Origin: a virus | Taxonomy: Duplodnaviria > Heunggongvirae > Uroviricota > Caudoviricetes | Direction: 5' to 3' (one strand) | DNA length: 8,475 bases | IMG/VR virus record: IMGVR_UViG_2698536301_000009 | Shown here: positions 1 to 8,475 of the stretch, piece after piece | Layout of the letters: each line of letters starts with the position of its first letter | Position numbering within the stretch: position 1 is the stretch's first letter | Position numbers and translations under genes: made by a program | Notes under the pieces: model-generated | Databases searched by the model: none | Told to the model about the DNA's origin: nothing | Seen by the model: the letters and a program-made list of their open reading frames with translations, nothing else

Positions 1-846
1 CCTCCTGAGAGACGGGATTTACGCGCATCCAGTGCATCACGCATGACGGTGATCGCATCGGTGCTGTTAACAAGTTCATCAGCCAGTCCGGCATCAATGG
101 CCTCCTGACCGCTGTACACTGCAGCCTCGGTATCCAGCACAGCCTGCACAGACAGGCCGGTATATGCCGACACCTTCTGCGCAAACATCTGGCGGGTTGC
201 GTCCATCCGGGACTGCAGTGTCTCCCGGACGTCATCCGGAAGATGGCTGTAGGGATTGCCATCCACCTTATGGCTGCCGCTGTAAATCAGCGTGATTTCC
301 ACACCCTGTTTCTCCAGGGCAGCACCGTAATTACTGTGAGCCATCATGACGCCGATGGAGCCTGTCCGGGCGGTCTGCGTGACCAGACGCCGGGAGGCGG
401 CACTGGCAAGCAGCTGACCTGCACTAATGATGTCAGCGCAGTCAAATGCCCCCGCCACCATTCCGCCTGGCGTGTCCATATCGAGCAGAATGCCGTCCAC
501 CATCGGGTCGCTGGCAGCCTGTTGCAGACGGGCGATAATGCCGTTGTAACCGGTCATCCCCGAGTACGGCTGCAGCGCCCGCGTCCGGCTGACCAGCGTG
601 CCGGACACCGGCAGCACGGCGATGCCGTTCATGACCTGATAACTGCGGGCCTGTCGTGGTCCGTCATCATCACCGAATAATGCCAGCGTCGCGAGTGCCT
701 CCTGGGCAGTCAGGCTGTCGCCGGACACCGCATCCGTCAGGCGGCTGATCCCAAGCTGGCCTGCAAGCGCACAAAAGAAAACCCGCGCATAGGCGGGTTC
801 AAGCATCAGCGGCTCATTAAAAGCCATGCTGGCAATATGCGGGAGA

Positions 847-866
<20 letters not shown>
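1..866 (-). CDS. C: Head protease / minor capsid protein C (lambda gpC-like), 5' portion only; the gene runs off the window start
   Basis: Minus-strand translation from GTG at 866 gives MTAELRNLPHIASMAFNEPLMLEP... and the window start reads ...VLDTEAAVYSGQEAIDAGLADELVNSTDAITVMRDALDARKSRLSGG, matching lambda gpC as I recall it. Start overlaps the 3' end of B by 20 nt, as in lambda. Not in the ORF track because no stop lies within the window. In-frame internal ATGs at 206 and 188 could mark the nested scaffold Nu3 start, but this is not resolved. Confidence 0.85.
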
Positions 867-4549
<3,683 letters not shown>

Positions 4550-5190
4550 TCTGACAGGTGCCTCTCACTTTGGGCGTGGAGCCACGGATGGACTTTGGCC
4601 AGACCGAGCCTTCAATACGTTTGTCGCCAAGGAACGTCGGAGAGCCTTCCTGTTCAATATCCTCATCAAAGGCAGCAAGTTCATCATAACCCGCCACATC
4701 CACTGACTTTTCACGGTAGTTTTTTGCCGCTTTACCGCCCAGGCACCAGAAGCCACGACCATTGGAAAAACGCTTCATAGTGAGCGTGTTATCCCGGTGC
4801 TTTTTGCCATACCACGGAGCCAGCGCCAGCAGCGACGGAATATCGCGGATGGTCGGCTCAACGTGGGTTTTCATAAAGTTCTCGGCATCACCATCCGTCG
4901 GCAACCAGATAAGGGTGTTGCGCTGCTTATGCTCTATAAAGTAGGCATAAACACCCAGCAGCATTTTGGAATAACCGACACGGGCAGACTTCACCACATT
5001 CACCTCACGGATGTAGTCGCTGCCCATCGCATTCATGATGGCCCGCTGAAAGGGCAGTGTTTCCCAGCGCCCTTCCTGGTATGCGGATTCTTTCGGGAGA
5101 TAGTAATTAGCATCCGCCCATTCAACGGCGGTCTGTGGCTCCGGCCTGAACAGTGAGCGAAGCCCGGCGCGGACAAAATGCCGCAGCCTG

Positions 5191-5736
5191 TTAACCTGAC
5201 TGTTCGATATATTCACTCAGCAACCCCGGTATCAGTTCATCCAGCGCGGCTGCTTTGTTCATGGCTTTGATGATATCCCGTTTCAGGAAATCAACATGTC
5301 GGTTTTCCAGTTCCGGAAAACGCCGCTGCACCGACAGGGGGATCCCGTCGAGAATACTGGCAATTTCACCTGCGATCCGCGACAACACGAAAGTACAGAA
5401 TGCGGTTTCCACCACTTCAGCGGAGTCTCTGGCATTCTTCAGTTCCTGTGCGTCGGCCTGCGCACGCGTAAGTCGATGGCGTTCGTACTCAATAGTCCCT
5501 GGCTGGAGATCTGCCTCGCTGGCCTGCCGCAGTTCTTCAACCTCCCGGCGCAGCTTTTCGTTCTCAATTTCAGCATCCCTTTCGGCATACCATTTTATGA
5601 CGGCGGCAGAGTCATAAAGCACCTCATTACCCTTGCCACCGCCTCGCAGAACGGGCATTCCCTGTTCCTGCCAGTTCTGAATGGTACGGATACTCGCACC
5701 GAAAATGTCAGCCAGCTGCTTTTTGTTGACTTCCAT
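5191..5736 (-). CDS. Nu1: Terminase small subunit (lambda gpNu1)
   Basis: 181-aa ORF MEVNKKQLADIFGASIRTIQNWQEQGMPVLRGGGKGNEVLYDSAAVIKWYAERD..., matching lambda gpNu1 in length and sequence by recall, including the N-terminal winged-HTH region. Its 3' end overlaps the A start by 26 nt, as in lambda. Confidence 0.93.
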   Translation of the reverse strand: MEVNKKQLADIFGASIRTIQNWQEQGMPVLRGGGKGNEVLYDSAAVIKWYAERDAEIENEKLRREVEELRQASEADLQPGTIEYERHRLTRAQADAQELKNARDSAEVVETAFCTFVLSRIAGEIASILDGIPLSVQRRFPELENRHVDFLKRDIIKAMNKAAALDELIPGLLSEYIEQSG

Positions 5737-5757
5737 TGTTCATTCCACGGACAAAAA

Positions 5758-5875
5758 CAGAGAAAGGAAACGACAGAGGCCAAAAAGCTCGCTTTCAGCA
5801 CCTGTCGTTTCCTTTCTTTTCAGGGGGTATTTTAAATAAAAACATTAAGTTACGACGAAGAAGAACGGAAACACC
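5758..5875 (-). promoter_or_regulatory. cosB: gpNu1-binding R elements (R1 about 5761-5779, R2 about 5801-5820, R3 about 5857-5875) with an AT-rich IHF-type bend site (about 5828-5850) between R3 and R2
   Basis: gaaaggaaacgacag at 5763-5777 is a perfect 15-bp inverted repeat of ctgtcgtttcctttc at 5802-5816; a third related copy gaacggaaacacc lies in 5857-5875. The order relative to cosN and Nu1 is the lambda cosB arrangement by recall. Confidence 0.75.
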
Positions 5876-5913
5876 TTAAACCGGAAAATTTTCATAAATA
5901 GCGAAAACCCGCG

Positions 5914-5925
5914 AGGTCGCCGCCC
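5914..5925. other. cosN: the 12-nt cohesive-end sequence (aggtcgccgccc on the plus strand = reverse complement of lambda GGGCGGCGACCT)
   Basis: Exact match to the lambda cohesive end as recalled, flanked on the right by cgtaacctgtcg (lambda right-end terminus) and on the left by cccgcgaggt... (lambda left end). The sequence is continuous across cos. Confidence 0.85.
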
Positions 5926-5960
5926 CGTAACCTGTCGGATCGCCGGAAAGGACCCGCAAA

Positions 5961-5977
5961 ATGATAATAATTATCAT
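5961..5977. repeat. Short palindrome atgataa-taa-ttatcat in the cosQ-proximal region
   Basis: 7-bp perfect inverted arms with a 3-nt spacer, read directly from the sequence, about 36-52 bp from cosN on the right-end side. I could not place cosQ exactly from memory. Confidence 0.4.
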
Positions 5978-6124
5978 CTGCATGTCACAACGTGCATCTA
6001 CGCCATCAAACCACGTCAAATAATCAATTATGACGCAGGTATCATATTAATTGATCTGCATCAACTTAACGTAAAAACAACTTCAGACAATACAAATCAG
6101 CGACACTAAATACGGGACAACCTC

Positions 6125-6358
6125 ATGTCAACGAAGAACAGAACCCGCAGAACAACAATCCGCAACATCCGCTTTCCTAACCAAATGATTGAACAAATTA
6201 ACATCGCTCTTGATCAAAAAGGGTACGGGAATTTCTCAGCCTGGGTCATTGAAGCCTGCCGCCGGAGACTGTGCTCAGAAAAAAGAGTTTCTCCTGAAGC
6301 AAACAAAGAAAAGAGTGACATTACTGAATTGCTCAGAAAACAGATCAGACCAGATTGA
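6125..6358 (+). CDS. Small basic hypothetical protein, possibly a ribbon-helix-helix DNA-binding protein; cos-proximal accessory ORF
   Basis: 77-aa ORF MSTKNRTRRTTIRNIRFPNQMIEQINIALDQKGYGNFSAWVIEACRRRL... Arg/Lys-rich N-terminus, then a short strand-like IRNIRF followed by two helix-like segments, an RHH-like layout. Family membership is my inference. Weak GGGA ribosome-binding site 8 nt upstream. Local sequence is AT-rich compared with the head genes. Confidence 0.55.
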   Translation: MSTKNRTRRTTIRNIRFPNQMIEQINIALDQKGYGNFSAWVIEACRRRLCSEKRVSPEANKEKSDITELLRKQIRPD

Positions 6359-6414
6359 AGCAATTTAGATAATCGTGCAGACTACGCCCCTCATATCACA
6401 TGGAAGGTACTACA

Positions 6415-6825
6415 ATGGCTCAGGTTGCCATTTTTAAACAAATATTCGATAAAGTGCGAAATAATTTAAACTATCACTGGTTTTATTCTGAACTAAAACG
6501 TCACAATGTCTCACATTACATTTACTATTTAGCTACAGAGAATATTCATCTTGTTCTTGAAAACGATAATACGGTTTTAATAAAAGGACAGGGTAAGGTT
6601 GTAAATGTAAGATTTTCAAAAAATAAATGCCTTATAGAAGCCACCTTAAAAGGATTCAAATCAGGAGAGTTATCATTTTACGAATACAGGAAAAATCTTG
6701 CTACAGCAGGGGTTTTCAGATGGATTACAAATATCCACGAAAACAAAAGGTATTACTATACCTTTGATAATTCATTACTCTTTACTGAGAACATTCAGAA
6801 CACTACACAAATATTTCCGCACTAA
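6415..6825 (+). CDS. Hypothetical protein, possibly YbcV/DUF1398-like (the lambdoid 'putative envelope protein' family)
   Basis: Track ORF is 6400..6825 (141 aa). The second ATG at 6415 follows a GGAAGG Shine-Dalgarno-like motif (6402-6407) with 7-nt spacing and gives a 136-aa product [18 protein letters not shown]... The family assignment is from memory of similar prophage proteins and is unverified. AT-rich codon usage. Confidence 0.6.
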
Positions 6826-7081
6826 ATCATAACGTCCGGTTTCTTCCGTGCCAGAACCGGACTCGCTGGCATGATGAAATATGTGTACCCGGTAACCCCG
6901 GTGTGCATCGTTTTTGATTATTCCCGCACACTCGCGCAGAAGGAGTTCCCCGTCGGGCTACGGTCTCTGTTAATACGGGAATACGGCGACGATACAGCGC
7001 ATGATGTGTCAGGCTTGAATACCTTTATCCTTTAAAAGGGATATCAGTTAAGTTATCCCGTGTAGGGTATAAACCATTATC

Positions 7082-7108
7082 AAAGCCACTCTGTAGGAAG
7101 TGGCTTTT
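7082..7108 (+). terminator. Candidate rho-independent terminator for the plus-strand accessory ORFs
   Basis: aaagccact (7082-7090) pairs with agtggcttt (7099-7107) around an 8-nt loop ctgtagga, followed by a T; 9-bp stem with a short T tract. It sits between the convergent plus-strand ORFs and the minus-strand lysis genes. Confidence 0.35.
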
Positions 7109-7316
7109 GTAATGGCAATAAAAAGCCCCGCGAATGCGAGGCTAAATCCTGGTATTTGTAATGACTGGCTCTTATCTCAACGCAGCCCCTTACCGCGCGC
7201 AAAATGCTCAATATCAAGCATCAGCAATGAGATGTTTAATCTGGATTCACTCCAGAAGTGAGCACCACCCTGTCTACAGAGCCAGATGTGAAGGATGATG
7301 AGTAAAATTATCGCTA

Positions 7317-7784
7317 TCATCGAAGGCATTGCGTCCTGATGTATTCCTGAAGCGTTCTCAGTGCTGTTTGGTCGCGGATAATTCCGTCCCGGACACCGAG
7401 AACGTTTCGTCCAGCAACTGGAGAGAGTTCGACGGTGGCATCATTGCCCATGCCGGAGGCGCTGGAGGTTTCGGCTGAGGATGGCACAGGGCATTTTCCT
7501 TTGACGAACACCCGACCACCATTATCAAGCTTGCGCCGAAGAGCATCATTTTCAGCTTTCGCATCAGCTAACTCCTTCGTGTATTTATCATCGAGTGCAT
7601 CAGCATCACGCTGGCGCTGCTGCATGTCAGTAATGGTGGCGTTCGCCTTCTCCAGTTCACTGGCCTTGTTATCGCGCTGTTCTTTGTAGGCGATTGCATT
7701 ATCACGGTAATGATTAACAGCCCATGACAGGCAGACGATGATGCAGATAACCAGAGCGGAGATAATCGCGGTTACCCTGCTCAT
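7317..7784 (-). CDS. Rz: Spanin, inner-membrane subunit (Rz-like, i-spanin)
   Basis: Track ORF 7317..7796; the likely start is ATG at 7784 ([31 protein letters not shown]...), which overlaps the R stop (ATGA). N-terminal transmembrane segment then a coiled-coil-like charged region, related to lambda Rz by recall. Confidence 0.9.
7358..7564 (-). CDS. Rz1: Spanin, outer-membrane lipoprotein subunit (Rz1-like, o-spanin), embedded in the +1 frame of Rz
   Basis: 68-aa [24 protein letters not shown]... with a signal peptide and lipobox (VVGC) followed by a proline-rich stretch [11 protein letters not shown]. Lies wholly inside Rz in a different frame (7784-7564 = 220, not a multiple of 3), the classic Rz/Rz1 arrangement. 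Confidence 0.8.
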
Positions 7785-8278
7785 TGTTGCCCCCACAAAC
7801 AGACCTCACGCTCAATCTCACGACGAGTCATCAGGCCTTTCCATTGCTTACCGCCAGCGTATGCCCAGCGACGTAGCTGGTCACATGCGCCCTTGATATC
7901 GCCCTGGTTTATTTTGCGAAGAAGAGTAGATGTTCTGAAATTGCCTGCGCCCACGTTATAGACGAACGAGTAAAGAGCGCCGCGCGTTGTTTCCGGTATA
8001 TCGACTTTGATGTACGGGTTAATTTGTCTGGCTACCGTGGCAAGGTCTTTATTCAGGAGGGCTTTGCATTCTGCTTCGGTATACGTTTTACCGGGAATGA
8101 TGTCTTTTCCTGTATGCCCGTGACATACAGTCCATACGCCAACGATATCTTTGTATGGTATGTAGCTGACACCTTCCAGACCATCGTTACCACTTGGGCC
8201 AGTGATTAACACTGATGCTATAGCAATTGCTCCGCCACCAATAGCAGCAGCAACGGCTTTTCGTAATGATGGAGGCAT
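7781..8278 (-). CDS. R: SAR endolysin (phage 21 R-type, T4-lysozyme fold / GH24 muramidase)
   Basis: 165-aa [57 protein letters not shown]... The Gly/Ala-rich weakly hydrophobic N-terminal segment (about residues 8-27) fits a signal-anchor-release domain; E35, D44 and T50 sit in the catalytic-triad positions of R21-type lysozymes. Near-identical to phage 21 R as I recall it. Confidence 0.93.
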
Positions 8279-8475
8279 TATTCACCTCTCGCAGCCTTGC
8301 GCTTATCTTCTTTAATCTTGAAATAAAGGTTTGTCAGGTACGTCAGCAGGCCAAATACCAAGCTACCCAGCACACCTATTGCTGCCCACTGTGAGGGCGT
8401 GACTTTATCGTAAGCGTAAACTGACCGCCGTATGTAGCCATCAGACGAGAATTGGTAACTTAGACGCCCATCTGA
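8278..8475 (-). CDS. S: Holin-like protein, 3' portion only (C-terminal transmembrane helix plus charged tail resembling a phage 21 S pinholin); start lies beyond the window end
   Basis: The frame is open to the window edge; 65 codons read [65 protein letters not shown]. The stop TAA overlaps the R start (TAATG). The C-terminal helix and [13 protein letters not shown] tail resemble S21 by recall; the N-proximal visible part does not (see findings). Confidence 0.65.

Follow-up and report, generated by a model that had tools for sequence, protein, structure and literature searches.

The window, the whole stretch of 8,475 nucleotides analysed here, is with a probability of about 0.9 the late region of a lambdoid Escherichia coli prophage of the 434/DLP12/Kati type in reversed orientation (all its late genes are on the minus strand), with genes S, A and C broken, and it is best read as decaying. 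Judged by sequence comparison, it is a mosaic that joins, across cos, a lambda-type packaging and head module (cos and terminase included) to a 21-type SAR-endolysin lysis module. Real as it is, the mosaic is an ordinary one: the join is not notable, being the usual arrangement in phage 434, DLP12 and Kati, and 80% or more of the window is found in 2326 of the 5426 complete E. coli genomes (approx. 43%). Pfam/PHROG matches were obtained for every gene, and an Rfam scan of the whole window returned no RNA family match. The features, with the evidence for each, are as follows.

1-866, minus strand: C, S49 prohead protease/scaffold, 5' 288 codons, running off the left end of the window (99.0% identity to lambda gpC)
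847-2448, minus strand: B, portal protein (98.1% identity to lambda gpB, 60.3% to the phage 21 portal; PF05136)
2445-2651, minus strand: W, head-tail joining protein (100% identity to lambda gpW; PF02831)
2648-5216, minus strand: A, terminase large subunit, frame-disrupted (ORFs and identity to lambda gpA)
3715-4999: tandem duplication of 643 bp within A (copy 1, 3715-4356; junction base, 4357; copy 2, 4358-4999)
5191-5736, minus strand: Nu1, terminase small subunit of lambda specificity type (PF07471, E 9e-101)
5760-5876, minus strand: cosB, with R1 at 5775-5760, R2 at 5818-5803, IHF site I1 at 5852-5840 and R3 at 5876-5861 (alignment and 434 coordinates)
5914-5955, minus strand: cosN and cosQ, with cohesive-end bases 5925-5914 (lambda alignment) and cosQ at 5949-5955 (GGGTCCT on the minus strand; converted from the 434 annotation)
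6125-6358, plus strand: YlcI/YnfO-family gene (DUF3950), opposite to the late genes (PF13132, E 9e-20; YlcI/YnfO in ET665; matches K-12 ylcI)
6400-6825, plus strand: DUF1398 gene, YbcV/lambdap78 homologue (PF07166, E 3e-43)
7177-7329, minus strand: hypothetical 50-codon ORF directly after Rz, with a 13-nt overlap (phrog_11822, E 2e-36)
7317-7784, minus strand: Rz, i-spanin (PF03245)
7358-7564, minus strand: Rz1, o-spanin lipoprotein, in another frame inside Rz (PF06085, E 4e-21)
7781-8278, minus strand: R, SAR endolysin (GH24 muramidase) of R21/RrrD type (PF00959, E 9e-46)
8278-8409, minus strand: S, 3' fragment of an S21/EssD-type pinholin gene, codons 29-71 (43 codons; TMD2 and C-terminal tail; PF04971)
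8411-8475, plus strand: left end of an IS66-family (ISEc23-like) element beginning GTAAGCGTAAACTGACC (65 bases identical to annotated IS66-like/ISEc23 left ends)

Based on comparison of each module with lambda (NC_001416) and phage 21 (OL657228), a check proposed in the preliminary description, the head genes were assigned to the lambda type and S and R to the 21 type. The Nu1, A, W, B and C proteins share 97–100% identity with their lambda counterparts versus 51–73% with those of phage 21, and the DNA of the head region 97.3–98.5% versus 66–72%. Nu1 agrees with lambda Nu1 at 180 of 181 residues (99.4%) and is 51.9% identical to the phage 21 small terminase (gp1); identities of W, B and the visible part of C to phage 21 are 51–61%. 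The first part of the preliminary description, that these five genes are essentially lambda-identical, thus holds for the protein identities and fails for the integrity of two of them, A being duplicated and frameshifted and C lacking 54 bp. The cosN, cosB and cosQ sites are identical or nearly identical to those of lambda. In the three-way alignment with phage 21, cosN has the lambda sequence and the R3, R2 and R1 segments are those of lambda and clearly unlike those of phage 21, which points to a different packaging specificity of the latter. The cosB sites were placed by hand conversion of the coordinates in the 434 record (OL657226), the window–434 alignment being gapless there; R1 and R2 coincide with an inverted repeat (I1) detected in the window. 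Since the left and right ends of lambda meet at 5925/5926, cos is intact and uncut.

Across cos, the lysis genes show the S–R order of phage 21 with overlapping stop and start codons. Lambda instead encodes the S105 holin and, as R, a soluble transglycosylase; DNA similarity of these genes to S or R of the window is not detectable. The endolysin is identical to R21 (PDB 3HDE) at 159 of 165 residues (96.4%) and to DLP12 RrrD (4ZPU) at 161 of 165 (97.6%), and matches PDB entries 3HDE, 3HDF and 4ZPU at E values of about 1e-108. The catalytic triad E35/D44/T50 is kept, in the E-X8-D-X5-T spacing that serves as the criterion for SAR endolysins (PMC9239132), and residues 8–26 form a Gly/Ala-rich SAR segment (seven Ala, three Gly, one Ser and one Thr), identical in R21 and RrrD. 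By analogy with these two proteins, which have solved structures and are 96–98% identical to it, R would be released from the membrane upon depolarisation or by a pinholin.

Rz and Rz1 form an embedded two-component pair, Rz with an N-terminal TMD and Rz1 as a lipoprotein in the other frame, with a segment VVGC ahead of its mature part. The DNA of the N-terminal half of Rz (7537-7784) is 88–92% identical to lambda, 21 and 434 (88.7% to lambda), whereas the C-terminal half (7317-7536) has no DNA match in these three phages; the overall protein identity of Rz is about 62%, and Rz1 shares 61–63% with its lambda and 21 counterparts. On this sequence evidence, the C-terminal half of Rz together with Rz1 represents a third allele that differs from both the lambda and the 21 one, and the lysis cassette is itself mosaic, with S and R of DLP12/21 type and the spanin C-terminal part of the third type. 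The DNA of 7537-8409 is 89.9% identical to phage 21, 93.4% to DLP12 and 93.6% to 434. The preliminary description of a 21-type cassette with a SAR endolysin and a pinholin-like S was therefore correct as to the types (R is 96.4% identical to R21, and S matches PF04971), but only a fragment of S is present and the spanin C-terminal part is of another allele. The third spanin allele, the S fragment with its IS66 end, the duplication in A and the deletion in C had all gone unmentioned there.

The two modules were said to lie on opposite sides of cos with an AT-rich accessory block between them, and so they do: the block between cos at 5925/5926 and the lysis genes (5926-7316) has a GC content of 31–48%, compared with 53–65% in the head genes. 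Its DUF1398 gene has 76% protein identity to lambdap78 and 83–85% DNA identity to lambda and DLP12. The 50-codon ORF, labelled hypothetical in ET665 and EC1515, occupies the place of bor in lambda, 21, 434 and DLP12 and has no DNA match in any of the four. A promoter and terminator scan of 5700-7400 gave counts at shuffle expectation, with a single convincing terminator-like hairpin (minus strand, 7143-7124).

The pairing of a lambda-type head with a 21-type lysis module is already known from phage 434 and DLP12. Phage 434 shares with the window the lambda-type cos, Nu1, A, W, B and C (DNA 97.3–97.9% identical; 97–99% for the head), cosB and cosQ at the same positions, a DUF3950 gene adjoining cos, and a class II pinholin, SAR endolysin and N-terminal half of Rz at 93.6% identity. 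It differs in possessing bor and a lambda-type Rz C-terminus with Rz1, in lacking the DUF1398 gene and the 50-codon ORF, and in having S, A and C intact. Closer still are phage Kati (PP925833) and the ET665, EC1515 and ECCTRSRTH03 prophages, which are collinear with the window at 98–99.7% identity across 1-8410 (Kati: 99.3% over 5191-8409) and share its accessory block, 50-codon ORF and third-type spanin allele. None of the four has the duplication in A, the 54-bp deletion in C or an IS66 element in the holin gene. EC1515 and ECCTRSRTH03 are full-length intact prophages with the order Q ... essD-rrrD-Rz ... DUF1398-YlcI-cos-nohD-A-W-B-C-D-E-tail. Literature searches on PhiR/ECOR13 recombinant phages and on DLP12 essD/rrrD yielded nothing directly relevant. 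The layout had also been called typical of pathogenic E. coli, which does not fit the closest genomes (frog, swine, chicken, dog, wastewater and human isolates) or its presence in K-12. Nor do the modules fix the likely host range, as had been suggested: in lambda this is set by the tail tip and fibre genes, which lie outside the window.

Three lesions separate the window from these relatives. The pinholin gene is cut at 8410/8411, after codon 28, by the IS66-family element, so that TMD1 and the dual start of a complete pinholin (dual start, SAR-type TMD1, TMD2) are missing from the window. The remaining fragment matches PF04971 ('Bacteriophage P21 holin S') at profile positions 24–63 of 64 only, is the same as K-12 EssD across its 43 residues and has 86% identity to S21. 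The same 65 bases of the element stand directly 5' of tnpA-tnpB-transposase in E. coli TUM13064 and 2014EL-1346-6; the window stops 65 bp into the IS, and the tnpA, tnpB and tnpC genes of an IS66-family element, its 8-bp target duplication and the remainder of S would lie beyond that point. A group II intron at 8411, raised by several matches reaching 12–18 nt upstream of the junction, was rejected because these bases directly precede IS66-family tnpA-tnpB-transposase genes elsewhere.

In A, the reading frame changes after codon 286 as a result of the duplication. What can still be read in frame is a product of 310 amino acids (5216-4284) with the ATPase domain only; across 286 amino acids, this N-terminal fragment shares 99.3% identity with lambda gpA. 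GpA_ATPase lies in this fragment and GpA_nuclease only in an out-of-frame downstream ORF with no natural start, hence no continuous frame carries both domains. In C, comparison with ET665, Kati and lambda revealed an in-frame loss of 54 bp at position 426, corresponding to residues 148–165 of lambda gpC (18 residues), and the Pfam Peptidase_S49 match begins at profile position 19 in the window, compared with position 3 in lambda. The nucleophile of gpC we take to be Ser166; a literature search on the catalytic serine gave nothing usable.

The main competitor of a decaying prophage, appreciably less probable and still to be taken seriously, is a Kati-like temperate phage that is intact and inducible; the A duplication and the C deletion would then be artefacts of assembly or consensus building, e.g. 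a chimera of two co-resident, 98%-identical lambdoid prophages. The three lesion junctions (A, C and IS/S) were absent from every other public sequence searched, so the duplication and the deletion could be assembly errors of the source record. Exact searches returned no match for the A junction in metagenome contigs, for the C junction in genome contigs and for the IS/holin junction in genome and metagenome contigs; against complete E. coli genomes, the top matches of the junction queries were two-piece only, with the reference structure. The 310-residue truncated gpA was not on record in an exact look-up. Misassembly is invited by the median of four places per E. coli genome that match the window. 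The two copies in A, which differ at 14 sites, bear different natural alleles, copy 2 being 100% the ET665 allele and copy 1 carrying a lambda-like patch (3977-4295), and identity to ET665 is 98.7% to the left of the junction versus 99.7% to the right. However, a genuine unequal exchange between two prophages predicts the same pattern as a chimeric assembly, and the IS66 end at S codon 29 exactly copies a real IS terminus and would by itself disrupt the pinholin gene. We regard it as rather unlikely that the duplication is a real scar of an illegitimate exchange in which two lambdoid prophages of the same cell, or a prophage and an infecting phage, took part.

We consider it highly improbable that the lysis end has been retained by the host as a holin-independent SAR-endolysin/spanin cassette, e.g. 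to remodel the envelope or release vesicles, freed from phage control by the IS insertion. The genes for R, Rz and Rz1 are intact, only 4 of 165 residues distinguish R from the crystallised RrrD, and SAR endolysins can escape from the membrane spontaneously when no holin is present (PMC9239132). Yet a very recent IS insertion equally predicts intact R and Rz, the absence of the IS/S junction from every other genome searched gives no sign of retention over time, and the promoter signal is at chance level in 5700-7400, a scanned part that excludes R and the IS junction.

Identity with the K-12-type DLP12 cryptic prophage itself, as an orthologous fixed remnant, is just as poorly placed and was rejected on gene content. 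In its favour, PGAP names essD, rrrD and nohD in the relatives, the S fragment is 100% EssD, and DLP12 (essD-rrrD-rzpD/rzoD-borD-ybcV-ybcW-ylcI-nohD-aaaD) likewise combines a 21-type pinholin and SAR endolysin with lambda-type Nu1/cos (DNA identity 98.2% in nohD/cos and 93.4% in essD-rrrD). Against it, DLP12 ends 309 bp into A without W, B and C, carries borD and ybcW that the window lacks, and has a ybcV only 83–85% identical and a lambda-type Rz C-terminus with Rz1; moreover, the closest relatives of the window are whole prophages in which no head or tail gene is missing.

By analogy with lambda and phage 21, an intact element of this kind would produce a single late transcript running from S-R-Rz/Rz1 across cos to Nu1-A-W-B-C, with the oppositely oriented DUF3950 and DUF1398 accessory genes carried in the AT-rich block between Rz and cos. 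Nu1 would bind the lambda-type R sites of cosB and gpA would nick cosN, the DNA being packaged into proheads built on the gpB portal and processed by gpC. At the end of infection, the S21-type pinholin would depolarise the inner membrane and thereby free the membrane-tethered SAR endolysin to degrade the cell wall, and Rz with Rz1 would disrupt the outer membrane. With its pinholin split, gpA frameshifted and 18 residues lost from gpC, the present copy should neither package DNA nor time lysis. The preliminary description treated the element as intact; with S, A and C all disrupted, the copy as sequenced is best read as a defective prophage.

The value of this result lies mainly in annotation: the copy should be labelled a defective lambda-like prophage, and not an intact or pathogen-associated phage, with the IS-interrupted pinholin gene, the frameshifted terminase gene and the internally deleted prohead protease gene marked as such. 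If the duplication in A were nevertheless a true scar, it would be a rare snapshot of an out-of-register join in the module shuffling of lambdoid phages, of a kind that is usually lost.

Comparison of the window with the genomes of lambda (NC_001416), phage 21 (OL657228), phage 434 (OL657226) and the cryptic K-12 prophage DLP12 bore out the main interpretation of the preliminary description, namely that a lambda-type packaging and head module is paired with a SAR-endolysin lysis module of the phage 21 type; per-module identities, the alignment of cos and the PDB matches of the endolysin support it alike. All late genes lie on the minus strand, and Pfam and PHROG family assignments were concordant for every gene.

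Genes of the window (families from Pfam and PHROG)
8409-8278, minus, holin (S) fragment
8278-7781, minus, R
7784-7317, minus, Rz
7564-7358, minus, Rz1, embedded in Rz
7329-7177, minus, 50-codon ORF (phrog_11822)
6400-6825, plus, DUF1398 accessory gene
6125-6358, plus, DUF3950/YlcI accessory gene
between the accessory genes and Nu1, cos
5736-5191, minus, Nu1
5216-2648, minus, A
2651-2445, minus, W
2448-847, minus, B
866-1, minus, C (first 288 codons)

DNA identity of window segments to lambda; 21; 434; DLP12
1-4356 (C, B, W, 3' part of A): 97.3%; 66-69%; 97.3%; no match
4358-5925 (5' part of A, Nu1, cos): 98.5%; 68-72%; 97.9%; 98.2% (from 4909)
5926-6287 (right of cos): 93.9%; no match; 97.9%; 98.2%
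6342-7001 (DUF1398 region): 82.5%; no match; no match; 83.4%
7317-7536 (C-terminal half of Rz, Rz1): no match in any of the four
7537-7784 (N-terminal half of Rz): 88.7%; 87.9%; 92.3%; 88.3%
7537-8409 (N-terminal half of Rz, R, S fragment): matches only to 7784; 89.9%; 93.6%; 93.4%

The head DNA is thus 97.3-98.5% identical to lambda versus 66-72% to phage 21, and the segment 4358-5925 stops precisely at lambda base 1, the adjoining one starting at lambda base 48502. At the protein level, Nu1, W, B and the visible part of C share 99.4, 100, 98.1 and 99.0% identity with lambda, and 51.9, 50.8, 60.3 and 60.7% with phage 21, respectively. The near-identity to lambda noted for Nu1, A, W, B and C therefore holds for these four proteins (98.1-100%), but A is duplicated and frameshifted and C lacks 54 bp. 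In a three-way alignment of window, lambda and phage 21, cosN, cosQ and the cosB sites R3, R2 and R1 have the lambda sequence, whereas the R sites of phage 21 are clearly different; since the subsites are those of lambda and the R sites unlike those of 21, the predicted packaging specificity is lambda's. The AT-rich accessory block previously noticed between cos and the lysis genes is real, as GC content is 31-48% from cos to Rz, compared with 53-65% in the head genes. Within this block, on the strand opposite to and outside the head operon, lies the DUF1398 (YbcV/lambdap78) gene, labelled 'head protein' in PHROGs and several phage records, probably a propagated annotation error.

The R and S regions have no DNA match in lambda. 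R shares 96.4% protein identity with its phage 21 counterpart and the C-terminal 43 residues of S share 86%, with no meaningful lambda match for either; K-12 EssD, the DLP12 pinholin, is 100% identical to the S fragment. R matched PDB entries 4ZPU (RrrD, the DLP12 endolysin) and 3HDE/3HDF (phage 21 lysozyme) with E about 1e-108, and retains E35, D44, T50 and the SAR segment. Judged by sequence, its triad and N-terminal segment correspond to those of SAR endolysins, which carry E-X8-D-X5-T and a weakly hydrophobic Gly/Ala-rich segment (PMC9239132). The 21-type assignment of the cassette does not extend to the C-terminal half of Rz and Rz1, whose products are only about 62% identical to the lambda, 21, 434 and DLP12 counterparts; this allele is common to the Escherichia phage Kati, Ayreon and P22-like Salmonella phages. 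Being unrelated at the DNA level to those of lambda, 21, 434 and DLP12, it places a recombination joint inside Rz near 7537, and the lysis cassette is itself mosaic, with this part of the spanin genes as a third allele. The window has no bor; the 50-codon ORF directly after Rz occupies the position where lambda, 21, 434 and DLP12 carry that gene. This conserved ORF has a hydrophobic N-terminus and a 13-nt overlap with the Rz stop, and a terminator-like hairpin is found 3' of it (7143-7124).

The pinholin-like S is of 21-type sequence, but only codons 29-71 remain, and the first transmembrane domain (TMD1) and dual start are lost. Homology to relatives ends at 8410 in every case, and the last 65 bases (8411-8475), starting GTAAGCGTAAACTGACC, recur unchanged in other genomes, as left ends of elements annotated as IS66-family (ISEc23-like) that continue with tnpA-tnpB-transposase. 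The IS end sits after pinholin codon 28. The 22 codons that it contributes contain no stop in the holin frame, and a fusion ORF could thus run on into TMD2. Strain TUM13064 has an IS of this type ~90 bp upstream of another essD, and the bases preceding the IS end resemble those in the window (TTTATC), a hint of target preference.

A tandem duplication of 643 bp (3715-4356, base 4357, 4358-4999) lies within gene A, which is 2.57 kb long here and 1.93 kb in lambda. As 643 is not divisible by 3, gpA is frameshifted and stops after 310 residues, leaving the ATPase domain only. The copies differ at 14 sites: the second (4358-4999) is the allele of the collinear prophage in E. coli ET665, the first carries a lambda-like patch at 3977-4295, and junction base 4357 (A) is unlike either flank. 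Two readings fit this pattern: a recombination out of register involving two related prophages, or a chimeric assembly. Compared with lambda, Kati and ET665, gene C has lost 54 bp in frame at 426. The deletion takes out residues 148-165 of lambda gpC, at the beginning of the S49 peptidase domain, and with them the first 16 positions that the Peptidase_S49 profile would match. Directly after it comes Ser166, which we take to be the catalytic nucleophile; the base next to the deletion is also altered (ATC to ATT, synonymous). Searches of complete E. coli genomes, genomes representative of species, metagenome contigs and the protein-position index found none of the three lesion junctions (IS end, duplication, deletion); all three are private to the source record. 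The changes in A and C may be of biological or of assembly origin.

By analogy with lambda and phage 21, a Q-dependent late transcript would run from S-R-Rz/Rz1 through cos into the head genes; Nu1 would bind cosB, gpA would nick cosN and translocate the DNA, and the pinholin would depolarise the membrane and free the SAR endolysin, with the spanins completing lysis. Given the split pinholin gene, frameshifted terminase and shortened protease, we infer that this copy is a defective prophage.

The combination of lambda head and 21 lysis genes is already known and common. In phage 434, whose cos subsites are those of the window, lambda-type head genes accompany a pinholin and a SAR endolysin of the 21 type; DLP12 couples essD-rrrD to a lambda-type nohD (its Nu1-type gene) and cos; and Kati is 99.3% identical across 5191-8409. 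(The Kati record, at 4101-5986, gives the terminase large subunit as a 1746-bp CDS and a separate 144-bp ORF versus one 1926-bp gene, reflecting either a frameshift in the record or the start codon chosen.) Of 5426 complete E. coli genomes, 2326 have 80% or more of the whole window in a single place, the best matches being isolates from frog, swine, chicken, dog, wastewater and human, and the prophages of EC1515 and ECCTRSRTH03 comprise Q, a moron block, essD-rrrD-Rz, the accessory block, cos and complete lambda-like head and tail genes. Given such broad occurrence, K-12 included, the arrangement is not tied to pathogenic E. coli, of whose lambdoid prophages such module shuffling had been called typical. 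Nor do these modules fix the likely host range, as had been proposed, because in lambda this is set by the tail tip and fibre genes, which lie outside the window. What this record adds is at the level of annotation only: a third spanin allele, the lack of bor and three inactivating lesions in an otherwise familiar lambdoid arrangement.

Follow-up and report, generated by a model that had tools for sequence, protein, structure and literature searches.

We found that positions 5926-7316 are the standard cos-proximal right end of a lambda nu1/A-type prophage with a Qin-type layout, and we give a probability of about 0.75 to the joint reading in which this identity is combined with the regulator/cargo mechanism that we infer for its genes. 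The window, that is, the whole 8475-bp stretch of DNA that was analysed, belongs to a lambda-family phage or prophage and is seen here in reverse orientation, its late genes lying on the minus strand. The original reading as an accessory block was supported in part: the block is real, but it is an ordinary lambdoid right end whose two genes are also found in lambda and in E. coli K-12. Its identity and ordinariness rest on direct sequence matches, and its family memberships, synteny, modular boundaries, purifying selection and lack of bor were observed directly in this analysis. A bor-less right end of this type is already known from lambda-type prophages, and both open reading frames (ORFs) belong to named families.

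From left to right, the window carries the portal gene, a W-like head-tail joining gene, the gene for the terminase large subunit, nu1, cos, the block, Rz, Rz1 and the endolysin gene. The features that frame the block are:

847-2448, portal gene
5191-5736, nu1 (Pfam Phage_Nu1, E = 9e-101)
5914-5925, minus strand, cosN cohesive-end sequence, an exact match to lambda GGGCGGCGACCT
5926-5960, cosQ side of cos, which signals the end of packaging; almost the same sequence as at the right end of lambda
7317-7796, minus strand, Rz
7358-7564, minus strand, Rz1
7781-8278, endolysin gene

The cohesive-end sequence lies just left of the block and anchors the coordinates. Position 5926 aligns with lambda 48502, the last base of lambda, and with the cohesive end at 5914-5925 this indicates that the block begins precisely at the right cohesive-end nick. 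The heptamer AGGACCC at 5949-5955 (reverse complement GGGTCCT) is presumably the cosQ heptamer, corresponding to lambda 48473-48479. cosQ is required for packaging termination (PMC4669245, PMC9026076). The region had been described as an AT-rich accessory block between cos and the lysis genes; the AT-richness was borne out, but the first ~35 bp (5926-5960) are cos and not accessory DNA. The GC content of 5926-7316 was 0.405, compared with a mean of 0.561 (sd 0.024, minimum 0.518) for 1391-bp windows drawn from the same 8475-bp stretch, none overlapping the block, so that it is AT-richer than its flanks, as had been claimed. The dip was uneven: GC was 0.311 in the DUF1398 gene, 0.360 in the 164 bp preceding the first ORF, 0.540 in the spacer at 6826-7001 and 0.600 on the cosQ side.

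As described, the plus strand carries two ORFs that run antisense to the late operon, at 6125-6358 (77 aa) and 6400-6825 (141 aa), and profile searches placed the first in the DUF3950 family and the second in DUF1398, each above the cut-off. The features of this part of the block are:

5961-6124, plus strand, AT-rich stretch on the 5' side of the ynfO-like gene, sharing ~95% identity with lambda, Qin and DLP12
5962-5978, palindrome ATGATAATAATTATCAT within that 5' region
6125-6358, plus strand, ynfO-like gene, 77 aa, DUF3950 (YlcI/YnfO family), with a conserved core in codons 1-49 (6125-6271) and a Qin-type C-terminal tail in codons 50-77
6415-6825, plus strand, DUF1398 gene (ydfO/ybcV paralogue), 136 aa

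The 77-aa protein matched PF13132 (DUF3950) with 70.7 bits (cut-off 25, E = 9.2e-20) and NCBIfam NF041551 with 33.2 bits (cut-off 30), and was assigned to phrog_949. It was identical to K-12 YnfO at 72/77 positions and to YlcI at 53/64, and its gene sits where the YlcI/YnfO family is expected, adjoining nu1 (nohA/nohD in K-12) and antisense to the late genes. The homologue of YlcI in lambda is a 64-aa ORF (complement 48109-48303) that shares 91% identity with the window protein across 55 residues; this gene adjoining cos is unannotated in the lambda reference record. A strict scan for plus-strand promoters gave no site, and the best plus-strand match in a relaxed sigma-70 scan was 8/12, while a promoter-like site with a 10/12 match was found on the minus strand (5988 to 5961). 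The DUF3950 core (codons 1-49) showed dN/dS of 0.04-0.14 at dS of 0.8-1.3, which is strong purifying selection, and the C-terminal tails of DUF3950 proteins varied among lineages.

The first ORF had been called a basic protein of ribbon-helix-helix (RHH) type. The fold is plausible, but neither sequence nor profile comparisons gave a significant match to a known RHH family. BLASTP of the 77-aa protein against Arc gave no match, hhalign against Arc plus Mnt gave a probability of 0.4% (E = 0.16), the Pfam RHH families matched none of 26 DUF3950 members at E up to 10, and a profile search of the PDB with the 77-aa protein returned no RHH structure. The AF2 monomer model predicted helices at residues 19-32 and 34-52 (pLDDT ~87) and no strand, and its structural neighbours, all weak, included RHH antitoxins such as MazE6/7, KacA, ParD and RelB. 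The likeness to Arc and Mnt of phage P22 lies in a conserved core of ~50 aa, a basic N-terminal arm, and an N-x-R-[FWM]-P motif at the end of a putative strand, after which come two helices with a G-containing turn between them; hhalign aligned the proteins in this register. DUF3950 differs from Arc and Mnt in that there is no statistically significant sequence or structure match, in that no operator was found for it and in that those genes are sited in immI, whereas DUF3950 genes lie at the lysis/packaging junction.

DUF3950 was conserved across phages with unrelated terminases, namely those with lambda nu1/A and those that package by HNH endonuclease, TerS and TerL, including Stx phages, and it was intact in ancient cryptic prophages. 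The HNH-type prophages and Stx phages carry DUF3950 without DUF1398. In them the DUF3950 gene lies 41 bp from the start of the HNH gene, and in every case no other gene between lysis and packaging is antisense. Their nucleotide homology to the window begins exactly at the ATG and ends at codon 45-49. No upstream operator is co-inherited, which counts against simple autorepression by YnfO. These comparisons make DUF3950 the constant of the lysis/packaging junction and DUF1398 one optional cargo downstream of it.

Such a fixed position could also mean that DUF3950 is a packaging accessory factor, binding DNA at or near cos or the terminase genes in lytic growth. The gene always adjoins the packaging module at its first gene, be it nu1/cos or HNH-TerS-TerL, although the terminases are unrelated, its strong purifying selection would fit such a role, and DUF3950 is listed in capsid-forming PICIs that have their own TerS/TerL (PMC13612085). 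We nevertheless regard this as improbable: the gene is antisense to the Q-antiterminated late transcript, which makes co-expression with the packaging genes impossible, and it is intact and constrained in DLP12 and Qin, which lost functional packaging genes. Moreover, in HNH-type phages the HNH gene stands between DUF3950 and TerS, and the only sizeable gap (~290 bp) is that between HNH and TerS, where we assume cos to lie by analogy with HK97-like phages.

The second ORF had been likened to YbcV/DUF1398, which was confirmed: it matched PF07166 with 147 bits (cut-off 22) over profile positions 1-119 of 119. Its sequence also matched PDB 2HH8, the NMR structure of K-12 YdfO, with E = 1.4e-69 over residues 1-140. 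Translation probably starts at the second ATG (6415), which is preceded at 7 nt by a GGAAGG Shine-Dalgarno sequence and gives 136 aa, in agreement with PGAP and with the lengths of K-12 YdfO and YbcV, rather than the in-frame ATG at 6400 that gives 141 aa. The protein was 75-77% identical to its K-12 paralogues (102/136 to YdfO, 105/136 to YbcV), and a third DUF1398 paralogue in K-12 is ycgX (PMC3509220). The gene was under moderate constraint (dN/dS 0.21-0.39). An exhaustive HMMER search of 1.84 billion representative proteins returned only 189 DUF1398 clusters at E <=0.001, among which every named member of the distant subgroup came from Enterobacteriaceae. The distant genes that we looked up were stand-alone, low-GC and chromosomal, with no DUF3950 nearby: that of Shimwellia lies beside an AraC regulator and a Mla-like transporter, that of Salmonella adjoins a SopE-family effector gene, and that of Pseudocitrobacter follows an aryl-polyene cluster.

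Database labels present DUF1398 as a virion protein: phrog_413 and the RefSeq lambda entry NP_597781.1 read "head protein", and GenBank reads "putative envelope protein". A virion role is exceedingly improbable. The gene lies on the strand opposite the late operon, its lambda homologue lambdap78 is non-essential for plaque formation in the lambda CRISPRi map (EOP 1.9 and 1.3; PMC10695390), as is bor, it is kept in cryptic prophages that have no head genes, stand-alone homologues occur in chromosomes far from phage genes, and 2HH8, deposited under the name "Hypothetical protein ydfO", is the NMR structure of a small soluble protein. The solitary chromosomal genes, the antisense orientation and the non-essentiality argue against both labels, which look wrong and should not be propagated.

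The order of a small ORF resembling a DNA-binding protein followed by a ~136-aa ORF, in a prophage, resembles a type II toxin-antitoxin or abortive-infection module with DUF3950 as RHH antitoxin and DUF1398 as toxin; the weak RHH-antitoxin neighbours of the 77-aa model and a weak, below-cut-off match of DUF1398 to HEPN_AbiA_CTD (E = 0.014) point the same way. Each gene, however, occurs without the other, DUF1398 in chromosomes and DUF3950 in HNH-type and Stx phages, and this absence of obligate co-occurrence argues against such a pair. The two genes are separated by 56 nt with no overlap, the opposite-strand gene ybcW splits them in lambda and DLP12, and PADLOC gave no match. Knock-down of lambdap78 was without effect (PMC10695390), and overexpression of YdfO is reported to be protective and not toxic, raising oxidative-stress resistance (PMC4077768, citing its ref. 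32). We consider a toxin-antitoxin pair very improbable.

The remainder of the block, 6826-7316 (491 bp), had been described as about 490 bp with no ORF of at least 60 aa, which is correct, the largest ORFs being 54, 53, 50 and 45 aa. PGAP calls a 50-aa hypothetical protein at 7177-7329 on the minus strand, within this supposedly empty stretch. Rather than a gap, the 491 bp consist of the 3' spacer of DUF1398, two convergent terminators and the tail of the lysis cassette:

6826-7001, plus strand, spacer on the 3' side of the DUF1398 gene and inherited along with it, with 81-82% identity to the DNA that separates ybcV from bor in lambda and DLP12
~6960-6987, decayed copy of the bor promoter, CGGTCT-N15-TACGGC against the HK629-annotated TGGACA-N15-TACAAT
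7074-7115, plus strand, strong hairpin like an intrinsic terminator, GCCACT...AGTGGC followed by TTTTGTAAT
7117/7118, module junction or cargo slot between the convergent terminators, empty here
7124-7143, minus strand, terminator-like hairpin and T-run on the late strand downstream of Rz, with an 8-bp stem of which 6 pairs are GC, followed by TTTTTATT
7177-7329, minus strand, 50-aa ORF (WP_001139678.1, phrog_11822), part of the lysis-cassette tail

The hairpin at 7074-7115 has 17-nt arms that are 88% complementary and a folding energy of -21.1 kcal/mol (z = -5.24; none of 200 shuffles matched it). It is likely the terminator of the ynfO-ydfO unit, and being palindromic it can act on the minus strand too. 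The hairpin at 7124-7143 (-15.2 kcal/mol, z = -2.6) is kept after Rz in the compared loci L007 and L008. The left part (7002-7117) and the right part (7118-7330) were found independently of each other in other genomes: the left part follows DUF1398, and the right part always follows Rz, next to a terminase of PBSX, P22 or P27/HNH type. In strain 2018-11-1BCC, which shares the ynfO-DUF1398 pair, a gene for a GIY-YIG nuclease lies between the two parts, before Rz, and locus L007 has an extra gene at the corresponding position. The independence of the halves and the gene inserted between them in another strain indicate that ~7117/7118 is a cargo slot. The 54-aa ORF (6871-7035) is broken by indels in lambda. 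The 50-aa ORF was open in four diverged copies, with 13 non-synonymous and 3 synonymous changes; a dN/dS of ~1.15 makes it doubtful as a protein, and it is probably not a constrained one.

The absence of bor, which had been noted for this region, was upheld: tblastn with lambda Bor gave a best E of 0.34, for a match elsewhere in the window, and no lipobox ORF with a signal peptide was found in 5926-7316, the sole real one in the scanned range being Rz1, outside the block. Only the upstream spacer of bor, with its degraded promoter, remains in the window. Some part of the block occurred in 4,505 of 5,426 complete E. coli genomes and at least 80% of it in about 1,000, and phage Kati carries it at 99.4% identity over its full length. 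bor was present in 3,498 of the 5,426 genomes. The commonness of the block and the restriction of bor to part of the genomes mark the bor-less right end as an ordinary variant.

Cryptic prophages of K-12 transcribe the paralogues ybcV/ybcW, ydfO and ylcI (PMC7660256, PMC4077768, PMC12288877), of which ybcW and ylcI reportedly form a transcribed convergent pair (PMC12288877). ydfO was induced 116-fold by an ionic liquid (PMC4077768), and in a pdhR mutant the ybcV and ybcW mRNAs fell about 10-fold, with PdhR SELEX peaks there and within ydfO (PMC7660256). When T4 MotB perturbed H-NS repression, ybcV and ybcW rose >1000-fold (PMC7827196), which is consistent with AT-rich, H-NS-silenced DNA. These stress responses (PMC4077768, PMC7660256) could be taken for the original prediction that the two ORFs are lysogenic-conversion or anti-phage cargo, with roles in host interaction or superinfection exclusion, as could the moron-like traits (AT-rich, own terminator, antisense to the late genes), the bor or GIY-YIG nuclease gene in the neighbouring slot of other strains and the single distant DUF1398 gene next to a SopE-family effector gene. 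Yet in lambda, DLP12 and Qin the two genes belong to the conserved backbone and not to variable cargo, the block holds no signal peptide or lipobox, and matches in PADLOC-DB were at chance level (E 0.016 or worse). Classical work on lambda lysogens names cI, rexAB, lom and bor as the only expressed genes, which leaves the pair out (PMC7067206), and the literature searched reports no knock-out phenotype for it. Such a function for the pair has a low probability.

The joint reading that we prefer adds a mechanism to the Qin-type right end. The ynfO and ydfO genes would form a self-contained two-gene unit with its own transcription, antisense to the late operon and ending at the 7074-7115 hairpin. 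With moderate to low certainty, the 50-residue DUF3950 core would be a small dimeric DNA-binding RHH protein (an Arc/Mnt-like N-x-R-F-P strand and two helices), and YnfO would be expressed by the prophage without recourse to the late promoter and would have a regulatory role, exerted at the lysis/packaging junction or from it. The unit may normally be silenced by H-NS and derepressed under some stresses, and DUF1398 would be AT-rich accessory cargo, not needed for lytic growth and functional in the absence of YnfO; both steps carry the same moderate to low certainty. A more specific proposal, to which we give a minor chance, is that DUF3950 may be a lambdoid "junction regulator": a DNA-binding protein like Arc, the product of the sole antisense gene where the lysis and packaging genes meet, which in the lysogen could shield packaging and head genes against read-through or control adjacent cargo. 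The mildly novel thread here is DUF3950 only, as a position-fixed antisense gene unannotated in the lambda reference; strongly constrained and widespread, including in Stx phages, this protein is a well-defined target for functional study in K-12 or lambda.

Compared with morons such as bor and lom, in the Juhala/Hendrix sense, the block likewise has a base composition unlike its flanks and its own putative terminator, would be transcribed against the late operon and independently of it, and is dispensable for lytic growth (PMC10695390). It differs in that no convincing promoter was found and in that the pair is conserved in lambda, DLP12, Qin and thousands of E. coli prophages instead of occurring sporadically.

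The right end of lambda and DLP12 reads Rz-bor-lambdap78/ybcV-lambdap79/ybcW-(unannotated) ylcI-cos-nu1. The window from 5926 to ~6290 is about 94-96% identical to it, cosQ and cosN are identical or nearly so, and identity is 80-82% for the DUF1398 gene together with its 176-bp 3' spacer. In contrast to the window, which has neither ybcW nor bor, lambda and DLP12 separate the two genes by a ~560-600-bp segment that has ybcW on the late strand; their YlcI has 64 aa and another tail, and their slot holds bor, which has a promoter of its own.

The closest layout is that of Qin, the E. coli K-12 cryptic prophage, which reads nohA-ynfO-ydfO-(gnsB, ynfN, ynfR, ynfQ, cspI)-rzpQ, where the window reads nu1-cos-ynfO-ydfO-slot-Rz in the same order and orientation. 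The differences are that the slot of Qin holds gnsB, ynfN, ynfR, ynfQ and cspI, whereas that of the window is empty, and that the ynfO stop of Qin is in frame with the upstream ydfO ATG (42 nt apart), whereas in the window the distance is 41 nt and out of frame. Otherwise, YnfO of Qin also has 77 aa and shares 72 of them with the window protein, including the C-terminal tail, YdfO is 75% identical, and the nu1/nohA and cos side exceeds 96% DNA identity.

A slot lies at the junction near 7117/7118, between the convergent terminators that separate the DUF1398 unit from Rz, and is empty in the window. In E. coli 2018-11-1BCC (L009, 3503-3991) it is filled by a GIY-YIG nuclease gene, the arrangement being otherwise identical to that of the window, which shows that the slot accepts varied cargo. 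Elsewhere, at the Salmonella Kentucky loci L013 and L014 (78-800, 1485-1880), a distant DUF1398 gene (35% identical) on a low-GC contig is located about 700 bp from a gene of a SopE-family type III secretion effector.

On the Rz side, PGAP calls one small gene:
7177-7329, minus strand, 50-aa hypothetical protein (WP_001139678.1, phrog_11822), overlapping the Rz stop
This ORF always accompanies Rz, whichever terminase module comes next. Its reading frame is open in four copies, with a dN/dS of about 1.15. Rather than a gene, this may be untranslated sequence, a non-coding tail or 3' UTR, at the end of a lysis transcript that stops at the 7143-7124 terminator.

The gpA homologue (terminase large subunit, minus strand) of the window holds a 643-bp tandem duplication at 3715-5000, and since 643 is not a multiple of three, the gene is broken into two ORFs:
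3715-4357, duplication copy 1, within the gpA homologue
4358-5000, duplication copy 2, within the gpA homologue
4284-5216, minus strand, gpA-homologue ORF piece of 310 aa
2648-4549, minus strand, gpA-homologue ORF piece of 633 aa
The two copies differ at about 14-17 mismatches (roughly 2% divergence). The corresponding gene in the near-identical prophage L001 is intact (1926 bp). Either the prophage is defective, unequal recombination between two related copies having produced the duplication, or the repeat is an artefact of assembly. In the S49 peptidase/gpC-Nu3 gene region, the window lacks at 425/427 a 55-bp stretch found in L001 (2090-2144), which is a second frame-breaking lesion among the head genes.

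Protein clusters P0014 (761 member sequences) and P0010 look like DUF3950-DUF1398 fusions. In P0014, the fusion arises when the TGA of ynfO is read as W, in frame with an upstream ATG of Qin-type ydfO; the ynfO-ydfO spacing is 42 nt and in frame in Qin-type loci, whereas in the window it is 41 nt and the frames differ. These fusions are probably a gene-calling or alternative-code artefact, and TGA read-through in Qin-type loci may be an alternative source. ENA contigs 3.4-3.6 kb long also contribute noisy variants of YlcI and DUF1398, dozens of them, each a singleton. The likely source is the right end of lambda copied with many errors, for example as a control amplicon in sequencing, and these variants make the diversity of the family look larger than it is.

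The lambda reference NC_001416 carries no annotation for a YlcI/YnfO (DUF3950) ORF:
complement(48109..48303), L002 200-394, 64-aa ORF adjoining cos
Its product shares 91% identity with the window protein across 55 residues, and its core is identical to that of K-12 YlcI. The ORF is likewise unannotated in many Stx-phage records.

Beside cos in the window, two overlapping features were found:
5961-5988, minus strand, sigma-70-like site GTGACA-16-TATCAT (10/12), facing across cosQ and cosN into nu1
5962-5978, palindrome ATGATAATAATTATCAT
The site overlaps the palindrome, which is kept in lambda-type loci; lambda itself has a weaker version.

What the first reader, a model, noticed from the sequence alone, without database searches (positions are those of the whole stretch)
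6125..6358. Small RHH-like basic protein next to cos could be a DNA-binding regulator
The 77-aa product has a highly basic N-terminus (KNRTRRTTIRNIR) followed by a strand-helix-helix-like pattern, which fits ribbon-helix-helix repressors (Arc/Mnt/CopG-like) or antitoxin-like proteins. The nearby palindrome at 5961-5977 and the cosB repeats are possible operators, though that link is speculative. A DNA-binding protein encoded right beside cos might affect packaging or late transcription.
Basis: inference. Interest (0 to 1): 0.45.

Follow-up and report, generated by a model that had tools for sequence, protein, structure and literature searches.

The report
YnfO-family ribbon-helix-helix prophage protein
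The 77-residue gene beside the cos site is real: it is the lambda-type prophage gene ynfO, present in most E. coli genomes, function untested, and it very probably encodes a small Arc/Mnt-like DNA-binding protein, while the palindrome proposed as its operator is a known binding site for the host iron regulator Fur.

Summary
The ORF at 6125-6358 (+) is a real gene. Its first 48 codons have dN/dS of 0.03-0.09 in the ORF frame only. It is 94% identical to E. coli K-12 YnfO (Qin prophage) and belongs to Pfam DUF3950 / NCBIfam YlcI_YnfO. Phage lambda carries a 64-residue copy that RefSeq does not annotate.

A ribbon-helix-helix fold is likely, on several modest lines of evidence:
- an Arc/Mnt-like strand motif N-I-R-F-P;
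- a G-x-G-N-F-S turn between the two helices;
- weak profile hits to Arc-like and HicB-like families;
- in-register hhalign matches to Arc, Mnt and NikR;

The proposed operator (5961-5977) is the Fur box shown by gel shift upstream of nohA. A perfect FNR box (6052-6065), bound by FNR in K-12, lies 66 bp upstream of the ATG and recurs upstream of two distant homologues.

The gene lies on the strand opposite the late genes. Relatives also occur far from any cos site. Nothing here supports a packaging role. The most likely reading is a host-conditioned small repressor carried as a prophage accessory gene, with an unknown target. It is a catalogued family with untested function, so interest is modest.

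The parts
6125..6358 (+). ynfO orthologue: 77-residue DUF3950 / YlcI-YnfO family protein (stop codon included)
   Evidence: ORF listing. Pfam PF13132 at 9.2e-20, NCBIfam NF041551 at 33.2 bits against a cut-off of 30, phrog_949 at 2e-31. 94% identical to K-12 YnfO b4533. dN/dS 0.03-0.09.
6125..6157 (+). Basic N-terminal arm (residues 1-11, MSTKNRTRRTT)
   Evidence: Composition. Conserved as a K/R/T/S-rich segment across the family. Under purifying selection. Low pLDDT in the AF2 model. Its role as a DNA-contacting arm is an inference by analogy with Arc.
6158..6274 (+). Predicted ribbon-helix-helix core (residues 12-50): strand I12-P18, helix A N19-K32, turn G33-N36, helix B F37-C50
6275..6355 (+). 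Variable C-terminal tail (residues 51-77)
   Evidence: DNA homology to lambda stops at window position 6287, about codon 54. The tails differ completely between YnfO, YlcI/lambda and the Stx-phage copies. AF2 predicts a low-confidence helix at 59-73.
6114..6117 (+). Shine-Dalgarno-like GGGA, 7 nt before the ATG
   Evidence: Read directly from the sequence.
6052..6065 (.). Perfect FNR-type box TTGATCTGCATCAA, centred 66.5 bp upstream of the ATG
   Evidence: The identical 24-mer was the FNR ChIP-chip and EMSA target at nohA/ydfO and nohB in MG1655 (PMC1802558). An FNR ChIP-seq peak is also reported there (PMC3688515). The same box sits at -63.5 and -69.5 upstream of the distant homologues P0168 and P0185.
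5957..5975 (.).
   Evidence: 3 mismatches to the 19-bp Fur consensus, with 0 expected in 200 shuffles. Same position (about 230 bp upstream of the nu1 ATG) and same sequence as the site gel-shifted by Fur at nohA and predicted at nohB (PMC2189734; alignment).
5961..5988 (-). Sigma-70-like promoter pointing leftward across cos towards nu1 (-35 GTGACA, -10 TATCAT), overlapped by the Fur box
   Evidence: Consensus scan, 10 of 12 matches. This is a prediction only; the number of such hits in the region is no higher than in shuffles.
5914..5925 (.). cosN cohesive-end sequence (reverse complement of GGGCGGCGACCT)
   Evidence: Sequence. Identical in lambda, Qin and DLP12. A cos site is annotated at the matching place in the phage DE3 record.
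5761..5872 (.). cosB repeats (R-type elements), between cosN and nu1
   Evidence: Inverted and direct repeats I1, I3 and D6. Their assignment as Nu1 binding sites comes from established knowledge of lambda and was not tested here.
5191..5736 (-). nu1 (small terminase subunit), divergent from the ORF
   Evidence: ORF listing. Annotated as nu1/nohD/nohA in matching records.
6400..6825 (+). Downstream DUF1398 gene (YdfO/YbcV orthologue), possibly co-transcribed
   Evidence: Pfam PF07166 at 3.3e-43. PDB 2HH8 YdfO at 1.4e-69. 76% identical to K-12 YdfO. 41-nt gap (6359-6399), same strand.

Best explanation
The ORF is the ynfO gene of a lambda-type prophage. It encodes a small, very basic protein whose residues 12-50 form an Arc/Mnt-type ribbon-helix-helix domain.

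**Inferred mechanism.** Two chains pair their N-terminal strands (I12-P18) into an antiparallel ribbon that enters the major groove. N14 and the invariant R16 point at the bases. I15 and F17 pack against helix residues I22, I25, F37, V41, C45 and L49. The K/R-rich N-terminal arm and the N36/S38 cap of helix B contact the DNA backbone. Like other stand-alone proteins of this fold, it most likely acts as a transcriptional repressor.

**Expression.** The gene is a prophage accessory gene, not a late gene. It lies on the strand opposite the lysis and packaging genes. It has its own upstream region with a perfect FNR box, and a Fur box lies about 90 bp further upstream. Expression is therefore probably set by host oxygen and iron status, and it probably includes the downstream DUF1398 gene.

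**What is shown.** The gene is real and conserved. It belongs to the YlcI/YnfO family. Fur and FNR bind the near-identical K-12 sequences, according to published work.

**What is inferred.** The fold, dimerisation, DNA binding and repressor role are inferences. The operator and the regulated genes remain unknown.
For: **Real gene.** dN/dS is 0.03-0.09 in the ORF frame only, including the N-terminal 20 codons.

**Family.** PF13132 at 9.2e-20, NF041551 above its cut-off, phrog_949. 94% identical to K-12 YnfO. A match to window 5700-7300, which includes the ORF, is found in 4907 of 5426 complete E. coli genomes. The protein's first 54 residues match 154 phage records.

**Fold.**
- The conserved pattern is K-N-I-R-F-P-x-x-L-I-E-x-I ... 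N-F-S-A-W-V-x-E-A-C-x-x-x-L.
- hhalign places N-I-R-F-P on Arc N-L-R-W-P and Mnt N-F-R-M-P, and aligns the whole domain to Arc (P 0.0025), NikR-N (0.0087) and Mnt (0.035). Ten non-fold controls give 0.043 or worse. The Arc and Mnt sequences were verified against PDB.
- 8 of 19 members hit the HicB-like profile (best 8.3e-5), and others hit three Arc-like repressor profiles.
- The AF2 core is helix 19-32, turn, helix 37-54 at pLDDT 78-83.

**Domain shuffling.** The domain is fused to a TerS-type helix-turn-helix DNA-binding domain in satellite islands.

**Host regulation.** The Fur box matches the site gel-shifted at nohA. The FNR box matches the ChIP and EMSA target. The box is conserved at -63.5 to -69.5 in three divergent lineages while its central four bases vary.

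**Accessory-gene position.** The gene sits on the opposite strand, between the lysis and packaging genes, in lambda-type phages and in HNH/TerS-type phages.
Against: - The AF2 monomer draws residues 8-13 as a low-confidence helix and 14-18 as coil, not as a strand. A dimer could not be modelled.
- No operator could be identified. The upstream region is 98% identical among the available lambda-type copies, so footprinting by comparison has no power.
- In K-12 the FNR and Fur sites were assigned to nohA, and nohA promoter fusions showed only marginal FNR dependence. Which promoter they serve is unresolved.
- The Stx-phage copies lack both boxes.
- No published experiment addresses YnfO or YlcI function.
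Confidence: 0.55

Rival explanations
1. It is a guard or regulator of the packaging operon. The protein binds in the cos-proximal intergenic region and controls transcription running leftward into the terminase genes, for example to prevent terminase expression and cos cutting in a lysogen, or it otherwise modulates cos use.
For: - The gene is divergent from the first packaging gene in two unrelated packaging modules: nu1-A in lambda-type phages, and HNH-terS-terL in Stx phages, where the two start codons are only 41 bp apart.
- Between these two contexts only the domain-coding 141 bp is shared at the DNA level; both flanks differ.
- A sigma-70-like promoter points across cos into nu1.
- In satellite islands the domain is fused to a TerS N-terminal DNA-binding domain.
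Against: - The gap between lysis and packaging genes is a general site for accessory genes. bor and the DUF1398 gene lie there too, so position alone is weak evidence.
- Family members sit in chromosomal loci with no terminase nearby: next to TonB-dependent receptors, cytochrome bd oxidase genes, cdtABC, and a fimbrial/hsd island.
- The leftward promoter is only a consensus match, and the count of such matches equals the shuffle expectation.
- The known satellite factor that redirects packaging, Rpp, has a different fold, a winged helix-turn-helix.
Confidence: 0.15
2. It is the antitoxin of a type II toxin-antitoxin pair whose toxin is the downstream DUF1398 protein.
For: - The gene order is small ribbon-helix-helix gene, then a 141-residue gene 41 nt downstream on the same strand.
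- The best non-self profile hits are to a HicB-like antitoxin family.
Against: - In lambda and DLP12 an oppositely oriented gene (lambdap79/ybcW) separates the two genes.
- The Stx-phage, satellite and chromosomal copies have no DUF1398 neighbour.
- The C-terminal tail, which would have to bind the toxin, is swapped at a mosaic junction right after residue 54.
- DUF1398 matches no model in the PADLOC anti-phage defence library, the only such library searched; no toxin-specific library was available.
- YdfO overexpression is reported to raise stress resistance, not to kill (PMC4077768).
Confidence: 0.07
3. The conserved TTGAT-N4-ATCAA palindrome is the protein's own operator and only resembles an FNR site. 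The gene would then be a classic autorepressor independent of host oxygen sensing.
For: - The box lies at nearly the same distance from the ATG in three divergent family members.
- nohA promoter fusions showed marginal FNR dependence, and no FNR-dependent expression change was seen in K-12.
- Other subfamilies carry different palindromes upstream (GTGTT-N2-3-AACAC; TGGTACGTACCA twice), as expected if each protein has its own operator.
Against: - FNR binds this exact sequence in vivo and in vitro.
- The arms match the FNR consensus perfectly while the central four bases vary freely, which is the FNR signature.
- The satellite copy L003a has the same predicted base-contacting residues (N14, R16) but no such box.
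Confidence: 0.1
4. It is not a DNA-binding protein. It would be a small helical adaptor or remnant peptide, and its resemblance to ribbon-helix-helix proteins would be superficial.
Against: - Several independent weak signals all point to the same fold and the same alignment register.
- Strong purifying selection acts on exactly the residues that would form the strand and the core.
- The domain is recruited next to another DNA-binding domain.
Confidence: 0.1

Closest known systems
E. coli K-12 YnfO (b4533, Qin prophage) and YlcI (b4589, DLP12 prophage); Pfam DUF3950, NCBIfam YlcI_YnfO_N
   Same: 94% identical to YnfO over all 77 residues. The neighbours are the same: nohA/nu1 divergent on one side and ydfO/DUF1398 downstream. 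The cos-to-ATG intergenic region is 98% identical.
   Different: Five substitutions (T12I, E30D, S34Y, S57P, V74I). The K-12 copies sit in decayed prophages, whereas this window has nu1, W, a portal gene and lysis genes. Its terminase A gene, however, is broken by a 643-bp repeat.
Arc and Mnt repressors of phage P22 (ribbon-helix-helix; PDB 1ARQ, 1MNT)
   Same: Small phage-encoded proteins with an N-terminal arm. The strand motif N-x-R-x-P has alternating polar and hydrophobic residues, followed by two helices joined by a Gly-containing turn. hhalign aligns the whole domain in register.
   Different: No significant sequence similarity by Pfam or PDB search. The turn is one residue longer. The genomic setting differs: the gap between lysis and cos, not the immI region. 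The operator and target are unknown. There is a conserved Cys in helix B.
Ribbon-helix-helix antitoxins (HicB C-terminal domain, RelB, ParD, FitA, TacA)
   Different: No conserved partner gene and no conserved tail. The downstream DUF1398 gene is dispensable for the arrangement and matches nothing in the PADLOC defence library.
Rpp proteins of E. coli phage-inducible chromosomal islands (redirect lambda-type TerS to the island's cos site)
   Same: Small mobile-element protein encoded close to a cos site, with proposed DNA binding near cosB (PMC6739421).
   Different: Rpp is a MerR/TerS-like winged helix-turn-helix dimer that binds TerS, so the fold is different. No evidence here shows any contact with Nu1.

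Membership tests
YlcI/YnfO family (Pfam PF13132 DUF3950; NCBIfam NF041551) | Score above the curated cut-off of the family models | tested here: met
   PF13132 at 70.7 bits against a cut-off of 25. NF041551 at 33.2 bits against a cut-off of 30.
YlcI/YnfO family (Pfam PF13132 DUF3950; NCBIfam NF041551) | Conserved N-F-S-A-W-V motif and I-R-F motif | tested here: met
   I15, R16, F37 and V41 are invariant. F17, W40, A44 and C45 are at least 90% conserved in 19 diverse members, and all are present here.
Ribbon-helix-helix superfamily (Arc/MetJ/CopG type) | Strand, helix, helix order within about 45 residues, with alternating polar and hydrophobic residues in the strand | tested here: inconclusive
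Ribbon-helix-helix superfamily (Arc/MetJ/CopG type) | Gly-containing turn between the helices, with a polar N-cap (G-x-S/T/N) on helix B | tested here: met
   G33-Y-G-N36-F-S38 in this protein. N/S-F-S is conserved family-wide.
Ribbon-helix-helix superfamily (Arc/MetJ/CopG type) | Detectable sequence-profile relationship to established members | tested here: inconclusive
   PHROG HicB-like at 8.3e-5, Arc-like at 6.8e-4, 0.022 and 0.032. hhalign P is 0.0025 for Arc, 0.0087 for NikR and 0.035 for Mnt, against 0.043 or worse for ten controls. No Pfam family of this fold appears at E up to 10, and there is no PDB hit.
Ribbon-helix-helix superfamily (Arc/MetJ/CopG type) | Obligate homodimer with an intermolecular two-stranded sheet | not testable with these tools
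Ribbon-helix-helix superfamily (Arc/MetJ/CopG type) | Sequence-specific DNA binding through the sheet | not testable with these tools
   No experiment was found in the literature.
Pfam Arc family (PF03869) as such | Match to the family model | tested here: not met
   Not reported for any of 19 members, even at E up to 10. The gene works like Arc but is not filed as a member of that family.
Type II antitoxin | A cognate toxin gene consistently adjacent and co-oriented | tested here: not met
   The DUF1398 neighbour is split off by ybcW/lambdap79 in lambda and DLP12, and is absent in the Stx-phage, satellite and chromosomal copies.
Type II antitoxin | A conserved toxin-binding C-terminal segment | tested here: not met
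   The tail is replaced after about residue 54 at a mosaic junction.
Phage packaging accessory or cos-binding factor | Co-expression with the late packaging genes and obligate linkage to a cos or terminase module | tested here: not met
   The gene lies on the strand opposite the late genes. Homologues lie in loci with no terminase. Adjacency to the first packaging gene does hold in two phage types, so a link is not excluded.

The most novel reading that the evidence does not exclude
The DUF3950 ribbon-helix-helix protein could be a dedicated cos-proximal regulator, kept immediately upstream of and divergent from the first packaging gene in two unrelated packaging modules. In a lysogen, under host FNR and Fur control, it would shut off stray transcription across cos into the terminase genes and so prevent lethal cos cutting of the chromosome.

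A second possibility rests on my own knowledge that the right end of lambda DNA enters the cell first. The protein might then be the first one made from the injected genome. Lambda itself would carry this function in a gene that its reference annotation omits.
Probability: 0.1. Interest if true: 0.6.

Novelty: new member of a known kind. Interest (0 to 1): 0.3.

Why it matters
The gene family sits in over 90% of sequenced E. coli genomes and in phage lambda itself. It is still listed among the uncharacterised K-12 genes, and the reference lambda record does not annotate it.

Assigning it to the ribbon-helix-helix repressors gives concrete, cheap experiments. So does noting that the Fur and FNR sites long credited to nohA/nohB lie just as well upstream of ynfO/ylcI. 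Together these would test whether lambdoid prophages carry a small regulator switched on in anaerobic, iron-poor conditions such as the gut.

If the outcome is ordinary, the gain is a better annotation. The Pfam domain boundary (residues 21-50) currently cuts off the strand that defines the fold.

Tried and rejected
- **PDB sequence searches.** A single sequence and a 19-member profile found nothing meaningful.
- **Pfam.** A scan of all 19 members at E up to 10 found no ribbon-helix-helix family.
- **Foldseek.** The AF2 model found nothing significant in PDB or BFVD. The afdb50 library was unavailable.
- **PADLOC.** The defence models gave only noise-level hits for this protein, the DUF1398 neighbour and two satellite homologues.
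- **Rfam.** The scan of 5600-7400 gave nothing near threshold.
- **Rpp.** I considered it as the closest cos-linked small protein and rejected it because it is a winged helix-turn-helix. The Listeria TerI packaging-inhibition system is unrelated in organism and gene.
- **Comparative footprinting.** The cos-to-ATG region from the window, Qin, DLP12 and lambda is 98% identical, so the comparison has no power.
- **Shared operator motif.** Each subfamily has different upstream palindromes, so no common motif emerged.
- **Genome-collection scan.** The diverse alignment had no usable conserved stretch. A closer alignment worked, but most hits outside Enterobacterales were lambda control-DNA contamination.
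- **Literature.** Searches for ynfO, ylcI, DUF3950, b4533 and b4589 found no functional study.
- **Antisense ORFs.** The antisense ORF at 6214-6363 and the overlapping +1-frame ORF at 6189-6368 are rejected as genes, because substitutions fit only the 6125 frame.

Full report
**Setting.** The window is a lambda-type prophage segment, read in the reverse of the lambda map. On the minus strand lie the portal gene (847-2448), W (2445-2651), terminase A (2648-5216, disrupted) and nu1 (5191-5736). Next come the cosB repeats (5761-5872), the 12-nt cohesive-end sequence (5914-5925) and a cosQ-like AGGACCC (5949-5955). On the plus strand are the ORF in question (6125-6358) and a DUF1398 gene (6400-6825). 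Rz (7317-7796) and the lysozyme gene (7781-8278) follow on the minus strand. The same layout is annotated in phage DE3/lambda, in phage Kati, and in the K-12 cryptic prophages Qin and DLP12.

The ORF, its length and its basic N-terminus are as described: 6 K/R in the first 16 residues and a pI of 10.35. It is a real gene. Against the copies in Stx phage 2851 and phage 569R3, most differences fall on third codon positions. dN/dS for the first 48 codons is 0.03-0.09 in this frame and above 0.9 in the other two. Codons 1-20 alone are also constrained, so the ATG at 6125 is the true start, not the internal Met21 used in one phage annotation. The palindrome at 5961-5977 and the cosB repeats are present.

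**Identity.** The product matches Pfam DUF3950 (9.2e-20), NCBIfam YlcI_YnfO_N and phrog_949, which has no assigned function. It is 94% identical to K-12 YnfO, and the downstream protein is 76% identical to YdfO, whose structure is PDB 2HH8. A match to window 5700-7300, which contains the ORF, is found in 4907 of 5426 complete E. coli genomes, and the protein's first 54 residues match 154 phage records. Lambda itself encodes a 64-residue copy at complement 48109..48303 that RefSeq NC_001416 and the DE3 record leave unannotated. The family is small, with 106 clusters at 50% identity. After removing lambda control-DNA contaminants, it is confined to Enterobacterales. A 2024 review still lists ynfO as uncharacterised, and I found no functional study.

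**Fold.** Nineteen diverse members share K-N-I-R-F-P-x-x-L-I-E-x-I, a variable loop, and N-F-S-A-W-V-x-E-A-C-x-x-x-L. I15, R16, I25, F37 and V41 are invariant. This is the ribbon-helix-helix pattern: a strand with alternating outward and core residues, helix A, a Gly turn with a polar cap, and helix B with core residues every four positions.

- hhalign puts N-I-R-F-P on Arc N-L-R-W-P and Mnt N-F-R-M-P. It aligns the whole domain with Arc (P 0.0025), NikR N-domain (0.0087) and Mnt (0.035). Ten small proteins of other folds score 0.043 or worse. The Arc and Mnt sequences were checked against PDB.
- Against PHROGs, 8 of 19 members hit a HicB-like antitoxin profile (best 8.3e-5), and individual members hit three Arc-like repressor profiles.
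- An AF2 monomer model (mean pLDDT 68, core 78-83) gives helices at 19-32 and 37-54.

Against this, Foldseek, Pfam and PDB sequence searches find nothing. The monomer model does not draw the strand. A dimer could not be modelled. I put the fold at about 0.8. The Pfam model covers only residues 21-50 and omits the strand. That omission may be why the family is still filed as a domain of unknown function; this is my inference.

**The proposed operators.** The palindrome is a Fur box. It has 3 mismatches to the 19-bp consensus, with none expected by chance. It lies about 230 bp upstream of the nu1 ATG. Chen et al. gel-shifted Fur at -233 of nohA and predicted a strong site at nohB (PMC2189734). 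The window differs from Qin at only two bases of this 19-bp box and is identical to DLP12 there. The box overlaps the -10 of a consensus-level promoter that points leftward across cos.

A second palindrome, TTGATCTGCATCAA at 6052-6065, is a perfect FNR box. The identical 24-mer was the FNR ChIP-chip and EMSA target at nohA/ydfO and nohB (PMC1802558). A later ChIP-seq study placed this locus among FNR-bound sites with no FNR-dependent change in expression that are repressed by Fur (PMC3688515). Those papers credit the sites to nohA. The FNR box, however, is centred 66.5 bp upstream of the ynfO ATG. A perfect TTGAT-N4-ATCAA also sits 63.5 and 69.5 bp upstream of two distant homologues (46% and 37% identical) in unrelated chromosomal loci, and the central four bases differ in each. 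That conservation argues that the box serves the DUF3950 gene. Which promoter it serves was not determined.

**Context across the family.**
- *Stx phages.* In Stx phages with an HNH-terS-terL packaging module, the gene again lies between the lysis and packaging genes on the opposite strand. Its ATG is 41 bp from the HNH ATG. Only the domain-coding 141 bp is homologous to the window at the DNA level.
- *Mosaic junction.* Homology to lambda ends at about codon 54, so the C-terminal tails are interchangeable.
- *Satellite islands.* One copy lies divergent from the replication and packaging operon, with two TGGTACGTACCA palindromes around a TATAAT. Another copy is fused to a TerS N-terminal DNA-binding domain.
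- *Chromosomal copies.* These follow TonB-dependent receptor genes near copC/copD (two lineages plus Tatumella), cytochrome bd oxidase genes (Rouxiella) and cdtABC.

The domain therefore behaves as a portable DNA-binding module and is not tied to cos. Several contexts are linked to iron or oxygen, which echoes the Fur and FNR boxes.

**Explanations.** The best reading is a small Arc/Mnt-like repressor encoded by a prophage accessory gene and expressed from its own host-conditioned promoter, probably together with the DUF1398 gene. Its target is unknown (confidence 0.55 for the whole statement). The rivals, with evidence in the report sections, are:
- a regulator guarding transcription into the terminase genes (0.15);
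- an autorepressor whose operator is the FNR-like box (0.10);
- an antitoxin to DUF1398 (0.07), contradicted by the inconsistent partner gene and the swapped tail;
- not a DNA-binding protein at all (0.10).

These alternatives are not strictly exclusive.

**Verdict.** The fold inference is supported, but the operator and packaging ideas are not. This is a catalogued, very common family with untested function, best described as a new member of the ribbon-helix-helix repressors. Interest is modest at 0.3. The main value is a testable assignment, a corrected reading of the nohA Fur and FNR sites, and an unannotated gene in lambda.

Noticed in passing
window 3710-5004 (minus-strand terminase A gene, ORFs 2648-4549 and 4284-5216): A 643-bp tandem repeat lies inside the large terminase gene (copies at about 3710-4361 and 4353-5004). 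It shifts the reading frame and splits the gene. The copies are only about 96% identical (27 mismatches). The best-matching E. coli genomes listed carry a single copy (1601 bases of query map onto 958 bases of record). This looks like a join of two alleles (unequal recombination or misassembly), not a clean duplication.
   Followed up: partly
window 5957-5988: The Fur box abuts the cosQ-like AGGACCC (5949-5955) and overlaps the -10 of a sigma-70-like promoter that points leftward across cosN and cosB into nu1. This would be an iron-regulated promoter reading through a phage cos site. Fur binding is published for the K-12 homologue nohA, but the purpose in a phage is unexplained.
   Followed up: partly
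window 6052-6065; L010 4925-4938; L013 4931-4944; L001 1852-1865: A perfect FNR consensus TTGAT-N4-ATCAA is kept 63-70 bp upstream of the start codon of three very divergent DUF3950 genes, including the lambda copy. The central four bases differ in each. The published FNR ChIP and EMSA target was credited to nohA/nohB.
   Followed up: partly
L001 1926-2120 (phage DE3); NC_001416 complement 48109..48303: Phage lambda carries an intact 64-residue YlcI-type gene between cos and lambdap79. Neither the RefSeq lambda record nor the DE3 record annotates it.
   Followed up: yes
L025, L029-L061, L064, L065 (genome-contig hits); proteins P0014, P0031, P0062, P0096: Most 'homologues' in unrelated organisms (Streptomyces, Pseudomonas, Cohnella, Staphylococcus, Bacillus, a spider) sit on contigs of about 3.5 kb or 48.5 kb, or on fragments, that are 91% or more identical to lambda. 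Many 50%-identity clusters are frameshifted versions. I infer these are lambda control-DNA contaminants and error-prone reads, which inflate the apparent spread of the family.
   Followed up: partly
L003 5590-5772 and 6001-6363 (satellite island beside an integrase, inside a prophage): The island has two DUF3950 genes. The first has two perfect TGGTACGTACCA palindromes 33 bp apart, bracketing a TATAAT and reaching its ATG. The second is fused to a TerS N-terminal helix-turn-helix domain that is 64% identical to a stand-alone 61-residue ORF nearby. It is preceded by several GTTTAACAC-type repeats, which also occur upstream of its relatives in L007 and L018.
   Followed up: partly
L008 5001-5225; L010 5001-5192; L067 about 5004-5153; L062 about 5001-5180: Chromosomal family members lie just downstream of TonB-dependent receptor genes near copC/copD (Tatumella is one of these lineages). 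In Rouxiella the gene lies just downstream of cytochrome bd oxidase subunit genes. These settings are metal- and oxygen-related. Together with the near-invariant Cys45, they hint at a link to iron or redox physiology.
   Followed up: partly
window 6185-6274 (residues 21-50): The Pfam DUF3950 model is only 30 positions long and begins at helix A. It leaves out the conserved strand (residues 12-18) that defines the ribbon-helix-helix fold. The NCBIfam model starts at residue 10.
   Followed up: no
window 6400-6825: PHROGs labels the DUF1398 neighbour (YdfO/YbcV family) 'head protein', and the lambda record calls it 'putative envelope protein'. Neither label fits a gene transcribed against the late operon. 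Published data show only stress-inducible expression and PdhR sites.
   Followed up: no

Follow-up and report, generated by a model that had tools for sequence, protein, structure and literature searches.

The R gene lies on the minus strand of the analyzed window, a DNA stretch of 8,475 nucleotides, at positions 7781–8278 (stop codon included in the end coordinate), and encodes a 165-residue GH24 muramidase. Very probably it is rrrD (R) from a lambdoid prophage of Escherichia coli that resembles DLP12 or phage 21, and its product is a SAR endolysin that has lost its own pinholin trigger to an IS66-family element. The endolysin and the spanin genes next to it are intact, and only codons 29–71 of the upstream pinholin gene remain.

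Identity of the endolysin gene and its prophage context

In a phmmer search of PDB sequences, the R product was matched over its full length (residues 1–165) by lysozyme RrrD (4ZPU, E = 3.4e-109) and by phage 21 lysozyme (3HDE, E = 2.4e-108), and the SAR-less form of the phage 21 enzyme (3HDF) aligned to residues 27–165. The Pfam family Phage_lysozyme (PF00959) covers residues 34–156 (E = 8.9e-46). These E-values place the similarity far beyond chance, and the Pfam domain together with the full-length matches identifies a T4-lysozyme-like catalytic domain of the GH24 type. The product is identical to RrrD at 161 of 165 positions (97.6%), with the substitutions M61I, L62P, K68E and T139A, and to phage 21 R at 159 of 165, where M98T and I159V are added to these four. 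Residues 1–60, which include the whole SAR segment and the catalytic triad, do not differ from either protein. The exact 165-residue protein occurs in at least 1000 public contigs, named 'lysozyme RrrD [Escherichia coli]'. At the DNA level, many complete E. coli genomes carry region 7700–8410 at 100% identity as annotated rrrD/essD; a search of 5426 genomes gave matches over at least 80% of this query in 3729.

The start codon of R is preceded by a Shine-Dalgarno-like AGAGGTGA and overlaps the stop codon of the upstream gene (TAATG); the same boundary is used in the essD/rrrD annotation of NZ_CP025849. An earlier note had placed an open reading frame here, and its coordinates, sequence and residue numbers were all correct. 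By these matches, and with no finding that speaks against them, the R product is RrrD, an already known lysozyme that is very common in E. coli prophages. R21/RrrD is the textbook prototype of its class, has crystal structures and occurs in most E. coli genomes, and little is at stake in the identification. Its value lies in annotation, where the gene can be named rrrD (SAR endolysin).

Downstream of R, a two-component spanin is present and intact. The i-spanin gene Rz (7317–7784, minus strand, 155 aa; PF03245, E = 1e-28), annotated as 'lysis protein' in NZ_CP025849, has an ATG that overlaps the stop codon of R (ATGA). The o-spanin lipoprotein gene Rz1 (7358–7564, minus strand; PF06085, E = 3.8e-21) is embedded in Rz in another frame, and its translation is proline-rich with a lipobox ending in VVGC. 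The flanking essD and Rz/Rz1 genes are shared with DLP12 rrrD, with the difference that essD is IS-disrupted in the window. A terminator-like hairpin is located downstream of Rz (7143–7124, minus strand).

Between the lysis genes and Nu1, at 5914–5925, lies the lambda cos 12-mer AGGTCGCCGCCC (reverse complement of GGGCGGCGACCT), which is consistent with a lambda-type cos site. The interval between Rz and this site holds two plus-strand genes of unknown function, a YlcI/YnfO-family gene (DUF3950, 6125–6358) and a DUF1398 gene (6400–6825); a bor homologue was not seen at this position. Past cos follow Nu1 (5191–5736), the gene for the large terminase subunit A, W (2445–2651) and the portal gene B (847–2448). 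The cos 12-mer followed by Nu1, A, W and B makes this a lambdoid gene order, and the source is a lambdoid prophage of E. coli with a lysis region of the DLP12/phage 21 type. Unlike K-12 DLP12, the window prophage still has Nu1, A, W and B, and is therefore larger.

Catalytic triad and SAR segment

The catalytic triad codons lie within 8129–8176 on the minus strand (E35, 8174–8176; D44, 8147–8149; T50, 8129–8131), and the three residues have the canonical E-X8-D-X5-T spacing. Glu35, Asp44 and Thr50, with the same numbering, are listed as catalytic for the endolysins of P21 and DLP12 alike (PMC8228626, Table 3). The earlier note had described a SAR endolysin with an intact E-D-T triad and a Gly/Ala-rich, weakly hydrophobic N-terminal segment, and both descriptions hold. 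The 20 residues that it quoted are residues 8–27 (8198–8257, minus strand), which follow the basic residues R6 and K7 and include 7 Ala, 4 Gly, 1 Ser and 1 Thr, that is 13 of 20 (65%) weakly hydrophobic positions. This is the make-up of a SAR-type segment, in which about 20 weakly hydrophobic residues after basic residues form an N-in type II anchor. Residues 8–27 also fit the description used for Mu gp22, a SAR stretch of some 20 residues of weak hydrophobicity with Ala, Gly or Thr at half of the positions, which comes from a study of both SAR domain criteria and spontaneous release (PMC9239132).

Hydropathy, one of the checks proposed in the note, gave a marginal value: the best 19-mer of the segment has an insertion free energy of +0.78 kcal/mol, as a simple sum over biological-scale values (Hessa et al. 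2005), and is about 3 kcal/mol less favorable for insertion than the membrane anchor of Rz (-2.46). The Kyte-Doolittle mean of the best 19-mer is fairly high (2.1), as would suit a normal Sec signal peptide that is cleaved off or a lasting transmembrane anchor, and an AXA-like A-I-A/S motif at residues 19–21 (A19-I20-A21) could formally be a signal peptidase site; but such a reading is extremely improbable, given that R21, identical over residues 1–60, keeps its signal and is released as a protein on depolarization (PMC6116005), that full-length 165-residue chains have been crystallized (3HDE, 4ZPU), and that the composition and marginal insertion energy of the segment argue against either a signal peptide or a stable anchor.

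Residues 1–27 contain no cysteine, and the second residue of the triad is Asp (D44). Because a SAR segment without Cys is combined here with Asp in the triad, as in phage 21 R, the prototype of the SAR endolysins, which is activated when its SAR domain refolds (3HDE/3HDF), regulation of the window endolysin is by these features of the R21 type and not of the P1 Lyz disulfide type. P1 Lyz (1XJT/1XJU) is likewise a SAR endolysin with the GH24 fold and a distant match (E = 5e-10), but in this enzyme Cys replaces Asp in the triad and regulation depends on a Cys in the SAR domain (PMC8228626).

Both R21 and Lyz stay uncleaved and tethered, and are freed upon loss of the proton motive force (PMF); the R21 signal, left intact by signal peptidase, tethers the enzyme to the energized membrane and joins the refolding once released (PMC6116005). 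Tethering of R21 without cleavage and its release on depolarization or by the pinholin were demonstrated by experiment (PMC6116005, PMC9239132). Very probably the window protein works as R21 does, judging from their near-identity. Sec would export the catalytic domain, and the uncleaved SAR helix would hold the enzyme, inactive, at the energized inner membrane. Upon PMF collapse, or by slow spontaneous release, the helix would exit the bilayer and refold into the enzyme body, rendering the E35/D44/T50 site competent to degrade murein, after which Rz/Rz1 would disrupt the outer membrane.

Pinholin remnant and the IS66-family element

The reading frame directly upstream of R is essD', a 3' fragment of an S21-family pinholin gene (8278–8409, minus strand) that comprises codons 29–71 (8281–8409) and the stop codon. 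In the frame upstream of R, Pfam family PF04971, 'Bacteriophage P21 holin S', was matched with E = 1.6e-20 at profile positions 24–63 of 64 only. Compared with intact essD, which encodes a 71-residue EssD, the window is identical from codon 29 (GAT AAA GTC...) to the stop codon and unrelated upstream of 8409. The fragment retains TMD2 and the C-terminal tail, and both start codons and TMD1 are gone; no intact S21-family pinholin with a dual start, TMD1 and TMD2 stands next to R, in contrast to phage 21, where the cognate S21 (S68/S71) is intact. The gene is reduced to codons 29–71 because the end of the IS66-family element begins at 8410, and it can be flagged as an IS-disrupted essD pseudogene. 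With the IS sequence spliced on, the frame is open for 84 codons, and up to the middle of TMD2 it contains no in-frame ATG, GTG or TTG; on this ground, translation of a chimeric pinholin from inside the IS was rejected. TMD2-only variants of S21 can still make transient pores (bioRxiv 10.1101/2021.04.20.440580), and the essD' fragment, if translated, could keep some activity, although it lacks a start codon and no route to its translation is evident. A consensus scan of 8279–8475, from the IS end to R, found no sigma-70-like promoter on the minus strand, and an outward promoter in the IS end was accordingly rejected.

The last 66 nucleotides of the window (8410–8475, plus strand) are the left terminal inverted repeat and beginning of an ISEc23-like element of the IS66 family. 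They open with GTAAGCG, so that the junction with essD falls precisely at the IS terminus, and share 66 of 66 positions with the end of an IS66-like element annotated in the ISEc23 family; the same stretch is multicopy on E. coli chromosomes and plasmids, in unrelated genes. In that annotated element, tnpA, tnpB and the transposase gene follow on the plus strand, and the transposase genes of the window element would lie on that strand past the window end.

The exact essD::IS junction had no match in GTDB representatives (one genome per species) or JGI metagenomes and was found in two IMG/VR contigs only. An apparent junction-spanning match in ETEC O6:H16 genomes proved to be an unrelated IS66 copy beside a restriction-modification locus. 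One of the two contigs, L005, is 100% identical to window positions 4358–8475 (4.1 kb) and at 6107–8638 contains the complete 2,532-bp IS with 26-nt imperfect inverted repeats at its ends. On the far side of the IS, L005 continues into unrelated early prophage sequence, with the 5' end of an exonuclease gene and with ydfD; neither the 5' part of essD nor an 8-bp target duplication was found there. In intact relatives quuD is located upstream of the cassette; in L005 neither Q nor the 5' part of essD adjoins the IS, and the window stops before this region. Since the far side carries exonuclease/ydfD without a target-site duplication, the layout of L005 suggests an IS-mediated rearrangement and not a simple insertion, one that would also have parted R from Q and pR'. 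What the window prophage carries past the first 66 nt of the IS is inferred from this identical relative. The second contig (IMGVR_UViG_2690316188_000012) matches the window only from 5426, inside Nu1, onward; upstream of that point its packaging module is another one, as is typical of mosaic lambdoid phages.

Present state of the lysis pathway

From the SAR endolysin the earlier note had concluded that lysis is triggered by a pinholin. A SAR endolysin alone does not imply this, because the Lyz protein of P1 is paired with canonical holins (PMC6116005, PMC9025707) as well as with a pinholin (PMC9025707), and in Mu a SAR endolysin occurs without any holin (PMC9239132). Hence an intact SAR endolysin is no evidence of an operative pinholin pathway unless the neighboring gene has been checked. 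Here the neighbor is indeed a member of the phage 21 pinholin family, and the conclusion stands for the ancestry of the locus; it fails for the present state, with essD cut after codon 28. The pinholin pathway is thus ancestral, and in this copy it probably no longer operates. The ancestral trigger was the S21-type pinholin encoded directly upstream of R, and its truncation by the IS66-family element would leave the cassette without a timed trigger of its own, making timed pinholin-triggered lysis from this cassette alone unlikely. The endolysin would now act only by slow spontaneous SAR release or upon outside depolarization, for instance in trans by the holin of another prophage, and transcription would also be required. 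Both routes are possible, as is a domesticated role of the kind proposed for the DLP12 module (PMC7918800).

In its full form, the last of these proposals holds that the locus is a remnant in which the host keeps R and Rz/Rz1 without the pinholin for turnover of peptidoglycan fragments, vesicle control or biofilm formation, as proposed for the K-12 DLP12 lysis module. In its favor, R, Rz and Rz1 have undamaged frames that match the common allele exactly although neighboring phage functions are broken, and both transcription of the DLP12 module and modulation of OMV production by it have been reported (PMC7918800). However, intact frames may merely reflect a recent IS event, the K-12 phenotype was ascribed to the whole operon including essD (PMC7918800), and no promoter is evident between the IS end and R; we therefore consider such a role rather unlikely. 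It can also be speculated, at a low probability, that the R-Rz-Rz1 trio, having lost its pinholin and late promoter via the IS, persists as a holin-independent module. Its low expression would come from IS-borne or early-operon read-through, and the host would use it for peptidoglycan turnover or vesiculation as the SAR domain is released spontaneously, or the holins of other prophages in the same cell could trigger it in trans.

A further question is whether the lesions belong to the prophage or to the assembly. Within the large terminase gene, a 643-bp segment is imperfectly duplicated in tandem (~3715–4356 and 4358–4999), with 14 internal mismatches and a frameshift. Neither the best complete E. 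coli genomes nor L005 carry the duplication, no record was found for the aberrant 310-aa terminase ORF, and identity between the window and L005 is 100% right of 4358 but only 98.7% left of 4357. Either two prophage alleles recombined unequally here, or the duplication is a join made in the assembly. The 643-bp overlap does resemble two joined alleles, and if the duplication and the IS junction were both assembly artefacts, the true locus would be an intact prophage. We regard this as improbable: exactly the same essD::IS junction recurs in two separate IMG/VR contigs, which indicates that this lesion at least is real, and its position at the IS terminal GTAAGCG also argues against an artefact.

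The opposite view of the lysis genes, that they form an operative pinholin-SAR endolysin-spanin cassette providing timed lysis on prophage induction, could draw on the intact R, Rz and Rz1, on the family of the upstream gene and on the thousands of E. coli genomes where the same DNA is part of an essD-rrrD-Rz cassette that is intact. It is nevertheless highly improbable, since what remains of essD beyond the cut at 8410 has no usable start codon, the far side of the IS in L005 does not restore the gene, and the terminase large-subunit gene is frameshifted. The reading that we prefer, a known SAR endolysin whose own trigger was lost, places the gene in a prophage that is probably defective, because the disruption of essD is accompanied by the frameshifting terminase duplication, and the prophage should be treated as such in annotation.

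Follow-up and report, generated by a model that had tools for sequence, protein, structure and literature searches.

An ISEc23-like insertion sequence very probably splits the pinholin gene essD of a decaying lambda/21-type prophage

Pinholin lysis cassettes and the locus analysed

In the phage 21 model of lysis the pinholin accumulates, its first transmembrane domain (TMD1) leaves the membrane and the second (TMD2) forms small pores, and the resulting depolarisation frees a membrane-tethered SAR endolysin all at once. Park and colleagues are said to have found in 2006 that TMD1 inhibits TMD2 both in cis and in trans. The connector between the two domains of the phage 21 pinholin S21 reads LDQVSPSQ, and S21 constructs from which TMD1 has been removed still form pores ('TMD2 is necessary and sufficient'), with the pores formed by TMD2 alone being transient or unstable (bioRxiv 10.1101/2021.04.20.440580).

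Insertion of an insertion sequence (IS) into a late or lysis gene of a prophage is an ordinary and already known kind of event. Among IS-disrupted genes of cryptic lambdoid prophages is nmpC::IS5, in the DLP12 prophage of K-12. For the IS66 family, 8-bp repeats and a multi-ORF layout are listed (PMC3281130). The three annotated ISEc23-type copies that served as references in this work (L002, L003 and L004) have a length of 2,532 bp (2,511 bp in L002), carry the genes tnpA-tnpB-tnpC, possess imperfect terminal inverted repeats starting GTAAGCGT and are flanked by 8-bp direct repeats (GATAATGT, CAACATCA and GAATAAAG); the transposases of L003 and L004 carry the RefSeq label 'IS66-like element ISEc23 family'.

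We have analysed a viral sequence of 8,475 nucleotides, the whole of which is referred to here as the window. The genes of interest are all on its minus strand and represent the late region of a lambda/21-type prophage, with the following features.

847-2448, minus strand: portal gene of the lambda/21-type prophage late region
2445-2651, minus strand: gpW gene
2648-4549 and 4284-5216, minus strand: terL, broken into two ORFs
3715-4356 and 4358-4999, minus strand: the two copies of a terL tandem duplication, a direct repeat at 643-nt spacing with an extra base at 4357
5191-5736, minus strand: nu1
7317-7784, minus strand: intact gene for an Rz-type i-spanin, 155 codons, ATG at 7784 (Pfam PF03245, E 1.1e-28)
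7358-7564, minus strand: intact Rz1 o-spanin gene, inside Rz in another frame (PF06085, E 3.8e-21)
7781-8278, minus strand: rrrD, intact endolysin gene, 165 residues (PDB 4zpu and 3hde; Pfam PF00959)
8278-8409, minus strand: essD 3' remnant, codons 29-71 and TAA (100% identity to intact essD; PF04971)
8402-8409, minus strand: presumed IS target site, the 8 bp GATAAAGT, adjoining the IS terminus
8410-8475, plus strand: probable tnpA-proximal end (terminal 66 nt) of an ISEc23-like element, IS66 family (66/66 against the three reference copies)

The Rz coordinates correspond to those of a gene annotated as 'lysis protein' at 9728-10195 of L015, a relative of the window from E. coli ET665.

The closest described relatives of the holin gene in this region are the S21 pinholin of phage 21 and EssD of E. 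coli DLP12-type prophages (both PF04971). The 43 surviving codons agree at 100% identity with the essD of many E. coli strains and, as in the known systems, they stand directly upstream of an R21/RrrD-type endolysin gene, which they overlap by one base (TAATG; holin TAA at 8280-8278, endolysin ATG at 8278-8276) and which is followed by Rz/Rz1. However, codons 1-28, with the dual start and TMD1, are absent from the window and an IS stands in their place, leaving a gene fragment and not a holin. This fragment, Asp29-Glu71, corresponds to residues 26-68 in S21-68 numbering and so resembles the engineered truncations S21 24-68 and S21 30-68, but these were provided with a start codon and a promoter, whereas the remnant has neither in view. 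The likeness to ISEc23 comprises the terminal 66 nt, a GTAAGCG terminus and an orientation that would put tnpA next to this end, although the window shows the tip of the element only.

The essD remnant and the IS terminus

The original prediction, which was made from the sequence of the window, had drawn attention to a polar segment where the TMD1 of a pinholin would be expected. Three-frame translation of the minus strand across 8272-8475 confirmed that the S21-like tail ends just one frame, the other two containing stops, and that this frame is open from 8475 down to the TAA. The polar, non-hydrophobic nature of the segment ahead of the single transmembrane helix is also real: Kyte-Doolittle hydropathy averages -0.77 over the first 22 residues, 5 of which are charged, and the TMD1 region of intact EssD (residues 7-28) has a value of +0.70 and no charged residues. 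S21-type pinholins are class II holins with two TMDs, the N-terminal one being a weakly hydrophobic SAR domain rich in Gly, Ala and Ser; of this architecture TMD2 alone is present in the window frame, and PF04971 matches it over profile positions 24-63 only (E 1.6e-20), the match of intact EssD covering positions 1-63 (E 2e-35). Within the window, neither an ATG, GTG or TTG nor a dual-start motif (Met1/Met4) precedes TMD2 in the holin frame, and the sole in-frame GTG and TTG of the remnant both fall within TMD2. An open stretch of 22 codons is in itself unremarkable, having a chance of about one in three (~0.35, from (61/64)^22).

From codon 29 onwards the remnant has 100% DNA identity to the intact essD of strain 600468 (L001 1418-1633, 71 aa). 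Intact EssD reads ...YWFLQLL|DKVTPSQW... and the window retains DKVTPSQW onwards, the break falling between Leu28 and Asp29 in the short hydrophilic loop between TMD1 and TMD2; what is left comprises part of this loop, TMD2 and the charged C-terminal tail, with bases 8402-8409 (minus strand) supplying Asp29, Lys30 and the first two bases of Val31. When the holin-endolysin stretch was compared by megablast with 5,426 complete E. coli genomes, thousands of essD-rrrD matches were found, many of them at 100%, all starting at window base 8410 and none at 8475. Whole-window alignments to relatives gave 99.3% identity over 1-8410, every one of them stopping at 8410, and these relatives have an intact essD of 71 residues.

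On the other side of the break, bases 8410-8475 match all three annotated ISEc23-type copies at 66 of 66 positions and include the terminal inverted repeat GTAAGCGTAAACTGACCGCC, the terminus beginning GTAAGCG. The contexts of these copies are unrelated: L002 sits on a plasmid, L003 interrupts an Rz gene and L004 lies in a genomic island. The three copies and the window all part ways directly after ...GCTTAC (CAGTTTACGCTTAC). Across the 5,426 complete E. coli genomes the 66-mer was found at 7,990 places, spread over 2,782 genomes (median 2 and up to 14 copies per genome; 1,440 places on plasmids), lying in or beside unrelated genes of chromosomes and plasmids and adjoining IS66-family tnpA genes. 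Because of the 66/66 matches, the shared boundary and these 7,990 genomic places, we take bases 8410-8475 to be the tnpA-proximal terminus of an ISEc23-like element. The window would then end 66 nt inside the IS, with the tnpA ATG expected at ~8495, ~20 nt past the window end, and the DNA 100-300 bp beyond 8475 would hold the start of tnpA and not TMD1.

These observations argue strongly that an ISEc23-like IS abuts essD exactly between Leu28 and Asp29 and splits the pinholin gene, and we consider this very probable. The 22 polar residues are IS DNA that is by chance open in the holin frame and they are part of no protein; they were read as holin because the IS-terminal 66 nt had been translated in that frame. 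Of the 25 residues originally singled out as odd, these 22 are foreign, whereas the final DKV is native loop. The suggestion of a 5'-disrupted holin has held, since essD is joined to an IS terminus between codons 28 and 29, but the original prediction, while recognising the disruption, missed an IS66-family insertion as its cause. It is such an insertion, an ordinary route to the knock-out of prophage genes, that accounts for the odd start of the holin.

Three other explanations were weighed against the simple insertion. According to one, which had been offered in the original prediction, the polar segment is part of a naturally occurring holin variant with its start beyond the window, be it a form extended at the N-terminus, a single-TMD holin or an antiholin; this reading could draw on a frame that is open to the window end and on the ability of S21 TMD2 alone to form (transient) pores. 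However, the segment is 100% identical in DNA to an IS terminus that adjoins thousands of unrelated sequences, and the same frame, followed into the reference IS, offers no start codon and meets a stop after 41 codons. The PF04971 alignment at positions 24-63 leaves the segment outside the family match, and in every near-identical relative the gene is the usual one of 71 residues, so the N-terminus is not conserved; a natural variant is therefore hardly credible. The junction might instead be an assembly artefact, in which the end of a repeat (the IS) was attached to essD at a contig end while the real holin is intact. The window does end a mere 66 nt inside a repeat with many copies, which is typical of short-read contigs, and 187 of the 347 collection blocks with the exact portal protein hold it on contigs of 5-10 kb. 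Moreover, the exact 8409/8410 junction was found neither in the 5,426 complete E. coli genomes nor in the genome-contig and metagenome-contig collections searched, the best complete genome covering 92% of the junction query through chance similarity of the flanks. Against this, the join coincides to the base with the end of the IS, which is what genuine insertions show and what a false join would rarely achieve. A contig that breaks off within a repeat also normally marks a true boundary of that repeat, and we regard an artefact as very unlikely.

A real IS junction that did not arise by simple insertion is a better candidate, although still an unlikely one. The 5' part of essD, together with DNA upstream of it, would have been removed or relocated, either through a deletion that the IS caused beside itself or through recombination of two ISEc23 copies, and no TMD1 fragment would then be found on the far side of the element. 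The median of 2 and maximum of 14 copies of this IS end per E. coli genome provide substrates for recombination. Rearrangement also appears common in this prophage region, because the L015 prophage is already a remnant, in which non-phage genes follow essD within 200 bp and the capsid gene is truncated. However, there is no sign of a deletion inside the window, and each of the three reference copies shows a simple insertion flanked by 8-bp repeats, so that a simple insertion remains the reading that we prefer.

The same element is found in another lysis cassette. In the E. coli Esc30 chromosome (L003 749-3750) an identical ISEc23 splits the Rz gene (rzpD) of another prophage and is flanked by the 8-bp repeat CAACATCA. 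The process would be the same as that proposed here, inactivation of a late or lysis gene of a resident prophage by an IS, although the target gene and the site differ; given the Esc30 rzpD copy, ISEc23 would have hit prophage lysis cassettes more than once.

Expression of the remnant and consequences for lysis

A simple insertion would place TMD1 ~2.5 kb beyond the junction. Specifically, the plus strand ~2.5 kb beyond 8410 is predicted to read ...GGTGCTCCGTTGACGCTTAC ACTTTATC GAGCAGCTG..., with GGTGCTCCGTTGACGCTTAC as the other IS end, ACTTTATC as the repeated 8 bp and GAGCAGCTG as the start of essD codons 28 to 1. An 8-bp target duplication at essD is presumed, the second copy being expected at the far IS end, outside the window. 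The IS genes would lie on the plus strand of the window, antisense to the lysis genes, and with ~2.5 kb of antisense IS in between, the genes for the endolysin and the spanins would be separated from any late promoter. Scans of 7700-8475 for promoters and terminators gave nothing above shuffle expectation, and an Rfam scan of the same interval gave no RNA family.

The TMD2 remnant would be severed from its ribosome-binding site and dual start. In reference ISEc23 the holin frame reaches a stop 41 codons (123 nt) inside the IS and there is no ATG, GTG or TTG in these 41 open codons, a result that uses the reference as a proxy and assumes that the IS of the window matches it beyond the visible 66 nt. 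Because the IS frame has no start codon and an early stop, the TMD2 remnant would be left with no usable start; judged from the sequence, no canonical start serves it and it appears silent. A fusion protein starting inside the IS was also considered and was rejected, the reference IS having no in-frame start and a stop 41 codons in. On the other side of the element, simple insertion with an 8-bp duplication of GATAAAGT would leave a 5' piece encoding a predicted 31-residue peptide with TMD1 only (MKSM...LQLLDKV), which would end at the TAA in the IS terminus GTAAGCG.

In the ISEc23 terminus there is also an outward-facing ATG, 32 nt short of the end of the element (window 8441-8439, minus strand). 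Its frame differs from that of essD and forms a 21-codon ORF (8441-8376, minus strand). Elsewhere, hybrid IS/flank ORFs from this ATG are annotated by RefSeq as 'hypothetical protein' (L002 3535-3657; L004 3535-3816).

Downstream of the remnant, the endolysin gene retains its Shine-Dalgarno sequence, GAGAGGTGA, which is located within the essD remnant. The encoded protein is nearly identical to RrrD, as it matches PDB 4zpu (Lysozyme RrrD) with an E of 3.4e-109 and 3hde with an E of 2.4e-108, in both cases over residues 1-165, and Pfam PF00959 with an E of 8.9e-46. We take this RrrD/R21-like endolysin to be of the SAR type, as predicted from R21. By extension from phage 21 lysis, in a cell without the pinholin the membrane would not depolarise on schedule and the intact, presumed SAR endolysin would leave the membrane slowly and asynchronously.

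Since TMD2 can form pores alone, the remnant could be toxic if it were translated. It is conceivable, but highly improbable, that read-through transcripts allow weak translation of the remnant from a non-canonical start, to give an untimed pinholin with a single TMD, or that the TMD1-only peptide acts in trans as an antiholin-like inhibitor. If this were true, the lysis timing of other phages in the cell would be altered, the targets of an antiholin acting in trans being the S21-type pinholins of co-resident prophages.

The terL duplication and prophage decay

A second lesion lies in terL, where a tandem duplication adds a net 643 nt, shifts the frame and splits the gene. A single stretch of L015 (6769-7410) aligns to both copies, which differ from each other at 14 of 642 positions, and the identity to L015 changes at the duplication junction, from 98.7% on the portal (low-coordinate) side to 99.7% on the side of the lysis genes. 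From these figures the duplication looks more like a join of two diverged terL alleles, for example from two lambdoid prophages, than like recent slippage. Relatives that are 99.3% identical to the window lack the duplication and have a single TerL of 641 residues. Exact-protein look-ups of the 310-aa and 633-aa terL pieces found nothing on record. Look-ups with shorter terL starts (568 and 557 aa) led to contigs that have no sign of the duplication, with Nu1 and terL ~200-400 nt apart and with an intact holin where the holin region is in view, and look-ups of Nu1 and portal led only to common lambdoid contexts with intact holins of 68-71 residues.

The relative L015, 99.3% identical to the window, is itself already a prophage remnant, as its stretches 1-2300 and 10900-13800 show. 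An integrase/AlpA element interrupts the major capsid gene, and essD is followed by HTH, DUF523/DUF1722 and lipocalin genes and not by Q or early genes. A further difference concerns the S49 peptidase/gpC gene at window ~426 (minus strand), where L015 has 55 bases (3426-3480) and the window one base, a net difference of 54 nt, or 18 codons, that is in frame; homologues of this protease exist in 439- and 443-residue forms. In the contig collections, the longest contig carrying the exact portal protein (847-2448) is only 5-10 kb in 187 of 347 blocks, which suggests that assemblies of the portal region are often short contigs with repeats at their ends and fits a window that ends in an IS.

The original prediction had also linked the holin to a terL lesion in a decaying prophage, and in this it was right, the lesion being the frameshifting 643-nt duplication that the 99.3%-identical relatives lack. 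With this second lesion beside the split pinholin, the prophage is defective and decaying. Two inactivating lesions are now present, split pinholin and frameshifted terL, so the prophage is very unlikely to package its DNA or to lyse its host on schedule. For the biology of holins this case brings nothing new, and its value is mainly one for annotation, as an open frame that continues out of a gene into the end of an IS can mimic a novel protein variant.
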